Shown piece by piece: positions 1 to 64,000 of a stretch of 64,000 nt of DNA (positions are counted from its first letter, which is position 1; each line of letters opens with the position of its first letter). Where the stretch lies: contig JBGSRK010000010.1 in the NCBI GenBank assembly GCA_041737595.1, positions 96,001-160,000 of the forward strand. The letters are read 5' to 3'. The notes under the pieces were generated by a model. That model made no database searches. It had not been told where the DNA came from and worked only from the letters and a program-made list of their open reading frames with translations. The position numbers and the translations under genes are program-made. This stretch comes from Patescibacteria group bacterium. GTDB taxonomy: Bacteria > Patescibacteriota > CPR2 > UBA1875.

Positions 1-362
1 AATATGGGAATCTTCAAGAAACATCAAAAAAACTATCTGAAAGGTTAGATACAATAAAAAGAATCGATACAAATTCAAATAAATGGTCCGGGATTATGAC
101 TGAAATCAATAAGGTGGTACCTGCGGGTATCTATCTTACGGGGCTAAAAATGGACTCAAACATTAAAAATCGTAGCCAAATTACTGGTTATGCTGTTTCA
201 AAAAGAGAAGTAGCATCATTACAAGAAGCTCTAGAAAAATCTGATTTATTAGAATATGTAGATATTGAAGGTTCCCAAACTCAAACTGACCCCTCAAGTG
301 GGCTAGAAAGAGAAAATTTTACTATTAGCCTAACCTTGAAACGTGAGGCGTTAGATGAATAG
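1..362 (+). CDS. pilN: PilN-like type IV pilus alignment protein (5'-truncated by window edge)
   Basis: Frame open from position 3; 'W..IM.EI.KVVPAGIYLTGL...ITGYA.S...VA' PilN-type pattern; overlaps downstream pilO. Confidence 0.65.
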   Translation, partial: YGNLQETSKKLSERLDTIKRIDTNSNKWSGIMTEINKVVPAGIYLTGLKMDSNIKNRSQITGYAVSKREVASLQEALEKSDLLEYVDIEGSQTQTDPSSGLERENFTISLTLKREALDE

Positions 363-933
363 ACTAAGAAGTTTTAATATAATTATTTCTGTATTGTTTT
401 CATTAATGATAATATCTATTTTCGGTTTATTTATTATTGGATATATTTTAATTTCTGATAATAGATCTACTTTAGCTGAAAATGAATATAGAATAAGTAA
501 AGTAGATGAAGCAGAAGATAATCTTTCTTCACTTGAAAAAAGATATAATTTGATTAAAAATGATTTGATTAAAATAAATACAGCCCTCCCAGATCAAAAA
601 GATAGCTCATTAATAGTATCTGACCTAGATTCACTCGCAAATAGCTCTGGATTAAAACTAGTGTTAATTAAATCTGCTATCACGGGTAAAAAAAGTTCAA
701 GTTCTGATTTAAGTCTATTACAAACAATTAAGGGTAAATATGGATATGAGATCCCAATAGAAATAAAAGTAGATGGAAGCTTTGGTAGTCTTTCAGATTT
801 TATTTCTAAAATTGAATCATCTCAAAGATTATTGAATATTACTTATATTGATATTTCTAAGGTTAGTAGGACAGGAGACATGAGTGATAGTATAGAAGCA
901 AAAATTAAATTAACGGCTTATTTAAAAAAATGA
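355..933 (+). CDS. pilO: PilO-like type IV pilus assembly protein
   Basis: N-terminal TM, coiled coil, 'ALPDQKD', 'I.V.GSF..L..FI.KIE...RLLNI..I.I' PilO signature. Confidence 0.8.
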   Translation: MNRLRSFNIIISVLFSLMIISIFGLFIIGYILISDNRSTLAENEYRISKVDEAEDNLSSLEKRYNLIKNDLIKINTALPDQKDSSLIVSDLDSLANSSGLKLVLIKSAITGKKSSSSDLSLLQTIKGKYGYEIPIEIKVDGSFGSLSDFISKIESSQRLLNITYIDISKVSRTGDMSDSIEAKIKLTAYLKK

Positions 934-1244
934 AAACAAATAAAACCCAAAATTATAAAATAACAAATCTTAAAGAACTTGGGATTAAACTTTCCAACCA
1001 AAAAACTATGTGGCAAAATGGATTATTTTATGCCGTTATAATCTCTTTGGTTATATTTATATGTGCTATGAGCTATATTTTCTTTAGGCCACTTAGCTCT
1101 GATATGAAACAAATAATTAATGAAGAAATAAATTCATCTAATGTAACCTTTAATGAAAAGGTGATAGAAGATTTAAGTAAAAAACAACAACCAATTAAAT
1201 CATCTGAGACCACAGTCGGTAAAAACCCTTTTTTACCTTTTTAG
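930..1244 (+). CDS. Single-TM hypothetical protein in the PilP position
   Basis: ATGA overlap with pilO; one TM helix; C-terminal 'GKNPF' motif. Confidence 0.55.
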   Translation: MKTNKTQNYKITNLKELGIKLSNQKTMWQNGLFYAVIISLVIFICAMSYIFFRPLSSDMKQIINEEINSSNVTFNEKVIEDLSKKQQPIKSSETTVGKNPFLPF

Positions 1245-1843
1245 TCGCTCTTTGCTATTTTTTTACCCCTAGTTCTTCTTTCATTTTCTTCAAGTTCTTT
1301 AAGCTCCATTATTTTTCTTTGAAGACCGTCGGGATCATTTATATTATTAAAAATAAAATTTCTTAACTCTCCAGCTGTTTGAATTTCAAGATTCCCATAA
1401 TCTAGAGTTGTTTGGATAATTCCATGTTGCCCAAATGTAACATCTTCTACTTGGTCGAGATCAAGCACAGAAACTTTTCTTGAAAATAATCCAATTTGCT
1501 CAACCTCAACAATATGTTCATCTGTTAAAATCACGACATTATAGTATCTTAAAACCCATGAAGTATAAGGGTAGGTTATAAAAAATAAAATAGAGATAGA
1601 TAAAATTATCTCAGGTAATAGATAAATAAAAGAGTCAGAGCCAGTTTTTTTTAATAAAATAAATAAAATGGTTGAGATAATAGAAAAGAAACCTCCGATA
1701 ATAAATGGTGTCAAAAGATAAAACCAATGTTTTCTTGTTATAATTAAAACATTTTCATCATCTTCTTGAGATTCAAAATATTTAAATTTTTTAAAAGCTG
1801 TTCCCACCTTAACTCCAATCCATCCCAGCAAAATAATAAACAA
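1241..1843 (-). CDS. Membrane protein with bacterial PH (bPH_2-like) domain
   Basis: 'RKHW', two TM helices, 'LTDEHIV...GLFSR...L..V.DV.......I....DYGNL.IQTAG' pattern. Confidence 0.75.
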   Translation of the reverse strand: MFIILLGWIGVKVGTAFKKFKYFESQEDDENVLIITRKHWFYLLTPFIIGGFFSIISTILFILLKKTGSDSFIYLLPEIILSISILFFITYPYTSWVLRYYNVVILTDEHIVEVEQIGLFSRKVSVLDLDQVEDVTFGQHGIIQTTLDYGNLEIQTAGELRNFIFNNINDPDGLQRKIMELKELEENERRTRGKKIAKSD

Positions 1844-2000
1844 TTACAAGAATATTTATTGAAGCAATAAAGGTAAACAAATAAAGTGTTTTAATACTAA
1901 TATCTTTTGGCATTTTAAGTTTTATTACATGATAAATTAAAGTAATATACCAAATAAACCAAATTGCTAAAAAAAGAAATATTATATAGTTTATATACAT
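1809..2000 (-). CDS. Small two-TM hypothetical protein
   Basis: 63-aa hydrophobic ORF with TATAAT just upstream (2009-2014, minus). Confidence 0.55.
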   Translation of the reverse strand: MYINYIIFLFLAIWFIWYITLIYHVIKLKMPKDISIKTLYLFTFIASINILVIVYYFAGMDWS

Positions 2001-2069
2001 CTTTTATAATTATACACCAATAATAGTCTTTCCAAAAAAATCATATATAAATTAAAAGTTTATAGTATT

Positions 2070-3095
2070 TTATAAAAGTTTTTGTTCGTCAGAAAAACTT
2101 AACCCAAGATGTTTTTTTGCCGCATTAGTAACTTTTCTACCCTTTGGGGTTCTTTCTAAAAATCCGATTTGTATAAGATATGGTTCATAAACATCCTCGA
2201 TTGTGTCACATTCCTCGGCAGTAGCAGCGGAAAGAGTAGAAAGACCAACGGGCCCATTACCAAATTTTTCGATTATGGTTGTTAATAAATTTCTATCAGT
2301 AGCATCGAGGCCACGCTCATCTACTGCTAATCTTTTAAGGGCCTTTTCTGCAATATCTTTAGAAATCTCGCCTTTTTCTTTAACTTGAGCATAATCTCTT
2401 ACTCTCTTAAGTAATCTATTGGCAATACGAGGAGTTTTTCTTGACCTTTTTGCAATTTCTTCAGCCCCACCTTTATCAATCACAATATTTAAAATTTTAG
2501 CAGACCTTTTTATAATTTTTTCTATTTCACCTTCGTTGTAAAAATCGAGCCTTTCAACCATCCCAAACCTATCTCTTAGGGGAGATGACAATAAACCTGC
2601 TCTTGTTGTTGCTCCAACAAGCGTAAATTTAGGAATATCTAGCCTAATAGATCTAGCAGATGGACCTTTCCCAATAATTATATCGAGCACAAAATCTTCC
2701 ATTCCTGGGTATAAAACCTCTTCTACTACTTTATTTAGACGGTGTATTTCATCGATAAATAGAATGTCTCCCTCTTCGAGGTTTGTAAGAATTGAAGCTA
2801 AATCCCCCGCTCTTTCAATTGCTGGCCCTGAAGTTACCCTAATATTTGAATTTGTTTCTGCAGCAATAACATGGGCTAAGGTAGTTTTACCTAATCCTGG
2901 AGGCCCATATAAAAGAACATGATCTATTGGTTCTGACCTTTTTTTTGCAGCAGAAATTGCAATCCCAAGATTATCTTTTATCTGCTCTTGGCCAACATAT
3001 TCTGAGAATTTTCTTGGACGGAGACTTTCTTCGAAGTCTTCTTCCCCTTTAAATTCTTCTGCATCAGTTATATGTGTTTCTTCAAATTCTGACAT
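2070..3095 (-). CDS. ruvB: Holliday junction branch migration helicase RuvB
   Basis: 'SLRP..F.EYVGQ', Walker [10 protein letters not shown], 'FIDEIHRL', 'LVGATTRAG', 'EPYLIQ.G...RTP.GR'. Confidence 0.98.
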
Positions 3096-3112
3096 CTTTT
3101 TCCTTTTGGCTT

Positions 3113-3171
3113 GTCATTCTGAGTGGAACGAAGAATCTACTGCAAGATCCTTCACATTCATTCAGGATGAC
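3113..3171. repeat. Palindromic REP/MITE-like element (GTCATTCTGA...TCAGGATGAC), intergenic copy
   Basis: Terminal inverted repeats plus inner GAAGAATCT/AGATCCTTC arms; close copy at 23781-23835 on the opposite strand. Confidence 0.85.
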
Positions 3172-3176
3172 GATTA

Positions 3177-3743
3177 TTATCTTTTCCCTAAATTTTTAAT
3201 CATCCATTTAATTTTTTCATCATTTTCAGTAATTTCTTCAGGTATATTTTTTAAAGCATTAATAATTTCAGGTTTTTGAAAACCAAGACCAAAAAGAGCA
3301 TCGATTATATCTGTGGCATCTGTTTGGGTAATTCCATTCAAATTAATATTAGTAAACCCAATTTTACCCTGAAGTTCAATAATGGCTTTTTCTGCAGTTT
3401 TTTTACCTACACCAGAAACAGCTGATAACATTGAAGAATCTCCTTTTAAGATTGAATCCTTCAAATTATCAATAGGAGCAGAACCAATAATAGCCAGCGC
3501 AACTTTTGGCCCAATCCCAGACACAGAAAGTAAATTTTTAAATAATTCTAACCCACTTTTTTCAGAAAAACCAAAAAGAGAAAATTGGTCTTCTCTAACG
3601 TGGGTATAAATATATAATTCAATTTCATTAACCTTAAGATCAATATTTACGGGTATATTAACTTCATATCCAACATTAGACACGTTTAAAATAATTTTAC
3701 CCACTTCTTGTTCTAATATAGTACCTTTTAAATATCCAATCAT
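3177..3743 (-). CDS. ruvA: Holliday junction DNA-binding protein RuvA
   Basis: 'MIGYLKG', 'VGYEV', 'HVRED...LFGF', HhH motifs 'VSGIGPK' and 'VSGVGKKTA'. Confidence 0.97.
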   Translation of the reverse strand: MIGYLKGTILEQEVGKIILNVSNVGYEVNIPVNIDLKVNEIELYIYTHVREDQFSLFGFSEKSGLELFKNLLSVSGIGPKVALAIIGSAPIDNLKDSILKGDSSMLSAVSGVGKKTAEKAIIELQGKIGFTNINLNGITQTDATDIIDALFGLGFQKPEIINALKNIPEEITENDEKIKWMIKNLGKR

Positions 3744-3788
3744 ATTGCTATTCTACGCGACAGATTTGAAAAATAAAAGTAGACAAAA

Positions 3789-4271
3789 CTATTTTATATT
3801 TTCGCGCCAGGTTTGAGCATGACAAATTGCAACTGCAAGTGCATCTGCTGCATCATCAGGTTTCGGAATTTCTTTTAGAGAAAGTAACGCTTTAACCATC
3901 TGCTGTATTTGATTTTTATCAGCTCTCCCATAGCCAGTTAAGGCCATTTTTACTTCTAGTGGAGTATATTCAAAAACCAAAAGGCCATTTTTCTTCCCAG
4001 CCAGTAAAATTACTCCCCTTGCATGACCAACTGCAATCGCTGTTTTTGCGTTTGCAGCAAAAAATAATTCTTCAACTGCAATATGATCAGGTTTATATTT
4101 TTTTATTATATCTGAAAGTTCATTAAATATTGTATCCAAACGGTCGTGAAGTGGTGTTTTTGCTGGCGTAGAGATAACTCCGTAATCTAAAATATTATAT
4201 TTTTGGCCTTCTTTTTTTAGTACCCCAAAACCAGTAGTTGCAGTTCCTGGGTCTACTCCAATTATTATCAT
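3789..4271 (-). CDS. ruvC: Crossover junction endodeoxyribonuclease RuvC
   Basis: 'IIGVDPG', 'AVEELFF', 'EYTP.EVK', 'DDAADALAVAICH'. Confidence 0.97.
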   Translation of the reverse strand: MIIIGVDPGTATTGFGVLKKEGQKYNILDYGVISTPAKTPLHDRLDTIFNELSDIIKKYKPDHIAVEELFFAANAKTAIAVGHARGVILLAGKKNGLLVFEYTPLEVKMALTGYGRADKNQIQQMVKALLSLKEIPKPDDAADALAVAICHAQTWRENIK

Positions 4272-4678
4272 TTAAACCACCAAATAAATAGTAACGAAAT
4301 TCCAATTACAAAAATATCTGTACCTAAAAACAAAAATTCTTTAAAGTGAGGTTGTCTTTTTGTGTGCCATTGTCCTATTTTTTTATCATATAAAGGCGTA
4401 TATATCATGAGTAAATCAACAATAATCCCACCACAAGCCCCAGCTAAAAATCCATTTATATTCCCAATATCTTGGTAAATAAAAAAAAGTATAAAAAAAA
4501 CAGTAAAAATACCATCAAGTGCCATTAAAATTCCTTTAGATTTTTTATTTTTAGGCCAAAAATGAGGTATTTTATCTAAAATAAAATGTAAAATAATCCC
4601 AGCTAAAAACGCCCAGATTGGTGTTCCTATTCTCTGACCAAGTGCTCCACCGCTTAATGCATGAGAAAGGACTAACAT
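4268..4678 (-). CDS. Membrane protein with possible metal-binding His/Asp motifs (YdjM-like)
   Basis: 'HALSG', 'HFILDKIPH', 'WH'; four hydrophobic segments; coupled between yebC and ruvC. Confidence 0.55.
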   Translation of the reverse strand: MLVLSHALSGGALGQRIGTPIWAFLAGIILHFILDKIPHFWPKNKKSKGILMALDGIFTVFFILFFIYQDIGNINGFLAGACGGIIVDLLMIYTPLYDKKIGQWHTKRQPHFKEFLFLGTDIFVIGISLLFIWWFK

Positions 4679-5433
4679 TAAGAGATCTCCTCTAATATCT
4701 CATCAGAAATATCAAAGTTTGAATGAACTGCTACTACATCGTCTAAACCTTCAAGTGTATCCATGATTTTTAAAATACTTTCGGCTTTATCCTTATCACT
4801 TATTGCAACTTCTTTTTTTGGTATAAATGAAAGCTCAGCATTTTCTGAAATAACATTATTTTCCTCTAAATTTAGTTTTACCGATGAAAGTTCATTCGAT
4901 TTAGTATATACCGTTATTTGATCTTCATTTTCTTCAAAATCATCTGCTCCAGAATCTAATATAATCAATTCTATTTCATCTTTATTTTTGTTTTGTGATT
5001 TAAGATTAATAGACAAAATACCTTTTTGATCAAAAAGATAAGAAACAGAACCACTATTTCCTAAGCTACCACCATGTTTTGTAAAAGCGGCTCTTATCTC
5101 ACCCACTGTACGATTTTTATTATCAGAAGCTGTTTCTACTAAAACTGCTGTCCCTGATGGCCCATAACCTTCATATATAAATTCTTCAATCCTTACACCA
5201 CTATCATCTCCCATTCCTCTCTTTATTGCTCTTTCTATATTTGAAAGAGGCATATTAACGGTTTTCGCTTTATCCATAGCTAAACGTAATGAAAAATTCA
5301 TTTTAGGATCGTTACCACCTTGTTTCGCAGCAAGTGCTATCATATTTGCGACTTGAGTAAAGGATTTACCTTTTTTAGCATCAACAATAGCTTTTTTATG
5401 TTTAATACTCGACCATTTAGAATGTCCTGACAT
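4678..5433 (-). CDS. yebC: YebC/PmpR family protein
   Basis: 'MSGHSKWSSIKHKK', 'YEGYGP.G', 'SDNKNRT'; usual position upstream of ruvCAB. Confidence 0.97.
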   Translation of the reverse strand: MSGHSKWSSIKHKKAIVDAKKGKSFTQVANMIALAAKQGGNDPKMNFSLRLAMDKAKTVNMPLSNIERAIKRGMGDDSGVRIEEFIYEGYGPSGTAVLVETASDNKNRTVGEIRAAFTKHGGSLGNSGSVSYLFDQKGILSINLKSQNKNKDEIELIILDSGADDFEENEDQITVYTKSNELSSVKLNLEENNVISENAELSFIPKKEVAISDKDKAESILKIMDTLEGLDDVVAVHSNFDISDEILEEIS

Positions 5434-5562
5434 ATCTTTTAGCTCCTTCGGTATAAATTATATCACAAGTTATAATTGAGACGATTATTAGTTACTTTTA
5501 TAATTTATAATTTGTATAATTTAATGGAAATTTTGGCCAAATTAAGCTATAATCTTTACGCT

Positions 5563-7341
5563 ATGAACATAGAAAACATTAGAAATTTTTGTATAATTGC
5601 ACATATTGATCACGGGAAATCAACACTAGCTGATCGTTTTTTAGAATTCACTGGAACTATTGAAAAAAGAGATATGAAAGAACAAACGCTAGATACGATG
5701 GATATTGAAAGAGAACGTGGGATTACAATAAAGCTTCAGCCGGCAAGGATGGAATATAAGGGGCATATTTTAAATTTAATTGATACTCCAGGTCATGTCG
5801 ATTTTGCTTATGAAGTTTCAAGATCACTTGCAGCTGTAGAGGGGGCAATTCTTATTGTAGATGCTTCTCAAGGGATAGAAGCACAAACACTATCTACTTT
5901 ATATGCAGCACTAGAAGCAAATCTTGAAATTATCCCAATACTTAATAAGATTGATTTACCTCATGCTGATCCAGAAAAAGTTTCTACAGAAATTATTAAT
6001 CTTCTTGGTTGCAAAAAAGAAGATATAATTTTGGCTAGTGGTAAAACGGGGACTGGGATAGAAGCAATTTTAGATAGAATTATTGAAAAAGTTCCAGCTG
6101 CAAAAAATAAACCTGATATTGGCCCAAAAGCATTAATTTTCGATTCCTTTTACGATTCGTATAAGGGAGTAATTACATATATTAGAGTTTTTAATGGCGA
6201 AATAAAAAAAGGAGACAAAATAAAACTTATGGCCGAAAATACCTTAGCAGAAGCTGTTGAAGTTGGGTATCTTACTCCTAAATTTGTAAAAACAGATTGT
6301 CTTTCTGATGGTGAAATTGGTTATATCATAACTGGTCTTAAAGAAGTTCAAAAAGCTCGTGTTGGTGATACTGTAACCCTGTTAAATAATTCTGCTGAAA
6401 AACCTTTATCTGGTTACCAAACTGTAAAACCTTTTGTATTTGCTGGACTATTTACAATAGAAGGAGATGATTTTCCAATGCTTCGCGACGCACTAGGGAA
6501 ATTAAAACTTTCTGATTCATCCTTGGTTTATGAACCAGAAAATTCAATCGCTCTTGGTTTTGGTTTTAGATGCGGGTTTTTAGGACTTCTGCATATGGAA
6601 ATAGTAAAAGAAAGACTAGAACGAGAGTTTAATCTTGATTTAATAGCTACATCCCCTTCTGTATCCTATGAAGTTCTAAAAACTAGTGGTAATCCATTTA
6701 TCATAACTTCTCCATCAGAATTACCAGACAGATCAATAATAAAAGAGGTTAGGGAGCCATACGTTAAGCTCGAAGTTGTTTCCCCGTCAGATTATTTAGG
6801 CCCAATTATGAAACTTGCTCAAGAAAGACATGGAATTTATAAAAATACTTCATATCTTGATGAGGAAAGGGCAGTTTTGGAATATGAAATACCTCTCTCT
6901 GGTATAGTTACTGATTTTTTTGATAAATTAAAAAGCGCAACATCTGGATATGCTTCTCTAAATTATGATTTTTTAGGTTATAGGGCTGGAGACCTCGTAA
7001 AAGTTGATATTTTAATTAATGGTCAATCTTTTGATACTCTTGCTCTAATAGTTAATCGACTAGATTCTCAAAGAATTGGTGATGAACTGGTTAAAAAATT
7101 AAAAGAATTAATTCCAAGACAAAATTTCAAAATTCCAATTCAGGCTGCCATAGGTGGTAAAATTATCGCACGCGAGGATATCCCTGCTTACAGAAAAGAT
7201 GTTACGGCAAAACTTTATGGTGGAGATGTAACCAGAAAAAATAAACTTTTAGATAAACAAAGAAAAGGTAAAAAAAGAATGAAGAATGTTGGGAATGTTG
7301 AGATTCCGACAGATACTTTTATTAAACTTTTAAAAAATTAA
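5563..7341 (+). CDS. lepA: Translation elongation factor 4 (LepA)
   Basis: 'IRNFCIIAHIDHGKSTLADR', 'DTPGHVDF', 'GFRCGFLGLLH', 'YGGD.TRK.KLL'. Start taken at ATG 5563, not the upstream TTG. Confidence 0.98.
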   Translation: MNIENIRNFCIIAHIDHGKSTLADRFLEFTGTIEKRDMKEQTLDTMDIERERGITIKLQPARMEYKGHILNLIDTPGHVDFAYEVSRSLAAVEGAILIVDASQGIEAQTLSTLYAALEANLEIIPILNKIDLPHADPEKVSTEIINLLGCKKEDIILASGKTGTGIEAILDRIIEKVPAAKNKPDIGPKALIFDSFYDSYKGVITYIRVFNGEIKKGDKIKLMAENTLAEAVEVGYLTPKFVKTDCLSDGEIGYIITGLKEVQKARVGDTVTLLNNSAEKPLSGYQTVKPFVFAGLFTIEGDDFPMLRDALGKLKLSDSSLVYEPENSIALGFGFRCGFLGLLHMEIVKERLEREFNLDLIATSPSVSYEVLKTSGNPFIITSPSELPDRSIIKEVREPYVKLEVVSPSDYLGPIMKLAQERHGIYKNTSYLDEERAVLEYEIPLSGIVTDFFDKLKSATSGYASLNYDFLGYRAGDLVKVDILINGQSFDTLALIVNRLDSQRIGDELVKKLKELIPRQNFKIPIQAAIGGKIIAREDIPAYRKDVTAKLYGGDVTRKNKLLDKQRKGKKRMKNVGNVEIPTDTFIKLLKN

Positions 7342-7376
7342 ATCTAAATATTCCCCTTTCATTAATTTAATATGAA

Positions 7377-7553
7377 TTAATGAACTCTTAAAGATTCAAG
7401 CCTATGAATTTCCTGTTGAAGACGACGTGCTATACCCATTCGACGTCTTTCTTCTTGAGCAATTAAACGATCTACTCGCGCTTCTTCTCTCTCAAGATTC
7501 GCGATTTTGTCGTGTTCTCTTGCTTCTTCCCTAAAGCGAGTATTTATATCCAT
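7377..7553 (-). CDS. 58-aa E/R-rich small protein, absent from the ORF track
   Basis: Hand-translated MDINTRFREEAREHDKIANLEREEARVDRLIAQEERRRMGIARRLQQEIHRLESLRVH*; strong GGAGGAG SD; GC-richer than its flanks. Confidence 0.65.
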   Translation of the reverse strand: MDINTRFREEAREHDKIANLEREEARVDRLIAQEERRRMGIARRLQQEIHRLESLRVH

Positions 7554-7733
7554 GATACTCTCCTCCTCCGCTTTCGCGGGTTACCCAACTATCTTTAATA
7601 ATTATGAGTTATTTTTTATTTAAAAACTACGTTAATAAAGCCAAAAAATAGTTTTATTTATTATATAGAATGTTTTTAGATATAATAAAAATAATCAATT
7701 TATTTTCTACTGATTATTTAAATAATATTATAT

Positions 7734-8285
7734 TTAAATATTAAGTTCAGCTTCTAGTTTTTTAAGAGCAATACGTCGCATTGAGGTTTCTTTTTGCTCC
7801 TCTGGTATCATCTCCCCCCAGGTCTTATCATAGCCCTTTGGAATAAATATTGGGTCCCAACCAAAACCATGTTCTCCCCTTGGTTTTTTTGCAATCGACC
7901 CCACTGAACTTCCAAAAAAAGTCCGTAGTTTCGTCCCGTCATAAAGCCCAAACAGCACTTCTGCTCGAGCCGATCTGTCTTCATAGCCATCAAGAAGTCG
8001 AGCCAGACCTTCGTTATCTAATTCTGTAAGAAACCACTTGATGAGCGGTCCTGGTAATTTGCCTAAGGCTGTAAATACAAGAGAGGTATCTTCAATTAGA
8101 ACTGGAGTACCTACTATTTTAAAAGCCTCTTTTGCTTTATGCTTCACGATTTCATTGAGATCAAGTGATTGAATTTCGACTAAATCCACTTTTTGATGTG
8201 TTACTGGAAAATTTAAATGTCGTCCTAACTGTTCAGCCTTGGCTGCATTTCCTGTAATAAAAGTAAGTTTGTTGAATTTGATCAT
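7734..8285 (-). CDS. Ham1/RdgB-family non-canonical purine NTP pyrophosphatase
   Basis: 'TGN..K', 'EIQ', 'EDTSL', 'LPGP.IKWF', 'FGWDPIF'; SMR in place of the usual SHR. Start at ATG 8285, with TATAAT 6 nt upstream. Confidence 0.9.
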   Translation of the reverse strand: MIKFNKLTFITGNAAKAEQLGRHLNFPVTHQKVDLVEIQSLDLNEIVKHKAKEAFKIVGTPVLIEDTSLVFTALGKLPGPLIKWFLTELDNEGLARLLDGYEDRSARAEVLFGLYDGTKLRTFFGSSVGSIAKKPRGEHGFGWDPIFIPKGYDKTWGEMIPEEQKETSMRRIALKKLEAELNI

Positions 8286-8402
8286 ATGGAAATTATATAA
8301 AAAATATCTAACCATTAATAGAGTGTTGCGTCATCAATATAAAAAGACCAATAAATTCGGTCTCATTAACTGTTTATTTTGACTCTGCGTATCGATTCAG
8401 TA

Positions 8403-8813
8403 CTAAATTACCTTAGTTAGATCTCTTCCGATGAGAATAGGCTCAAAACCTTTTATCTCGTCCTGAAGTATCCCTTCTGGGATATTATTATATAAATATA
8501 TCTTTTTATTTAATCTAAAAGCATCATACATTTCAAGAAAAGTTGCTCCACCAATGTAATTTTTTACCCCATTTTTTTCAAAGTTTAGAACCAATACTGC
8601 ATCTATTGCGTTTATAACATCAGTGCTATGCTTAAGCATTGTTGATTTCCATTCTGAATGTTCCTTTAACCCAAGATTCCTATATCTTTCTTCAGTCCCA
8701 GGATCATCAAAGCAATTAGGCAAAGAGATAATATGACCTGCTTTTTCCAATTCAGCCTTAATCGGCAGAACTTTACTGTAAAAATTTTTACTACAAATTA
8801 TAAATATTTTCAT
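8403..8813 (-). CDS. Nucleoside 2-deoxyribosyltransferase-like (flavodoxin-fold) protein
   Basis: 'KIFIICS', 'IDAVLVLN', 'YIGGATFLEM..A..LNKKIYL' resemble NDT-like proteins with a conserved Glu. Confidence 0.55.
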   Translation of the reverse strand: MKIFIICSKNFYSKVLPIKAELEKAGHIISLPNCFDDPGTEERYRNLGLKEHSEWKSTMLKHSTDVINAIDAVLVLNFEKNGVKNYIGGATFLEMYDAFRLNKKIYLYNNIPEGILQDEIKGFEPILIGRDLTKVI

Positions 8814-8815
8814 TT

Positions 8816-9343
8816 TTAAACCTTGAAATATCTTTCTTTATTAACAATATTACTTAGAGCACAGATTAATGCCTGTGTTAATATTTCCTCTCGTCTAAGT
8901 AAACCCTTTGTAAAGTAATTTATAGGGTCTTTTTCTGCATCTTTGTCTAATTCCTGAATTATAAAGCCTAATTCGGTATGTTCATTAAATATTCTGTCAA
9001 TCATCCATTGAGGGACATTGTAACCCGCACCAATTGAAAAGAATTTATCGCCATCTTTTGTTAAAACACAAATTACAGGTAAATCAAACCATTCACTTGT
9101 TTCCACTACTTGAAGAAGGCCATTTTCAATCCCAATTCCAATTTGTGATTCATTTACTTTTCTTAACGCTTCTTTAGCTCTATTTAAGGCTCCCAATGTC
9201 ATTTCTTCATAACCGACAGGGGCATTTGGAACCAATGATTTTGAATTATGACCGATAACTTCACCATTTATACCAAGCAACTTAAGAGATGCGCTCACAG
9301 CCCTTAGTTTTAATTTACTTTCTGTCCCTACTGCAATTTTCAT
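8816..9343 (-). CDS. yjjX: YjjX-family inosine/xanthosine triphosphatase (DUF84)
   Basis: 'IAVGT.S..K..AV', 'S.V...P.G.EE...GA.NRA', 'GIGIENG', 'ELG', terminal 'R.E....A'. Confidence 0.85.
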   Translation of the reverse strand: MKIAVGTESKLKLRAVSASLKLLGINGEVIGHNSKSLVPNAPVGYEEMTLGALNRAKEALRKVNESQIGIGIENGLLQVVETSEWFDLPVICVLTKDGDKFFSIGAGYNVPQWMIDRIFNEHTELGFIIQELDKDAEKDPINYFTKGLLRREEILTQALICALSNIVNKERYFKV

Positions 9344-9469
9344 AATAATATAATATCACAAATTAAGGCTTAAAATTACAGGTTCTATAGGAGTTAAGGG
9401 GATAAGTATCAAAGAAAAGATTTTACTAAGTCTCTTTTTATATATCTCGCTTGGTGAAAGGATTTAGAA

Positions 9470-10507
9470 CTAATCCAGAGATATATCTATCATTCCAAAC
9501 TTTTGAGATAATGGATGATTTCGGTCTTCAAGTAAGTTTGTCGTCCAGGTCCTATATCTAGAAACGAATTTCCCTTCTGAATACTCAGAAATCCTCGAAA
9601 TTCTGATACCACAATTAAACTCCATGGTTATTAGGGTATCTGGAGGACCATTTTTATCGAGAAGGTACTCTCTTATTTCTTCAGCAGTAAGTGTTGTTAT
9701 CCCCGCTTCATGCAATTCTGCAAGAAACTAGTCTAATGTCTTTGGTTGTTTCTTTCCATGTTCCTTTAATTCAACACTATTTTCTATAACAAGCCCTTTT
9801 TCTTTTCTCTCCTCAGGTGTCATTTCTTCATAATATTTCCAGAGCGTAGGAGCATATTTTTTTAATGCAACCATTCCCTCGTTTAACATAGAATATGCAT
9901 TATGCTCGTCCATCCATCCCTGCCCTAAAATTTGTTTAATGATTTTATCCATATTTGCACCTGTTCCAACAAAATCTTCAGCAGTCCGCGCCATTAATTC
10001 ACTGGGTGACTGTGATTTTTTAATTGAATTTTCAAGTACCCGTAAGCCTTTTACTAACTTATCCTGTATCTCTTCTTTACCAGAACTTTGCATTTGATCT
10101 ATTAACATTCTTGGTAGAGAAAATCCTGGAAGTGCGTTTATCGGTGCCATAGTTTCAGTATAATTATCAGGGACTGATTGAATTTCAAATTTACCAGCAG
10201 GTTCATCGTCCATCCTGTCAGCAGCTTTCTTAAATTCTTGATAAAGTTCTGGATTGTAATGTTCAATTTCACGGCTAATATAGCCATACCAAAAGTTAAC
10301 TTCTCCATAACGATTTATCATTTTTTCAGGACCACGACCCCCCTCTTCTGTTGGAGCGATAAGTTCCTCTACCACTGGACAACCTGCTCTCTGTCCTAAA
10401 AATCTTGCTTGGTCTTCCAGCGACATTTCAAAAAATGCAGGGTCGTTTATGTCTTCGACAAATTTCCCAGTTCCAAATGTTTCTTCTGATGGTCTTGATA
10501 ATTCCAT
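9470..10507 (-). pseudogene. Hypothetical gene interrupted by one in-frame TAG (joins ORFs 9728-10525 and 9470-9715)
   Basis: ...ACA TTA GAC TAG TTT CTT GCA GAA TTG CAT GAA GCG: frame continues straight into the downstream ORF. Confidence 0.55.
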
Positions 10508-10642
10508 AATAAAATAATACCACACTTATGTTCAACAGTTCCATCATCCGATTTGGGGTATATAAAAAAAGGCTTAATAAAGCCGAATTTATTTTGGCTC
10601 AGCACTCCGCTCAAGAACCCTAGGGCAGTTTTAAGTACGAAA

Positions 10643-10819
10643 TGGCACAATTTGGCACAGTAATTAGACTGGATGTCTCACTTTTCGACGAATTAAGCAC
10701 AAAATGAGACAAATGAGACAGTTATTAAGTGTATTTATGTCAGTGTCTCAAAATCATGTGCTTAATTAATGAGACTGAGACAAATGAGACACTATAAAGA
10801 GAGATGTACCAGTGTCTCA
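10643..10819. repeat. Cluster of TGAGAC/GTCTCA hexamers (iteron- or binding-site-like)
   Basis: Eight copies at 10675, 10705, 10714, 10745, 10770, 10776, 10785, 10814; two TGGCAC; 11-bp inverted repeat AATTAAGCACA/TGTGCTTAATT. Confidence 0.75.
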
Positions 10820-10827
10820 AGCAAGTA

Positions 10828-11943
10828 TTATTTGAATCTTCCCGAGATCTCTTCAACACATTTGCTAAATAGGCTACCGTTTATAGAAGGTTTACCGTCT
10901 TTATCTTTCCTGATAGCACAGCAGTGCAGTAGCGCTTGGACTGCTTGATCGTTTGAGACATCTTCGCCTTTCGAAATCTTTACTAGCGTGCGCACCTCTT
11001 CTTCTGTAAACATTTCAATAAGCCTTTGGTGATAAATGTTATAAATTAGATTCATCAGTCCAGCAGACTCGAGATTAGCTTCTATCTTCTTAGAATCAAT
11101 GTCGCTTCCCGTAAATGTTTTCCGAGGGTTAAATAGTGGAGCTGATTTATCGTAGAAAGTTTTTACTAGAGTCACGGTTTCGGCTGGCCAACCTCCAGTA
11201 AGAGCAATAATCTTATCAATTGCCGCCTCGTCAAATGTAACCCCATGTTTTGCGAAGTGCCTATCCAGAAGCTCGGATATTTCGTCAAGTTCTAGCGGCC
11301 TTACGAATACTTTCTCGATATCAGCCATTTCGGCCGAACCTAGAGCATTAAGTGTAACCGTATTTCTGTGTGTCTGACATAGGAATTTTAAAGCCTTTTT
11401 TCCTTTAAGTTTTGCTAGCAACTCTGCAATCCTTAGCGTTTCATCTTGTCCGTAGTCACGGATAGCCATTAACTCGTCGACAGTAATAAGAAGGGTTCGA
11501 CCATTGGACTCTAGATATTCGTCAAGTTCTGTTAAACTTTTGAAATCTGAGTTTAATTCAGTATTTATATGATTTAACATGTATTCAAAAACAGCATCGG
11601 CGCCCTCATTTCCCCTCTGGGCTACAGAGAAATCTCTTAAATCAATGTCGACACCGTTTTCAGCAAAGTAACGCTCTTTAACTTGTGCCTGAAGATAAGA
11701 TGCGCCTTGCCTTTTCATGCTCTCTATTAGTACGAGACTTGCTCGAGAAAAAGCATCGTATATATCTTCTTGTTGATCTACTCTACTCTCAAGCTCTACC
11801 CGTCCACGCTTAGCCATTGTCTCTACACCGCCGGTCTCGAACTCGATGTCTCTGAGTAATGATTTATCCGAAATTAAATCACTATTCTGATTGGTTTTTG
11901 GGTCAGAATAATCGCCTGGTGCCCCTACCCTTATTTCATTCAT
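10828..11943 (-). CDS. STAND/AAA-like P-loop protein with degenerate Walker A
   Basis: 'GR.EL', Walker B 'LLITVDEL', 'LTGGWP' GxP motif; the Walker A position reads 'ESMKRQGASYL'. Confidence 0.55.
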   Translation of the reverse strand: MNEIRVGAPGDYSDPKTNQNSDLISDKSLLRDIEFETGGVETMAKRGRVELESRVDQQEDIYDAFSRASLVLIESMKRQGASYLQAQVKERYFAENGVDIDLRDFSVAQRGNEGADAVFEYMLNHINTELNSDFKSLTELDEYLESNGRTLLITVDELMAIRDYGQDETLRIAELLAKLKGKKALKFLCQTHRNTVTLNALGSAEMADIEKVFVRPLELDEISELLDRHFAKHGVTFDEAAIDKIIALTGGWPAETVTLVKTFYDKSAPLFNPRKTFTGSDIDSKKIEANLESAGLMNLIYNIYHQRLIEMFTEEEVRTLVKISKGEDVSNDQAVQALLHCCAIRKDKDGKPSINGSLFSKCVEEISGRFK

Positions 11944-11965
11944 ATATTTTCCTTATATACTTTCA

Positions 11966-12778
11966 CTATACATTATACCCGAAAAAGTTTGCGCTCTCAT
12001 ATCGGCGAAGGGCTCTCTTAAGTACAAGCTTTGATAATAACCACCAAGCAATGGCGACCAAATAGGCAATTATTATTGTGTACCAAGAAAATTTGGTAAA
12101 TATTTCCACCGGGAAGCCACCTAATAGCATGGCAGGGATTACAAAAATGTATATGTATCTCATCGTACCCTCAAGCAAACCAATTGGTTGGATCGAAGGT
12201 GTAATAATTAAGTCAAAGAAGGCGTTGCCTAACCCTTCAATCTGTGGGAACCAAAACACAATGCATCCAGTCACAATTCCAAAGGAAACCTCAGCGAGAA
12301 TCGCGGTGGGCAGGATAAGTGCTAAAAGCAGGACCTGTTGTATGCTCGGTTGCATAATAATTAAGAAAATAATTATACCGATAAATCCCTGTATCAAGTC
12401 GCCCAGAGATGACACGGAAAATCTTTGGTTAAGTATTCTCACATAAAGACTTTTGGGCTTAGTTAATAGGCTGTCAAAGGAACCGCTGATTACATTATCA
12501 TCGAGTCCATTCATGCTCCCAAACAGAGCATGGCTTACCCCGTATGTGAAAATTGAAATACTCAAAAGCCCGAAGACCTCTTTTACACCCCAGCCATTTG
12601 TAGTTCCGATAGCCTTTATAAAGAATAACCAAATAATAAAGAAGGCAATATTGTTTAAAAACATCCCCAGTACTTGCAATCCAAAGCTCATTCTGAGCGC
12701 TCTTTGGTTTTTGAGGTTCTTGCCCAGTTGATATAAATAGAAATTCAGTTCTTTTTTGAAATTACTCATACTAACCAC
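11966..12778 (-). CDS. ABC-2 family transporter permease (DUF990-like)
   Basis: Multi-TM; 'GW', 'G.FD.LLTKP', 'RYESA'. Confidence 0.85.
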   Translation of the reverse strand: MVSMSNFKKELNFYLYQLGKNLKNQRALRMSFGLQVLGMFLNNIAFFIIWLFFIKAIGTTNGWGVKEVFGLLSISIFTYGVSHALFGSMNGLDDNVISGSFDSLLTKPKSLYVRILNQRFSVSSLGDLIQGFIGIIIFLIIMQPSIQQVLLLALILPTAILAEVSFGIVTGCIVFWFPQIEGLGNAFFDLIITPSIQPIGLLEGTMRYIYIFVIPAMLLGGFPVEIFTKFSWYTIIIAYLVAIAWWLLSKLVLKRALRRYESANFFGYNV

Positions 12779-13574
12779 CGTTAACTGTTAATTTAGTGCT
12801 AGCAGATATATATGCCCTGTAGACAACAAACAGCAAGACTAACGCCCAAATAATTTGGGTGATCAGGAACCTTGGGAAATTGGTTAAAAAATCAGGATAG
12901 AAAAGCTGAGTCACATAAATAGCAGCACCCGTTGGTAGCAATTCACCTACGAGTCGGAAAGTTTGAGGGAAAAATCCAATTGGTATATATGCGCCACCAA
13001 AGATCATGATTAATTTATCTAAAATCAGATAAGCTGGCTGGGCATCTATCAGCCAAATAGCACTAATTCCGACTAATGCGTATAGCAAAGTTGCGATTAA
13101 TAACCCCAGCAGTAACAACACGAAACCCGCACCAATTCTTAATGGCATTTGCCCAACCTGCGGGAACTGACCACTTAAGACCCAAAAGGCTGTGGCCGCA
13201 AGGATCAAACCAAGTACTACAGGTATACTCTTGCCAAAGACCTCGGCGATTTTTAACTGTATATAGTTTATTGGTTTGTTTATCCATATTTCGATACCAC
13301 CAGTTTTAAATTCACGGTTAATAATTGGGAATAAACTTCGATAACCACTCCCGGCATAAATTGCATAAATAATCATCCCCCCGGCAGCTACCTGAAAATC
13401 AATACCGTTTACGGCGTCCCCATTTCGTAGACGATAAATAAAATAGTATAACAGAATAGTCATGCCCATTCGGATTGACCAAGACATGACGCTTACTGAT
13501 GCCGCTTTTTTGTGATACCAGGCCTGACGCACATTCATGTGAAAGATGGCGATGAAATTATTCAGGTTTTTCAT
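12771..13574 (-). CDS. ABC-2 family transporter permease (DUF990-like)
   Basis: Multi-TM; 'G.I...INKPINY', 'GGAYIP..FFP', ends 'VNGG'. Confidence 0.85.
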   Translation of the reverse strand: MKNLNNFIAIFHMNVRQAWYHKKAASVSVMSWSIRMGMTILLYYFIYRLRNGDAVNGIDFQVAAGGMIIYAIYAGSGYRSLFPIINREFKTGGIEIWINKPINYIQLKIAEVFGKSIPVVLGLILAATAFWVLSGQFPQVGQMPLRIGAGFVLLLLGLLIATLLYALVGISAIWLIDAQPAYLILDKLIMIFGGAYIPIGFFPQTFRLVGELLPTGAAIYVTQLFYPDFLTNFPRFLITQIIWALVLLFVVYRAYISASTKLTVNGG

Positions 13575-14553
13575 GCTTTTTCTCAGTAGACTTGTATATC
13601 TCGATAATAACTTCTTCTAGAGTTTCGTCTTGAATTTGAATGTCTTTAACCTTTCCTAGACCCAGAAGAGCCCGCAGGACATCATTAATATCATGGTTAT
13701 TCATCTCCACAACAGCATTTACCACTGACCCCTTGGTGGTTATCTTTACCCCGGGTACTATTACCTTTTGAGGAAGCTCTTCAAACTCAATCTTTAGATA
13801 CCTTTTGTTAAGGTATTTGGTTCTTAACTCGTTTGTTTTTGAATCAACAATAATCTGCCCCTTATCAATAACAACCGTCCTCTCCGCAAGAGCCTCAATG
13901 TCGCCTGTATCGTGTGACGTTAGGAAAATCGTAGTGTTTTGGGTTTTATTAAGATTGATTAAGGTTTTTCGGAGCATTCTTTTAGCAACAACATCTAGAC
14001 CTATCGTTGGTTCATCCAAGAAAACAATCGTGGGCTTATGAATTAAGCTTGCTGCTATTTCACCCCTCATTCTTTGTCCCAAGGAGAGCTGTCGGACGGG
14101 TTGGTCTATAATATTATCTAGCGAGAAAATATCTGACAATTCTCGGATTCTCTGTTCAATAACCTTACTTGGAATGTCATACATCTTACCAAACAGTTCA
14201 AAGCTGTCTCTGAGCGGCAGGTTTGGTAGAAGTTGAGAACGCTGACCAAATACGCAACCGATTTTATAGCTGAGTTGTCTTCTCTGTTTTATCGGATCTA
14301 ATCCACAAACCTTTATTTTCCCTTCAGTTGGTGAAAGAATTCCAGAGAGCATCTTTATAGTTGTTGATTTTCCCGCTCCGTTGGGACCAACAAATGCGAC
14401 CATTTCACCTGCCATGATCTCTAAATCTAGGTTTTTGACTGCTTCAACGTTAATATATTCGGGTCTGAACCAGTTTTTAAAGCCAGCTGTTCTTTTTTGA
14501 TAAGAAAAGTTCTTTGACAAATTATCTATTTCTACAATTACTCTCTCACTCAT
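13558..14553 (-). CDS. ABC transporter ATP-binding protein
   Basis: Walker A GPNGAGKST, 'VFGQRSQL', 'LSLGQRMR', 'FLDEPTIGLD'. Confidence 0.95.
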   Translation of the reverse strand: MSERVIVEIDNLSKNFSYQKRTAGFKNWFRPEYINVEAVKNLDLEIMAGEMVAFVGPNGAGKSTTIKMLSGILSPTEGKIKVCGLDPIKQRRQLSYKIGCVFGQRSQLLPNLPLRDSFELFGKMYDIPSKVIEQRIRELSDIFSLDNIIDQPVRQLSLGQRMRGEIAASLIHKPTIVFLDEPTIGLDVVAKRMLRKTLINLNKTQNTTIFLTSHDTGDIEALAERTVVIDKGQIIVDSKTNELRTKYLNKRYLKIEFEELPQKVIVPGVKITTKGSVVNAVVEMNNHDINDVLRALLGLGKVKDIQIQDETLEEVIIEIYKSTEKKHEKPE

Positions 14554-14654
14554 ATTTTCCTATCTTTTTAAGTAGCTTAATGATAACAATTTTTTAGGTT
14601 CAGGTAAAGCCATTTTCTACTTACATTCCTCTCAATTCAGCGATACCATCGTCC

Positions 14655-15932
14655 TTGATGAAGAATATAACTGACAAAACGGAGTTGAAGTACTGTCTTT
14701 ACGCTCGAAAATCATCTGAATCTGACGAAAGACAGGCGATGTCAATTGATTCTCAAATCAAAGAAATGTCCGATTTGGCTAATAAAGAAGGCATTAAGAT
14801 TGTTAAGGTGGTCCAGGAGAGCTATTCTGCCAAACAATCAGGCCAAAGGCCAGTGTTCATGCAGTTGCTCTCTGATATTAGGTCGGGAGTTGTTAATGGG
14901 TTACTCACCTGGGCACCAGATAGGCTTTCGAGAAACGCTGGAGACTTGGGGTCACTCGTAGATTTAATGGATGATAAAAAACTAGTCCAGATTCGAACCT
15001 ATTCCCAAAGTTTTACCAATACGCCGAGTGAAAAGTTTATGCTGATGATCCTATGTTCTCAGGCCAAGCTGGAGAATGATAATAAGGGCGAAAATGTCAA
15101 AAGAGGCATCCGAGCCAAATGTGAAATGGGTTGGCGACCATGTATGCCGCCGATTGGTTATTACAACCGGGCTATGGCTGGTATCAAAGACGTGGTAGTT
15201 GATCCCGATCGGGGTCCATTTATATCCGAGATGTTCGAACATGCGGCTAAAGGTGAAAGCGGTCGCACGATTAAGGTCTGGCTAGACGGAATTGGAGCAA
15301 CTAGCCGAAAGGGCAAACCAATAACCTTGAGCTTGGTATATCTAATGCTCAAAAATCCGTTCTATTATGGAACTTTCGAGTATCCCATCGGTAGTGGCGC
15401 TTGGTACAAAGGTTCACATGAACCTTTGATAACCAAAGAATTGTTTGATAAGGCACAAAAACAACTAAATTGTACCCAAAAAGCCAAATGGGGATCAAAA
15501 GAATTCCCGTTTCGAAGATTCCTAACCTGTTACTCTTGCGGTTCCACTATAGTTGGTGAAGAAAAGTTCAAAACTCTCAAAAATGGCAAAAAGAACCGAC
15601 ATATTTATTATCACTGCTCACGACAGGTTGATAACAATTGCAAAGAAATGTATCTATCAGAAACACAGCTAGTTGAAGCACTGCTGCTCATCTCTGACAA
15701 GCTTACAATCGATAAAGTTTCTGTGGAGCCAGGGCTAACCAAAGCTATTCAAAAGTTTCGCTCGATGCTAGAAACCGTGAATCCCAAAAAGAAATATACC
15801 AAAAATGAAATTATCAGAACCTATACAAAATACGTATTAGAAAAAGGGACAGATTTCGAGAAAACCCAGTTGGCCAGAAACCTTAACATCAAACTGGCTG
15901 TTCACAATCGAGAAATAGTAGTTACAGGATAA
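14655..15932 (+). CDS. Large serine recombinase (resolvase + recombinase + Zn ribbon)
   Basis: 'YARKSS' catalytic Ser, 'SAK..G.RP.F', 'DRLSRN', 'NPFY.G', 'H.PLIT.ELF', C..CG and Y.C zinc ribbon. Confidence 0.92.
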   Translation: MMKNITDKTELKYCLYARKSSESDERQAMSIDSQIKEMSDLANKEGIKIVKVVQESYSAKQSGQRPVFMQLLSDIRSGVVNGLLTWAPDRLSRNAGDLGSLVDLMDDKKLVQIRTYSQSFTNTPSEKFMLMILCSQAKLENDNKGENVKRGIRAKCEMGWRPCMPPIGYYNRAMAGIKDVVVDPDRGPFISEMFEHAAKGESGRTIKVWLDGIGATSRKGKPITLSLVYLMLKNPFYYGTFEYPIGSGAWYKGSHEPLITKELFDKAQKQLNCTQKAKWGSKEFPFRRFLTCYSCGSTIVGEEKFKTLKNGKKNRHIYYHCSRQVDNNCKEMYLSETQLVEALLLISDKLTIDKVSVEPGLTKAIQKFRSMLETVNPKKKYTKNEIIRTYTKYVLEKGTDFEKTQLARNLNIKLAVHNREIVVTG

Positions 15933-15937
15933 AGCAT

Positions 15938-16729
15938 CTATTTTTTGCCAAGTGCGTTTAAGAGTTTTGAAACTCCTTCTTCGGATTTCTCAGCGTTATG
16001 AGAATGGTTTAAACAGAGCTGGGTGGCTATCCTCGATAGATCCCCCGTTGGAATTAGGGCAAAAATAGTTGGGACATCCTTTTCGTGATAAAGCCCAATC
16101 CACTGCCTGACGTCTGAATCAAATTCAAAAACTATACATTCGTCGAGCGTATCATGCGCGGTAACCTCATCTTCATACTTGGTTAGTTCGAAAGTGTCTA
16201 TAATATTAGCCAATCTAACATTCAACATTTCACAAAATATTTCGGCTACGTCCAGCGCATCTTCAGCATCACTCTTTGTAACTTTTACGTAATCATGCTC
16301 AACTTTATTTCTTATTTTGTTATATTTTGATAATATCTTGGGAGCAACAAACCCTATATCTTTCAGAATTTCAAGCTTGAGGCTGAACCCCTTTTTGTCT
16401 GGATATTTCTGCTCATCAGCCTTATCTATATTAAGACTGAAGGTTTTAAAAACCAAATCGACAGAACAATGGATTGCCCTTTTTGAATTTGAAACCGAAT
16501 TAACAAGGCCTCGCAGAGTTGCTTCTGCTAAATCCTTTTTTGCAAATTTAATGTACACTTCCGGAGAACAATCGAAAGAATACGGCTCAACGTAACTGCC
16601 ACCATCGCAAATGGCAGTGACAGTAGGCCAGCTCTTAATATCCGCCGTCTTGAACAACTCTAAAATATCAACTTCTTTAAAGCGATCTGGATTTTCTCTT
16701 TGCACAGACTTAATAATTTCTAAATTCAT
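15938..16729 (-). CDS. Putative HEPN-domain protein
   Basis: Helical protein with 'RNKVEH' (Rx4H) and upstream 'KRAIH..VD'. Confidence 0.55.
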   Translation of the reverse strand: MNLEIIKSVQRENPDRFKEVDILELFKTADIKSWPTVTAICDGGSYVEPYSFDCSPEVYIKFAKKDLAEATLRGLVNSVSNSKRAIHCSVDLVFKTFSLNIDKADEQKYPDKKGFSLKLEILKDIGFVAPKILSKYNKIRNKVEHDYVKVTKSDAEDALDVAEIFCEMLNVRLANIIDTFELTKYEDEVTAHDTLDECIVFEFDSDVRQWIGLYHEKDVPTIFALIPTGDLSRIATQLCLNHSHNAEKSEEGVSKLLNALGKK

Positions 16730-16741
16730 CTTTTCCTAACA

Positions 16742-16772
16742 AAATTAGCAAACCGATTTGGCTTGCTAATTT
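16742..16772 (-). terminator. Hairpin downstream of tRNA-Asn
   Basis: AAATTAGCAA ... TTGCTAATTT inverted repeat. Confidence 0.5.
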
Positions 16773-16889
16773 CTTAGTAGTTCAAACCAGCTACTCTGGT
16801 TTTATTTCAATGCCCTAGATACACTACGGACACCTTTGGTGCTCAACTTGGCTCCCGGGGTCGGATTCGAACCGACGACCAATTGATTA

Positions 16890-17390
16890 CACTTATCCTA
16901 CTATTACTAATAGGCGTGGACTATCTCATCACCATACCTTTCGGGTTAGGTGTTGGGCGCTAAATGGTGTACTCACCTAGTCTCTGAACCTTTCCGATAT
17001 GCCGGACTTGGCTGCGGATTATCCCTTTTAGGACTTCCCGCAATTCACCCAATTTTCATTCATTCATTTCTGAATGAAGCTGCGAATGGATTTCTCTGTG
17101 GCAATTTGCACAAACTAGTATGCACTTTTCAATTTCTTTTTTCACCTTTTCCCAAGATCTTGTATTACCTGTTTCAGAAATACCAAAATTTTTATCTTGT
17201 TTATGGTGAAACTCAAGTGCTTCAATACATTTTTTATAACCACATATACTACAACAACCGCCCATATAATCAACTGCTTTCTTTCTAACCATTCTTCGGT
17301 GTTTTGAAACTGCTTTGATTATATATTCTCGACGATCTGAGTAAGTTCTTTTTTCGCTCATGTATTAATTATAACATAAGCGTTGTGATC
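16890..17390 (-). ncRNA. Group I self-splicing intron (501 nt) at anticodon position 35/36
   Basis: Exon ends in U, intron ends in G; IGS GCAG (17083-17080) pairs with exon CUGU; P AAUUGCGGGAA, Q AAUCCGCAGC, R GUUCAGAGACUA, S GAGAUAGUCC; P2 with GAAA loop; P3 UUGGGUG/CGCCCAA; P9 hairpin. Confidence 0.93.
17056..17361 (-). CDS. Intron-encoded HNH endonuclease (putative homing endonuclease)
   Basis: 'CSICGY', 'LEFHH', 'CANCHREIH'; lies between the 5' splice site and the IGS; C-terminus overlaps IGS and P2. Confidence 0.88.
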   Translation of the reverse strand: MSEKRTYSDRREYIIKAVSKHRRMVRKKAVDYMGGCCSICGYKKCIEALEFHHKQDKNFGISETGNTRSWEKVKKEIEKCILVCANCHREIHSQLHSEMNE

Positions 17391-17414
17391 ACAGTCAACT
17401 GCTCTACCGCTGAG

Positions 17415-17666
17415 CTACCCGGGATTATTTAATTGTGTTTTGAGGAATTCTCTTCCTCGGTACGACTTGAGTTGTTTTTCTCGAGCCATTGCAGCCGATC
17501 TACTTGCCGATTCTTCATTGTAGAATAGCTCCCATTGCCCGACAATTTTACCCGTATAATGGATGTTTTTATTATTATGTTCTAGAATTATTCTAGCTAA
17601 ATTATTAGTTTGACCAATATATATCTTATCTGATAATTTATTGTATAAAGCATAAACATAATACAT
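17415..17666 (-). CDS. Small GIY-YIG nuclease family protein
   Basis: 'YYVYAL', 'IYIGQTNNL', 'EHN', 'A..REKQLKS'; stop codon lies inside the tRNA 5' end. Confidence 0.88.
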   Translation of the reverse strand: MYYVYALYNKLSDKIYIGQTNNLARIILEHNNKNIHYTGKIVGQWELFYNEESASRSAAMAREKQLKSYRGREFLKTQLNNPG

Positions 17667-17727
17667 ATTTTAATTGTATCACAGTAACTGTCCGCCGACT
17701 GGCGGACTACCCGGGATTATTTAATTG
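17415..17727. repeat. 21-bp direct repeat CTACCCGGGATTATTTAATTG (17415-17435, 17707-17727) plus degenerate tRNA exon1 copy (17681-17716)
   Basis: The two 21-mers are identical; similarity to exon1 and the intron start continues to ~17674. Confidence 0.9.
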
Positions 17728-17747
17728 GATTCTTAAGATACCGGAAA

Positions 17748-17776
17748 ATTATAACAAAAAATTGTCATATTTTCAA
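17748..17776 (-). promoter_or_regulatory. Sigma70-type promoter for the tRNA-Asn locus
   Basis: TTGAAA-N17-TATAAT with extended TG, upstream of the pseudo-exon. Confidence 0.6.
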
Positions 17777-17810
17777 GAATCGATTTATAATATTAAAAAA
17801 GGAGTATTAA

Positions 17811-18614
17811 ATGAAATTAATAAAGGGTCTTGTAATATTTTTCGGTATAATCGTGGTGATAATACTTTTAGTATTGGGTTATCTAGGTTACATTAAACCA
17901 ATTGCAAATGTTTTGGGTACGAATAAGCCAGTCGATTTAGGTATAAAATATACAGATTCTGATCTTGGAAGTGTAAAGCAAAAGTTTGGAGTTGAATTAG
18001 TAGAAATTGAATCAAGCGATCCAAATAATTCAATTAGATATGAAGGCGAACAAAAAGTAGAAAAATCTTTCACAGATGAAGAAATCACCGCCATGGTAAA
18101 TTCTAAAAAATGGATTTATACACCAGTAACAAATGTTCAAATAAAAATTGGGGAAGACGGTACAATTGAATCATCTGGAACATTAATGGTAAGCAGGCTC
18201 GCAAATTACTTTAGCGCTGTTTCTGGAGCCACTGTCAGCACAGATGAAGTAAATAAAGCAGTCGGTATATTACCGAAAGAAGTTCCTTATTATATTTCAG
18301 GAACAGCAAGTGTTTCTAATGGGGATGTATCGATAGACGTAAACTCATTCTCAATCGGAAAAAAGGTTTCTTTTATAAATTTTATGTCTACTGCTTATGC
18401 AAATTCTGTTAATGCCAGTGTTTCTTCGTTTAAGGTTGGTCAATTTGCAATATCTCAATCAATAATTTCTAGCTATAAAGATCAAATAAATAGTTTTTTA
18501 ACCACTAGATTAAATAAAATATCAGGACTTAAGGCAAATTTGGTTACCTTTGAAAAGGGTGAAATGAATTTTTCTGGCACTATGCCAACCAAAAAATATA
18601 GAGTAGTTAAATAA
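17811..18614 (+). CDS. Membrane-anchored hypothetical protein
   Basis: N-terminal TM, AGGAG SD, no recognised catalytic motif. Confidence 0.75.
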   Translation: MKLIKGLVIFFGIIVVIILLVLGYLGYIKPIANVLGTNKPVDLGIKYTDSDLGSVKQKFGVELVEIESSDPNNSIRYEGEQKVEKSFTDEEITAMVNSKKWIYTPVTNVQIKIGEDGTIESSGTLMVSRLANYFSAVSGATVSTDEVNKAVGILPKEVPYYISGTASVSNGDVSIDVNSFSIGKKVSFINFMSTAYANSVNASVSSFKVGQFAISQSIISSYKDQINSFLTTRLNKISGLKANLVTFEKGEMNFSGTMPTKKYRVVK

Positions 18615-18630
18615 TTGCTAATTAATAATA

Positions 18631-20352
18631 TTAGTGTGGGTATTTATCTGGAGAGTCATATTTAGAAACAAACTTACTTGTTGTTTTAAGCTTACCGCTC
18701 TCATCATATATAAATCTCCAAATTACTGCTGTAAAAGAACCATTCCCACGTACGCCAATGTCATAAATTAAAGGGGATACTTTTTCAACAATCGGAACTG
18801 CTCCAGCTCCTCCTTCATTCCCAGAAAAGGATAAAGTTCTCTTTAATTTTGTACCATAGAAATCAAATGAAAGTTTATTACCATCAATTCTTGTTTGAAT
18901 TAAAATATATTTTTCGGTATCATTTTTAAATATTAAATCTGGTTTAGGGATATAAACAGTCGCGTCAACTCCATATGGTTTGTAATAACTCACAGGATAA
19001 GAATGAGCTCTGCGAGAAACAATAGGGAGCCCTGCGTTTAATGCTGCCCTAAACGCAGTAGAAGATACCTGACACATTCCGCCACCATATTCTGGAATAG
19101 TTTTATTATCCTTTATAACAAGTTCTGGTAAATAACCAGTAGAGGCATCAACTGGGCCAAGGGTAGTAATAAATGAAAATGTCTCCCCAGGTCGAATTAA
19201 AACTCCATTAAATTTAGATGCTCCAACTTTTATATTATGTCTTCTATTTACTGGAGAACCAGCAAAATTTGAATATCCAGTTGATACAAGCTCTGAAAGA
19301 CCGAGCTCCTCTAAATTATCTACTCTAATTTCTGCCTTAAGTGGTTCGAGAGTAAGATTAGTTTCTTTTTCATTAGAGTTAATTGCTGAAGAAATTATTT
19401 CAGAAGATTTTTCTATATTTACTTTTTGACCATCTATATCTTTAGAAGATATAGTTACCTTTCCATCTAATGTTCCTAATTTAGCATTAATAGGATTAAA
19501 ATTAATCTCTCCTGCTAGGTCAGATAAATACAAACTTATTTTCCTTTCAGAAAATATTGAACCTTCTAAATTTTCTCCAGGAAAAAGAAATTTATCTCCT
19601 TCATATATCATTGCCTTTGATATACCTTCACCAGAAAGATCTACAAAAGAAAGTTTTTCTTTGTCATTAATTATATAACTATTATTTTTTGTGTTAATAA
19701 CTAAATTATTTTTTGTTTTTTCTAAGATCTCCTTTTTTTGATTATTATCAATACCTCCCAAAACAGCTTCTCCAGTATTAAAGATCGCAATATTATAATC
19801 TGTTTCAAGTTCTGATGCAGACTGTTTGAAATTATGAACAGTTTCTGAAAAATTTACTCTTACTCCAGCATCACCTGATTTAACCTTTAGTTCATCTCCT
19901 TCAAAAAATATTTCAGGGCTTTTTGTTGTAGTTCTTAATATCTCGTTCTGATTATTTATTAAATTATATATTAAATCGTTACTATATTTTAAAGTAAGGG
20001 GAAAATCTTTTTTAAAACCTAACATAAAGGGATTTTTGGAGCTTTTTGAAATTGCATTAGATATGCTTTTATTAATATCAAAGCTTATACCAATGTCTTT
20101 AAGATAAATATCCTCAGGTTTTTGAGATACAATTTTAACTTTTTTTGAATTATATAAATCAATTCTTTCAGTTAAAATTTTCTCTGCTTCTTCTTGGGTT
20201 TTACCTGAAATATTTATACCTGCAATAAATATATTTGGATAAACTTTATTTTTATATATAAACCAGAATCCGAGTGTAATCATAAAATAGAAAGATATTA
20301 TCCCAATAGATCCTAAGATAATATAAAAAATATATTTGTTTTGAAACTTCAT
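18631..20352 (-). CDS. VanW-family protein with N-terminal peptidoglycan-binding repeats
   Basis: 'R.HNI......NG.LI.PGETFSF', 'GGG.CQVSST.FRAAL.AGL.I..R..HS', 'G.DATVY.P..DL.FKN'. Confidence 0.9.
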   Translation of the reverse strand: MKFQNKYIFYIILGSIGIISFYFMITLGFWFIYKNKVYPNIFIAGINISGKTQEEAEKILTERIDLYNSKKVKIVSQKPEDIYLKDIGISFDINKSISNAISKSSKNPFMLGFKKDFPLTLKYSNDLIYNLINNQNEILRTTTKSPEIFFEGDELKVKSGDAGVRVNFSETVHNFKQSASELETDYNIAIFNTGEAVLGGIDNNQKKEILEKTKNNLVINTKNNSYIINDKEKLSFVDLSGEGISKAMIYEGDKFLFPGENLEGSIFSERKISLYLSDLAGEINFNPINAKLGTLDGKVTISSKDIDGQKVNIEKSSEIISSAINSNEKETNLTLEPLKAEIRVDNLEELGLSELVSTGYSNFAGSPVNRRHNIKVGASKFNGVLIRPGETFSFITTLGPVDASTGYLPELVIKDNKTIPEYGGGMCQVSSTAFRAALNAGLPIVSRRAHSYPVSYYKPYGVDATVYIPKPDLIFKNDTEKYILIQTRIDGNKLSFDFYGTKLKRTLSFSGNEGGAGAVPIVEKVSPLIYDIGVRGNGSFTAVIWRFIYDESGKLKTTSKFVSKYDSPDKYPH

Positions 20353-20504
20353 ACTCCTAATTTAACTTAAAAATTACTCCTTTTAAAGATAGTAAATAAT
20401 TTGTTAAATAATTATTTTATCTAAACTACCAATATTCCTATTAATTTTTTTAATCAAAATGTGCGATCGGAAATTTCGATTACAATATAAAAACATAAAT
20501 ATAA

Positions 20505-20534
20505 TTGACATGGATAAAAAATAAGATTTATAAT
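20505..20534 (+). promoter_or_regulatory. Consensus sigma70 promoter of the PaaX-like gene
   Basis: TTGACA-N18-TATAAT. Confidence 0.7.
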
Positions 20535-20593
20535 AATTGTTAATATTCTTATGATTAAAAAATGCTAATTCAAAACCCATTACCGCACGTTCA

Positions 20594-21091
20594 TTGCTTT
20601 TTGAATTAGCATTTTCTGGAAGATCAATTAGACTAGAAAGAATAATAAATAATTTTCAAGGGAACAAACATCGCATTCAAATTTGTTTAAATTATTTAAT
20701 AAACAAAGGGTATGTCGACTTAAAAAATACGGGTGATTCTAGGATTTTTTTAATAAACCAAAAAGGCAGACAAAGAATATTAAAATATAACATTAAAGAT
20801 TTAAAAATAAAGAAAACCAAAGAGTGGGATAATAAATGGAGGTTAATAATTTTTGATATTCCAGAAAAAGAAAAATCTAAAAGGAATATGCTTACAAGAA
20901 AATTAAAAAACATGGGGTTTATTTGTTTACAAAAAAGTGTTTTTGTCCATCCTTACAGATGTTTTAAAGAAGTAAATTTTTTAAGAAACGTTTATGGAAT
21001 TACTAAATATGTAAAAATATTTACACTAGAAAACACAGATGATGCAAAATCATTTTTGTGTAAATATTACAAAATAAATCATGAGAATTAA
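20594..21091 (+). CDS. PaaX-like regulator (wHTH plus Cas2-like ferredoxin domain)
   Basis: 'L..L..KGYV......I.QKG' wHTH, then 'WD.KWRLIIFDIPE...KR....RKLK.MGF..LQKSVF.HPY'. Confidence 0.85.
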   Translation: MLFELAFSGRSIRLERIINNFQGNKHRIQICLNYLINKGYVDLKNTGDSRIFLINQKGRQRILKYNIKDLKIKKTKEWDNKWRLIIFDIPEKEKSKRNMLTRKLKNMGFICLQKSVFVHPYRCFKEVNFLRNVYGITKYVKIFTLENTDDAKSFLCKYYKINHEN

Positions 21092-21216
21092 ATTATTTAT
21101 AATTATAAAAATAACTATAAATTAAATAAATAAACTTGTAATCATAATGTGCGATCGGTAATTTCGATTACAAGTTTTTTTATAAAAGATTAATGGTTTA
21201 TTTAATATTTATAATA

Positions 21217-22251
21217 TTATTTATTTTTTCTTGTTTTAAATTGGTGGACTATTATAAGAATCATTCCACCTATTAAAACTAACGCAAAACAACCAGCAAA
21301 AACAAAATATCCATAACGAGGGCGGATCATGGCAGAATAAACCGCCATTCCTCCAAAAAATATAGAAAGAATATATAAAAATATTACAGTTTGAATTGAT
21401 GAAAAACCTAAGTCTAACAAACGATGATGAATGTGTTTTCTATCACCCTCATAAATAGGTTTTCTTGTTATTAACCTTCTTGCAATCGCAAATAGCGTAT
21501 CAAATATTGGTATGGCTAGTATTAATATTGGTACAGCAAGAGAAAAAGCTGCTGCAAGTTTAACTGATCCCATAATAGAAAGCGCAGCAAGTGAAAAGCC
21601 TAAAAACATTGAACCCGTATCTCCCATAAATATTCTCGAACGGAAATTATGTGGGAGAAAACCAAGAGCAGAAAACCCAATAATTAGGGCAAGTACCGCA
21701 ACAGTAAGTTGACCGTTCAAAAATGCCACAACTGCAATCGTAAAAGCAGATATTGTAGATACACCCGCTGCAAGCCCATCCAAACCATCAATCAGATTTA
21801 TTGCATTTGTGATACCGATAAGCCAAAAAAATGTTAATGGGAGGGACAATAAATTCATGCTTTGTGGTAAATGCCCTTGGAAAATTGACGCGATATCTAT
21901 TTGCACTCCAAATGAAATTATAATAATTGCTGCAAGTGATTGAAAAATTAGTTTTGGGATAGCAGAAAGTCCTAAAATATCATCAAAAATCCCAAGAATC
22001 ACAATTATTGTAGTTGCAATAGCAAAACCTGTTATTTCGGGTGAGGTTCTGTTTAAAAACAAAAAAGCAGCAATAAAACCTAAAAATATTGCTGCTCCGC
22101 CCCCAGACACAGTTGGAGTGGTATGCACTTTTCTAAAATTTGGGATATCTATTGCCCCAATTTTACCAGAAAACTTTTTTATAAATGGGGTCACAAAATA
22201 AGAAACCCCGAAGGCAATTGCTGAAAGTATTAATATTTTTTCAGTACTCAT
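21217..22251 (-). CDS. wecA: Undecaprenyl-phosphate GlcNAc-1-P transferase (WecA/TagO, MraY family)
   Basis: 'D.P..RKVH..PT..GG', 'G..DD', 'NAINLIDGLDGLA', 'FMGDTGS', 'HIHHRL'. Confidence 0.92.
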   Translation of the reverse strand: MSTEKILILSAIAFGVSYFVTPFIKKFSGKIGAIDIPNFRKVHTTPTVSGGGAAIFLGFIAAFLFLNRTSPEITGFAIATTIIVILGIFDDILGLSAIPKLIFQSLAAIIIISFGVQIDIASIFQGHLPQSMNLLSLPLTFFWLIGITNAINLIDGLDGLAAGVSTISAFTIAVVAFLNGQLTVAVLALIIGFSALGFLPHNFRSRIFMGDTGSMFLGFSLAALSIMGSVKLAAAFSLAVPILILAIPIFDTLFAIARRLITRKPIYEGDRKHIHHRLLDLGFSSIQTVIFLYILSIFFGGMAVYSAMIRPRYGYFVFAGCFALVLIGGMILIIVHQFKTRKNK

Positions 22252-22338
22252 ATAACCACTTGATTATAACAACTATTATTAATTTTTTGAAGCAAGTTGC
22301 TTATAGTCTAATCATTAAACCTTCTATATAATATTAGT

Positions 22339-22815
22339 GTGAAAAAAATATTATTCGTTACAGGGTCAGGGGGACACAGTACAGAATCATTAATACTGTT
22401 TGAACAAATAAAAGATAAGTTTGAATTTGAATTTTTATTAGAAAACGACGATCCTTTTACAAAAAAACAAATTAAAGAACTAAAAATTTACGAAGCAATT
22501 ACTATTAGAGGTAAGAAAGAAAACTTTCTGTTTACTATATTTAGGGGAATAAAATGTTCTATAGAATCTTTTTTTGTATTTATAAAATCTAAACCAGATA
22601 TAATCCTAAGCGCTGGACCAGGTATTGCTATCCCAATATCATACTTAGGCAAGTTGTTTGGGAAAAAAATAATATTTATAGAAAGTTGGTCAAGAGTTAA
22701 CACTAAATCAATTGCTGGCAAATTTATCTACCCAATATCTAATCAATTTTATGTTCAATGGCCAGAAATGACTAAGATATACAAAAAAGGAATTTATAAG
22801 GGGAGGTTGGGATGA
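22339..22815 (+). CDS. Alg14/PssD-like glycosyltransferase subunit
   Basis: 'GSGGH', 'PD.I.S.GPG', 'IFIES.SR', 'VQWP'. Confidence 0.9.
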   Translation: MKKILFVTGSGGHSTESLILFEQIKDKFEFEFLLENDDPFTKKQIKELKIYEAITIRGKKENFLFTIFRGIKCSIESFFVFIKSKPDIILSAGPGIAIPISYLGKLFGKKIIFIESWSRVNTKSIAGKFIYPISNQFYVQWPEMTKIYKKGIYKGRLG

Positions 22816-23249
22816 TTTTTGTAACCGTTGGGACAACTTCTTTTAATACCTTAATAAAAGCCATTGATGAAACAAAAATCAATGATAAGGTAATTATCCA
22901 AAAATCAGATGGGTCATATCTCCCCAAAAATTATGAATTTTTTGAATATACTAATGAAATAAAAAAATATTATAGCGAGGCAGAAATAATTATCACTCAT
23001 GGGGGAGCAGGTTCAATCTTTAAATTAGTTGGTATGGGGAAAAAAGTAATTGGTGTTGCAAATGAAGAAAGAACCGACAAGCACCAATCTGATATTTTAA
23101 AAAAAATGGCTGATGAGAATTATTTGATTTGGTGTAAAGATTTAACCAAAATAAATGAAGCTATTACCAAAGCAAAGAAAACAAATTTTAAAAAATACAC
23201 TCCGCCTGAGTGCAATATAGCTGAATATATAACAGAATTTTTAAACTAA
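22812..23249 (+). CDS. Alg13/PssE-like glycosyltransferase subunit
   Basis: 'MIFVTVGTT.F', 'ITHGGAGSI', 'D.HQ'. Confidence 0.9.
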   Translation: MIFVTVGTTSFNTLIKAIDETKINDKVIIQKSDGSYLPKNYEFFEYTNEIKKYYSEAEIIITHGGAGSIFKLVGMGKKVIGVANEERTDKHQSDILKKMADENYLIWCKDLTKINEAITKAKKTNFKKYTPPECNIAEYITEFLN

Positions 23250-24341
23250 TTATTTTAAATCTTTGAATAATTTACTTATATTAGAAAGCCATAAATTATA
23301 ATCATATTTTTTTATGGCATCTTTTTGCCCATTTTTTGCAATTTCTAAAGCCTTTGAGAGATTATTTATAACATATTCAATTTTTTCCATTAGATCATTA
23401 CTATTTACATCTTTTGTAACAAAACCAGAAACACTATCTTCTACAATCTCTGGGAGTGATCCTTTTGGTGTAACAATAACAGGCAAACCAGTCATCATAG
23501 CCTCAACTGTTGCTAGCCCAAAGCCCTCCGAAAGAGATGGTTGGATATAAACATCCCATTTATTTAAATATTTATAGATATCGTCTTTTTGGCCCAAAAG
23601 TTCAACTTTATTATTTAACCCAAAACTATTAATCATATTCTCAAGATTATTTCTTTCTGCACCTTCACCCATGATTTCCAATTTAATATTTTTGTTTTCT
23701 ACTTGTGATATAGATTTTATAAGTTCACCAAAATTTTTTACTGGGTGTAACCGTCCAATTGAACCAATAACCAAGCATTTGTCATCCTGAGGCAGAGCCG
23801 AAGGATCTATAGATTCTTCGTTACACTCAGAATGAAGCTCAAAAAAAACACCATTATAGATAACTGTTATTTTATCTTCTTTGACCCCTTCTTGTATTAG
23901 GCCTTTTTTAAGATATTCTGAAACAGTAACATACTTCGAAGTAGCGAAGCGTAAAAGTCTATCAGAAACATAATAAATTATTTTTTTAAAAATATTCCTC
24001 TGATAATCAGTTTTCCAATCACTATGGATTATAGTTATTACGGGTATTTTATATAAAAATCCCCATAGACGACCATAAAAATTTGAAACCATCCCCATTG
24101 TTACTATGGTAGAAATATTCTTAAAGTATTTTGATCCAGGGAGAAAAGAAATGCATTTATTAAAAACTTTTGTTTCAAATTTTAATTCCTTAAGTTCATC
24201 TACAAGTGGCCAATTATTTATTGAGTATAAATGAAGATTAATTTTATTATCTTTTTTTAGACCATTAAATAAATTTAAAATATAGGTATAAATACCACCT
24301 TTGTTTTGTGCCCCACCATATAATATGACTATGTTTTTCAT
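23250..24341 (-). CDS. GT4 glycosyltransferase carrying an in-frame palindromic insertion
   Basis: 'GRL...K', 'PS.SEGFGL...EAM..G.PVI'; extra segment LHSECNEESIDPSALPQDDK. Confidence 0.9.
   Translation of the reverse strand: MKNIVILYGGAQNKGGIYTYILNLFNGLKKDNKINLHLYSINNWPLVDELKELKFETKVFNKCISFLPGSKYFKNISTIVTMGMVSNFYGRLWGFLYKIPVITIIHSDWKTDYQRNIFKKIIYYVSDRLLRFATSKYVTVSEYLKKGLIQEGVKEDKITVIYNGVFFELHSECNEESIDPSALPQDDKCLVIGSIGRLHPVKNFGELIKSISQVENKNIKLEIMGEGAERNNLENMINSFGLNNKVELLGQKDDIYKYLNKWDVYIQPSLSEGFGLATVEAMMTGLPVIVTPKGSLPEIVEDSVSGFVTKDVNSNDLMEKIEYVINNLSKALEIAKNGQKDAIKKYDYNLWLSNISKLFKDLK
23781..23835. repeat. Palindromic REP/MITE-like element inside a GT4 gene
   Basis: Reverse complement TCATTCTGAGTGTAACGAAGAATCTATAGATCCTTCGGCTCTGCCTCAGGATGAC aligns with 3113-3171. 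Confidence 0.88.
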
Positions 24342-24368
24342 AAATTAATTTATTTTATTATAACAATT

Positions 24369-25619
24369 TCAACTGTTTTCACCTAAGGAATTACCAAAAA
24401 TTATTGCTACAGGGATTGAAATTGCTAGGAATTCAAACGTATTAGAAGCAAACATCATAAATGAAAATGCTAACATTGAACTATATAACAAATACTTATA
24501 ATTGTTTTTAATAAAACTAACCTGGAATATAACAGAGATCAGAAACCCCAAGAAAGTCAAAAACCCCAAGATACCAAATTGGATTAAAAATGCTATATAT
24601 TGATTATCGGTTGTCAAAAGTGGAACATAACCATTCTGCATACCTAAAAAATATATCGGACTCGAATACATTTCTGCAAATTTACCACCATAGGTGCCCG
24701 CACCTGTCCCAATAAATGGATGATTTTTTAATATATATAAACCATTTTTAAAAGACCAAATTCTACCATCTATAGAAGCATTTAACCAGTATTCTGGGTT
24801 AAAGATCACTAAAATTCTGGATTTCAACCCTGTAAAAAATGCAAGGTTACTAATTTTATTTTTAAAATAATTTATTGAGATAAATGGCAAAATGCCAAAC
24901 AGACCTGCAACCCAAGCTGTTCGAGAAAGCGACACAAAAGATGCAGTGATAAAAACCAACATTATAATTATATATTTTATATCTTTTTTATCTTTAAATA
25001 TCGAAAGACAAATAAGAACCATCAAGACCATTAACATACCAAATACATTTGGACTCGTAAAAAATGCACTTGCTCGACCATAGATTGATTCAAGGGATGA
25101 TGTTGTGAAAACTACATTCCCACTAAAATACTGCCAAATACCATAAATTGCCAACGGCAAACTGCTAAATAATAAGCTATTCAATAGTTTTATAGTCGAT
25201 TGAGCTTGTGCCCAAATAAATGCTATAAAAAATAAAATAATTAACATTATATACATAGGAGCGTTTAGTCCGGCTTCGCCCCTAATAACTGCTAAAAAAC
25301 TTGAACATATAGAAATTAACAAAAAACCAATATACCAATAATGTACTTTATATATCTTAATCTTACTTTTATCAGCAAATATAAGCGCAAAAAATAATAA
25401 TATAAATGGCAATATATCTACTACATTACCCGGCAACATTATTTTAAACATTGGCTCATACCAACTTACAACAAGTGCAATTATCCCTAAGAAAAAAGAT
25501 AATTTAGTATTTTTATATTGAAATAGTTCTAATATTTTAGATTCTTTTATTTTTTTATCAACGGAGTTAATAAATAAATTATTAACAACCCATGAATTTT
25601 TAAATAAATTAATCTTCAT
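24369..25619 (-). CDS. O-antigen ligase/Wzy_C family membrane protein
   Basis: Polytopic; 'R..AFF.SPN', 'S.SRTAW', 'GR', 'P..G.GAG.Y', 'DNQY...L...GILG'. Confidence 0.8.
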   Translation of the reverse strand: MKINLFKNSWVVNNLFINSVDKKIKESKILELFQYKNTKLSFFLGIIALVVSWYEPMFKIMLPGNVVDILPFILLFFALIFADKSKIKIYKVHYWYIGFLLISICSSFLAVIRGEAGLNAPMYIMLIILFFIAFIWAQAQSTIKLLNSLLFSSLPLAIYGIWQYFSGNVVFTTSSLESIYGRASAFFTSPNVFGMLMVLMVLICLSIFKDKKDIKYIIIMLVFITASFVSLSRTAWVAGLFGILPFISINYFKNKISNLAFFTGLKSRILVIFNPEYWLNASIDGRIWSFKNGLYILKNHPFIGTGAGTYGGKFAEMYSSPIYFLGMQNGYVPLLTTDNQYIAFLIQFGILGFLTFLGFLISVIFQVSFIKNNYKYLLYSSMLAFSFMMFASNTFEFLAISIPVAIIFGNSLGENS

Positions 25620-26007
25620 AATTAAATGATTCGATTACTCCACGTGCAAAAAAACTGCCATGAAGTTCTGCCTTTTGGCCAATTAATACTCTTTGGCCAT
25701 TAAAATTATAAACTTCTTCATCTTTTTCGGCTGAGGCTTTTATTGTAACGATAATACCATCATCTGTTTTTTCAAAAGATTCTATTTCAGAAGCGTTATT
25801 AGAACCGTTAAGATAAATTTTTTCACCTTGTTTTATAGATTCTTTTATTAAATCTGCATTTTCAGTTACATGAACTCCTAAGGTAGCATAACCAGAGAGT
25901 GCTTTTGTTGGAGAATACCAGGAAATAAATAAAAGTAAAAAAAACGAAATAACTGATATTATAATCAGATAATCAAATAAATTTAGTTTAATTCTCTTAT
26001 TTTCCAT
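25609..26007 (-). CDS. DUF4330-like membrane-anchored protein
   Basis: 'KLNLFDYLII' N-terminus, TM helix, 'GQ...IG'. Confidence 0.55.
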   Translation of the reverse strand: MENKRIKLNLFDYLIIISVISFFLLLFISWYSPTKALSGYATLGVHVTENADLIKESIKQGEKIYLNGSNNASEIESFEKTDDGIIVTIKASAEKDEEVYNFNGQRVLIGQKAELHGSFFARGVIESFNYED

Positions 26008-26677
26008 ATTTCTCCTTAATTATATACCAAATGAACATCAAAAGCCTTGGGAATCTTTTAAACCTTTTTGGTTCTATAACCATTCTCCAAAGCCATTCTA
26101 GCCCAATCCTTTGTATTATCAATGGAGATCTTTTATACACTCCGCTTGCAACATCAAACGAACCACCTGCTGTCATTGTGGTTATTTTAAGCTCCCTATG
26201 AACCCTTAGAGCTAGCTCTGCGGCTCTTTTCGCCCCCATCCCAATGAAACATACCTTAGCACCAGACTTTTTAATATTTTCTATTATTTTGTTATCATCC
26301 CCAGTAAAACCATCATGATATCCGACCAAATTTAATCCTTGTGATTTGTAACTTTTTGCGGCTCTTTTAATATTATCTTCTGTTGTCCCCCAAATATATG
26401 TAGGAGTTTTGGGATATTCTTCAATTAATTGATTTATTAAATCAATCCCGCTTATTTTTTCTATTTTTTTACCAGTTAAAAACCAATAACCCAAAGATAG
26501 TCCAACCCCATCTGCAACAAAAACATCTACATTATTTAAAATATTATCCCAATCATCTTGTTTTTGAATTAAGGCCCACTTTTCGGCATGAAGAGGAAGA
26601 ATAAAAACACTTTTTTTTATATTTTTATCCCAAAAGTTATTTGATTTATATATATTTATTCTTCTTAATTTTTGCAT
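25997..26677 (-). CDS. WecG/TagA/CpsF glycosyltransferase (GT26)
   Basis: 'ADG.G', 'I.GIDL', 'G.HDGF', 'GGSFDV.SG..KR.P', 'GLEWLWR'. Confidence 0.9.
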   Translation of the reverse strand: MQKLRRINIYKSNNFWDKNIKKSVFILPLHAEKWALIQKQDDWDNILNNVDVFVADGVGLSLGYWFLTGKKIEKISGIDLINQLIEEYPKTPTYIWGTTEDNIKRAAKSYKSQGLNLVGYHDGFTGDDNKIIENIKKSGAKVCFIGMGAKRAAELALRVHRELKITTMTAGGSFDVASGVYKRSPLIIQRIGLEWLWRMVIEPKRFKRFPRLLMFIWYIIKEKYGK

Positions 26678-26680
26678 AAG

Positions 26681-27682
26681 TTATTTTAAATATACTTTTT
26701 CGGTTTCAGCCCACATTCTTTCAATCGTAAACTTTTTTTTGTATAAATCATAGGCATAAGTATTATTTATTAATGCAGTTTTTCCCGCTAATTTTATTAT
26801 TGATAAGAAATCACCATATTTAGCTTGATATTTATCTGGGATTACTTCAGTTAATGATTCTAAATCAAAGGTTATTACGGGTATATTTGCAGAATAAGCC
26901 TCCAGGGCCGATAAAGACATTACTTCAGTTGATGATGGGAGAACCATTACTGATATTTGTTCGAAAAATTCAGCTATATTGTCTATATTACCTAATAAAA
27001 TAATATTTTTATTGTTTATTAATTTAATATCATTTAAATCTGGTCCATCGCCAGCAATGACAAGTTTGCGGTCAAGGTTATATAATTTTGCGAATTCTAG
27101 TATTCCTTTTTCTTTTGACAATCTCCCTAAATATCCTATCCCAGCACCTCTCTTTTTTACTTCTACTTTTGGAACACCATTATAAACTACTGATATTTTT
27201 TTATTTGTGATTCCATTAATAATCATTTGATTTTTTAGATAATTTGAAATTGCAATAAAAGAATCTGTTTTTAGTTGTATTAATTTGTAAAAAGGTCTGA
27301 CTTTAAGTGGTAACTGGTCAAGCCGATGAAAGGTTCTTATAATCTTAATTTTTGCCCCAAATATTTTTGCAAAAACAGATAAAAAATGTTCTCTTAAAAA
27401 ATGAGTATGGACAATATCAATATTATTTTCTGTAAAATATTTTTTTAATATAAATACAGCCGTCAAGTCGTACCAACTTTTCATCTTTATTATTTTATAT
27501 TTAAAAGGTTGATTATCCCCAAAGTTTTTTGGTGAAGTAGCCATATTTTCTAAACCTGGGCCTTCTTTACCAAAAACAAAAGTAATATTATTCCCACTTT
27601 TACGAGCTTCATAACTTAAATAGGTAATATATTTCTCTGCTCCCCCTGTACCTGGATAATCAATAATATGCAATATATTCAT
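26681..27682 (-). CDS. GT4 glycosyltransferase
   Basis: 'GGAEKY', 'HTH', 'YNGV', 'GRLS.EKG', 'PS..E.....LEA'. Confidence 0.9.
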   Translation of the reverse strand: MNILHIIDYPGTGGAEKYITYLSYEARKSGNNITFVFGKEGPGLENMATSPKNFGDNQPFKYKIIKMKSWYDLTAVFILKKYFTENNIDIVHTHFLREHFLSVFAKIFGAKIKIIRTFHRLDQLPLKVRPFYKLIQLKTDSFIAISNYLKNQMIINGITNKKISVVYNGVPKVEVKKRGAGIGYLGRLSKEKGILEFAKLYNLDRKLVIAGDGPDLNDIKLINNKNIILLGNIDNIAEFFEQISVMVLPSSTEVMSLSALEAYSANIPVITFDLESLTEVIPDKYQAKYGDFLSIIKLAGKTALINNTYAYDLYKKKFTIERMWAETEKVYLK

Positions 27683-28609
27683 TTATACCTCAAGTATCCC
27701 AAGTTTAAATAATATTTTTGCTAAATAATATGCGGTATTATTATTAAAATTATAAACAGTAATAAATAATTTTATTTTAATTGGAATAGAGTAATGAGAT
27801 ATTTTTTTTATAGCTAAATCGCTTGATATATAATCCTTATTTAAAATCCCAGAAATTAAAATTCTATTCAAATTTTTTTTATGACCTAATTTTATATAAT
27901 CATCTTTATCAGTTAATTCTAACTTGTCGAATATTTTTTCATTTTCAAGATATAATTTTGTTTTATTTGATGAGAGTGATTGGGGTAAATTTCTCCATGC
28001 ACATAAAATATCAGGTAAAACTAAAACGCCATATTTTTTTGTAATTCTTAACCATAAATCAAAATCATCAACCCCGACTAGGTTTTCATCTAAAAATCCA
28101 ACTTCATTGAAGATTTTTCTAGGAACGATTACAGAACAAGTTGTAATATAATTTGTTAATAAGATTTTTTTATATGATTCTGGTGATGGTATATATTCTA
28201 ATTTTCTTAAAAAGGTATCAATAACATTATTTTTTTTATCAATAACATTGGCTGAAGTGGCGATTATCCCAATTTTACTTTTGTTATTTGATAAATTATA
28301 TGACTTTATTTGTTTTTCAATCTTTTCAGGATACCAAACATCATCTTGATCACAAAAAGCGATAAAATCACCTGTTGATTTTTTTATTCCAAAATTTCTA
28401 GGCCTTGCTGGTGATCCACTATTTTTTATTTTGTAATATTTGATTCTAGAGTCATTAACAGATTTAATAATATTTTCTGAATCATCAGTAGAGCCATCAT
28501 TAATGATAATCAATTCTATATTTTTATAGGTTTGATTTAAAATAGAATTAATTGACTCTTTGATGGTTTGTGAACCATTATAAACAGGGGTAATAACACT
28601 AACCTTCAT
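27683..28609 (-). CDS. GT2 glycosyltransferase
   Basis: 'VSVITPVYN', 'NDGSTD', 'AFCDQDD.W.P.K', 'DFDLWLR'. Confidence 0.92.
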   Translation of the reverse strand: MKVSVITPVYNGSQTIKESINSILNQTYKNIELIIINDGSTDDSENIIKSVNDSRIKYYKIKNSGSPARPRNFGIKKSTGDFIAFCDQDDVWYPEKIEKQIKSYNLSNNKSKIGIIATSANVIDKKNNVIDTFLRKLEYIPSPESYKKILLTNYITTCSVIVPRKIFNEVGFLDENLVGVDDFDLWLRITKKYGVLVLPDILCAWRNLPQSLSSNKTKLYLENEKIFDKLELTDKDDYIKLGHKKNLNRILISGILNKDYISSDLAIKKISHYSIPIKIKLFITVYNFNNNTAYYLAKILFKLGILEV

Positions 28610-29543
28610 TTTTCCCTCCTAATAATTTTGAAGAAATCTTTTTAAAATCACCTTCTAATAAAAGCTTAAAAAATACATTAATCTTTTGAAGTGGAATATA
28701 AACAAATTTAGCATATTTAATCCAACTAGGAACTGTTTTGTACTCATTTTTACTATATGCCATATGTTTTAAATCCATAAATTTGACATAAAACCAACCA
28801 AAACCATCTTCTTTATAAAATTTATGTTCATCTGGCTCAATATTTTTCCACCTAGACATATATAAATCAGAATTACTCTTATTTAATTGAAATCTTCCTT
28901 CTGAAATACTCTCATAATGTGTAACTACCGATTTTGGAGTATAAATTATATCATAACCGGCTTTTTTAATTTTTAAGCATAAATCAATATCCTCTAAGCC
29001 ATTTACATATAATTCATCAAAACCATCTACTTCAGAAAATATTTTTTTAGGTATTGCTATACAAGCTGCTGTAACTGCTGTGTAATATCTTTTTTTATTA
29101 GCGCTAATTAAATTAGATTTTTCATAAGAATAAATATGTCTTGGTATTTTATCCTCTGAAATAACAACTCCAGCATGTTGAATCTTACCATTAGGGAAAA
29201 GGAGTTTTACTCCGACTGCTCCAATATTTATTTCTTCTAAAAAAATATTTTCAATTTCTTTAAGCCAACCAGAATGAACCTCTGTATCATTATTTAAAAA
29301 AATTAAAATTTCGCCTCTGGCTTTTTTGGCACCTTGATTACACGCTTTTGAAAAATTTTTATTTACACTATTGGTAATTAAAATTATATCTTTTTGTTTT
29401 TTTAAATAATCCACAGAGCCATCCGTGGAACCATTATCAATAACAATAATTTCTAAACCAAAACCTTCTTTTCTTAAAGATTGTAAGCATTTTTTTGTAT
29501 ATTCTTTATTATTAAAAGAGGGTATAATTGTGCTAAAATTCAC
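28599..29543 (-). CDS. GT2 glycosyltransferase (rhamnosyltransferase-like)
   Basis: 'DNGSTDGS', 'FLNND', 'IQHAG', 'GFDE', 'EDIDLC', 'H.ES.S'. Confidence 0.9.
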   Translation of the reverse strand: MNFSTIIPSFNNKEYTKKCLQSLRKEGFGLEIIVIDNGSTDGSVDYLKKQKDIILITNSVNKNFSKACNQGAKKARGEILIFLNNDTEVHSGWLKEIENIFLEEINIGAVGVKLLFPNGKIQHAGVVISEDKIPRHIYSYEKSNLISANKKRYYTAVTAACIAIPKKIFSEVDGFDELYVNGLEDIDLCLKIKKAGYDIIYTPKSVVTHYESISEGRFQLNKSNSDLYMSRWKNIEPDEHKFYKEDGFGWFYVKFMDLKHMAYSKNEYKTVPSWIKYAKFVYIPLQKINVFFKLLLEGDFKKISSKLLGGKNEG

Positions 29544-29569
29544 ATAGAGATATTAACACAGAAAGAGAT

Positions 29570-30952
29570 ATGAAAAAAGATATAATAATTTTATCTGTAG
29601 GTCCAGTGCCCACTCAAGATAATAAGATCGTTGAGGGGGGAGGGCTAAGAGCCTGGGGGTTAGCTAACGGTTTAAGCCAGAATGATATTAAAGTCACTGT
29701 GGCAGTACCAGACTCTTACAAAATAGAAGACCAGAACATTAACAACATTAATATTGTTAGTTGGGATTTTAACAATGTAATCGATTTATGCAACAAATAC
29801 AATACCGTATGTGTTTTGTACTCTAGGGCAGATCTGATGCAATTTTTAACAGACAATCTTGACCCTAAAAAAGTAGTGATCATAGATTTGTATGTACCAA
29901 TATACATAGAGTCGTTAGCTCGAAAAGTTCCTAGAGATATTAATGGGGTTAATAACCATTTGCAAAATATTAAATATTGGAATTCAGCATTCACGAGAGG
30001 GGATTATTTTATTTGTGCAAACAAGAATCAACATCATTTGTATACTGGATTATTAAGCGCCTTTGGCAGGATAAGCCCAGTTAGTAAAGTAGAAAATATA
30101 TTAAAAGAAGTCCCTTTTGGAATCTATAGCACTCCAATAGGAAACAAGGCTAAACTGCCCGCTAAATATAAAAAACAAAATGGCGATTTTGTTATTCTTT
30201 GGTTTGGGGGCATATATCCCTGGTTTGACATAGAGCCACTACTAAAAACTATTAAAGATCTTTCTGATAAGAATAGCCAGTTAAAGTTATATGTAGTCGG
30301 TGGCAAAAACCCGTTTGTGAAGGATGAACAATTTATTAAGAAATATAAGGATACAGTTAACCTAGCTAAGAAGATGGGTCTTTTGGATAAAAACATATTT
30401 TTTAAGGATTGGATTTCTTACGAAGATAGAGAGTCCTGGTATAACACGGCCGATATAATAATTAATTTACATAATCCTGGCAGTGAGTCAATGTATGCAT
30501 GGAGAACAAGGGTAGTCGACTTCATTTGGGCTGGAAGACCAATAATATCTAGCGGAGGAGACGAACTAAGCTCTATGATGGAGAAAAAAGATGCTGCTTA
30601 TATCCTCAAAAGTAACACAGAAGAAGAGATTTCAAAAGCTATATTAAAGGTTAAAGATGACAAGAAATATAGAGAGAAAATAATAAATAACCTGAAAGAA
30701 ATGCAAAAAAGCTTGTACTGGGAAAATACAACAAAAGAGTTGTCTAGATTTATAAATAATCCTCAAATTGCAAAGGATCGTGACTTCTTTTTAAAGAACC
30801 ATATAAATTTTAGTCCCCTAGAAAAAACTCATCACAATTCCAAAGAAAATAGGAAATATAACCAGCTTTCCAGGGCTGTTTTTATCTATAAATCTGAGGG
30901 CTTAAAGTCTTTATTGAAAAGAACCAGAAATTATCTAGGAAAGTTTTTTTAA
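29570..30952 (+). CDS. GT4-like glycosyltransferase
   Basis: 'G.GLRAW', 'IDLY.P', 'LWFGGIYPWFD', 'RTR..D..WAG.P'. Confidence 0.8.
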   Translation: MKKDIIILSVGPVPTQDNKIVEGGGLRAWGLANGLSQNDIKVTVAVPDSYKIEDQNINNINIVSWDFNNVIDLCNKYNTVCVLYSRADLMQFLTDNLDPKKVVIIDLYVPIYIESLARKVPRDINGVNNHLQNIKYWNSAFTRGDYFICANKNQHHLYTGLLSAFGRISPVSKVENILKEVPFGIYSTPIGNKAKLPAKYKKQNGDFVILWFGGIYPWFDIEPLLKTIKDLSDKNSQLKLYVVGGKNPFVKDEQFIKKYKDTVNLAKKMGLLDKNIFFKDWISYEDRESWYNTADIIINLHNPGSESMYAWRTRVVDFIWAGRPIISSGGDELSSMMEKKDAAYILKSNTEEEISKAILKVKDDKKYREKIINNLKEMQKSLYWENTTKELSRFINNPQIAKDRDFFLKNHINFSPLEKTHHNSKENRKYNQLSRAVFIYKSEGLKSLLKRTRNYLGKFF

Positions 30953-32314
30953 ATAAAGATTCTCAATTTGGCTTGAGTATTCTTTTATAGATTTTGGAGG
31001 TTTTATTCTTCTCTGAAATTTGTTAATATTCTCTGGATCATTTGAGAAATATGACATAGCCCTCTCTAAATCCCCCGTCTTATCAGGGTTAAAGATTAAG
31101 CCATCTACATTATTTTTGACCCTTTCGGGCATTCCACCTCTATTAGAAATAATTACAGGTTTACCAAATGTATGAGCTTCATCTACAACTAACCCATAAA
31201 TCTCATTCCATAACGATGGGACTACTACTACGTCTATCTTGTTCATTATTTTTGCTATATCAGTCGGTTTATATATACCACCATATTCAATTGAACTGAT
31301 TTTACTTACTTCACTTAATGCCTCTCTAATTTTATTGTCTTTTTCGTCATATGAGCCATATATCTTTAAAGCGACATCTTTGTTTTTGTCTGATAAACTC
31401 TTAAATTCATTTAATAACAGGTAAAAACCCTTATCTTTTGTTATGTGAGAGATAAAACCAAAGTTAACTTTTTCTCCTTTATGAATTTTTATTGCATTAT
31501 CATTTAACTTAATCCCATGTTCTATATATTGTATCTTTTTAAAATTTATACCAAAATTAGTAGCTTCATTTTTTAAGTAATTTGAAGGAGATATTATTAC
31601 ATCGGCCATATTATAATATTCTTTAAATAAATTATTCCTTACTGATATCTCTTTTGGATCAATGTGCTTTTCAAGATCTCCGGCAATACTTTTTTTCTTT
31701 AATAGGTCAAAATTCCTTAAAAACCTAATAAATGCATCAGAAATTGGCTTAATTATTGGTAATCTTCTAAATACTACATATGTTTTATATGCTAATGATT
31801 TTAATCTATACTTAAAACTTTTATCTCTAGGTTGCATAAGTCTCATACAATCTTCACAATCGTGTAGTATATTTTTGTTTTTAAAATTACAGTTTTTATC
31901 ATGTTTGTAACCACGTATATACGGACATTTAAACCACATATCATGTAATGTTAAGAATAGAGGGATATTTTTTCCCTTTACTATAGAAATAAAATCTAGG
32001 GAAAAGTTGATAAGATGTTGAATATGTATAATATCTGGCTTAACTTCATCGATTACTTTTTTAAATTCATTATTAAAATAATCATTTTTATAAGTTTCTT
32101 GTGGGATTAATTTTTCGCGAGAATCAAAAACCTTAATAATATTTATTCCATCCTCTTTGTATGTTATTCTTTGCCTTTCTTCTTTGCTCTTAGCTTTTGT
32201 AAAAATATATAATTCATGTTTTTTTGCTAATTCAAAAGCTAAATCATGGGTATGATTTTCAACTCCAGCCCTATGTTCTGGCCAATAATCATGTATAACA
32301 AATAATATTTTCAT
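30935..32314 (-). CDS. GT4 glycosyltransferase
   Basis: 'AGVE', 'PDIIHIQHL', 'TLHD.W..CP', 'PSLW.E.YGLV..EA'. Confidence 0.9.
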   Translation of the reverse strand: MKILFVIHDYWPEHRAGVENHTHDLAFELAKKHELYIFTKAKSKEERQRITYKEDGINIIKVFDSREKLIPQETYKNDYFNNEFKKVIDEVKPDIIHIQHLINFSLDFISIVKGKNIPLFLTLHDMWFKCPYIRGYKHDKNCNFKNKNILHDCEDCMRLMQPRDKSFKYRLKSLAYKTYVVFRRLPIIKPISDAFIRFLRNFDLLKKKSIAGDLEKHIDPKEISVRNNLFKEYYNMADVIISPSNYLKNEATNFGINFKKIQYIEHGIKLNDNAIKIHKGEKVNFGFISHITKDKGFYLLLNEFKSLSDKNKDVALKIYGSYDEKDNKIREALSEVSKISSIEYGGIYKPTDIAKIMNKIDVVVVPSLWNEIYGLVVDEAHTFGKPVIISNRGGMPERVKNNVDGLIFNPDKTGDLERAMSYFSNDPENINKFQRRIKPPKSIKEYSSQIENLYLKKLS

Positions 32315-32315
32315 T

Positions 32316-33488
32316 TTAAAATATTTTTTTTAATTTTTCCGTTAATAACTCAAAAAAACATTTTTTTTTCTTCATTTGAATTATTAGATCTCTTGAAGAT
32401 TGTAATTCTTTATGAGCGACTTCCAATGATTTTTCAAGATTTTTTATATGTTTATCTTCTTCTATTAATTTAGAAAAATTATTTTCATATTTTTTAGTAA
32501 TATTCAATAAATATTGGAATTCACATAATAACTCTCCGGATGATATTTTTGATTTTTTAAATCCATCTTTTATCACTGATCCATATAAATTAATTAATTT
32601 ATTAATATTGTTATCTAAACCATGATCTTGATGAATTGATTTATAAATAAGTTTTGGATTGTTATTATTATATTTTTTTATTTCTTTAATTAAATCATTT
32701 TCTGTATATTTAAGCCTATATTTACGACCAGAAAAATTATTATATCTAATTTTATTGAAATTATTAATTGTAACCAAACCATCAGCTCCAAAAATATCAT
32801 ATACTATTACATTTCTATTACATGCGAGTGATTCTAATACCCCCCTACCCAAAGTTATTATTATATCTGAATTATTAATTTGCTCAACTATATTTTCTTT
32901 AACATTATTAGGTAGACCAACATGTTGGTATTTAATATTAATTTTTTTACATGCTGCTTTAATAACTTTTTCAACATTTAAATCTAGATGATTACTTAAA
33001 ACTAAAACTTTTTTTGGAATTTTATTCCCAATTGAGGTTGGTTTAAATCTTTTAAGATCCACTGAATTATAGATTTTTATTATATTACTTTTTGGAATTT
33101 TATATTTATTTTTATAATGATTTTCTATTTCATCACTTGTAACAATATATTTAGAAATACCAAGATTAACTGAAGGAGGTTGTTCTATTTCAGGGATAAA
33201 GCCGTGTGACATAAATACCATTGGAGTATTTGGAAAATAAGATCGTGCCATAATTGCTGTAATATTATGTTGAGAATGAATTATATCTATTTTTACTTTT
33301 TTAAAATTATCTAAATTATCTGTAATTTCAATATTATATTTTTTTAAACTATAACTTAAATCACCTATAATTGGTGAATATATAAAAACATTATTCCCCT
33401 TTTTACTTAGATTAATTGCTAAATCTCTTGTAAAAATTTCACTTCCAGAAAGAGTGGAAAATTTTTGCACTGTAATTAATATATTCAT
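32316..33488 (-). CDS. GT4-like glycosyltransferase with C-terminal coiled coil
   Basis: 'SGSE', 'DIIHSQH', 'N.VDL.RF', 'GR.VLE.LAC'; heptad-rich tail. Confidence 0.8.
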   Translation of the reverse strand: MNILITVQKFSTLSGSEIFTRDLAINLSKKGNNVFIYSPIIGDLSYSLKKYNIEITDNLDNFKKVKIDIIHSQHNITAIMARSYFPNTPMVFMSHGFIPEIEQPPSVNLGISKYIVTSDEIENHYKNKYKIPKSNIIKIYNSVDLKRFKPTSIGNKIPKKVLVLSNHLDLNVEKVIKAACKKINIKYQHVGLPNNVKENIVEQINNSDIIITLGRGVLESLACNRNVIVYDIFGADGLVTINNFNKIRYNNFSGRKYRLKYTENDLIKEIKKYNNNNPKLIYKSIHQDHGLDNNINKLINLYGSVIKDGFKKSKISSGELLCEFQYLLNITKKYENNFSKLIEEDKHIKNLEKSLEVAHKELQSSRDLIIQMKKKKCFFELLTEKLKKIF

Positions 33489-35464
33489 TTCTTCGGATGT
33501 ATTTTAATTGAATTATCTATTGCTGATTCCCAAGGATATAATGTTCTATTAAAATCTGATTTAAGATGGACTGCCTTACCTTTTCTATTCAACCATTTAG
33601 TAGAATACATGGGGAAATTATTGGCATAATAATCACAAGTATCTTCCCATTGTTTAATAGATATTGATTTGCCATAATGTTGTGAGAAAAATTTTGTAAT
33701 AATTTTACCATCAACAAAAGGTTCCCTTGCATCAATACCGGAAAATTTTACGCTTGGGTTATTCCGCCAAATCATTAGAATATCTCTTCTTTCTGGGCCA
33801 AAATATTGTCTAAAATTTAATAGTTTTCCATTTCTATATGGGGATTTATCGTTGGTTGTTATATAAGCATCAAATAGACTAATACGAATACCATTAATAT
33901 CTAAAGACTCTTTACTTAATAAATATTTTTTTATATCACCAATAAAACGCTCATCTGCATCAAAATAAAAGAACCATTTTGGGTTGTATTTTCTACCTGC
34001 TTCTAATAATAATTGACGGCTTTCTGTTTCTTCTACTGCTCTATCCTTTTTCCATATTTTATTATTTATCACTTCTATAACTTTTGGATGAGAATAAACT
34101 TTATCTAGGGTATCATCCGTACTAGCATCATTTAATACAATAATTTTATCTACAAATTTACTAACATGATCAATTGTATCCTGTATTATTAAACTTTCAT
34201 TCCTAACTCTAGTTAGCCCAATTATTTCAATATTATCATGCCAAAAACTACCTGACGAAATTATAGCTGGAGTTTTTGTAATGTTCTGTATATAAAATTT
34301 ATGAGATTTAAACTTTTCAAAATATACTTCATCACTTTTCAAATCTCTAATACTAATTGATATTTGATAAATTCCAGTTTTAATGCTCGGTATCGAAATT
34401 TTAAAATAAAATTTTTTAGTGTCAAATAATTCATCAATCATTCTTATAGAATCAGCAATAATAAGATTATTCTTTTCGTCGTAAAGTCCAACTCCTAATA
34501 ACAATCTTGATCGGATATTAACATCTGATTCCCCATAATCAACCTTTCCGCTTGCAATAATATCATCTCCAACAAGAAATTCCTGAGTTTTTTCATTTTT
34601 GCTATTTTTAAATTCTAAATTATTAACGCTTACGGTTGATTTTTTATCATTTTTATTTTTTTCAGGTAAAATATTTAAAATGTTATATTTATGCACAGCT
34701 TCCTTAGGACTTCCAATAAATGAAATTTTACCTTTATCAAGCAATAAAACACGATCACAAAATTCTTCAATATTACCCATTGAGTGACTAACAAAAACAA
34801 CTGTTTTACCATTTTGTTTTAATTCTCTAAATTTATCAAAACATTTTTGTTGAAAATTATAATCACCAACAGCTAAAACCTCATCTATTAATACTATATC
34901 TGCATGAGCCTGAACAGCAACAGAAAAAGCTAATCTAACTTGCATACCTGAAGAAAAGTTCTTTAATTTATGATCAACAAATTCTTCTAACTCAGCAAAT
35001 TCAATTATCTCATTAAATTTTGTATCAATTTCTTTTCTAGTAAGGCCAAGTATTGTACCATTTAAATAAACATTATCATGTGCCGAAAGTTCGGGATTAA
35101 AACCAACACCTAGTTCTAAAAATGGAGATAATCGACCCTTAATGCTTATCTTACCGCTATTAGGTTGGTATATTTTTGCTAACATCTTTAACATTGTAGA
35201 TTTACCAGAACCATTTCTCCCAATAATTCCAAAGAACTCCCCCTCATTAATATTAAAAGAAATATCTTCAGCAACCTTTAATTCTGTATACTTATTGCGT
35301 TTAAATAAGTTAAAAATAAATGATTTTAATGTTTTTCTTTGTTCATGTGGAATCTTAAAAATTTTAGATACATGGGAAACACTAATCGAAAGATTTTTAT
35401 TATTAACATCTTTTTTAACTATGTCCTCTTTTTTTTGTTTATAACTAAAAATATTAAAAAACAT
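33485..35464 (-). CDS. wzt: Wzt-type polysaccharide ABC ATPase fused to a Wzt_C-like domain and a C-terminal GT2-like domain
   Basis: GRNGSGKST, 'FSSGMQVRLAF', 'DEVLAVGD'; C-terminal 'RVRNE', 'NDASTD', 'FDADE'. Confidence 0.88.
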   Translation of the reverse strand: MFFNIFSYKQKKEDIVKKDVNNKNLSISVSHVSKIFKIPHEQRKTLKSFIFNLFKRNKYTELKVAEDISFNINEGEFFGIIGRNGSGKSTMLKMLAKIYQPNSGKISIKGRLSPFLELGVGFNPELSAHDNVYLNGTILGLTRKEIDTKFNEIIEFAELEEFVDHKLKNFSSGMQVRLAFSVAVQAHADIVLIDEVLAVGDYNFQQKCFDKFRELKQNGKTVVFVSHSMGNIEEFCDRVLLLDKGKISFIGSPKEAVHKYNILNILPEKNKNDKKSTVSVNNLEFKNSKNEKTQEFLVGDDIIASGKVDYGESDVNIRSRLLLGVGLYDEKNNLIIADSIRMIDELFDTKKFYFKISIPSIKTGIYQISISIRDLKSDEVYFEKFKSHKFYIQNITKTPAIISSGSFWHDNIEIIGLTRVRNESLIIQDTIDHVSKFVDKIIVLNDASTDDTLDKVYSHPKVIEVINNKIWKKDRAVEETESRQLLLEAGRKYNPKWFFYFDADERFIGDIKKYLLSKESLDINGIRISLFDAYITTNDKSPYRNGKLLNFRQYFGPERRDILMIWRNNPSVKFSGIDAREPFVDGKIITKFFSQHYGKSISIKQWEDTCDYYANNFPMYSTKWLNRKGKAVHLKSDFNRTLYPWESAIDNSIKIHPKK

Positions 35465-36306
35465 TAAACATCCTCTGCAAAACTATTAGACATTTTATTA
35501 AAAATAATATAACCAATAATAAATGTTATTAAAACTATAATCATAGGCAACCAGCTAAAGCACCAAAAATCGTTTGTAGTTAAAGTAGCGCCCTCCCCAA
35601 TTAATATTATTCTCATATCAGAAATTACCTGTGCTAAAGGTGAAAGCATTTGAAATTTAGCATATTTAATTGGCACTAAACTAAGTGGATAAATAATTGG
35701 AGTAGCATAAAATAATATTTGATTTAATACTTCCCAAATATGGCCCAAGTCTCTAAATTTAACAAAAATAGAAGAAAGTGCCAAACCAACACCTAAAATA
35801 AATAAATATAACTCGAAAATATATAAAAGAATAAATAATACACCAAAGTTGAAATTAACACCGTTAATAATTGCAAAAACAAAAACAGCAAACATATTTA
35901 AAACAAAAGTAAGTAATGCTGTAAAAGTTGATGAAATAACTAAAATTATTCTAGGGAAATATACTTTTCTAATTAAATCACCTTTTGAAGTAATGGACTG
36001 CATAGCTGCAGATGTTGCTTCGGCCCAAAACCCAAATGTTACAACACCTAATAATAAATATATTGGGTAATGGGGGATTGAATCCCCTAATTTAAAAACA
36101 CTAGTAAATACAACATATAAAACCATGAAATATGCCAAAGGTTTGCCTAGTGACCAAAAATAACCAAGGATTGATCTCTCATACTTTAGTTTAAAGTCTG
36201 TAAAAGAAAGTTCTTTAATTAGTTCCCAATAATTATGGTTAGTATTAAATTTATTATTATTTTTCATTAACTTCAATATACTATCAAATTTGATTATAAA
36301 AATCAA
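35464..36306 (-). CDS. wzm: Wzm-type polysaccharide ABC permease
   Basis: 'DFKLKY..S.LGY.WSL..PL', 'LI.KVYFP', 'FRDL...W', 'FY.TPIIYP'. Confidence 0.92.
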   Translation of the reverse strand: MIFIIKFDSILKLMKNNNKFNTNHNYWELIKELSFTDFKLKYERSILGYFWSLGKPLAYFMVLYVVFTSVFKLGDSIPHYPIYLLLGVVTFGFWAEATSAAMQSITSKGDLIRKVYFPRIILVISSTFTALLTFVLNMFAVFVFAIINGVNFNFGVLFILLYIFELYLFILGVGLALSSIFVKFRDLGHIWEVLNQILFYATPIIYPLSLVPIKYAKFQMLSPLAQVISDMRIILIGEGATLTTNDFWCFSWLPMIIVLITFIIGYIIFNKMSNSFAEDV

Positions 36307-38466
36307 TTAATAGATTATAGGTCCAAGAAAAAGAGAATTAAGTGCATTATTAGAAATTGGAACTATATTACCCCATTTATATAATGGATCATAAACACTA
36401 TGTTCATTAAAAGTTTGTGCACTAAAAACTGGCATTTTAGAACCTGACCCAATAACATAAACTGAACCATTATTTGAACCAAGTCTAGTTAGACGATTTG
36501 GAGAAGGATAATTTAAAAGAAAGGTATTATTTTTAGTATAAAAAATATTTATCCATGCAAACCCCCAATTATAAAAAGTATCTACATCAACGATTGGCCT
36601 TTTACCATCATCATCCATAAAATAAACCGAACCGCCATACGAATAGGTTACCAAACGTGGAAAAGTAATAAGTGCTCCTTTTGTCATTAAATTATAGGTA
36701 TTTGCTGAAATTTTTTTAATATCACCCCATCCTAAACCCCAATTATCTTTAAATATATTAAAAGTGTCTGAGTCATTAATTGGTCTTAATTTACCTTCTT
36801 GGGCCAAATAAACACTCCCAGTGTACAAAGCTAATTGAGTTAGTGGTTCTCCAGTTGGATATGTGTTAATAGTTGATAATGGTGCCCAATATACATTATC
36901 CCAATTAAAACCCCAATTATTGAATATACTACTATTTATAATTGGTCTCTTGTAGCCATTTTCAATATAAAAAACACCACCAAGATTATATGATCCAATA
37001 AGATAGTCTTCAAAATTAACATTAAAAGTAACTGAATTTGCGTCGTGGCTATTTTGGGTAATTCTTATTTTATTCGCAGAATCATAAAACTCTCCTCCAT
37101 CAGTAAGGGCAATATCTGACCAATTATTTGCTGGAGTCATATCTAAAAGATATGTGTCAAAAGGAACAGGCGGATTATAATAAGGAGTATTAAAATAATC
37201 GGTATAAATTCTCCCAATAAGTCCCCTCGTAACCCCGGTGGGAAGATTAATGTCAAACCCTGTCGGTTGGCGATATTCAAACCAATAATAATCACTGGTG
37301 TTTGGTTTGGCGATTTTTAAAGCATGGTATCCCATTGTCGAGCTTTCCAAATCATCAATCGTATATGTCCCCGACGTAGTAATGGTTCTCACCTTACCGT
37401 CCGGGACCCAACCTGCTTTATTTTTCCAGGCTGCATTCATATGAAAAACATTTGTCCAGCTACCGTTGCCACCCATAACATCATATGCATCCTCATATCC
37501 TGTTGCCCCAGGCGTGCAAGAGGCATAAGCAACGATTGTTGATGCTCCGCAGTCTAAATTGCTTGAATGACCAGCACCGAAATTGTGCCCTAATTCATGA
37601 GAATAAACAAACCGGTCATTGTTTCCATTGTACCAAGTTTCGTCCCCGGAGACTTCTCCTAAACCTGCCCAACTACACGACAAATTGTATGGGAAAATAT
37701 ACATAAATTTGGCATAGCTTGCTAAATTATATCCAGCATCTGTTGCGGCAGTGCGAGCAGCAACAGTCCATTGATCTAATAGATTCCCAACTCCATAATA
37801 TGAACATCCGACACCACTACTAAAAGGAATCGTGAGCCAACTTGACGTAACATTAGTAACGGTGCCATTTATTGATACTTCTCCATTAGAAGCTTGTTTA
37901 TAATAACTATTTGCCGAATCGGCATTTGAAAAAATCTGACCAGTAATTAGTGCCTGAGTAAAAGGCGCTGCTGATGGGTCATTTTCCCAATTAAAAGTAA
38001 TTGCAAGAACATCTTGCTGGCCGGTAATTTCTCTAACTGGTGGAATTAGAGTTTTGACTGTTTCAGCAACAAATAAACCATCTATTTGATAACCTTCAAC
38101 ATTAACAGTTGAACCTGATTCTGCCATTTTCGTATCTTTTAAACCATAAAGATCAAATTTATTATTATCAGTTTCTAAAATAGTTATTTCAGTACTAGTA
38201 TTCTCAGATGAAGCAATTAATCTTTTCACTTCTCCTTTTATACTTATCTTGGGAATATCTTTAAAATCATCTTTTATGAGCGCTTTTGAATCTGTTTGTA
38301 TTTTTTTAATTAAACTTTTTTTATCAGAAATATGGGTGTACGTTTTTTGTTTATCTGGATTATTTATTTTAAATTGTAATTGATTATTAACATCAATAGA
38401 ATTTGGACTACCCCAAAACAAGACTAAAGCAAAAACAAACAATAGAAGATGTAATATTTTCTTCAT
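36307..38466 (-). CDS. Secreted zinc metallopeptidase (M11/gametolysin-like) with C-terminal repeats
   Basis: Signal peptide; 'HELGHNFGAGH' (HExxHxxGxxH); 'Y.D.YDVMG'; repeats 'V(Y/F).I..G.KRPI.....F..WGF.W'. Confidence 0.8.
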   Translation of the reverse strand: MKKILHLLLFVFALVLFWGSPNSIDVNNQLQFKINNPDKQKTYTHISDKKSLIKKIQTDSKALIKDDFKDIPKISIKGEVKRLIASSENTSTEITILETDNNKFDLYGLKDTKMAESGSTVNVEGYQIDGLFVAETVKTLIPPVREITGQQDVLAITFNWENDPSAAPFTQALITGQIFSNADSANSYYKQASNGEVSINGTVTNVTSSWLTIPFSSGVGCSYYGVGNLLDQWTVAARTAATDAGYNLASYAKFMYIFPYNLSCSWAGLGEVSGDETWYNGNNDRFVYSHELGHNFGAGHSSNLDCGASTIVAYASCTPGATGYEDAYDVMGGNGSWTNVFHMNAAWKNKAGWVPDGKVRTITTSGTYTIDDLESSTMGYHALKIAKPNTSDYYWFEYRQPTGFDINLPTGVTRGLIGRIYTDYFNTPYYNPPVPFDTYLLDMTPANNWSDIALTDGGEFYDSANKIRITQNSHDANSVTFNVNFEDYLIGSYNLGGVFYIENGYKRPIINSSIFNNWGFNWDNVYWAPLSTINTYPTGEPLTQLALYTGSVYLAQEGKLRPINDSDTFNIFKDNWGLGWGDIKKISANTYNLMTKGALITFPRLVTYSYGGSVYFMDDDGKRPIVDVDTFYNWGFAWINIFYTKNNTFLLNYPSPNRLTRLGSNNGSVYVIGSGSKMPVFSAQTFNEHSVYDPLYKWGNIVPISNNALNSLFLGPIIY

Positions 38467-39092
38467 TGTATTTATTATAACAAAATAATTAGTATTTTAT
38501 TTTAAAAATAAAATACTAATAAATAATTTCTCCCAATTGTAATAAAGAGAGTGGATAATCAGAAATTGGTACAACATCTTCCCAGCGATATAATGGATCA
38601 AATGTACTGTGGTTAATAAACGATTGAGCACTTGAAATTGGTCTTTTTGTTTTATTTTCAATGAGATAAATTGACCCACGGTTAGAAACTAATCTAGTTA
38701 AGCGATTAGGGGAGGGGTAATTTAAAAGAAAGTTATTATTTTTAGTATAAAAAATATTATTCCAAATAAACCCAAAATTATTAAAAGTATCAATACTGTT
38801 AATTGGTCTTTTGCCATCGATATCCATAAAAAAAACTGAACCACCATATGAATAGGTAACTATTCTAGGAAAATATATTTTCACACCGACATTATAATAA
38901 TTAAATAGATCAGTAGAAATTTTTTTAATATCACCCCATCCTAAGCCCCAATTATCTTTAAATATATTAAAAGTGTCTGAGTCATTAATTGGTCTTAATT
39001 TACCTTCTTGGGCCAAATAAACACTCCCAGAGTACAAAGCTAATTGAGTTAGTGGTTCTCCAGTTGGATATGTGTTAATAGTTGATAATGGT
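36707..39092. repeat. 177-bp near-identical duplication shared by the two secreted proteins (36707-36883, 38916-39092)
   Basis: Only two mismatches seen on manual alignment. Confidence 0.9.
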
Positions 39093-40579
39093 AAATTTGT
39101 ATAATTATTTGGATACCCCCATGAATTATTTATTTCAATTTTATTTGCGGGTCTTTTTTCTCCACCATCAATCAAATAGTAACCATTTAGACCTTTTGTA
39201 GATACCCAAGGATTAACATTTGACCCTATAGATAAAAAATTAATAGAACTATCATCTAATATTGTAATATTATAATCTTCAAGTTTTAATATAGCTATTA
39301 GTTGGTCGGAAATTAATTTTTTATTTCCATCATCAATAATATATTTTAAACCACTACTACCCTTAACTATAAATGAAGAAAAATTATTCCCTAATATAAA
39401 ATTAATATCACTTGAAATATCAGTAATTTTTATTTTAGGATAACCTAATTGTGAAATTAATTCTGGGTTTGTGATATATCTCAATATCCCGTTATCCATA
39501 AAATAAAATTTACCGCTTTCTGGCTTTCTTATTATTTGTGATAATGACCCAATATCGTTTAACGTATATGAATTAATTGTATTAAGAATAATAATATCAT
39601 CCCAATTAAACCCCCATAAATTAAATTGTTCTGGACTTACTATACCAAGTCTTGACCCTCTATCTATAAAATAAACATGACCATTAATATTTATTAGCTT
39701 TGTTAAATTAACTAAACTTGTTGTATAACTATTAAAACTTTCTTCTGTAATATAATAAATTTTTCTTGTATTAAATCCCCAACTATTAAAAATATTTGCT
39801 GGAATTGGATATTTTTTATTATTATCGACTAGATATACTCCCGTAGGGTTGTTTTCATTAACAATCAAATATGGGCCATCAGAATTAACAGTGCTAAAAA
39901 AATTTGTAAAAATTAGATAAAACGATGTTTGGATATGTGGCGTATATCTATACAAGGCTGCGGTTGGTCCATTTTTAATAATAAATGTTTGGCCATCAAT
40001 TGTTATCGGATAATCAACCCAGTATTTAGTAGTACCAAAATCATTATATTCACTATGAGAAATTGCATAATCAGACCACTTTTTTAGTCCAAAAGAACCC
40101 CATGCGACCTGCATTGAAAACCCCTTATAAACAGATAAAGTAATGCCACTTTCTAAATAGCCATAACCCATAGCTCCGTCTAATGAACTTTGCCCATTAA
40201 GTAACACTGAATTAGTAATTAAACTTTGTTCTTTTTGAAGTGTTACAAGAATTACTTTTGGGCTAAGACCATTCCAAATTGCACAATTATATATAATTTT
40301 TGATGCAGACCAACCCTTAACATTAACCGAGGGGCCTATATATACATCATTCGGCTCAGTATAATTTTTAAGATAACTATTTTTTTCAACTAAAAATGAC
40401 TGAATTTCAGCTTCATTCATAGAATATCTATTATAATATACCCCTTCATCAATAACTAAACTATTATCAAGGGCTGCCAATACTTCACTGGGGTTAAAAA
40501 TAAGAAACAAACATGAAACAAAAAACATTAACCCTAGGATAATTAGTTTTGAATTAAATTTAAAGATAGTTAATTTCAT
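38516..40579 (-). CDS. Secreted protein: lysozyme-like N-terminal domain plus the same C-terminal repeats
   Basis: Signal peptide; 'SPKVILVTLQKEQSLI', 'AMGYG', 'TAALY.YTPH'; multiple 'G.KRPI' repeats. Confidence 0.7.
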   Translation of the reverse strand: MKLTIFKFNSKLIILGLMFFVSCLFLIFNPSEVLAALDNSLVIDEGVYYNRYSMNEAEIQSFLVEKNSYLKNYTEPNDVYIGPSVNVKGWSASKIIYNCAIWNGLSPKVILVTLQKEQSLITNSVLLNGQSSLDGAMGYGYLESGITLSVYKGFSMQVAWGSFGLKKWSDYAISHSEYNDFGTTKYWVDYPITIDGQTFIIKNGPTAALYRYTPHIQTSFYLIFTNFFSTVNSDGPYLIVNENNPTGVYLVDNNKKYPIPANIFNSWGFNTRKIYYITEESFNSYTTSLVNLTKLININGHVYFIDRGSRLGIVSPEQFNLWGFNWDDIIILNTINSYTLNDIGSLSQIIRKPESGKFYFMDNGILRYITNPELISQLGYPKIKITDISSDINFILGNNFSSFIVKGSSGLKYIIDDGNKKLISDQLIAILKLEDYNITILDDSSINFLSIGSNVNPWVSTKGLNGYYLIDGGEKRPANKIEINNSWGYPNNYTNLPLSTINTYPTGEPLTQLALYSGSVYLAQEGKLRPINDSDTFNIFKDNWGLGWGDIKKISTDLFNYYNVGVKIYFPRIVTYSYGGSVFFMDIDGKRPINSIDTFNNFGFIWNNIFYTKNNNFLLNYPSPNRLTRLVSNRGSIYLIENKTKRPISSAQSFINHSTFDPLYRWEDVVPISDYPLSLLQLGEIIY

Positions 40580-40626
40580 AATATTTTACGATATGAATTA
40601 TATCATAATGAAATGTTTTTTCTAAG

Positions 40627-41517
40627 TTAATTTAAATATAAATTTAATGATTCTTCCCAATCCGCAATATAAATTCCACCCTCTTTTGCTTTTGTAAGAT
40701 CTAGCGCTGAATAAGCAGGACGATTGGCAATTTTACTCGTATCTTTCCCGGCATAATATTCTTCAGTGGTAACATATTTAACGTTTGAATTTTTGCCGGC
40801 AATTTCAAATATTTTCTTTGCAAAATCAGCCCAGGAAATAATTGGTCCATCACCAGTTACATGATAAATACCAGGGGGGATAGGAGTGGAAGAAGGAGAT
40901 TGCCGCGTCGCAAGCTCCTCGCAATGACGGAGGGTCGAGAGAGAAATATCATACATTGCGCGAGCAAGATCGAGTGCATAGGTTGGTCGACCAACTTGAT
41001 CTGAAACTACAGTTAATTCTGGATATTTTTCAGAAAGATCAATCATTGTTTTTACAAAGTTTTTACCATCACCATAAACCCACGACGTTCGAAGAACATA
41101 ACCACCTACTGCAAGTGTATGTTTTTCACCGGCTAGTTTTGTGGCACCATAAACACTTATTGGGTTAGGGGTTGCGTCTGGCTTGATTGGGCTAGTTGCG
41201 GTTCCATCAAAAACATAATCAGTTGAAATATAAATCATTTTAACGCCATGTTTTTGGCATGAAATTGCCAGATTTTCTGTCCCCCTATCATTAACAAGTG
41301 TACAAATATCTTTATTTTCTTCACATCCATCTACATTTGTATATGCAGCACAATGGAATAACCATTCTGGTTTAAATTTAATAAATGTTTTTTCTATTGC
41401 CTCTAAATCTGTAATATCCATATCATCAGAATCAGTAAAAAGAGTTACTTCATCTTTTAATACTTCTGAGAGTGCATGACCAAGCTGACCATGACCGCCA
41501 GTAACTAATACTTTCAT
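40627..41517 (-). CDS. rfbD: dTDP-4-dehydrorhamnose reductase
   Basis: 'GGHGQLG', 'AAYTNVD', 'ISTDYVFDG', 'YG.TKLAGE', 'DQ.G.PT'. Confidence 0.95.
   Translation of the reverse strand: MKVLVTGGHGQLGHALSEVLKDEVTLFTDSDDMDITDLEAIEKTFIKFKPEWLFHCAAYTNVDGCEENKDICTLVNDRGTENLAISCQKHGVKMIYISTDYVFDGTATSPIKPDATPNPISVYGATKLAGEKHTLAVGGYVLRTSWVYGDGKNFVKTMIDLSEKYPELTVVSDQVGRPTYALDLARAMYDISLSTLRHCEELATRQSPSSTPIPPGIYHVTGDGPIISWADFAKKIFEIAGKNSNVKYVTTEEYYAGKDTSKIANRPAYSALDLTKAKEGGIYIADWEESLNLYLN
40897..40928. repeat. GTCATTGCGAG...GCAATCT-type palindromic half element inside rfbD
   Basis: Minus strand GTCATTGCGAGGAGCTTGCGACGCGGCAATCT encodes RHCEELATRQS within a ~20-aa insertion. Confidence 0.75.
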
Positions 41518-41567
41518 ATATTCTCCTTTCTTCGTTATTCAAATATAGACTGTAATGAAGAAATATT

Positions 41568-42143
41568 TTAGGTTAATTCTTTTAAAAGAGAATGGGATTT
41601 GTCCTTATCGGATATAATAGCCTCCGAAAGAGGAATGGGCCAATCTATGGCAAGGTCTGGGTCTGCAAGGTTTATTAGAGTGTATTTTGCTTCTGGCGAC
41701 CAGTGGGCATCTACTAAATAAGTATATAAAACATCTGGCGTTAGGGTTTGAAATGAGTTGGCACAGCCTTTGGGCACAAACAGTGCCTTTTGGGGATTCA
41801 TCTCAAAAGTCTCTACCATCCCATAAGTATCTCCCTCTCGCAAATCAACTATCGCCGTAAATGCTCTTCCGGTTTGGATACTAATAAACTTGCTCCATGG
41901 TTCTGCATGGATACCCCTAGTGACACCTCTTTCTTTATTCGCAGATACGCTTAATTGTACTGGGACAAAATCTTCTGGAAGTCCGGCTATTCTCAGTTTT
42001 TCTAATTGGAAACTTTCCTTGAACCAACCTCTTTCATCACCGTTTAAAACCAAATCAAAAAATAATAGTCCAGGTATGCGGGTTTTATGGGACCTAATTT
42101 CTTTGTTTTCATACAGCGACTTATCGTAGTTGTCGTTTTTCAT
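41568..42143 (-). CDS. rfbC: dTDP-4-dehydrorhamnose 3,5-epimerase
   Basis: 'GDERGWFKE', 'RGIHAEPW', 'VDLR', 'IDWP', 'SDKD'. Confidence 0.93.
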   Translation of the reverse strand: MKNDNYDKSLYENKEIRSHKTRIPGLLFFDLVLNGDERGWFKESFQLEKLRIAGLPEDFVPVQLSVSANKERGVTRGIHAEPWSKFISIQTGRAFTAIVDLREGDTYGMVETFEMNPQKALFVPKGCANSFQTLTPDVLYTYLVDAHWSPEAKYTLINLADPDLAIDWPIPLSEAIISDKDKSHSLLKELT

Positions 42144-42148
42144 AATAA

Positions 42149-43872
<1,724 letters not shown>

Positions 43873-43940
43873 AAAATCTCCTTTTTAATAGTAGATATAT
43901 TTTAACCTATAGGATTTTTTTGTCAAAAGAGTTACTAAGA

Positions 43941-44804
43941 TTAGCTAATCTCTTTTTCTAAATATTTTTTTAGTTCATCTTTGAAACCATCGTGTTTTAA
44001 TGCCATTGAGATGGTTGCCTTTAAAAAACCAAGCTTATCACCTGTATCATAAACTGTCCCTTTGTAATTTTTACCCATTAAACCTTCTTTTTTTGCCATT
44101 TCAAGCATCGCGTCAGTAAGTTCTATCTCCCCTCTTTCAGAAAAACCAACATCTTCAAGATATTTAAATATTACAGGGTCAAATACATATCGCCCAAGGA
44201 TAGAATAATTTGATGGAGCATCTTTTAGTTTTGGTTTTTCAACTACACCTTTTATCATAAATTCTTCACCTTTTTCTTTAGGATCAATAATCCCATATAG
44301 ATGAACCTTTTCATCGGGGACTTCAGATGCTGTTATTGTTGAAATCCCTGTTTTTTCATAATTATCAATTAGGTCTTTTAAACAATCCGGCCCATTTGCG
44401 ACTAAAACATCTGGGAGTAACACTGCAAATGGTTCATCTCCGATAATGTCCTTTGCTCTAAGAACTGCGTGCCCAAGGCCAAGTGGTTCTTTTTGACGAA
44501 TATAAATAATATTTGCCATCTCTGAGATTGCTTCCATTTCATGAAGTAGTTCTAATTTATTTTTTTTCTTTAATGCATCTTCGAGTTCATATGAATGATC
44601 AAAATAGTCTTCAATTGCAGATTTACCGCGCCCAGTAATAAAGATGATATCAGTAATACCCGCTTTAACTGCTTCTTCTACTGCATAATGAATCGCCGGC
44701 TTATCAATGATTGGGACCATCTCTTTTGGCATTGATTTTGTGGCTGGTAAAAATCTTGTCCCAAACCCCGCTGCGGGGATTACTGCTTTTCTAACTTTTT
44801 TCAT
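43941..44804 (-). CDS. galU: UTP--glucose-1-phosphate uridylyltransferase
   Basis: 'KAVIPAAG.GTRFLPATK..PKEM', 'GLGHAVL', 'VEKP', 'E.ELTDA'. Confidence 0.96.
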   Translation of the reverse strand: MKKVRKAVIPAAGFGTRFLPATKSMPKEMVPIIDKPAIHYAVEEAVKAGITDIIFITGRGKSAIEDYFDHSYELEDALKKKNKLELLHEMEAISEMANIIYIRQKEPLGLGHAVLRAKDIIGDEPFAVLLPDVLVANGPDCLKDLIDNYEKTGISTITASEVPDEKVHLYGIIDPKEKGEEFMIKGVVEKPKLKDAPSNYSILGRYVFDPVIFKYLEDVGFSERGEIELTDAMLEMAKKEGLMGKNYKGTVYDTGDKLGFLKATISMALKHDGFKDELKKYLEKEIS

Positions 44805-44810
44805 ATCAGT

Positions 44811-44839
44811 ATTTTATATTTAAAACACCCCTCCGTCAA
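44811..44839 (-). promoter_or_regulatory. galU promoter (leaderless geometry)
   Basis: TTGACG-N17-TAAAAT-N6-ATG; no SD. Confidence 0.7.
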
Positions 44840-44879
44840 ATACCCATATTAATCTCTTTTTATTATATTATTTATAGTA

Positions 44880-45375
44880 CTTATGCTTTAGTAATGTACA
44901 TTAGTAAAGTGATATCTAGGTGGTTTAATATTGTAAATTATAGCTGTTTATCTTTTAGATATCGGTATTATGCCTGGAATACCCTTGTATTTTACTTTAT
45001 GACTTTTTGAATAATTAATAATTACATCTTTTATATTATCAATATTTTTTCTAGTATTTCTAGAAGGATTTCTGCGAAAACCATACCCAATATGGTTACT
45101 AAGTCTAGCAATAATAGTTGAGCTAACCTTAACTTCTTGTTGAATCATTGAATATGAATATCCTGCATTAAGCATTTCGAGTATTTTAAGTCTTCTTGCC
45201 ATATCATTAATTTCACGAGGAGTTAAAATTCTTTCAAAAAGTAACTCAACATCTTTTGTTGTATTTGTAGAGGCAACTATTTTAATTAAATCTTTAATTT
45301 CTTTTTCAAACCAGATATCAATTGACATGAGTTCTCCTTTATCCTTATGCTTTAGTAATGTACATTAGTAAAGTG
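44880..45375. repeat. Identical 32-bp direct repeat CTTATGCTTTAGTAATGTACATTAGTAAAGTG flanking the TrpR-like gene (44880-44911, 45344-45375)
   Basis: 32/32 identity; 24-bp core CTTTAGTAATGT|ACATTAGTAAAG is palindromic with one mismatched pair. Confidence 0.92.
44948..45328 (-). CDS. TrpR-like (YerC/YecD) repressor
   Basis: 'LTPREI..MARRL.I..ML..G.SY..I......S...IAR......G.G'. Confidence 0.88.
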   Translation of the reverse strand: MSIDIWFEKEIKDLIKIVASTNTTKDVELLFERILTPREINDMARRLKILEMLNAGYSYSMIQQEVKVSSTIIARLSNHIGYGFRRNPSRNTRKNIDNIKDVIINYSKSHKVKYKGIPGIIPISKR

Positions 45376-45405
45376 TTTATATATTTATTATTTCAAAGTA
45401 TTTTT

Positions 45406-47157
45406 TTATAAATAGACTAAATAAATATCAAGCTTGGGGACTGTTGTTTTTTCGCCAGAATCAAAAACTAGAATATTGCCCGAGATATCAATACGAGGTA
45501 AATAATAAATTGGGAAATCAATTATTGTTTCCGTGGATGAGCTAATGTCATAGATATGGATGTAATAATAACCACTTTCAAATTTTGTATAAACAATACG
45601 CCCTGAATCTATTCGAATCGCGCCAGAAACACCTCCGTCTGTAATCAATTTTTCTTCTCTGGTCTTAATATTTATTGAATATAATTTTTTATCCTTTTCC
45701 CAAATAATATAATCTTCTGAAATATCTATTGTCCCCGTTGACCCAATATTTGTTTTTATCAACTCTTCAGCGCCCCCAATTTCTTTAAGGTATAAATCGG
45801 TCCGGTTCCCAATTCTTGTATCTTTCCAAATAACATTATCTTCTGAAATTTTTGGTTGATATTGACTCCCGGTCCCAGTTACAAAAGGAATTTCTCCGTT
45901 TGACTTATTTAAATCAAGATAATAAATATCAGAATCCTTACCATTCCGCATATCACTCCAAACAACAATCCCGCTATCATTTAAAACTGGGCTTAATTGA
46001 TCTTTTGGCGCATTTGTGACCAAAAAAGGCGAGTTTGATATAAAACTATAACAATAAATATTCGTTGCAGTTGAACTAAAATGTGAATCTTGGGCTGTAT
46101 AACATGCATAATCTCCACCAACTTGTGGCTCTTGGGCAATACTTACACCTTCTATTGCAATATTTACACCCTTAATTTCACCATCTGAAATATCATAATA
46201 AAATAACTTTTTGGGGCTATTGCCGTTTTCGTTTTTCTTCCAATCCTGCCAAACAATTATTTTCCCATTCGTAGTCGGATATCTTTGACTTTCGGGATCG
46301 TTTGTAACATTAATAACTTCTCTTTTCAGTTCAATTGATTTTTCTTCAGATTCAGCCGTTAGACCATTATTAAAGTAAGTAATGACTCGATAATAATAAT
46401 TTTTACCTGTTAATAGATTTTTATCTTCATAATTTAATTTATTAACATCATTGGTTTCGAAAATTGGTGAAAACCCAGCCCCAGATTCGAGGGAACGCTC
46501 TAAAACATACTTATTAAAATCTGAGTCTTCTGATTTAGCCCAAGAAATATTAATCGAGTTACTTTGAGAATTAAGTACAATTTCTGAACCTTTTTGTGGT
46601 CGATGAGAATCTATAAAATCAGTAGGTGAATAATAAAAATCTTTAATATTTTCTTTATCTAACCCGCTCGGCCAATAATTCGCCTTTAGATTATTTTTTC
46701 TAATTTCAAAATGTAAATGTGATGCCCATCTCCCATCGGCATTTCCTATTTTTCCAATACAATCACCTTTTTTTAATAATTGACCTTCATTTACATTAAT
46801 TTCAGAAAGATGTGCATATTGTGACCAAACTGTTATTGGGTTATCATGTTTTATTAAAACTATTTTTCCCCAACCACTACCATAATCTTTTGCACTTATA
46901 ATAGTTCCGTCTGAGATGGAATATACAGGGTCCCCATAATCATCTTCACCACTTCCCCTGTTCCAATCTTCTCCTGGATGCCAAATTGTTCCGTTCCATT
47001 CAAGATAACCCCATCCATCATTCCCACCAAATATTTCACCTCTTTTATAATTATCTCCATCGGGTTTGCCCGCAGGATAATCAAAACCAGCATTACTTGC
47101 AAAAGTAATATTTGGTAATAATAACATAAGAATTATAAGGTAAAAAAAATTAAACAT
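45406..47157 (-). CDS. Secreted M23 peptidase with FN3 and beta-propeller repeats
   Basis: 'H.GED', 'YAHL', 'HLHFEIR'; FN3 'Y.YRV..Y'; repeats 'VW.D.R.G..DIY'. Confidence 0.85.
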   Translation of the reverse strand: MFNFFYLIILMLLLPNITFASNAGFDYPAGKPDGDNYKRGEIFGGNDGWGYLEWNGTIWHPGEDWNRGSGEDDYGDPVYSISDGTIISAKDYGSGWGKIVLIKHDNPITVWSQYAHLSEINVNEGQLLKKGDCIGKIGNADGRWASHLHFEIRKNNLKANYWPSGLDKENIKDFYYSPTDFIDSHRPQKGSEIVLNSQSNSINISWAKSEDSDFNKYVLERSLESGAGFSPIFETNDVNKLNYEDKNLLTGKNYYYRVITYFNNGLTAESEEKSIELKREVINVTNDPESQRYPTTNGKIIVWQDWKKNENGNSPKKLFYYDISDGEIKGVNIAIEGVSIAQEPQVGGDYACYTAQDSHFSSTATNIYCYSFISNSPFLVTNAPKDQLSPVLNDSGIVVWSDMRNGKDSDIYYLDLNKSNGEIPFVTGTGSQYQPKISEDNVIWKDTRIGNRTDLYLKEIGGAEELIKTNIGSTGTIDISEDYIIWEKDKKLYSINIKTREEKLITDGGVSGAIRIDSGRIVYTKFESGYYYIHIYDISSSTETIIDFPIYYLPRIDISGNILVFDSGEKTTVPKLDIYLVYL

Positions 47158-47164
47158 AGCTTTA

Positions 47165-47947
47165 TTAATCAGTCATATTAAAAATAATTTGTTCCGCTAT
47201 ATTGATTAAATCACCGTTATTTGATCCTAAAATATTTAGATCAAATATTTTATTATTAAAAATATATACATAATTTCTAGTTTCACCCATCGAAAGCCAA
47301 TCAAAGTAGACACCTTTTTTAGATGCTATTTTAAAATCTTTTCTATCTAAAAAACCTTCCACATTAAATGTTTCCTGATCACCTATAAATAAATACTTAT
47401 TTTCATCTACCCATTTTGATATATCTGTTTCTTTTTCTAAATTATTATAAACAGAAATCGAAATCCCAGGGAATTCAGATTCACTATCTTTATATACTGA
47501 AGAAATAATATTAATATGATTACTATTATTGTTAACAATAAAGTCTTCTGGGTATTTTAGCTCAAATCCTAATTCTTCATTTTTATAAGTCTTCCAATCT
47601 TTAAAATTACTCGAATTTGTATTATCAAAATTATTAGAATTAGTAAAAGAATCATTATTTTTATATGTAAAGGCGGCATTATAAAAAGGGTTTCCTACTG
47701 CCGGGATTACGGCCGCAAGTGGTTTTGCGATGTCATTTTTAATTCCTTCTCTAATTGACCCTCTGGTTTCTTTTGGTATAAAATCTGGTTTATCTTTAGT
47801 ATAAATAGCCATAAAAAAACAAATTATCGTTCCAATTATTAATATTGTAATAACAATTATTGAAATTAATAATAGAGTTTTTCGATCCATTAATTTAAAA
47901 ATATTTTTTGAATTTCGCCACTTAATATATTTTTCTTTAAGTCTCAT
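47165..47947 (-). CDS. Membrane-anchored hypothetical protein (PsbP-like C-terminus)
   Basis: TM helix; 'WKTY.NEELGFELKYP'. Start at ATG 47947, supported by TTGACC-N17-TATGAT-N6. Confidence 0.65.
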   Translation of the reverse strand: MRLKEKYIKWRNSKNIFKLMDRKTLLLISIIVITILIIGTIICFFMAIYTKDKPDFIPKETRGSIREGIKNDIAKPLAAVIPAVGNPFYNAAFTYKNNDSFTNSNNFDNTNSSNFKDWKTYKNEELGFELKYPEDFIVNNNSNHINIISSVYKDSESEFPGISISVYNNLEKETDISKWVDENKYLFIGDQETFNVEGFLDRKDFKIASKKGVYFDWLSMGETRNYVYIFNNKIFDLNILGSNNGDLINIAEQIIFNMTD

Positions 47948-47999
47948 ATATTTATCATAAGCATAATGAATAATACGGTCAAGTATTTTATCTATACAG

Positions 48000-48029
48000 A
48001 AAATGAAACACCCCTGCATATAGCAGGGG
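48000..48029 (-). terminator. Intrinsic terminator
   Basis: CCCCTGC-N5-GCAGGGG stem followed by a U-rich run on the minus strand. Confidence 0.65.
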
Positions 48030-48050
48030 CTTTGTGCGACACAATGGTCG

Positions 48051-48398
48051 CTAGTTCGGGTTCAACACCGGGTTGGCTTCGAGGATATTCCCAATAATGC
48101 GATCGAAAACAATCGGGAGACCATCGATACCCTGAAGGGTACCACAACGCCGGCTGACACCATCAACGTTGCCGAGGTCAGGAGTTGATATGAAAGTGAT
48201 GTCATCGTTTGGTGCACGATGAACCACAAACATGCCCTCAGGGCCCTGATATGACACGCAGTGACCTTCCTTCAGAGTTACAGCAACACGACGATCTTCA
48301 CCAATTCCGTAGGTAGTATCAAACTGACCTGCGTAGGCTGGGAATGTCTCGAGAAATTGCTCAAGACGTGTCCGGACCTTACATGTACTTGCCTTCAT
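48051..48398 (-). CDS. Orphan hypothetical protein
   Basis: 115-aa ORF with GAGGAG SD and its own terminator; GC-richer than its flanks. Confidence 0.65.
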   Translation of the reverse strand: MKASTCKVRTRLEQFLETFPAYAGQFDTTYGIGEDRRVAVTLKEGHCVSYQGPEGMFVVHRAPNDDITFISTPDLGNVDGVSRRCGTLQGIDGLPIVFDRIIGNILEANPVLNPN

Positions 48399-48466
48399 CT
48401 ACACTCCTCTTTTCGAGATGAACACACAAGCAGAAATTATATCAAACTTTAGGCTTTATGTCAAAG

Positions 48467-48494
48467 AAAAGTCCACTCTTTCGAGTGGACTTTT
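48467..48494. terminator. Intrinsic terminator after hsp20 (bidirectional geometry)
   Basis: AAAAGTCCACTC-TTTC-GAGTGGACTTTT. Confidence 0.8.
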
Positions 48495-48516
48495 ATAATA
48501 AACACCCTCCGCAAAT

Positions 48517-48957
48517 TTATTGAGAAATCTTTAATTTCACAGATTGATTCTTTTTAGATCTTGGGACTCGAACTGTTAAAATACCATTTTTAAAAGTAGC
48601 TCTTGCACCCTCTGGATCACCTTCAACTGGGAAAGTTACAGTTCTTGAAAAAGTACCCCAATAACATTCTCTTGTATGATAATTATCTTCAGCTACTTCT
48701 TTTTCCTCTTTTCTTTCGCCTCTAATAGAAATTTGTTCTGGTTGGACTGTTATATCTATATCAGTTTCATTAACACCTGCAACAGGAGCCTTAACAACAA
48801 TATCATTTTGAGTTTGATAGATATCTACTGCAAGATTTCCTTCTGTTTGTGCTTGACTTAACCAATCTTGAGCAACTGAATCAGAAAAAGCATCCCCAAG
48901 GAGAAATTCCTCTTCTGAAAGCTGACTATTAAGATTTGCGATCGCTTTTTTTACCAC
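48517..48957 (-). CDS. Hsp20/alpha-crystallin small heat-shock protein
   Basis: 'VDIYQT', 'I.I.GER', 'RECYWG.FSR', 'A.FKNGILTV..P'. Confidence 0.93.
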   Translation of the reverse strand: MVKKAIANLNSQLSEEEFLLGDAFSDSVAQDWLSQAQTEGNLAVDIYQTQNDIVVKAPVAGVNETDIDITVQPEQISIRGERKEEKEVAEDNYHTRECYWGTFSRTVTFPVEGDPEGARATFKNGILTVRVPRSKKNQSVKLKISQ

Positions 48958-49101
48958 AATTACCCTCCTTAAATTTTATTGAGTATTATAAAATATAATT
49001 CTCATGAGGAACGAACTGCATTCATATTAAATAAAGAGTACGCCCTCCGTAACTTTACTTATTTTATTTTATTGATATTTTTTGATAAAATCAATAGCAA
49101 T

Positions 49102-49791
49102 ATGCAAAAGCTTAAGAATTATATTACAGATTTATTTTTCCCGGCTAAGTGCCTTATATGTAATAAAATTAGCCAAAATATTTGTATTGATTGTATTAAT
49201 AAGATACAGGAAGTTATAAATCAAACTTGTCCTAATTGTAATAAATTATCAAAATATGGTGCTTATTGTAATCGGTGTAAGAAAAATAAATATATATCAG
49301 GTATTATTGCATTTGGTTATTTTAGAAACCCAATCCTAAAGAAAGTTATTTATGAACTCAAATATGAAGGGGTATTTTCGGTTAGTGATCAACTCGCAGG
49401 CATGTTAACTAAAACAATTCTTAAGGAAGATATAATTTTTGATATAATTTCATTTGTGCCTATTTCTAAAAAAAGTTTAAGGCATCGAGGGTATAACCAA
49501 TCTGAATTAATTGCAAATAGCCTATCAGAGTATTTTAAAAAACCTGTTTTCTCCTTATTAACAAAGACTAAAGAAACAAAAAGTCAAGTTGGTCTTTCTG
49601 GGAAAGAAAGACGTAATAATTTATTTGACGCATTTATAATTAATGAAAAAAATAGTAATAAACTAATTGGAAAAAAAATACTAATTATCGATGATGTTTG
49701 CACCACAGGGTCAACACTTAATGAATGTGCAAAAATATTAAAAAATGGTGGAGCAAAAAAAATCCATGGAGCAGTTATCGCAAAAGAATAA
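49102..49791 (+). CDS. comF: ComF family competence protein (Zn finger + PRTase)
   Basis: 'LFFP.KC.IC', CxxC pairs, 'RGYNQSE', 'IIDDV.TTGSTL'. Start placed at ATG 49102. Confidence 0.9.
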   Translation: MQKLKNYITDLFFPAKCLICNKISQNICIDCINKIQEVINQTCPNCNKLSKYGAYCNRCKKNKYISGIIAFGYFRNPILKKVIYELKYEGVFSVSDQLAGMLTKTILKEDIIFDIISFVPISKKSLRHRGYNQSELIANSLSEYFKKPVFSLLTKTKETKSQVGLSGKERRNNLFDAFIINEKNSNKLIGKKILIIDDVCTTGSTLNECAKILKNGGAKKIHGAVIAKE

Positions 49792-49844
49792 TTGGACTAC
49801 TTGCTTCTTTTTGCTAAATTCTTTATTCTATTTATGGAGGGTTT

Positions 49845-50405
49845 ATGGACGTTGATACTATTGTAAAAAATAAAAAAGAAGATAAAAAAGACTTAAAAAA
49901 AGAGATTGAGAAGCCAAAAGAAAAAGTCGAGGTTCCAAAAAGAAAAGCTATACTTTCTTGGGAGTCTTCAGATAATTTATCTGTTCAAATTAATCCTTTT
50001 GTAATAACTTTATTTGTCATATTCAATTTAACAGCAATTGCTTATTTTGTATGGAAAAAGGATTGGTTTCCTATACCTGTTATTGTAATAATTTCAGGTA
50101 TTTTTATTTGGTATAAAATTTCTATTAAAGAAGAATTAAAAAAATATTCCATTGAAAGAATGGGTGTTAGAATTAATGATTATTTTTATCCATATTCTGA
50201 AATACATTCATTTTGGATTATTTATAACGATAAAGTAAAAAATCTTTATATAACCTTTGTAAAAAGATATTTACCATCAATTGTAATTGATCTTAGTAAC
50301 GCAAACCCACACAATGTAAAAATTGCTTTAAGCCGACGCATACCCGAACAAACTCAAAAATCTGAAAATCTTTTAGATAAATTAGTAAGATTACTTAACC
50401 TTTAG
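49845..50405 (+). CDS. Two-TM hypothetical protein
   Basis: GGAGG SD; two TM helices; 'G..I....YPY..I.SFW'. Confidence 0.7.
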   Translation: MDVDTIVKNKKEDKKDLKKEIEKPKEKVEVPKRKAILSWESSDNLSVQINPFVITLFVIFNLTAIAYFVWKKDWFPIPVIVIISGIFIWYKISIKEELKKYSIERMGVRINDYFYPYSEIHSFWIIYNDKVKNLYITFVKRYLPSIVIDLSNANPHNVKIALSRRIPEQTQKSENLLDKLVRLLNL

Positions 50406-51150
50406 ATAGGGTTAATAATTCGCGACCCTGTGACATTATTTTAGTTTGAGCATCTATCGCAGAAAAAAGTACTTCCCATGTGTAGTGATAATCTTTACCA
50501 TCTTTAATCCCTGCATCATTTGTTATTACTCCAAGTGAATCATACCCTTTTATAAGCAGAATGTGATAAGTATTATCTCGACCATAATGTGGATTTTCTA
50601 AAGAATGAGTCATAACTGGCACAAGAACGGGACTGCCTTGTGAAATTAATTCTTTAATATTTTCTTTTGTACCATTATTAACTATTGAATATTTATATTT
50701 ATAATAATCATTTGCAAACTTCCCAAGCTTAATTATAGATAGATCAGGTTCTTCTCCATAATTATTTTTTTGCCACGTTTTCATTGCCCTTATATCTTTA
50801 TCTACTTCTAATTGATCAAGATTTGATGAACTATTTTCTATAAGGTATTGATGATACATTAAAATTGCTGCCTCCTCGCAAGATTCTTCATGAACAGTCC
50901 AATTTGCAAATGGGGCTTGGACTGTGAATGGAACTGATAATAAATTATTTTCTTTAATTATTAATTTTGGTTCTATTTCTTTTGGAGTTTCTTGCTCGGA
51001 TTCTTCATTTATAATTTCAGGCTTAATTAGATTATTATTCTTTTTTGCTAAAAACCCCAACACTCCAAATGTAATAAATAATAAAGAAAGAGCCATAAAT
51101 AAATAGGCCCTTTTTTGATAGAATTCTGAAATTCGATTATTTTTCTTCAT
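50395..51150 (-). CDS. C39-like peptidase family protein
   Basis: 'VPFT.QAP..NW', 'CEEAA', 'G.PV', 'H.L..KGY', 'NDAG'. Confidence 0.82.
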   Translation of the reverse strand: MKKNNRISEFYQKRAYLFMALSLLFITFGVLGFLAKKNNNLIKPEIINEESEQETPKEIEPKLIIKENNLLSVPFTVQAPFANWTVHEESCEEAAILMYHQYLIENSSSNLDQLEVDKDIRAMKTWQKNNYGEEPDLSIIKLGKFANDYYKYKYSIVNNGTKENIKELISQGSPVLVPVMTHSLENPHYGRDNTYHILLIKGYDSLGVITNDAGIKDGKDYHYTWEVLFSAIDAQTKIMSQGRELLTLSKG

Positions 51151-51200
51151 GTTATTTGATTGATTTTATTTCTCTGAAACTCTGAAATTTTTTTCGACAT

Positions 51201-51293
51201 TGGCGGTGAGGGAGAGATTCGAACTCTCGCGCCGGATTACTCCGACCTACAGGTTTAGCAAACCCGCCCCTTCAGCCTCTTGGGTACCTCACC
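51201..51293 (-). tRNA. tRNA-Ser(GCT)
   Basis: GGTGAGG.../...CCTCACCGCCA; loop TT-GCT-AA; long variable arm; GTTCGAAT. Confidence 0.95.
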
Positions 51294-51434
51294 TCGTCAG
51301 CGTAAGCTGACGAGCTTCAAAATCTTTTTATAAAAAATTTCTATGCTCTTTCGCTACGCTTCCTCTGCAGTTGAAATCGACAGATTTCAACTGGAAAGAA
51401 ACAGCTTAAGCCATTTAAATCTCTTCCTTTAACT

Positions 51435-51586
51435 AATATGGCGGGGTAAAGATTCCCCTTCGCTCCAACTCAGGGTCCGGGTCACTGCACACCGAAAGCT
51501 CCAGGTTTTCGCTTTCTCTCGCTCCCTTCGAATCCCCTTTATCTACAATTATTTTTACGTTCTAGACAAGCTAGATCGTAAAAATA
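51435..51586 (-). repeat. Structured tRNA-linked element ending in a degenerate tRNA-Ser 3' end
   Basis: AATATGGCGG shared with the tRNA-Ser(TGA) 3' end; TTCGAATCCC (51527-51536) is an inverted copy of the T-arm sequence. Confidence 0.55.
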
Positions 51587-51676
51587 TGGCGGAGAGGGAG
51601 GGATTCGAACCCCCGGTACCCTTGCGGGTACAACAGTTTTCAAGACTGCCGCAATCGACCACTCTGCCACCTCTCC
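51587..51676 (-). tRNA. tRNA-Ser(TGA)
   Basis: GGAGAGG.../...CCTCTCCGCCA; loop CT-TGA-AA; long variable arm. Confidence 0.96.
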
Positions 51677-51733
51677 AGGTCTAAAACTACAAAAGAGCTT
51701 GCTATCGCTCCTTTACTGATTAATCTGTTTTTC

Positions 51734-51809
51734 TGGTGAGCCCGGTGCGACTCGAACGCACGACCAATTGCTTAAAAGGCAACTGCTCTACCAACTGAGC
51801 TACGGGCCC
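51734..51809 (-). tRNA. tRNA-Lys(TTT)
   Basis: GGGCCCGTAGCTCAGTTGG...; loop CT-TTT-AA; ends CGGGCTCACCA. Confidence 0.96.
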
Positions 51810-51880
51810 GTAAAAAGCTTTTAGATTTTACATCAAAATGAACCATTTTTCAAGACTACTATTTGTAGTATGATTGTAAT

Positions 51881-53494
51881 ATGCAGGAGGGTACACAAAA
51901 AGATATACGGTCAGTTGTTTCTTCATATAACCGAGATGAAATAGAGAAAGCGACTGAAGAACAAGCAAAGGAATTGAAGATTCCTTATTATGATGTTAGA
52001 AAATCTGAAATCGCAACCGATATTCTTTCATTAATAAATAAAGAAGAAGCTCAAAGAGGAGTTATTCCGATTATGTTGAAGAATAAATCTTTGAGTCTTG
52101 GAGTTACTGATGTTCGCGAAGATAAGATCCAAGATATTATTAGTTATTTAAAAAATAGTTTTAATATTAATAAAGTATTAATTTCTTGGGCATCTGTTAA
52201 AGATATTCTCCCAAGATACGATGGGTTAATAAAAAGAAATCTTGAAGAAAAAGAAGATTATGAGATCACCGCAACTGAAGGAATATTAACTTTTTCTGAA
52301 TTAGAAAGCCAAATAAATTCTGCACCACTCCAAAATATTTTAAGCTTTATTGTTTCTTCGGCTATTTCTTCTAATGCCTCTGATATACACCTAGAACCTC
52401 AAAAAGAGGGGGCAAGAATTAGATTCCGAGTTGATGGAGTACTACATGTTGTTGGTACTATGGGTGAGGAGAGATTTAAATATATTTTATCTCAAATAGA
52501 ACTTTCTGGTGGGATGAAGCTTAATGTAGATGAAGCTCAAGAAGGAAGAATTGAGATAAAAATGGCTAAAAAAAATATCAGTGTTCGTATTGAAACAATG
52601 CCAACACTTTATGGCGATGATATTTCTTTGCGTATTTTTAATACAGAGTCAACTTTGCTGAATCTTTCAGATTTAGGGTTATATGATTATAATTTAAAAT
52701 TAATTAATAATTCACTAGCCAGACCCCAAGGAATGATTTTGGTTGTTGGACCAACTGGAGCAGGAAAAACCTCGACAATTTATGCGGTATTAAATGTACT
52801 AAATAAACCAGAAGTAAAAATTATTACCCTCGAAGACCCAATTGAATATGCTCTAACTGGAATTACTCAAAGTCAAATACATGAAGATGAGAGCTTTAAT
52901 ATAAGGCTTAAAGCTGTTTTAAGGGAAGACCCAGATATTGTTATGGTTGGAGAAATTAGAGATGCTGAAACAGCCGATGTAGCACTCCACGCAGCATTAA
53001 CTGGCCATGTTATGATATCAACCTTTCACGCCTACAACGCCGCAACAGCGGTTACATTACTCAGGGAGATTGCAACTAATGGAACATTACTAGCTTCTGC
53101 AATAAATTTAATAATTGCTCAGAGATTAGTTAGAAGAATTTGTGAAAAATGTAAAATAGAAAAAAAATTGACTGAAAAAGAATACCAATATGCTGCAGAT
53201 TTGTTTGATGAAATACCTGATGAAATAAAAGGTGAAAGAAAATTATCATTCTTTGAGGGCAAAGGTTGTGAAGAATGTAAGGGGATCGGATATAAAGGTA
53301 GAATTGCTATTCATGAAATGCTACAAATGAATGTTGAATTTCAAAAAGTTGTCGCAAGAGAAGATATAACTGTTAGTGAAATCCAAGAAGCGGCAAAAAA
53401 ATCTGGAATGGTTACTATGGAACAAGATGGGCTCTTAAAAGCAATTGATGGGATTACATCACTTTCAGAAGTAATGAAGGCAATAAAAGAATAA
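51881..53494 (+). CDS. GspE/PulE/PilB-family secretion ATPase
   Basis: 'ASDIHLEP', 'RFRVDG.L', GPTGAGKT, 'TLEDPIEY', 'LREDPD..MVGEIRD', tetracysteine motif. Confidence 0.93.
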   Translation: MQEGTQKDIRSVVSSYNRDEIEKATEEQAKELKIPYYDVRKSEIATDILSLINKEEAQRGVIPIMLKNKSLSLGVTDVREDKIQDIISYLKNSFNINKVLISWASVKDILPRYDGLIKRNLEEKEDYEITATEGILTFSELESQINSAPLQNILSFIVSSAISSNASDIHLEPQKEGARIRFRVDGVLHVVGTMGEERFKYILSQIELSGGMKLNVDEAQEGRIEIKMAKKNISVRIETMPTLYGDDISLRIFNTESTLLNLSDLGLYDYNLKLINNSLARPQGMILVVGPTGAGKTSTIYAVLNVLNKPEVKIITLEDPIEYALTGITQSQIHEDESFNIRLKAVLREDPDIVMVGEIRDAETADVALHAALTGHVMISTFHAYNAATAVTLLREIATNGTLLASAINLIIAQRLVRRICEKCKIEKKLTEKEYQYAADLFDEIPDEIKGERKLSFFEGKGCEECKGIGYKGRIAIHEMLQMNVEFQKVVAREDITVSEIQEAAKKSGMVTMEQDGLLKAIDGITSLSEVMKAIKE

Positions 53495-53495
53495 G

Positions 53496-54605
53496 TTAAA
53501 ACCAACTTTTGTCTGATTCAAATTCCTCAAGAAGTTTTTTCTGTTTCCCGGAAAGTTTTGAGGGAGTTTCTACAATAACAGTTACAAAATGATCTCCCTT
53601 TCTTGATGAATGGAGCTTTGGAAGCCCTCTTTCTGTTAATTTAAATACTTTCCCAGATTGTGTCCCCGAAGGGATCTTTAGCGATATATCGCCATGGACA
53701 GTCTCTACCTCTATAGTTGTCCCAAGAGCTGCTTGGGGGAAAGATATTTTACTTTCTGAAAAGATATTTGAACCATCTCTGTGAAATTTATGATCAGATT
53801 TAATATGTATTGAAAGGTAAAGATCGCCTGAAGGGACACCAGAAGGTCCTGCTTCACCATAACCCTCCATTCTTATTGTTTGACCGTCATCTATCCCTGC
53901 AGGAATTTTTACTTTGATAGATTTTCTGTCTTTAATTCGTCCCTCTCCACTACATTTACTACACGGTTTTTCAGGAACTTTCCCTGTTCCATTACAAGTT
54001 TCACAAATAGAAGCCTGGGCAAAAGTCCCAAACATAGTGTGTTGTTCACGTCTTACCTGTCCGGATCCATTACATGTTGAACAAGTTTTTTTACTCGTAC
54101 CCGGTTCTGCACCACTCCCATTACATTTGTCGCAGGTATTATATTTATCAAGAGTTATTTCACGTTCAACCCCATTTACAACATCAGAGAATTCAATTGA
54201 AATAGTTGCCTCAATGTCTGACCCCTTTTTAGGTTTTCTACTTTTTGATGATCCTCCAGTAAACATTTCAAAAATATCACCTATACCCCCAAGGTCATCA
54301 AAATTTACATTAAACCCTTGTTGATTAAACCCTTGTTGATATTGTCCGTAATCAAAACCACCTTGACCACCGCCACCCATCCTTGAACCGGCATGACCAA
54401 ATTGATCATACATTTTCTTTTTTTCTGGGTCAGAAAGTGTTTGATATGCTTCATTAACTTCTTTAAATTTTGTCTCGTCTTCTTTACTACCACCTTTATC
54501 TGGATGATATTTTAATGCAAGCTTGCGATAAGCTTTTTTTATTTCATCTGTAGTGGCACTTTTAGAAAGACCCAACAGTTCGTAGTAATCTTTTTTTTCT
54601 GACAT
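53496..54605 (-). CDS. dnaJ: Chaperone DnaJ
   Basis: J domain with HPD, G/F region, four CxxCxGxG repeats. Start at ATG 54605. Confidence 0.97.
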
Positions 54606-54665
54606 TTTTTCTTTCAAAGGGTTGGGCCATTAATTAGATTAATAACCCAACCCTTATTTTAAGTT

Positions 54666-57058
<2,393 letters not shown>

Positions 57059-57066
<8 letters not shown>

Positions 57067-57763
57067 TAATTTCCTCCAAAATTTTTCTTAATTCTTTTAC
57101 TGCTGCAATTGTTCTTGGATAACTCATTCTCATTGGTCCAATTACTCCTAAATAACCATTATTCCCAAAAGGTGTTCTAAATTGAGAAACTACGAGTGAA
57201 CATTCTGCTGATTTCCCTATTGGTGATTCTGAACCAATATATATTTGGGTGTCAAAATTACCGGGCAGTTCTTCTATTAAGTGATCCAGGTTATCAATAA
57301 TCTCTGCCGCACCTAAGACTTTATCAGAAGTTAAAAATTCTTTTTGCGAAAATAAATTACCAAGCCCATGAGAGAATATTTCGCCCTGAAAACCAACAAA
57401 TGCTGTATTTTCGGTTAAATTTGAAAGAATTTGAGAGGCTACTTCAAGCTGTTTTTCATATCTGTCACCTCTAGAAAAAATCCCTTTTCTAGAAACGGTG
57501 CTTTCTGGAGCTAAAAGTGCTTTTTCTTCTTCTATCATGTTTACAAAGTACCGATAGCCAGTTTCGGTTGGGATTCTTCCCGCCGAAGTGTGGGGGTGCA
57601 TAAGATATCCCATTCTTTCTAGCTCAGCCATTTCTGCTCTTACTGTTGCTGCTGAAAAAGGGAATTGATATTTATCAACAACAATCGTCGACCCTACAGG
57701 AATACTTGTATCTGTATATTCCCTTACTATGGCATCTAATATTGCTTCCTTTCGACTATCCAT
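57059..57763 (-). CDS. hrcA: Heat-inducible repressor HrcA (short form)
   Basis: 'IL.AIV.EY..T..PVGS', 'SAATVR.EM..LE..GYL..PHTSAGRIPT', 'GVIGP.RM.Y'. Confidence 0.95.
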
Positions 57764-57772
57764 TTGTTCTCC

Positions 57773-57799
57773 TTAGCACTCTTGATGTTTGAGTGCTAA
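57773..57799. promoter_or_regulatory. CIRCE operator
   Basis: Perfect TTAGCACTC-N9-GAGTGCTAA abutting the hrcA SD; TTGACA -35 at 57832-57827. Confidence 0.97.
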
Positions 57800-57916
57800 T
57801 ATAATATATCAAATCTTTAATATAGCTGTCAATAACTTTTTTTAATGTTTCCAATTGTATTTTTCTTCATTTAAACTTAAAATTTATATAGAACTGTATA
57901 GTAAGGGAGGGTCAAA

Positions 57917-58279
57917 TTGTCAAAAGCACTTATTATCTCCTCTGATGAAGGGGCCAGATATCTTTATCAAGTTGTAATTTCTTATCAAAAAATATCTGTT
58001 ATAACAGCTGATTCTATTGCAAAAGGGATTAAAACAGTAGAAAAAGATGTTCCAGATATTATTATTTTAGATATTATGGTTTCAGATTTTAAAGATGTGG
58101 GACTATTAAAAGATTTAAAAGAAAAATTAGGGTCAATGCCACTAGTTATCATGGCTGATATTAAAAGTTCATCAAGTAAAAAGGAAGTTTCAATTCTTGG
58201 TGCGATAAAATATATGGTTAAAGGAGAAAGTTCACTTAGTGATCTAATTAAAACCGTTAGAAAAGTAGTTAATAAATAG
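57917..58279 (+). CDS. Atypical single-domain response regulator
   Basis: 'PDIIILDIM' phospho-Asp present; acidic pocket reads 'ISSDE'; conserved Thr/Ser position reads 'MAD'. Confidence 0.75.
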   Translation: MSKALIISSDEGARYLYQVVISYQKISVITADSIAKGIKTVEKDVPDIIILDIMVSDFKDVGLLKDLKEKLGSMPLVIMADIKSSSSKKEVSILGAIKYMVKGESSLSDLIKTVRKVVNK

Positions 58280-58294
58280 TTATATGGAGGGGTT

Positions 58295-59920
58295 TTGGAA
58301 CGTAAAGGGTTTTTAACTGACTATAAAAGAATCCAAGTAATATCTGGGCTTGCTGCTCTTTCTGGGGCAATTATGACTCTTATTATTCTGTTTTTTTTAC
58401 CAATAAATTATATTGATAAAAGAAATATTATTATTATTGTTGTCTCAGTAATAATTTTTGTAGCAATATTTTATACAATTCCAGCTTTATATTTAAATAA
58501 AAAACTTTCTATGGTTTCTGATCTTTTTTATATTTTAGCTATTACTTTAGTCATGAAAAATATTGGCGATTATGGATATATATATTTTACTTTTTATATG
58601 ATATTGGCCGCGGTGGATGCATTTATTTTCCCTGCTTATCAATACGCTATTTTAATATCTGCAATGTGTGTTGGAATACTTGTAGCAAATATTAGCCCTG
58701 ATTTCATTATTCAAAATCAAATTATTTATCAAATATACGGAGTTTTAACTCTTTCTATTATATTAAGATTAATTGCTCGGGATGCATTACTCATAAAAGA
58801 AAGAAAAGAAGTACTTGAAACAGATATTACCGAGCTTGAAAATGACAAAAGAGAAATAAGAATATTACTCGGATCTTTAGCAGAAGGGATGTTTATTGTC
58901 GATGAAAAAAATAAGATTACTTTTTTTAATAAATCAGCTTTGGAAATATTAAATGTAATTGCTCCAGAAGATAAAATTATTAGTAGAGATATTAATGATA
59001 TTTTAAAAACAGTTGGACCAAATGGTCCAGAATCTGTAACAAAAGACCCTTTTGGAAAACTTGAGCCATCAAGAAGAAATGATTTTAGAATTATATTTCC
59101 AGATAGAGTTGTGAAGCTCCATACAAATGTCAGCCCAGTTATTGGAGAAAGGGGTGAAGTTTCCGGAGCAATAATATTTTTTAGAGACATAACGAAAGAA
59201 AAAAACCTCGAAGAGCAACGTGCAGAATTTAACGCCATTGCTTCACACGAGTTAAGGTCTCCACTTTCTGTAATTGAAGGTTATTTATTCTTCTTATTAG
59301 ACCCTGCATCAAAAGCAAAATATGACAATGTTACTCGTGGCTATATTGAAAAAGCTCATGATGCCTCTAGAGAATTGATTCAATTAATTACTGATGTTTT
59401 AACGGTGGTTAAGGCAGAAAATAATGAACTTGAATTAAATATTTCAGACGTAGATGTAAAAAAAATAATAGAAAAATCAAAAAAAGAATACGAGAAACAA
59501 GCAGAAATAAAAAAAATAAAATTAGAACTAGTTTTAGCGGTTAAAAATATCCCAATAATAAAATCAGATGATATAAAGATAAAAGAAATAGCCAATAATT
59601 TAATTGGAAATGCTCTTAAGTTTACAGAAAAAGGATCTGTTACTATTGAGATTGGCATGTTGGAAAATGAAATAATTATTTCTGTTACAGATACTGGCCC
59701 CGGTATTTCAAAAGAAGATCAAGCGCTTGTTTTTAAAAAGTTTTTCCGATCAGAAGACTGGAAAACAAGAAAAACTGGTGGAACTGGGCTTGGTTTATAC
59801 ATTGTAAAGACACTCACTGAAAGATTGGGAGGACGAGCTGGACTTCAATCTGTTGTAGATAAGGGTTCAAAGTTTTATTTTACTTTACCCCTTGAATTAA
59901 ATAATAAAGAGAAGAAATAA
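58295..59920 (+). CDS. Membrane PAS sensor histidine kinase
   Basis: Multi-TM N-terminus, PAS, 'ASHELRSPL', 'NLIGNALKFT', 'DTGPGI', 'GGTGLGL'. Confidence 0.95.
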   Translation: MERKGFLTDYKRIQVISGLAALSGAIMTLIILFFLPINYIDKRNIIIIVVSVIIFVAIFYTIPALYLNKKLSMVSDLFYILAITLVMKNIGDYGYIYFTFYMILAAVDAFIFPAYQYAILISAMCVGILVANISPDFIIQNQIIYQIYGVLTLSIILRLIARDALLIKERKEVLETDITELENDKREIRILLGSLAEGMFIVDEKNKITFFNKSALEILNVIAPEDKIISRDINDILKTVGPNGPESVTKDPFGKLEPSRRNDFRIIFPDRVVKLHTNVSPVIGERGEVSGAIIFFRDITKEKNLEEQRAEFNAIASHELRSPLSVIEGYLFFLLDPASKAKYDNVTRGYIEKAHDASRELIQLITDVLTVVKAENNELELNISDVDVKKIIEKSKKEYEKQAEIKKIKLELVLAVKNIPIIKSDDIKIKEIANNLIGNALKFTEKGSVTIEIGMLENEIIISVTDTGPGISKEDQALVFKKFFRSEDWKTRKTGGTGLGLYIVKTLTERLGGRAGLQSVVDKGSKFYFTLPLELNNKEKK

Positions 59921-59974
59921 ATTTATTTTAGATATGTATTCGCTTTGCTATACTAATATGACAAGGGAGGGAAG

Positions 59975-60343
59975 ATGAAACCAACAATTTTAGTAGTCGA
60001 TGATGACACAAATCTTACCGGGTTATATGAAGCTGCTCTTTCGGCTAGAGGTTACCGAGTAGTAGTTTGTAATAATGGGGAAACCGCCCTTGATTTAGCT
60101 GAAAAAGAAAATCCAGATTTAATTCTCTTAGATATTATGATGCCCGCTATTCATGGTTTACATGTACTTGATATATTAAAAGCAACTCCTCAAACCGAGG
60201 ATTCAAAAGTAATTATGTTAACTGCACTTGGAGACGAAGCAACAAAAGAAAAAGCACTTGCAACGGGGGCCATTGATTATATTGTAAAATCAGACAGCAG
60301 TATGGCAGATATTTTAAATAGAATTCAAAAGGCGTTAGATTAA
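59975..60343 (+). CDS. CheY-like single-domain response regulator
   Basis: 'ILVVDDD', 'PDLILLDIMMP', 'MLTA', 'DYIVK'. Confidence 0.93.
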   Translation: MKPTILVVDDDTNLTGLYEAALSARGYRVVVCNNGETALDLAEKENPDLILLDIMMPAIHGLHVLDILKATPQTEDSKVIMLTALGDEATKEKALATGAIDYIVKSDSSMADILNRIQKALD

Positions 60344-61326
60344 TGGCAAAAGTAATTTTTGAAAATAATTTGAAAGAGCTAGCACTCTCACTTAGTAAAG
60401 ATGCTAAGGTTTTTGCTCCTGTTAAGACTCATCCAAATTCCACTTATAGCCAATATTCTTTTGTTGAATTCTCAAAAGAGATGGAACTTGTAATTGATTA
60501 TCCAACAACTAATTTGCCTCCCAAAGAATTTTTGCTGCCCCCAAAAGATATCTTATTTACATATAGCAATGGGCAATCACAATCTCCAGTAATAGAAAAA
60601 AAAGTTATTTTTGGCCTTTCATATGAAGATCTTTATGGAGTAGAAAAGCTAACAAAGTTATTTTCATCTCCAATAAAAGATGATCATTTTCTAGAAATCA
60701 AAGATTCTACATTAATTATTGGAGCCGATCATTTTTCGCCTCCAAAAAGTCTTAATTTTGACCTTTATCTCCAAAAAATTAACTCAGAGATATATGTTGG
60801 ACATGCTGGAACAAAAAAAGGTAGCCAAATATTAAAAAATTCTTTGTTTAAAAATCAAGAAATTAAAATTCCAAAAGTTTCAAAGAAAAAAGACTTACTT
60901 CTTTCAAACCCAGATCTCCCAAAAATTATCATGAAATCTAAGGATCATCCAGTTTGGAATGATTTAGCAAAAATATGTTTGGGCTGTGGAATTTGTAGTT
61001 ATGTTTGTCCTCTTTGTTACTGTTTTGAGATTGATGACGAAATTGATATAACCAAAGATGATATTTGTTCTACAAAATGTAGAACTTGGGATTCGTGTAT
61101 GTTAAATTCTTTTGCAGAAACAAATGCTGGTAATTTTCGAGGAGAACTTTCTGAACGAATTTATAATTGGTATTTTCATAAATTTGTAAGAATGCCAAAA
61201 GAATATGGGTTTAGCGGTTGTGTTGATTGTAACCGATGTGTTATTTTTTGCCCTGCAAAAATAAATTATAGAAACACGCTTATGAGACTCGTTAAAGATT
61301 GGGAATCAAAAAATGAAAGATCATAA
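60343..61326 (+). CDS. Sulfhydrogenase-type beta subunit (4Fe-4S dicluster, AsrA/HydB-like)
   Basis: 'CLGCGICSYVCPLCYCF', 'WDSC', 'CVDCNRC...CPA.I'. Confidence 0.88.
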   Translation: MAKVIFENNLKELALSLSKDAKVFAPVKTHPNSTYSQYSFVEFSKEMELVIDYPTTNLPPKEFLLPPKDILFTYSNGQSQSPVIEKKVIFGLSYEDLYGVEKLTKLFSSPIKDDHFLEIKDSTLIIGADHFSPPKSLNFDLYLQKINSEIYVGHAGTKKGSQILKNSLFKNQEIKIPKVSKKKDLLLSNPDLPKIIMKSKDHPVWNDLAKICLGCGICSYVCPLCYCFEIDDEIDITKDDICSTKCRTWDSCMLNSFAETNAGNFRGELSERIYNWYFHKFVRMPKEYGFSGCVDCNRCVIFCPAKINYRNTLMRLVKDWESKNERS

Positions 61327-62125
61327 TTATATCCCTCAAAAAGCAAAGGTTGTTGAGAGAGAAAGTCTTTCACCTGATTGTTTAGGATTAAAAATTAGAT
61401 TCCCAAAAAATTATCAATTTAACTTCCACCCGGGCCAATTTGTAATGGTTTCTGTTCCCGGTTTTTCTGAAGTTCCAATAGGCATTACTACGGCCCCAGA
61501 TAAAAATGATTTTGAAATCGGTGTAAGATCAGCTGGGACGGTTACTAAAAAGATTGTATCTCTTATGGTTGGAGATGATATATATATTAATGGCCCTTTT
61601 GGGAATGGATTTCCATTACAAAAAATGAAGGGTAAAAATATTGTAATTATTGCAGCGGGCATTGGTATATTCCCACTTAGATCGCTAATCAGATATTTAG
61701 GTAATAATAAAAAAATATTCAAATCTTTAACTATATTTGTTGGTTCAAAATGTCCAGAAAGTCTAATATATAAAAAAGAATATAAAGAATGGGAAAAATT
61801 TGCAAAAGTTTATACTACCGTTGATAGTTGTGGCCCAACATGGGACGGCTGTATTGGAAATATTACTACACTCTTTGATAAAAATAAGATTAATAAAGGT
61901 TCATTAATGATTGCGTGTGGTCCTCCTATTATTTATAAATCAATTATTAATCGTTATGTTGGTAAATCTATTGCAGAAAATGATTTATATTTCATGCTTG
62001 AGCGTAAAATGAAATGTGGAGTTGGGAAATGCCAACACTGTACCTGTGGAGAATTATATGTTTGTACAGACGGCCCAGTTTTTTCTTATGACCAAATCAA
62101 ATATAATACCGAGGCATTATCATGA
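61313..62125 (+). CDS. Sulfhydrogenase-type gamma subunit (FAD/NAD(P)-binding, 2Fe-2S)
   Basis: 'PGQF', 'GPFGNGF', 'CGPP', 'ERKMKCGVGKCQHC', 'VC.DGPVF'. Confidence 0.9.
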   Translation: MKDHNYIPQKAKVVERESLSPDCLGLKIRFPKNYQFNFHPGQFVMVSVPGFSEVPIGITTAPDKNDFEIGVRSAGTVTKKIVSLMVGDDIYINGPFGNGFPLQKMKGKNIVIIAAGIGIFPLRSLIRYLGNNKKIFKSLTIFVGSKCPESLIYKKEYKEWEKFAKVYTTVDSCGPTWDGCIGNITTLFDKNKINKGSLMIACGPPIIYKSIINRYVGKSIAENDLYFMLERKMKCGVGKCQHCTCGELYVCTDGPVFSYDQIKYNTEALS

Positions 62126-62898
62126 ATAAAGTAAAAATAGCAATATTTGATTTAACAGACTGTGAAGGATGTGAATTACAGTTTATCGCGCTAAGAGAAA
62201 AATTGTTAAAAAGAGGTAATGATTTTGAGATAACAAACTGGAGATTGGCAAATGAAATTAATTCTAATGGTCCATTTGATGTTACTTTTATTGAGGGTTC
62301 CCCGATAGCAGAAACAGACATTGAGACATTAAAACAAGCAAGAAAAATGTCAAAGATTATTATTACTCTGGGAGCTTGCGCCGATCTTGGTGGTATGCAA
62401 TCAGCTCTTCTAGAAAAAAAGAGAGAAAGAGACCTATTAGAAGTTTATGGTCCTAAATATAAAACAAATTCACTCCCTCCAAAGCCTGTTTCTTATTATG
62501 TTGATGTGGATTTACATTTGCCCGGTTGCCCTGTCAACGAAGAAGAGCTTGAAAGGCTTCTTTCTTCACTTTTTATTGGCAAAAAGTTTTCGCCTAAAAA
62601 TCATTCGGTTTGTCTCGACTGTAAGGTTGCTGGTAACCCTTGTTTATTTTTAGATGAAGGTTTTTGTTTGGGCCCCGTCACTCGAGGTGGATGCAAAGCT
62701 CCTTGCCCAGCCAATGGAATTCGTTGCTTTGGTTGTTTTGGTCCAATAGAGGCTGCTAATTTACCTGCTCTAAAAAGTGCGGGCGAAAAACATAATTCGG
62801 TTGAAAATATAGATAATACTTTAAGTTTGTTTTTTTCAAAGCAAGATGTGTATAAAGAATATAAAATATCACAGAAAAAGGGGAAAAATGTCTCATAA
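62122..62898 (+). CDS. NiFe hydrogenase small (delta) subunit, group 3b-like
   Basis: 'DCEGC', 'GACA..GG', 'PGCP', 'VC.DC', 'CLGPVT.GGC.A.CP', 'C.GC.GP'. Confidence 0.9.
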   Translation: MNKVKIAIFDLTDCEGCELQFIALREKLLKRGNDFEITNWRLANEINSNGPFDVTFIEGSPIAETDIETLKQARKMSKIIITLGACADLGGMQSALLEKKRERDLLEVYGPKYKTNSLPPKPVSYYVDVDLHLPGCPVNEEELERLLSSLFIGKKFSPKNHSVCLDCKVAGNPCLFLDEGFCLGPVTRGGCKAPCPANGIRCFGCFGPIEAANLPALKSAGEKHNSVENIDNTLSLFFSKQDVYKEYKISQKKGKNVS

Positions 62899-64000
62899 TA
62901 CATTAAGCCAATTCATTTCAAAAATTGAAGGGCATGGTAAATTAAAATATAATATCGCTGAATCATGTGTGAGTGTCAACATTGATGAAGGGGAGAGGCT
63001 CTTTGAACGACTAGTAATTGGTAGGAGTTATACTGAGCTTGCATTTATTACTGCAAGAATTTGCGGAGTTTGCCCAACAGCACATGCTATTGCCGCCACA
63101 AGAGCCATAGAAGATGCTTTTGGAGTTGATCTTAATGATAAAATAAATAGTTTAAGGTATGCAATTGAGGCAGGACAAATTATACAGTCTCATGCTCTAC
63201 ATTTATTTTTTCTTGCTCTCCCTGATTATATTAAAGTCCAGAATGGTCTAGAATTACATGAAAAAGATCCTGGATTATTCAAAATCGCAAGCGAACTAAA
63301 GTCTGCAGGAGATGAGGTTATAAAAGTAATTGGAGGAAGAGCTATCCATCCATTAACACCTACTGTTGGGGGATTTACAAAAGTCCCAACCAAAAAAGAA
63401 ATTGAAAAACTTATTATTAAAATAAGATCCGCCCAAAGACTTGCAATAGAAACTCTTGAAATTTTTGCCGGGCTAAAATATCCACATTTAAATAAAAAGG
63501 AAGAATATTTTTCTTTAACAAAAAATGGTTTTGTAGATATTTTAGGAGACAAATTAATGTCTACAGAGGGAGTAGAATCTGATGTTAAAAGTTATCAATA
63601 TGTAATTAAAGAAATAGTTAAAAAGAACTGTACTGCAAAACATGCGCTTCATGACGGACATGGGTTTATTGTGGGAGCAACTGCCCGCGTTAATCTTATG
63701 AGCGAAGATGATTTCAACCCAAAAACTCAAAAAGCCCTAAAGATGTTGAAAATCAAACTTCCTATCACAAACAGCTTTAAAAATAACCTAGCTCAAGCAA
63801 TCGAAATCTTACATTTTTGCGAAGAAATAGAAAAACAACTGACAAGCTTTATTTGGAGTAAAGATGAAAGAACTAAAGTTGGGTATAAGATTAAGGCTGG
63901 GGTTGGAGTTGGAGCAACTGAAGCCCCTAGAGGGACTTTATTCCATATGTATGAATTTGATGAAAAAGGGATTGTTATTAATTGCGATATTATCACTCCT
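62888..64000 (+). CDS. NiFe hydrogenase large (alpha) subunit, group 3b-like (3'-truncated; absent from ORF track)
   Basis: Hand-read from ATG 62888: 'KIEGHG', 'RLFE', L1 'RICGVCPTAH', 'IGGRAIHP', 'EAPRGTLFH', 'IITP' at the edge. Confidence 0.92.
   Translation, partial: MSHNTLSQFISKIEGHGKLKYNIAESCVSVNIDEGERLFERLVIGRSYTELAFITARICGVCPTAHAIAATRAIEDAFGVDLNDKINSLRYAIEAGQIIQSHALHLFFLALPDYIKVQNGLELHEKDPGLFKIASELKSAGDEVIKVIGGRAIHPLTPTVGGFTKVPTKKEIEKLIIKIRSAQRLAIETLEIFAGLKYPHLNKKEEYFSLTKNGFVDILGDKLMSTEGVESDVKSYQYVIKEIVKKNCTAKHALHDGHGFIVGATARVNLMSEDDFNPKTQKALKMLKIKLPITNSFKNNLAQAIEILHFCEEIEKQLTSFIWSKDERTKVGYKIKAGVGVGATEAPRGTLFHMYEFDEKGIVINCDIITP

Follow-up and report, generated by a model that had tools for sequence, protein, structure and literature searches.

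We identified a group I intron that interrupts a tRNA-Asn(GUU) gene inside its anticodon and carries an open reading frame for an HNH endonuclease in the loop of its P1 helix (L1). The split gene occupies 17424..16849 on the minus strand of the window, which is the whole 64,000-nucleotide stretch of DNA analyzed here, and the precursor is 576 nt long (Table 1). An earlier note made from this DNA had given exactly these coordinates and this strand. We are confident, short of certainty, that the element is a group I intron in tRNA-Asn with an HNH gene in L1 and that it is spliced and mobile as proposed below.

Table 1. Position of the split tRNA-Asn gene, its intron and the elements within the intron (window coordinates).
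Feature	Position	Strand	Remarks
tRNA-Asn exon 1	17391..17424	-	tRNA positions 1-35, 3' end ...GACUGU; joined exons are tRNA-Asn(gtt) by ARAGORN
tRNA-Asn exon 2	16849..16889	-	tRNA positions 36-76, 5' end UAAUC, CCA encoded
Group I intron, 501 nt	16890..17390	-	5' G at 17390 (GAUC...), omega-G at 16890 (...AAGUG)
Extended -10-like element TGTTATAAT	17368..17376	-	Candidate promoter within the intron, 6 nt ahead of the HNH ATG
HNH endonuclease ORF, 101 aa, 306 nt, in the P1 loop (L1)	17056..17361	-	From the ORF list; 3' end overlaps IGS and P2
IGS GCAGCU (3' strand of P1)	17078..17083	-	307 nt into the intron
P2 hairpin UCAUUCA-GAAA-UGAAUGA	17060..17077	-	Compensatory changes in 7/7 pairs, 98% of cells paired
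Ribozyme core P3-P9	16897..17052	-	Rfam alignment and pair counts
P3	17052..17046 / 16959..16953	-	
P4-P5	17042..17013	-	
P6	17012..16988	-	
P7	16982..16978 / 16923..16919	-	Invariant in 14/14 sequences
Extra hairpin GGUG-AGUA-CACC, between P7 and P3'	16966..16977	-	Insert in the Rfam alignment
P8	16951..16931	-	
P9	16914..16897	-	

The Interrupted Gene Encodes tRNA-Asn

The earlier note had read the gene as tRNA-Asn(GUU) split between positions 35 and 36 (G-U/U), with exon ends ...GACUGU and UAAUC, and had proposed running a tRNA finder on the joined exons. The same exon ends were found at 17391 and 16889, and ARAGORN, applied to the exons joined by script, returned a tRNA-Asn(gtt) of 75 nt with a cloverleaf and the anticodon GUU. 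The family of related introns agrees with this site: under the 35/36 parse omega-G is present in 88 of 88 members, the window's G being 16890, and the exon end CTGT (positions 32-35) is invariant in all 87 members with a placed IGS. Intron-less alleles place the junction at the same point. The 37 nt that span the exon junction of the window correspond letter for letter (compared by eye) to a 37-mer of the intron-less tRNA-Asn gene of a relative (G057), and on a contig from another organism (coded run X3) position 16889 is joined to 17391 with exactly 501 nt (16890..17390) absent. This DNA contig compares alleles and does not prove splicing. DNA contigs of other organisms also show intron-less tRNA-Asn genes; no RNA data set with the sequence was listed among the public runs searched.

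The expectation that standard tRNA finders would probably miss the gene held for default settings, under which both ARAGORN and the Rfam tRNA model failed to detect it. It did not hold for ARAGORN run with the intron option, which finds the gene under a different label, tRNA-Thr(tgt) i(33,501). The resulting Thr(UGU) ambiguity is absent from the earlier note. Further ARAGORN 'intron' calls in the window's own genome were discarded; they came without any Rfam group I match.

Under this label the gene would be a tRNA-Thr(UGU) interrupted at 33/34 (CU/UGUAA). ARAGORN with the intron option reports tRNA-Thr(tgt) for the window and also for 7 of 13 tRNA-Asn loci of relatives, and the shifted intron of the window, ending in ...AUAAG, likewise has U(-1) and omega-G. 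Across the family, however, a terminal G is present in only 54 of 88 members under the 33/34 parse as against 88 of 88 under 35/36, and the G of the conserved guide GCAGC faces U35, not U33. The exons match the intron-less tRNA-Asn genes of relatives (CTGTTAA, by eye), and the junction on the X3 contig falls exactly at 35/36. Without this gene, the genome has a tRNA-Thr(tgt) but no tRNA-Asn, and the tRNA body carries U1-A72 and G73, which we take to be of the Asn type. Spliced RNA is expected to read CUGUUAAU under the Asn 35/36 parse and CUUGUAAU under the Thr 33/34 parse. Given the omega-G counts, the register of the guide and the intron-less alleles, we rejected the tRNA-Thr(UGU) identity, to which we assign a negligible probability.

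A Complete and Covarying Ribozyme Core

The group I intron model that the earlier note had suggested as a check, Rfam RF00028, matched 17129..16897 on the minus strand over its whole length (1-253) with 94.8 bits (E 3.8e-23; gathering score 50). This full-model match and the covariation among relatives both bear out the reading of a complete core. Over 14 family members 87.9% of the cells were paired and compensatory changes occurred in 35 of 54 pairs; not one of 500 shuffles reached as high a value and slid controls were 32-50% paired. The structure of the family is thus far beyond chance. At the columns conserved at 90% or more among 85 cores, the window has the family consensus in 61 out of 61.

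The extra hairpin that had been noticed between P7 and P3' also covaries among relatives (GGUG/CACC vs GAUG/CAUC), with changes on both sides in three of its four pairs. L006, L011 and L019 have a longer form of it and L013 has none, while in L020, L022 and L024 it is either reduced or missing. Read from the sequence, L2 is GAAA, L9 is GUAA, and P8 contains a receptor-like motif (CCUAAC/GUAUGG); the putative L2-P8 and L9 contacts presumably resemble those of the Azoarcus intron. Subgroup IC3 is characterized by insertion into a bacterial tRNA anticodon loop, which is seen here, and by a small core in which the tetraloops make the contacts L2-P8 and L9-P5; its plan has no hairpin after P7.

The Guide Sequence and P2 Lie Within the HNH Reading Frame

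The IGS, described earlier as lying about 300 nt from the 5' splice site, is 307 nt away from it. It forms the pairs G.U35, C-G34, A-U33 and G-C32, followed by a C x A31 mismatch and U.G30, which leaves P1 of the window with four contiguous pairs only; a mismatch of the C x A31 type also occurs in 26 of 86 members. Of 87 family members, 86 have the guide GCAGC, and in all 86 it makes the same first four pairs with positions 35 to 32. Covariation is not possible for P1 since exon positions 32-35 are invariant, and its support is conservation. By eye, the family lists showed no conserved P10, in which the 3' exon would pair with nucleotides preceding the IGS.

The distance between splice site and guide is taken up by the HNH ORF, which fills L1 and whose last codons double as IGS and P2, as the earlier note had stated. 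The IGS sits within the codons for Ser-Gln-Leu and the frame reads on through all of P2 to a stop codon at 17058..17056. In this way six to eight codons serve the protein and also the guide sequence and P2, a compact case of RNA/protein dual coding. Intron positions of the IGS in the family are 294-359 (77 members) or, in nine members that lack the ORF, 8-28. Where an ORF is present and the IGS could be placed (76 introns), the ORF stop comes 10-231 nt after the IGS start.

An HNH Endonuclease With a Candidate Promoter

The ORF product matched phrog_2255, an HNH endonuclease family of PHROG, with an E value of 1.8e-26, and scored 20.7 bits against the Pfam HNH profile (PF01844), slightly below the cut-off of 21.4. 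It contains a CxxC...HH...CxNCH motif, in keeping with the catalytic His-Asn-His residues and four zinc-binding Cys of this class. Across 40 homologues seven positions of the motif region (C37, C40, H52, C84, N86, C87, H88) never vary and two more (H53, H92) are conserved at 90% or above; the protein of the window retains every invariant column. On the strength of the profile match and the motif we assign it to the HNH endonucleases. An AF2 model had a pLDDT of 82.6. NCBIfam contained no family matching the protein. The best PDB match by sequence was the endonuclease domain of a group II intron maturase (E 4e-4, weak), followed by McrA (0.015), and a PDB fold search gave nothing at E <= 0.001 (best E 0.11), though its top matches were HNH nucleases.

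The extended -10-like element ahead of the start codon recurs in the family: of 77 introns with an ORF, 30 have TGnTAnnnT ending 6-10 nt ahead of the first codon, compared to a mean of 1.4 and a maximum of 5 in shuffles (n = 200). It was not among the promoters listed by a scan in which a -35 box is obligatory. We take the element to be a probable promoter of the HNH gene, from which a leaderless mRNA would be made.

The Split Gene Is the Only tRNA-Asn Gene Detected

Among the 44 tRNA genes found by ARAGORN in the window's genome, no other tRNA-Asn was present. This genome consists of 143 contigs and is 96.9% complete with 3.5% contamination, and an unassembled second tRNA-Asn is conceivable. 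Of 61 related genomes, 41 have the intron-less tRNA-Asn pattern, 14 have the split gene and a single one (G046) has both, so that 13 of the 14 intron-bearing genomes (87-100% complete) are without the intron-less pattern. Within the window's own family, three of the four other genomes have the intron-less pattern and one (G003) the split gene. Because intron-bearing genomes mostly have no intron-less copy, we infer that the intron splices in vivo.

The fragmentation of the assembly raises the alternative of a dead insertion, in which the split gene would be a pseudogene and the functional tRNA-Asn would have escaped assembly. MAGs often lose tRNA genes, and the P1 of the window, with four pairs and then a mismatch, is weak. 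Against this, the same absence is seen in 13 of 14 intron-bearing genomes while 41 of 61 show the intron-less pattern, and repeated assembly loss is unlikely. The agreement of the core with the consensus at all conserved columns, the compensatory changes that maintain the helices and the intact HNH ORF with all its invariant residues also argue against a dead insertion, which we consider very improbable.

Distribution of the Intron and of the HNH Family

HNH relatives at the same tRNA site were found in MAGs labelled Patescibacteria, Nitrospirota, Acidobacteriota, Omnitrophota and others. This occurrence well beyond Patescibacteria is absent from the earlier note, as are the free-standing HNH relatives beside tRNA-Asn genes. 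Some of the latter adjoin intron-less tRNA-Asn genes (L054, L106 and phage tRNA arrays), others adjoin tRNA-Asn genes whose intron has no ORF (L037, L043, L088, L094 and L108). Counting also the genes inside introns, the HNH family thus occurs at tRNA-Asn in three genomic states. In collaborative homing, an intron that has no ORF is served by an endonuclease gene next to it; the relatives beside an ORF-less intron resemble this arrangement, whereas the gene of the window lies inside its intron. None of 80 loci on viral contigs matched an HMM of the IGS-P2-P3 segment of the intron. ARAGORN 'intron' calls on viral contigs were spurious and spanned neighbouring tRNA genes.

One copy of the intron is located in a tRNA-Tyr gene (L020). 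The CUGU that is read by the guide GCAG is common to tRNA-Asn and tRNA-Tyr. It also occurs in tRNA-Asp and partly in tRNA-His. The same intron may hop among these tRNA genes, as the tRNA-Tyr copy suggests.

Proposed Splicing and Homing

Observed directly were the anatomy with its conservation and covariation, the exact site of insertion, and the finding of no second tRNA-Asn gene. Catalysis, promoter use and endonuclease specificity are inferred, as follows. The 576-nt precursor would fold such that C32-U35 pair with GCAGCU 307 nt downstream and form P1, in which the U35.G wobble would set the 5' splice site. The P3-P9 core is predicted to bind guanosine and to cleave at this site; the terminal G at 16890 would then dock, and ligation of the exons would give CUGU/UAAU and the mature anticodon loop. 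The HNH gene is probably read from its own extended -10 promoter as a leaderless mRNA. Since the last HNH codons are at the same time guide sequence and P2, translation and splicing would exclude each other in time on one RNA molecule. The most likely role of the HNH protein is to cut or nick tRNA-Asn genes that have no intron, into which the intron would then be copied (homing).

A different course for the last step is that the intron splices and is inherited vertically, with an HNH protein that no longer acts in homing and is inactive or domesticated as a splicing helper or another nuclease. The HNH tree, which puts the window with relatives of the same order and family as in vertical descent (support 80-82 only), is in line with this. 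ORF-less and frameshifted copies exist in the family, 11 of 88 introns being without an ORF of at least 85 aa, and in the homologue L002 a Cys that binds zinc is gone. The weak match to a group II maturase domain could also point to such a role. The protein of the window, in contrast, keeps all columns invariant in the 40 homologues, and the intron is patchily present among close relatives (three intron-less and one split in its own family). The HNH family moreover adjoins tRNA-Asn in phages and bacteria, as an active site-specific endonuclease would. We regard loss of homing as unlikely and homing by the HNH protein as the preferred reading.

Relation to Known tRNA Introns

The classical bacterial tRNA group I introns (Leu.3Ug, Arg.5Ug, fMet.2Ug and Ile2.5Ug) belong to subgroup IC3 and interrupt Leu(UAA) at 34/35, fMet at 33/34, Ile2(CAU) at 36/37 (Azoarcus) and Arg(CCU) at 36/37 (Williams, 2020, bioRxiv 10.1101/2020.01.27.920355), in agreement with the earlier note, which had listed the same four tRNAs and other positions in the loop. 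The present intron shares with them a compact ribozyme in a bacterial anticodon loop, U(-1).G in P1, omega-G and, presumably, an L2 GAAA facing a receptor-like P8 motif and a GNRA loop in L9. Unlike them, it resides in Asn(GUU) at 35/36 inside the anticodon, which is none of the four classical sites, holds a 306-nt ORF in the P1 loop with the guide 307 nt from the splice site, and has an extra hairpin after P7, present in part of the family.

Endonucleases at tRNA genes are known from other systems. I-Ssp6803I is of the PD-(D/E)XK type. The endonuclease described here is of the HNH type, with another tRNA and site, and its ORF overlaps the guide sequence and P2. The cyanobacterial tRNA-fMet intron that encodes I-Ssp6803I, treated by Bonocora and Shub (2001), is likewise ORF-bearing, presumably mobile and located in a tRNA anticodon loop, and in Synechocystis its ORF has 150 codons. 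T4 SegB is a free-standing homing endonuclease of the GIY-YIG type in a tRNA gene cluster; the HNH relatives next to tRNA-Asn targets are free-standing in the same way, but they differ from SegB in type, and the endonuclease gene of the window is internal to an intron.

Williams (2020) counted 21 types of tRNA group I intron, 17 of them new tRNA/site combinations, noted numerous split tRNAs in metagenome assemblies from unnamed phyla, and likewise used Rfam and the ARAGORN intron option with scoring on U(-1) and omega-G (bioRxiv 10.1101/2020.01.27.920355). In that nomenclature the element would be 'Asn.4Ug', and the Asn 35/36 type may already be among the 17 new types. With the count now at 21, the caution of the earlier note that the site might not be new was fair. 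In the literature searched, which for Williams (2020) was the running text, no text describing a group I intron in tRNA-Asn was found, and the text of that study is without the HNH ORF, the L1 location, the dual coding and the free-standing relatives (bioRxiv 10.1101/2020.01.27.920355). Elsewhere, group I introns are mentioned for some tRNAs of CPR bacteria (Lui et al., 2021, PMC8172020) and, in the tRNAscan-SE 2.0 paper (PMC8450103), for fMet and Ile2; passages of Hausner (2014, PMC3984707) name no Asn case. The element is a real, moderately novel variant.

Significance

For annotation, genomes with this element appear to be without tRNA-Asn or gain a false tRNA-Thr. In 13 of the 61 sampled related genomes the split gene is the only tRNA-Asn detected, which affects completeness checks and the inference of genetic codes in small-genome bacteria. 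Here the P1 helix on which an essential tRNA depends encloses a protein-coding loop of 300 nt, and translation is in conflict with splicing. As an endonuclease candidate, the HNH protein would have a short target of high conservation, and its family, which is free-standing, beside an ORF-less intron or intron-internal but always at tRNA-Asn, offers many natural intermediates for testing the endonuclease-invasion model.

Tentatively, and with slightly less than even confidence, we propose that these states form a series within one HNH lineage dedicated to tRNA-Asn: free-standing genes in phage tRNA arrays and immediately upstream of intron-less bacterial tRNA-Asn genes, genes beside an ORF-less 35/36 intron, and genes nested in the P1 loop whose C-terminal codons are guide and P2. 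If true, the series would be a well-populated record of a free-standing endonuclease gene invading a ribozyme to give a mobile intron, and phages would be possible carriers between phyla.

A Group I Intron Interrupts a tRNA-Asn(GUU) Gene

An earlier note described a tRNA-Asn(GUU) gene split by a group I intron in the window; the gene is on the minus strand, and the coordinates given in the note were found to be exact. The ribozyme was recognized by a full-length match (1-253) to the RF00028-type Rfam group I model at 17129..16897, with 94.8 bits (E 3.8e-23) compared to a gathering score of 50 bits. ARAGORN reported the exons, joined by script, as a tRNA-Asn of 75 nt with anticodon GTT, in agreement with the proposed identity. 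The expectation that tRNA finders overlook the gene held for default ARAGORN and the Rfam tRNA model, neither of which reported it in the window, but not for ARAGORN with the intron option, which detects the gene and labels it tRNA-Thr(tgt) with an intron after position 33.

Coordinates of the split gene, its elements and the related loci discussed in the text
Feature	Position	Strand	Remarks
tRNA-Asn exon 1	17424..17391	-	ends ...GACUGU
Group I intron, 501 nt	17390..16890	-	first base G, last bases ...AAGUG
tRNA-Asn exon 2	16889..16849	-	begins UAAUC, CCA encoded at end
Extended -10-like TGTTATAAT	17376..17368	-	6 nt ahead of HNH ATG
HNH ORF, 101 aa	17361..17056	-	Ser-Gln-Leu across guide, stop codon 17058..17056
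Guide GCAGCU	17083..17078	-	307 nt into intron
P2	17077..17060	-	wholly inside ORF
Extra hairpin	16977..16966	-	GGUG-AGUA-CACC, after P7
GIY-YIG gene, 83 aa	17415-17666	-	Pfam E 7.8e-14
Promoter-like site	17776..17748	-	TTGAAA-17-TATAAT with TG, strong
Split tRNA-Tyr(GUA)	L020:1447-1721	- (of locus)	genome G048
Free-standing HNH, ORF-less intron	L088:1201-1858		
Free-standing HNH, ORF-less intron	L094:1159-1782		
Free-standing HNH, ORF-less intron	L043:726-1494		
Free-standing HNH, ORF-less intron	L037:629-1515		
Free-standing HNH, ORF-less intron	L108:784-1500		
HNH upstream of intact tRNA-Asn	L054:1192-1588		
HNH upstream of intact tRNA-Asn	L106:1180-1589		
Klebsiella phage Muenster locus	L191:768-1461		
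Bacillus phage Bastille locus	L192:856-1684		

Read as CU|UGUAA, an intron at 33/34 in a tRNA-Thr(UGU) also has a U ahead of it and a G as its last base, so that the window by itself is undecided between 35/36 and 33/34, as both readings meet the U/G rule there. The comparison was therefore extended to a family of 88 genes that are split and share this tRNA body. Of these, 74 came from a one-genome-per-species scan (best 80 of at least 246 relatives) and 14 from a set made up of the window's genome plus 60 genomes of relatives; the exons were constrained only to YTGT...TAA. A terminal intron G is present in 88/88 genes under 35/36 versus 54/88 under 33/34. The guide sequence GCAGC is found in 86 of the 87 members in which a guide was placed, and its G faces U35. 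A DNA contig of a public sequencing run (X3) connects 16889 to 17391 and omits exactly the 501 nt of the intron. The genome has a separate tRNA-Thr(tgt) and no further tRNA-Asn among its 44 tRNA genes (ARAGORN), and intron-less genes of the pattern CTGTTAA occur in 41 of the 61 genomes sampled; in one of these (G057), the printed 37-mer equals the window's exon junction when compared by eye. On these observations the tRNA-Thr(UGU) reading is rejected. Judged from the sequence comparisons, the gene is a tRNA-Asn(GUU) interrupted at 35/36, the site named in the earlier note.

The genome (96.9% complete, 3.5% contamination) contains one group I intron. The split gene is present in 14 of the 61 genomes, and only one genome (G046) has both a split and an intron-less tRNA-Asn, in tandem. 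As an essential tRNA is interrupted in 13 genomes in which a spare copy was not found, gene content argues strongly that the tRNA-Asn intron would splice in vivo. Outside the window, ARAGORN reported a tRNA-SeC(tca) (C30:989-1087) and duplicates of tRNA-His and tRNA-Thr(cgt) (C19, C72, C118) on small contigs, which may reflect the contamination.

A GIY-YIG gene overlaps the first 10 nt of the tRNA-Asn gene with its 3' end, and the same neighbor precedes tRNA-Asn in three further loci (L014, L016, L058). The promoter-like site listed in the table may drive both genes.

Conservation of the Ribozyme Core

Fourteen family members were aligned from the guide sequence to the end of the tRNA, and pairs were counted on the structure drawn from the window. 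The paired cells amounted to 87.9%, changes on both sides were seen in 35 of 54 pairs, and none of 500 shuffles reached these pairing values. When the 3' partners were shifted by 1-3 columns, only 32-50% stayed paired, a control over which a structure taken from one of the aligned sequences has an advantage; the compensatory changes are independent of that. Covariation was observed in 7/7 pairs of P2 and 6/7 pairs of P9, and P7 is invariant. At each of the 61 columns conserved to 90% or more in a MAFFT alignment of 85 cores, the window carries the consensus base. The additional hairpin past P7 that had been pointed out is real and covaries (GGUG/CACC versus GAUG/CAUC); it is longer in three family members and absent or reduced in four. 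L2 and L9 are GAAA and GUAA tetraloops, respectively, and P8 contains a CCUAAC/GUAUGG motif, a layout which we take to resemble the tetraloop-receptor arrangement of Azoarcus-type IC3 introns. On this comparative evidence the tRNA-Asn intron is real and well supported, and its catalysis and mobility are predicted.

An HNH Gene in the P1 Loop Overlaps the Guide Sequence

The distance between the splice site and the guide, which forms the 3' strand of P1, is 8-28 nt in nine ORF-less relatives and 294-359 nt in 77 others. Since the ORF-less relatives have the same guide at the short distance, the extra 300 nt represent an insertion into the P1 loop. Both the placement of the HNH ORF in this loop, with the guide about 300 nt away (307 nt), and the use of its final codons as guide and P2 had been noted before and were confirmed, as the ORF traverses both elements. 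Of the family introns that bear an ORF, 76 have a placed guide, and in these the stop codon lies 10-231 nt past the first base of the guide, which makes the overlap a family trait. P1 of the window consists of G.U35, C-G34, A-U33 and G-C32, followed by a C x A31 mismatch and U.G30; the mismatch at position 31 is common to 26 of 86 family members. Because exon positions 32-35 never vary, the backing for P1 is conservation only.

The HNH protein, present in one copy in the genome, scores 20.7 bits with the Pfam HNH model, slightly under the cut-off of 21.4, and matches PHROG HNH families (E 1.8e-26); the NCBIfam search gave no family. In a collection of 5.8 billion proteins, 406 of 410 candidates scored were relatives at E ≤ 0.001, named, where a name was given, 'hypothetical', 'HNH' or 'McrA'. 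Across 40 homologues there is little or no variation in the two CxxC pairs, HH, and N-C-H from the HNH motif, all of which are present in the window protein. In the AlphaFold2 model (pLDDT 82.6), a long helix at the N-terminus precedes strand and helix elements that hold the motif residues; we interpret these as the typical active-site fold of HNH enzymes. The top Foldseek matches in the PDB were HNH nucleases (Cap5, T4 endonuclease VII, Cas9 HNH), with E 0.11 or worse.

Of 77 introns that bear the ORF, 30 have a TGnTAnnnT sequence ending 6-10 nt ahead of the start codon, compared to a mean of 1.4 and a maximum of 5 in 200 shuffles. This enrichment points to a possible internal promoter of the extended -10 type and to an HNH mRNA that would be leaderless. 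Family members outside AT-rich lineages or in GC-richer hosts have Shine-Dalgarno-like, AGGAG-like sequences instead, as judged by eye.

Other Split tRNA Genes and Previously Described Intron Types

A tRNA-Tyr(GUA) in a related genome is interrupted at 35/36 (CUGU|AAA) by a member of this intron family that lacks an ORF and has guide GCAGCU; this tRNA shares the CUGU target of the guide. The adjoining split-tRNA call at 1164-1424 of that locus (Arg gcg) is without a clean U(-1)/omega-G parse. In relatives from the window's phylum, group I introns also split CAU tRNAs at 33/34 in four loci (L010, L012, L018, L029) and are present in tRNA-Phe(GAA) in three (L004, L015, L017). Of the 61 genomes sampled, 27 gave one or more hits to the Rfam group I model at E ≤ 0.001.

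The text of Williams (2020) lists the classical tRNA intron types as Leu.3Ug, Arg.5Ug, fMet.2Ug and Ile2.5Ug, all IC3, and mentions 17 more types from 2017-era genomes, many of them in metagenome assemblies from unnamed phyla (bioRxiv 10.1101/2020.01.27.920355). In this nomenclature the element in the window would be 'Asn.4Ug'. A literature search found no text on a tRNA-Asn group I intron, an HNH gene in L1, dual coding of guide and P2, or free-standing relatives; the type names of the Williams catalogue are given as an image. Asn.4Ug is likely already among these types, as the element is so common.

Distribution of the HNH Gene Across Bacteria

The one-genome-per-species scan with the HNH alignment identified at least 246 relatives among 600 candidates. 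Among the best 80, the HNH gene lies within a split tRNA-Asn in 69, stands free beside a tRNA-Asn with an ORF-less 35/36 intron in five, and immediately precedes an intact tRNA-Asn in two; the other four are cut by contig ends, and two of these retain the guide/P2/P3 segment after the ORF. The free-standing loci may be intermediates of the endonuclease gene's invasion of the intron.

Forty of these 80 loci are titled Patescibacteria or Saccharibacteria, 33 have other names, including Nitrospira and kin (8), Acidobacteriota (6) and Omnitrophota (5), and seven are without a name; titles are submitters' labels, and bins may contain foreign contigs. A quick tree was made from 76 HNH proteins. Rows from Nitrospirota, Acidobacteriota and Omnitrophota cluster in it (2 changes each), and those from Saccharimonadota are dispersed (8 changes for 12 rows). 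The window protein groups with relatives of the same order and family (support 80-82). The HNH protein of L005, from the window's order, is identical to that of L031, titled Candidatus Saccharibacteria, and this puts the source organism of the window close to Saccharibacteria. Four loci titled Simkania, Bdellovibrionales or Heliobacteriaceae (L080, L035, L036, L059) have very short branches inside Patescibacteria or Acidobacteriota clades; among them, the 'Simkania' row and two 'Bdellovibrionales' rows fall within Patescibacteria clades. Such placements indicate either recent transfer or wrongly binned contigs.

Relatives in Phage tRNA Arrays

IMG/VR contained relatives of the HNH protein in 517 of 597 candidates. 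Among the best 80 loci, tRNA genes are present in 75 and tRNA-Asn in 58; of 516 tRNA calls counted there, 66 are tRNA-Asn, and the guide/P2/P3 segment of the intron was found in none of the loci. Fifty-six of these loci are less than 90% alike; tRNA-Asn is the closest tRNA gene in 26 of them and a different tRNA in 25, and five have none. The HNH family also matches 350 GenBank phage records. The gene follows tRNA-Asn in Klebsiella phage Muenster and is flanked by two tRNA-Asn genes in Bacillus phage Bastille. The HNH family, common in phage tRNA arrays, is thus linked to the tRNA-Asn gene with or without an intron, a linkage that fits an endonuclease which would recognize the tRNA-Asn gene.

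What the first reader, a model, noticed from the sequence alone, without database searches (positions are those of the whole stretch)
17391..17776. Tandem 'exon1 + endonuclease' modules: a pseudo-exon and GIY-YIG gene stacked upstream of the true tRNA exon
Seen (minus strand): promoter, then CAATTAAATAA-TCCCGGGTAG-TCCGCCAGTCGGCGGA-CAGTT-ACTGT|GAT-ACAA, the GIY-YIG gene, then CAATTAAATAA-TCCCGGGTAG-CTCAGCGGTAGAG-CAGTTGACTGT|GATCACAA and the HNH gene. The duplication covers leader, exon and first intron bases. The D-arm is replaced by a 7-bp GTCCGCC/GGCGGAC hairpin, the altered splice junction forms the GIY-YIG extended -10 (TGATACAAT), and the GIY-YIG stop codon lies inside the real tRNA 5' end. 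Inference: a minimal tRNA-targeting GIY-YIG element that inserted after the intron and regenerates an intact target. The pseudo-exon still ends in CUGU and could compete for the IGS as an alternative 5' splice site. Best candidate in the window for an undescribed system.
Basis: partly seen in the sequence, partly recalled or inferred. Interest (0 to 1): 0.85.

Follow-up and report, generated by a model that had tools for sequence, protein, structure and literature searches.

The report
Nuclease gene cassette nested in tRNA gene
A tiny nuclease gene sits inside the front end of a tRNA gene, leaving a hairpin-disabled stump of the tRNA upstream and a restored tRNA downstream, and the same unreported layout recurs at many tRNA genes in several bacterial phyla.

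Summary
On the minus strand lie: a strong promoter, a copy of the tRNA-Asn leader and 5' part whose D-arm is replaced by a 7-bp GC hairpin, an 83-aa GIY-YIG ORF, then the intact tRNA-Asn(GUU). That tRNA is split by a 501-nt group I intron carrying an HNH ORF.

It is not a one-off and not intron-linked:
- The same layout occurs at tRNA-Gln and tRNA-Glu in this genome.
- With a strict automated test it occurs in 39 of 65 tRNA-linked GIY-YIG loci examined; the control gave 0.6.
- The loci cover at least 14 tRNA types. A mirrored form occurs in Bacteroidota, Planctomycetota and Verrucomicrobiota.
- Among 24 tRNA-Asn loci of relatives, cassette and intron occur in all four combinations.
- The pseudo-exon sits at the ancestral promoter and leader.

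The protein is a minimal Slx1/UPF0213-type GIY-YIG domain with conserved catalytic residues and no DNA-binding domain.

Best reading (0.55): a selfish, homing-like nuclease cassette. It resembles the mitochondrial "mobile ORFs" that duplicate a gene end, here mirrored onto the 5' end of a tRNA gene.

The palindrome is conserved with compensatory changes and belongs to a dispersed hairpin family. Its role is unresolved. The intron-specific ideas (duplicated intron bases, alternative splice site) remain untested. Eight literature searches found no description.

The parts
17748..17776 (-). Ancestral tRNA promoter, TTGAAA-17-TGnTATAAT
   Evidence: 11 of 12 matches, TG present. It is homologous to the promoter in front of the plain tRNA-Asn of same-family genomes G001 and G004.
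17717..17727 (-). Native leader CAATTAAATAA in front of the pseudo-exon
   Evidence: It matches the leaders CAACTTAACAA and CAACTTGATAA of G004 and G001.
17707..17716 (-). Pseudo-exon part 1: tRNA-Asn nt 1-10 (TCCCGGGTAG)
17690..17707 (-). GC-rich palindrome G-TCCGCC-AGTC-GGCGGA-C replacing the D-arm
   Evidence: It is conserved with compensatory changes in 22 Asn-lineage loci. TCCGCC-N2-8-GGCGGA occurs 6 times in the genome against 1 for the control.
17681..17690 (-). Pseudo-exon part 2: anticodon-stem 5' strand and loop (CAGTTACTGT, one G missing)
   Evidence: It carries the genome-specific A of GACTGT.
17673..17681 (-). Extended -10-like box TGATACAAT, 6 nt before the ATG; predicts a leaderless mRNA
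   Evidence: Read from the sequence. The same spacing is seen in 13 of 65 related loci against 2% at shifted control sites. One search did not flag it because it has no -35.
17415..17666 (-). GIY-YIG nuclease ORF, 83 aa, catalytic domain only
   Evidence: Pfam PF01541 E 7.8e-14. Y5, Y16, G18, R26, H30 and E63 are conserved in 78 relatives. AlphaFold2 pLDDT 92. Nearest folds are UPF0213 BH0048 and Slx1.
17425..17435 (-). Second copy of the leader, CAATTAAATAA, encoding the ORF's C-terminal QLNN
17391..17424 (-). tRNA-Asn(GUU) exon 1; nt 8-10 (TAG) are the GIY-YIG stop codon
16890..17390 (-). Group I intron (501 nt) in the anticodon loop, ending in G16890
   Evidence: RF00028 94.8 bits. Intron-less contigs of other organisms join 16889 to 17391. 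Orthologous introns occur in relatives.
17056..17361 (-). HNH-like ORF (101 aa) in the intron's P1 loop
   Evidence: Pfam HNH 20.7 bits, cut-off 21.4. Homologues of 44-63% identity lie in the same intron position in 5 relatives.
17078..17083 (-). Presumed internal guide sequence GCAGCU (3' strand of P1)
   Evidence: Inferred by position, from comparison with the ORF-less introns of L056 and L042, where GCAGCC pairs with GGCUGU.
16849..16889 (-). tRNA-Asn exon 2 with encoded CCA

Best explanation
The locus holds a selfish nuclease cassette lodged in the 5' part of the tRNA-Asn gene.

Shown:
- The cassette is essentially one ORF, a minimal Slx1/UPF0213-type GIY-YIG domain of 83 aa.
- Relative to the empty allele of same-family genomes, the native promoter, leader and tRNA nt 1-10 and 24-35 stay upstream as a dead stump. 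Its D-arm is replaced by a conserved GC palindrome.
- A second copy of leader plus 5' part follows the ORF and is continuous with the rest of the gene, so an intact tRNA is kept.
- The ORF has no stop of its own. It reads through the duplicated leader and ends at the universally conserved U8-A9-G10 (TAG) of the tRNA.
- The group I intron with its HNH ORF is a second, independent mobile element in the same gene.

Inferred:
- The nuclease starts recombination at tRNA genes (homing-like gene conversion or Campbell-type integration within the first 10 or so nt). That would spread or maintain the cassette.
- Repeated hits would give the tandem arrays seen, and decay would give the broken copies seen.
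- The palindrome keeps the stump from acting as a target, as a recombination partner or as a tRNA. Which of these applies is open.
- Expression comes from read-through of the tRNA promoter and, in this sublineage, from a TGn -10 box that would give a leaderless mRNA.
- RNase P cutting at the tRNA 5' end would remove the stop codon from processed transcripts and so limit nuclease synthesis.
For: Architecture in the window.

Same layout elsewhere in the same genome: tRNA-Gln(CUG) and tRNA-Glu(UUC).

Survey of the phylum:
- 40 of 61 genomes have small GIY-YIG genes.
- Of 118 GIY domains in 117 loci examined, 39 have a same-strand ARAGORN tRNA starting -40 to +120 nt from the stop. Four more precede intron-split tRNA-Asn genes.
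- Upstream copies that start at tRNA nt 1 and are interrupted by GC palindromes are shown by gap-tolerant alignment.
- Strict test: 39 of 65 loci pass, control mean 0.6, maximum 3.

Empty and filled alleles:
- Of 24 tRNA-Asn loci in 23 genomes, 13 are plain, 5 intron only, 3 cassette only, 3 both.
- G019 (filled) and G008 (empty, same genus) share the promoter.
- The window's promoter and leader match G001 and G004.

Turnover:
- Two cassettes only 48 of 80 aa identical sit in tandem before one tRNA (L018).
- Arrays occur in L193.
- Broken ORFs occur in L014, L075 and L178.

Target fidelity of lineages: 24 Asn-linked proteins form one clade (SH-aLRT 92) next to a Lys clade (96). Labels need 45 changes against 86.5 when shuffled, reached in 0 of 200 shuffles.

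Protein: catalytic residues are conserved. The fold is Slx1/UPF0213-like.

Range: relatives of 40-59% identity occur in several phyla.

Precedent: mitochondrial mobile ORFs that carry a duplicated gene end and displace the native one (PMC3630166, passages read).
Against: - No cleavage, mobility or expression was observed.
- The protein has no DNA-binding domain, so how a tRNA gene would be recognised is unknown.
- The restored tRNA has the same sequence as the empty allele of a same-genus relative (L057 against L058). The usual homing immunity through an altered target is therefore not evident. The tandem arrays suggest that the restored gene can indeed be hit again.
- Pseudo and real copies share genome-specific substitutions: in 18 of 19 loci the own tRNA scores above the mean of the others, and in 15 of 19 none scores better. 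The duplicated leader is native. This fits long residence with gene conversion as well as mobility. It gives no sign of a foreign donor, unlike the mitochondrial cases.
- The protein tree roughly follows taxonomy within the order.
- No contig of runs X1 or X2 joins across the cassette, so no empty allele was seen. Contigs drop rare variants, however.
- The TGn -10 box holds for only 13 of 65 loci.
Confidence: 0.55

Rival explanations
1. A palindrome-centred system. The small GIY-YIG nucleases would be the trans-acting enzymes of a dispersed family of GC-rich (double-)hairpin elements, much as RAYT transposases relate to REP sequences. On this view the hairpins are the mobile or recognised units. 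tRNA-like DNA is their preferred landing site, and they persist only in tRNA copies that are dispensable. The tRNA duplication beside the nuclease gene is then a by-product or a safe haven.
For: - Hairpins sit in whichever tRNA copy is redundant: upstream in Patescibacteria, downstream in Muricauda, Planctomycetota and Verrucomicrobiota loci (L128).
- Several hairpins can pile up in one stump (L014, L056, L144, L145).
- A 30-nt double hairpin is 33 of 34 identical between L139 (tRNA-Asp, G012) and L145 (tRNA-Ala, G015), while the adjacent ORFs are about 65% identical.
- TCAGCC-WWW-GGCTGA occurs 7 times in G015 (control 0), also in plain intergenic DNA.
- tRNA-Val of this genome is followed by two units of spacer + TCCGCCAACCGGCGGA + tRNA 3' end, with no ORF.
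- The other GIY-YIG subfamily (93-103 aa) is flanked by GC-rich repeats.
- The fold is that of structure-specific Slx1.
- Stem pairs covary.
Against: - In this genome the hairpin family is small: 6 copies, some of which look like ordinary terminators.
- GC hairpins in AT-rich genomes can resemble each other by convergence.
- No target-site duplication or defined ends of a hairpin element were identified.
- This reading does not explain why the ORF always abuts nt 1-10 of a tRNA copy.
Confidence: 0.2
2. A domesticated, vertically inherited tRNA-linked gene. On this view the GIY-YIG protein serves the host, for example in repair or resolution of structures at highly transcribed tRNA genes, or in RNA metabolism. 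The stump with its hairpin would be a 5' leader that regulates or stabilises the nuclease-tRNA transcript.
For: - Catalytic residues are under purifying selection across phyla.
- Pseudo and real copies co-evolve.
- The ORF is co-transcribed with, and overlaps, the tRNA.
- Dunin-Horkawicz et al. 2006 (PMC1564403, passages read) note one prokaryotic Slx1-like fusion to a TrmH-like tRNA methylase and suggest a link to RNA metabolism.
Against: - Distribution is patchy among close relatives: 6 of 24 tRNA-Asn loci, and 3 of the roughly 45 tRNA genes in this genome.
- There are tandem arrays and broken copies.
- The tRNAs occupied differ from genome to genome.
- The same family also sits beside rnpB, tmRNA and rRNA.
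Confidence: 0.12
3. On this view the module is functionally tied to the group I intron. The duplication was made from an intron-bearing allele, and the pseudo-exon competes as an alternative 5' splice site, yielding a pseudo-exon/exon 2 product.
For: - The pseudo-exon ends in CUGU, exactly at the intron insertion point.
- The next 8 nt resemble the intron start, 7 of 8 with a gap.
- The 4-bp P1 core, CUGU with GCAG of 17083-17080, is the same for both exons (read by analogy with L056).
- In L015 the pseudo-exon and the real exon-intron junction both read CTGTAA.
Against: - Most family members lie at intron-less tRNAs, and there the stump ends elsewhere, at nt 21-77.
- Intron-less L013 and L041 have the same G(G/A)TA(C/A)AAT after CTGT.
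- L012 and L016 stumps run on into nt 36-38 of an uninterrupted tRNA.
- No RNA data are available.
Confidence: 0.08
4. A chance similarity, a plain tandem duplication or a mis-assembly with no biological meaning.
For: The repeat is short, and the X2 contigs break between 17638 and 17715.
Against: - An independent contig spans the region with 0 differences.
- The architecture recurs in dozens of genomes, against a control rate of about 1 in 65.
- The hairpin shows compensatory changes.
Confidence: 0.02

Closest known systems
Mitochondrial mobile endonuclease ORFs (mORFs) with a duplicated gene end: Allomyces macrogynus atp6; Glomus atp6, atp9, cox2, nad3 (PMC3630166, passages read)
   Same: A free endonuclease ORF (LAGLIDADG, or GIY-YIG in atp9) lies inside a gene. 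A duplicated terminal part keeps the gene intact, and the displaced native end remains beside it as an unused remnant. The ORF can be in phase with the host gene and can lack its own stop.
   Different: - Here the host gene is a bacterial tRNA, not a mitochondrial protein gene.
- The 5' end is duplicated in Patescibacteria.
- There are no synonymous sites to make the new copy cleavage-resistant.
- The duplicated part looks native, not foreign.
- The remnant always carries a GC palindrome.
- The nuclease is a bare Slx1-like domain.
Free-standing GIY-YIG homing endonucleases of phage T4, e.g. SegB in the tRNA gene cluster (PMC2330249, abstract seen in the search listing)
   Same: A GIY-YIG gene outside any intron, next to tRNA genes, thought to spread by cutting the allele that lacks it.
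   Different: - Seg proteins have a DNA-binding C-terminal part. That they belong to the I-TevI/UvrC branch is recalled; for the window protein, I-TevI gave only TMq 0.50.
- They lie between genes, without a duplicated and hairpin-disrupted tRNA fragment.
- They are found in phage genomes, not cellular ones.
GIY-YIG-bearing insertion sequences in rRNA genes of CPR bacteria (PMC11270868, passages read)
   Same: The same bacterial radiation. The GIY-YIG ORFs sit in insertions in structured-RNA genes, and the insertions are neither group I nor group II introns.
   Different: - That paper treats rRNA genes only; 'tRNA' does not occur in its main text.
- It regards the GIY-YIG cases as sparse and outside homing.
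- No gene-end duplication or hairpin is described in the passages read. Its supplements could not be seen.
Prokaryotic stand-alone Slx1-like / UPF0213 proteins (BH0048, PDB 1zg2; Dunin-Horkawicz et al. 2006, PMC1564403, passages read)
   Same: A minimal GIY-YIG domain without auxiliary domains, and the best structural matches.
   Different: No genomic link to tRNA genes, duplications or palindromes is mentioned in the passages read. Their function is unknown.
Integrative elements that target tRNA genes and restore the gene from their attP copy (recalled general knowledge, not from a call)
   Same: Insertion inside a tRNA gene, regeneration of an intact gene, and a partial tRNA copy left at the other junction.
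   Different: - Those elements use tyrosine or serine integrases.
- They act at the 3' end.
- They are kilobases long.
- The leftover fragment is not hairpin-disrupted.
REP sequences and their RAYT transposases (recalled general knowledge, not from a call)
   Same: Dispersed GC-rich palindromes associated with a small single-domain nuclease gene that is itself flanked by them.
   Different: - A different enzyme fold (HUH Y1 against GIY-YIG).
- No link to tRNA genes.
- Copy numbers here are low.

Membership tests
GIY-YIG nuclease superfamily (Pfam PF01541) | Profile match above the curated cut-off | tested here: met
   52.2 bits against a cut-off of 22.6, E 7.8e-14, residues 1-69.
GIY-YIG nuclease superfamily (Pfam PF01541) | Catalytic constellation: two Tyr of GIY/YIG, Arg, His, Glu | tested here: met
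   Y16, G18, H30 and E63 are invariant, and Y5 and R26 are at least 90% conserved, in 78 relatives. The assignment of roles is by analogy with I-TevI residues recalled from memory.
Slx1 / UPF0213 (YhbQ-like) branch | Fold closest to Slx1/UPF0213 rather than to I-TevI/UvrC; no auxiliary domain | tested here: met
   The model has pLDDT 92. Foldseek ranks 1zg2 first, followed by Slx1 chains with TMq 0.58-0.68 and 23-27% identity. I-TevI gives TMq 0.50 and 17% identity, UvrC TMq 0.54. E-values are weak, the best being 1.9e-3.
I-TevI-type intron/homing endonuclease (NCBIfam TIGR01453) | Score above cut-off; catalytic domain plus linker plus DNA-binding domain | tested here: not met
   17.6 bits against a cut-off of 56.05, matching residues 4-33 only. 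The whole protein is 83 aa, which is one domain.
Intron-encoded endonuclease | ORF lies within a self-splicing intron | tested here: not met
   The GIY-YIG ORF (17666-17415) lies upstream of exon 1. Only the HNH ORF is inside the intron. Most relatives sit at intron-less tRNAs.
mORF-type mobile endonuclease element with gene-end duplication | Endonuclease ORF flanked by an intact gene and a displaced partial copy of the same gene end | tested here: met
mORF-type mobile endonuclease element with gene-end duplication | The displaced fragment is the native one (synteny with empty alleles) | tested here: met
   The promoter and leader upstream of the stump match the empty alleles of G001 and G004 and of G008.
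mORF-type mobile endonuclease element with gene-end duplication | The inserted gene end is foreign (divergent from the native one) | tested here: not met
   The two copies share genome-specific bases, and the duplicated leader is native. L150 is a possible exception.
mORF-type mobile endonuclease element with gene-end duplication | The endonuclease cuts the empty allele and drives gene conversion | not testable with these tools
   Needs biochemistry or crosses.
Insertion sequence / transposon | Terminal inverted repeats and a short target-site duplication | tested here: not met
   No inverted repeat brackets the cassette in the window. The direct repeat is 32-54 nt. The rnpB/ITS sublineage does have bracketing inverted repeats.
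Group I intron (Rfam RF00028), neighbouring element | Covariance-model score above gathering; U before the 5' splice site, G as the last intron base | tested here: met
   94.8 bits against 50. The exon ends ...CUGU and the intron ends ...G16890.
tRNA-Asn(GUU) | Cloverleaf with anticodon GUU once the intron is removed | tested here: inconclusive
   The exons are collinear with the 75-nt tRNA-Asn(gtt) that ARAGORN calls in relatives, e.g. L012 and L013. The spliced sequence itself was not folded or scanned.

The most novel reading that the evidence does not exclude
Minimal Slx1-like GIY-YIG nucleases together with short GC-rich palindromes would form an unrecognised class of bacterial mobile system. 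It would use essential structured-RNA genes (tRNA, tmRNA, RNase P RNA, rRNA spacers) as insertion sites. The palindrome, flanked by target-derived sequence, would be the nuclease's specificity element: either a cruciform or hairpin substrate, or, in the boldest form, part of a transcript that guides the domain-less nuclease to the matching tRNA gene.
Probability: 0.2. Interest if true: 0.88.

Novelty: new variant of a known kind. Interest (0 to 1): 0.72.

Why it matters
tRNA genes are classic targets of integrases and introns. A widespread cassette made only of an 80-aa nuclease domain, which splits a tRNA gene and rebuilds it, has not been described in the papers I could search.

If the cassette is mobile, it shows how a homing-type element can live in an RNA gene without an intron, by duplicating the gene's end. 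It would extend a mechanism known from fungal mitochondria to several bacterial phyla.

It also gives the large, function-less family of bacterial stand-alone Slx1/UPF0213 proteins a testable role. And it links them to conserved GC palindromes, which may reveal how a nuclease without a DNA-binding domain finds its site.

There is a practical point too. Such loci hide tRNA genes from annotation: tRNA-Asn is missed here. They also create tRNA-like fragments that gene finders miscall.

Tried and rejected
- Homodimer prediction for the 83-aa protein gave no verdict (score 0.00, controls not run). It says nothing either way.
- RNA evidence: no RNA holder was listed for 16800-17900, so expression, the transcription start and alternative splicing could not be examined.
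- Read laying showed no contig that skips the cassette. Contigs drop rare variants, and X2 has a hole at 17639-17714.
- Sequence search of the PDB found nothing meaningful (best E 0.25, an unrelated BglG protein).
- NCBIfam gave only a sub-threshold TIGR01453 hit. The ESM Atlas gave only generic 'GIY-YIG nuclease family protein' clusters.
- The generic GC-hairpin census of the genome was uninformative. Most such hairpins look like terminators, and 61 small high-GC contigs inflate the counts.
- The simple prefix/resume heuristic missed diverged copies. It was replaced by gap-tolerant alignment and a strict seeded test.
- I considered that the 13-38 extra leader bases in the window and in G003 are remnants of an older cassette's 3' end. 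I dropped this, because the leader aligns equally well as native sequence.
- A fixed spacing between hairpin and -10 box (an operator model) was rejected: the distances range from 8 to 25 nt.
- The hairpin as an intrinsic terminator was rejected for the window: no T-run follows, and 0 terminators were found.
- Eight literature searches found no description of GIY-YIG cassettes in tRNA genes. One search was a malformed query.
Full report
**What is in the window**

All of the following is read on the minus strand.

- A near-consensus promoter, TTGAAA-17-TATAAT with TG at 17776-17748, scores 11 of 12.
- It is followed by the leader CAATTAAATAA (17727-17717) and TCCCGGGTAG (17716-17707).
- Next comes the palindrome TCCGCCAGTCGGCGGA (17706-17691), which is 7 bp with its flanking G and C.
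- Then come CAGTTACTGT (17690-17681) and TGATACAAT (17681-17673).
- Six bases later begins an 83-codon ORF (17666-17415). It is a GIY-YIG domain (Pfam 52.2 bits).
- The last codons of the ORF are a second copy of the leader (17435-17425) plus the first ten bases of the real tRNA-Asn. The stop codon TAG is tRNA nt 8-10.
- Exon 1 is 17424-17391.
- A group I intron (Rfam 94.8 bits) with an HNH-like ORF (17361-17056) fills 17390-16890.
- Exon 2 is 16889-16849.

The intron borders are fixed by contigs of other organisms' intron-less tRNA-Asn, which join 16889 to 17391. ARAGORN does not see the split gene. The repeat finder reports the 32-nt direct repeat at 84%.

An independent Logan contig of run X1 (possibly the source sample) spans 16400-18300 without a difference. 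A second sample, X2, covers all but 17639-17714.

**The layout is general and does not depend on the intron**

The genome is 1.09 Mb in 143 contigs at 38.5% GC. It holds six small GIY-YIG genes.

Two of them, at tRNA-Gln(CUG) and tRNA-Glu(UUC), have the same build: tRNA nt 1-12 or 1-9, a GC-rich hairpin insert, a further 10-16 nt of tRNA, the ORF, then the intact tRNA. There the stop abuts the tRNA or lies 15 nt inside it.

In 60 relatives of the same phylum, 39 have such genes (40 of 61 with this genome), up to 11 per genome. I examined 117 loci: the best hit of each genome, 80 further hits fetched, and two. They hold 118 GIY domains.

- 39 domains are followed by a same-strand tRNA starting -40 to +120 nt from the stop.
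- Four more precede intron-split tRNA-Asn genes.

The tRNAs are Asn, Gln, Glu, Ser (four anticodons), Ala, Arg, Gly, Asp, Lys, Leu, Cys, Met, Pro and Tyr. A stop at -10, the conserved U8-A9-G10, is frequent.

Gap-tolerant alignment shows upstream copies that start at tRNA nt 1, run for 20-77 nt, and are interrupted by one to three GC palindromes.

I then applied a strict test to all 65 loci with an intact downstream tRNA and a clean upstream region. The test requires tRNA nt 1-9 with at most one mismatch within 150 nt upstream, followed within 70 nt by a perfect GC-rich stem of at least 5 bp.

- 39 of 65 loci pass.
- The seed alone is found in 47 of 65.
- With seeds from another tRNA type the means are 0.6 and 1.0.

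Several misses are clear cases by eye, with imperfect stems (L005, L021, L023, L028, L039).

**Independence from the intron, and position of the stump**

A pattern for the tRNA-Asn 3' part found 26 places in 23 of 31 genomes. Two are contig-edge fragments. The other 24 loci divide as follows:

| Allele type | Loci |
|---|---|
| Plain | 13 |
| Intron only | 5 |
| Cassette only | 3 |
| Both | 3 |

G019 (filled) and G008 (empty, same genus) share the promoter block upstream. The window's promoter and leader align with those in front of the plain tRNA-Asn of the same-family genomes G001 and G004. G004 also shares the downstream flank. CAATTAAATAA corresponds to their CAACTTGATAA and CAACTTAACAA.

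The stump therefore occupies the ancestral start of the gene. The functional gene has been pushed about 290 bp downstream. The duplicated leader is native sequence.

The stump also shares genome-specific bases with the resident tRNA. In 18 of 19 Asn-lineage loci the own tRNA scores above the mean of the others, and in 15 of 19 no other genome's tRNA scores higher. One of the four exceptions (L163) is a parsing failure.

**The protein**

- In an alignment of 78 relatives, Y16, G18, H30, E63 and K67 are invariant. Y5, T20, R26, E51 and A59 are at least 90% conserved.
- The AlphaFold2 model is confident (pLDDT 92).
- Its nearest solved folds are the UPF0213 protein BH0048 (1zg2), the nuclease domain of Slx1 (TMq 0.58-0.68) and At-HIGLE. 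I-TevI scores TMq 0.50. All E-values are weak.
- It fails the intron-endonuclease model TIGR01453, and it has no second domain.
- Dunin-Horkawicz et al. 2006 describe prokaryotic Slx1-like proteins as the minimal stand-alone form (PMC1564403, passages).

**Lineages keep their targets**

In a quick maximum-likelihood tree of 167 proteins:

- 24 Asn-linked proteins form one clade (SH-aLRT 92, not starred), next to a Lys clade (96).
- A second small Asn pair (L041, L056) lies near Asn-linked proteins of Planctomycetota and Verrucomicrobiota.
- Over all 29 labels the tree needs 45 changes, against 86.5 for shuffled labels. None of 200 shuffles was as low.
- Near-copies and kinship inflate such clustering.
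- A separate clade of 53 longer proteins (93-103 aa) has no tRNA link. In this genome it is flanked by GC-rich repeats.

**Signs of turnover**

- L018 has two cassettes in tandem before one tRNA-Asn. They are only 48 of 80 residues identical, and each has its own stump and palindrome.
- Planctomycete loci show arrays (L193).
- L014, L075 and L178 have broken or truncated ORFs.

**Wider range and a mirrored form**

A scan of one genome per species with the window protein gave 61 loci. Patescibacteria of many classes show the same 5' type (Asn, Lys, Ala, Ile, Pro).

Loci labelled Muricauda, Aliifodinibius, Ignavibacteria, Planctomycetota and Verrucomicrobiota mostly show a mirrored form. There an intact tRNA is followed by a short spacer and the ORF, and then by a second tRNA copy that begins at about nt 3-8 and carries palindromes in the D-loop, anticodon arm or T-loop (also L128). 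In both forms the ORF runs into a tRNA copy, and the palindromes sit in the copy that is dispensable.

Other short family members lie next to RNase P RNA (3), tmRNA (3) and the end of 16S rRNA (1). In that sublineage the ORF is bracketed by an inverted repeat that mimics the rnpB 5' end.

**The palindrome**

Of 27 Asn-lineage rows, 22 have the frame TCCGNC-N4-GNCGGA. These rows were picked with that frame, so five pairs are fixed by construction.

Only two pairs were free to vary:

- Pair 7-14 reads C-G in 11, G-C in 4 and U-A in 1 of 16 distinct rows.
- Pair 2-19 reads G-C in 8, C-G in 5 and other in 3.

The covariation score is 0.236 against 0.051 for shuffles, reached in 0 of 500 shuffles. 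It is lost when the partner columns are slid. Symmetry is therefore maintained, whether as an RNA or DNA hairpin or as a two-fold protein site.

The hairpins also belong to a dispersed family.

- TCCGCC-N2-8-GGCGGA occurs 6 times in this genome, against 1 for the control.
- Two of those copies lie in 58-nt units of spacer + hairpin + tRNA-Val 3' end, with no ORF.
- A 30-nt double hairpin is 33 of 34 identical between the tRNA-Asp locus L139 and the tRNA-Ala locus L145 of another genome, while their ORFs are about 65% identical.
- TCAGCC-WWW-GGCTGA occurs 7 times in G015 (control 0), partly in plain intergenic DNA.

The distance from hairpin to the -10-like box varies from 8 to 25 nt. No T-run follows, and 0 terminators were found. 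A fixed operator or an intrinsic terminator is therefore unlikely.

**Expression signals**

The TGn -10 box placed 5-8 nt before the start codon would give a leaderless mRNA. It is present in 13 of 65 5'-type loci, against 2% of shifted control positions.

It is thus a feature of the window's sublineage, not of the family. Elsewhere the ORF must rely on read-through from the tRNA promoter across the stump.

**How it most likely works**

Shown: the anatomy, its recurrence, the empty and filled alleles, the independence from the intron, the conserved active site, and the covarying palindrome.

Inferred: the nuclease initiates recombination at tRNA genes and thereby copies or keeps the cassette. 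This parallels the mitochondrial mobile ORFs, which carry a duplicated gene end and displace the native one (PMC3630166, passages). Here the arrangement is mirrored to the 5' end.

A Campbell-type or gene-conversion event with crossover in the first 10 or so nt gives exactly the layout seen. A crossover beyond the palindrome would place the palindrome in the essential copy, so only one outcome is viable.

Weak points:

- There is no DNA-binding domain.
- There is no evident immunity of the restored gene.
- The duplicated part is native, not foreign.
- The tree roughly follows taxonomy.
- No empty allele was seen in the two runs laid.

I put this reading at 0.55. A palindrome-centred system, in which the nuclease serves the hairpins as RAYT does REP, gets 0.20. 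A domesticated host function gets 0.12. The intron-coupled reading gets 0.08. Chance or artefact gets 0.02.

**Comparison with the literature**

Eight searches found no paper that describes GIY-YIG cassettes in tRNA genes.

The nearest are:

- the mitochondrial mORFs;
- T4 SegB (abstract only);
- the report that GIY-YIG proteins in CPR rRNA genes lie in non-intron insertions (PMC11270868, passages).

That last paper's main text does not mention tRNA, and its supplements could not be opened.

**Verdict**

- I rate it a new variant of a known kind, with an unexplained conserved palindrome that could make it more than that.

Noticed in passing
G000 contig C36:10688-10880 (locus L008 about 1400-1600; outside the window): tRNA-Val(GAC) is followed by two tandem 58-nt units. 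Each unit is a 23-nt spacer, the hairpin TCCGCCAACCGGCGGA and the last 19 nt of the tRNA. There is no ORF. It may be an ORF-less derivative of the mirrored cassette type.
   Followed up: partly
L002, L003, L004 (G000 contigs C36, C67, C113) and 53 rows of the tree: A second subfamily of GIY-YIG proteins (93-103 aa, YYVYI...W.DL) has no tRNA link. It is flanked by repeated GC-rich imperfect palindromes such as gtcattgcgagg...cgacgaagcaatc. The arrangement looks REP/RAYT-like.
   Followed up: partly
L032, L094, L112 (rnpB); L026, L095, L131 (tmRNA); L088 (16S 3' end / spacer): Short GIY-YIG ORFs lie directly 5' of RNase P RNA or tmRNA genes, or in the rRNA spacer. In L094, L088 and L032 the ORF is bracketed by an inverted repeat whose downstream arm is the rnpB 5' end. 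The same repeat occurs in an rRNA spacer that has no rnpB.
   Followed up: partly
window 14655-15932 (+) and 15938-16729 (-): A large serine recombinase (Resolvase, Recombinase and zinc-ribbon domains) and a 263-aa ORF with no family match lie just downstream of tRNA-Asn. They could belong to an integrated element that uses the 3' side of the same tRNA gene.
   Followed up: no
G000 whole assembly: 61 small contigs (157 kb in all) have more than 50% GC in a genome that averages 38.5% GC. They are probably contamination of the bin. They include an ARAGORN 'tRNA-SeC' on contig C30.
   Followed up: no
L216/L218 (G015 contig C64, about 2150-2710 of L216): One locus holds a 5' stump with three hairpins, the ORF, an intact tRNA-Ala and then a third, nearly full tRNA-Ala copy with a double hairpin in its D-loop. 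ARAGORN miscalls that last copy as a tRNA-Ala.
   Followed up: partly
L150: The stump's anticodon-stem bases (CGGCTTCCTGTA) do not match the tRNA-Asn that follows 57 nt after the ORF. They resemble the tRNA-Asn of L148 and L149. This is a possible case of a foreign or replaced gene copy.
   Followed up: no
window 17391-17424 and 16849-16889: ARAGORN misses the intron-split tRNA-Asn, and the ARAGORN scan of the assembly lists no other tRNA-Asn. Routine annotation would report this genome as lacking tRNA-Asn.
   Followed up: yes
L193, L194, L197 (Planctomycetota records): Here the hairpin TCCCGAC...GTCGGGA is part of the ORF's C-terminal coding region. The unit of tRNA 3' part plus spacer plus ORF start repeats in tandem.
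   Followed up: no
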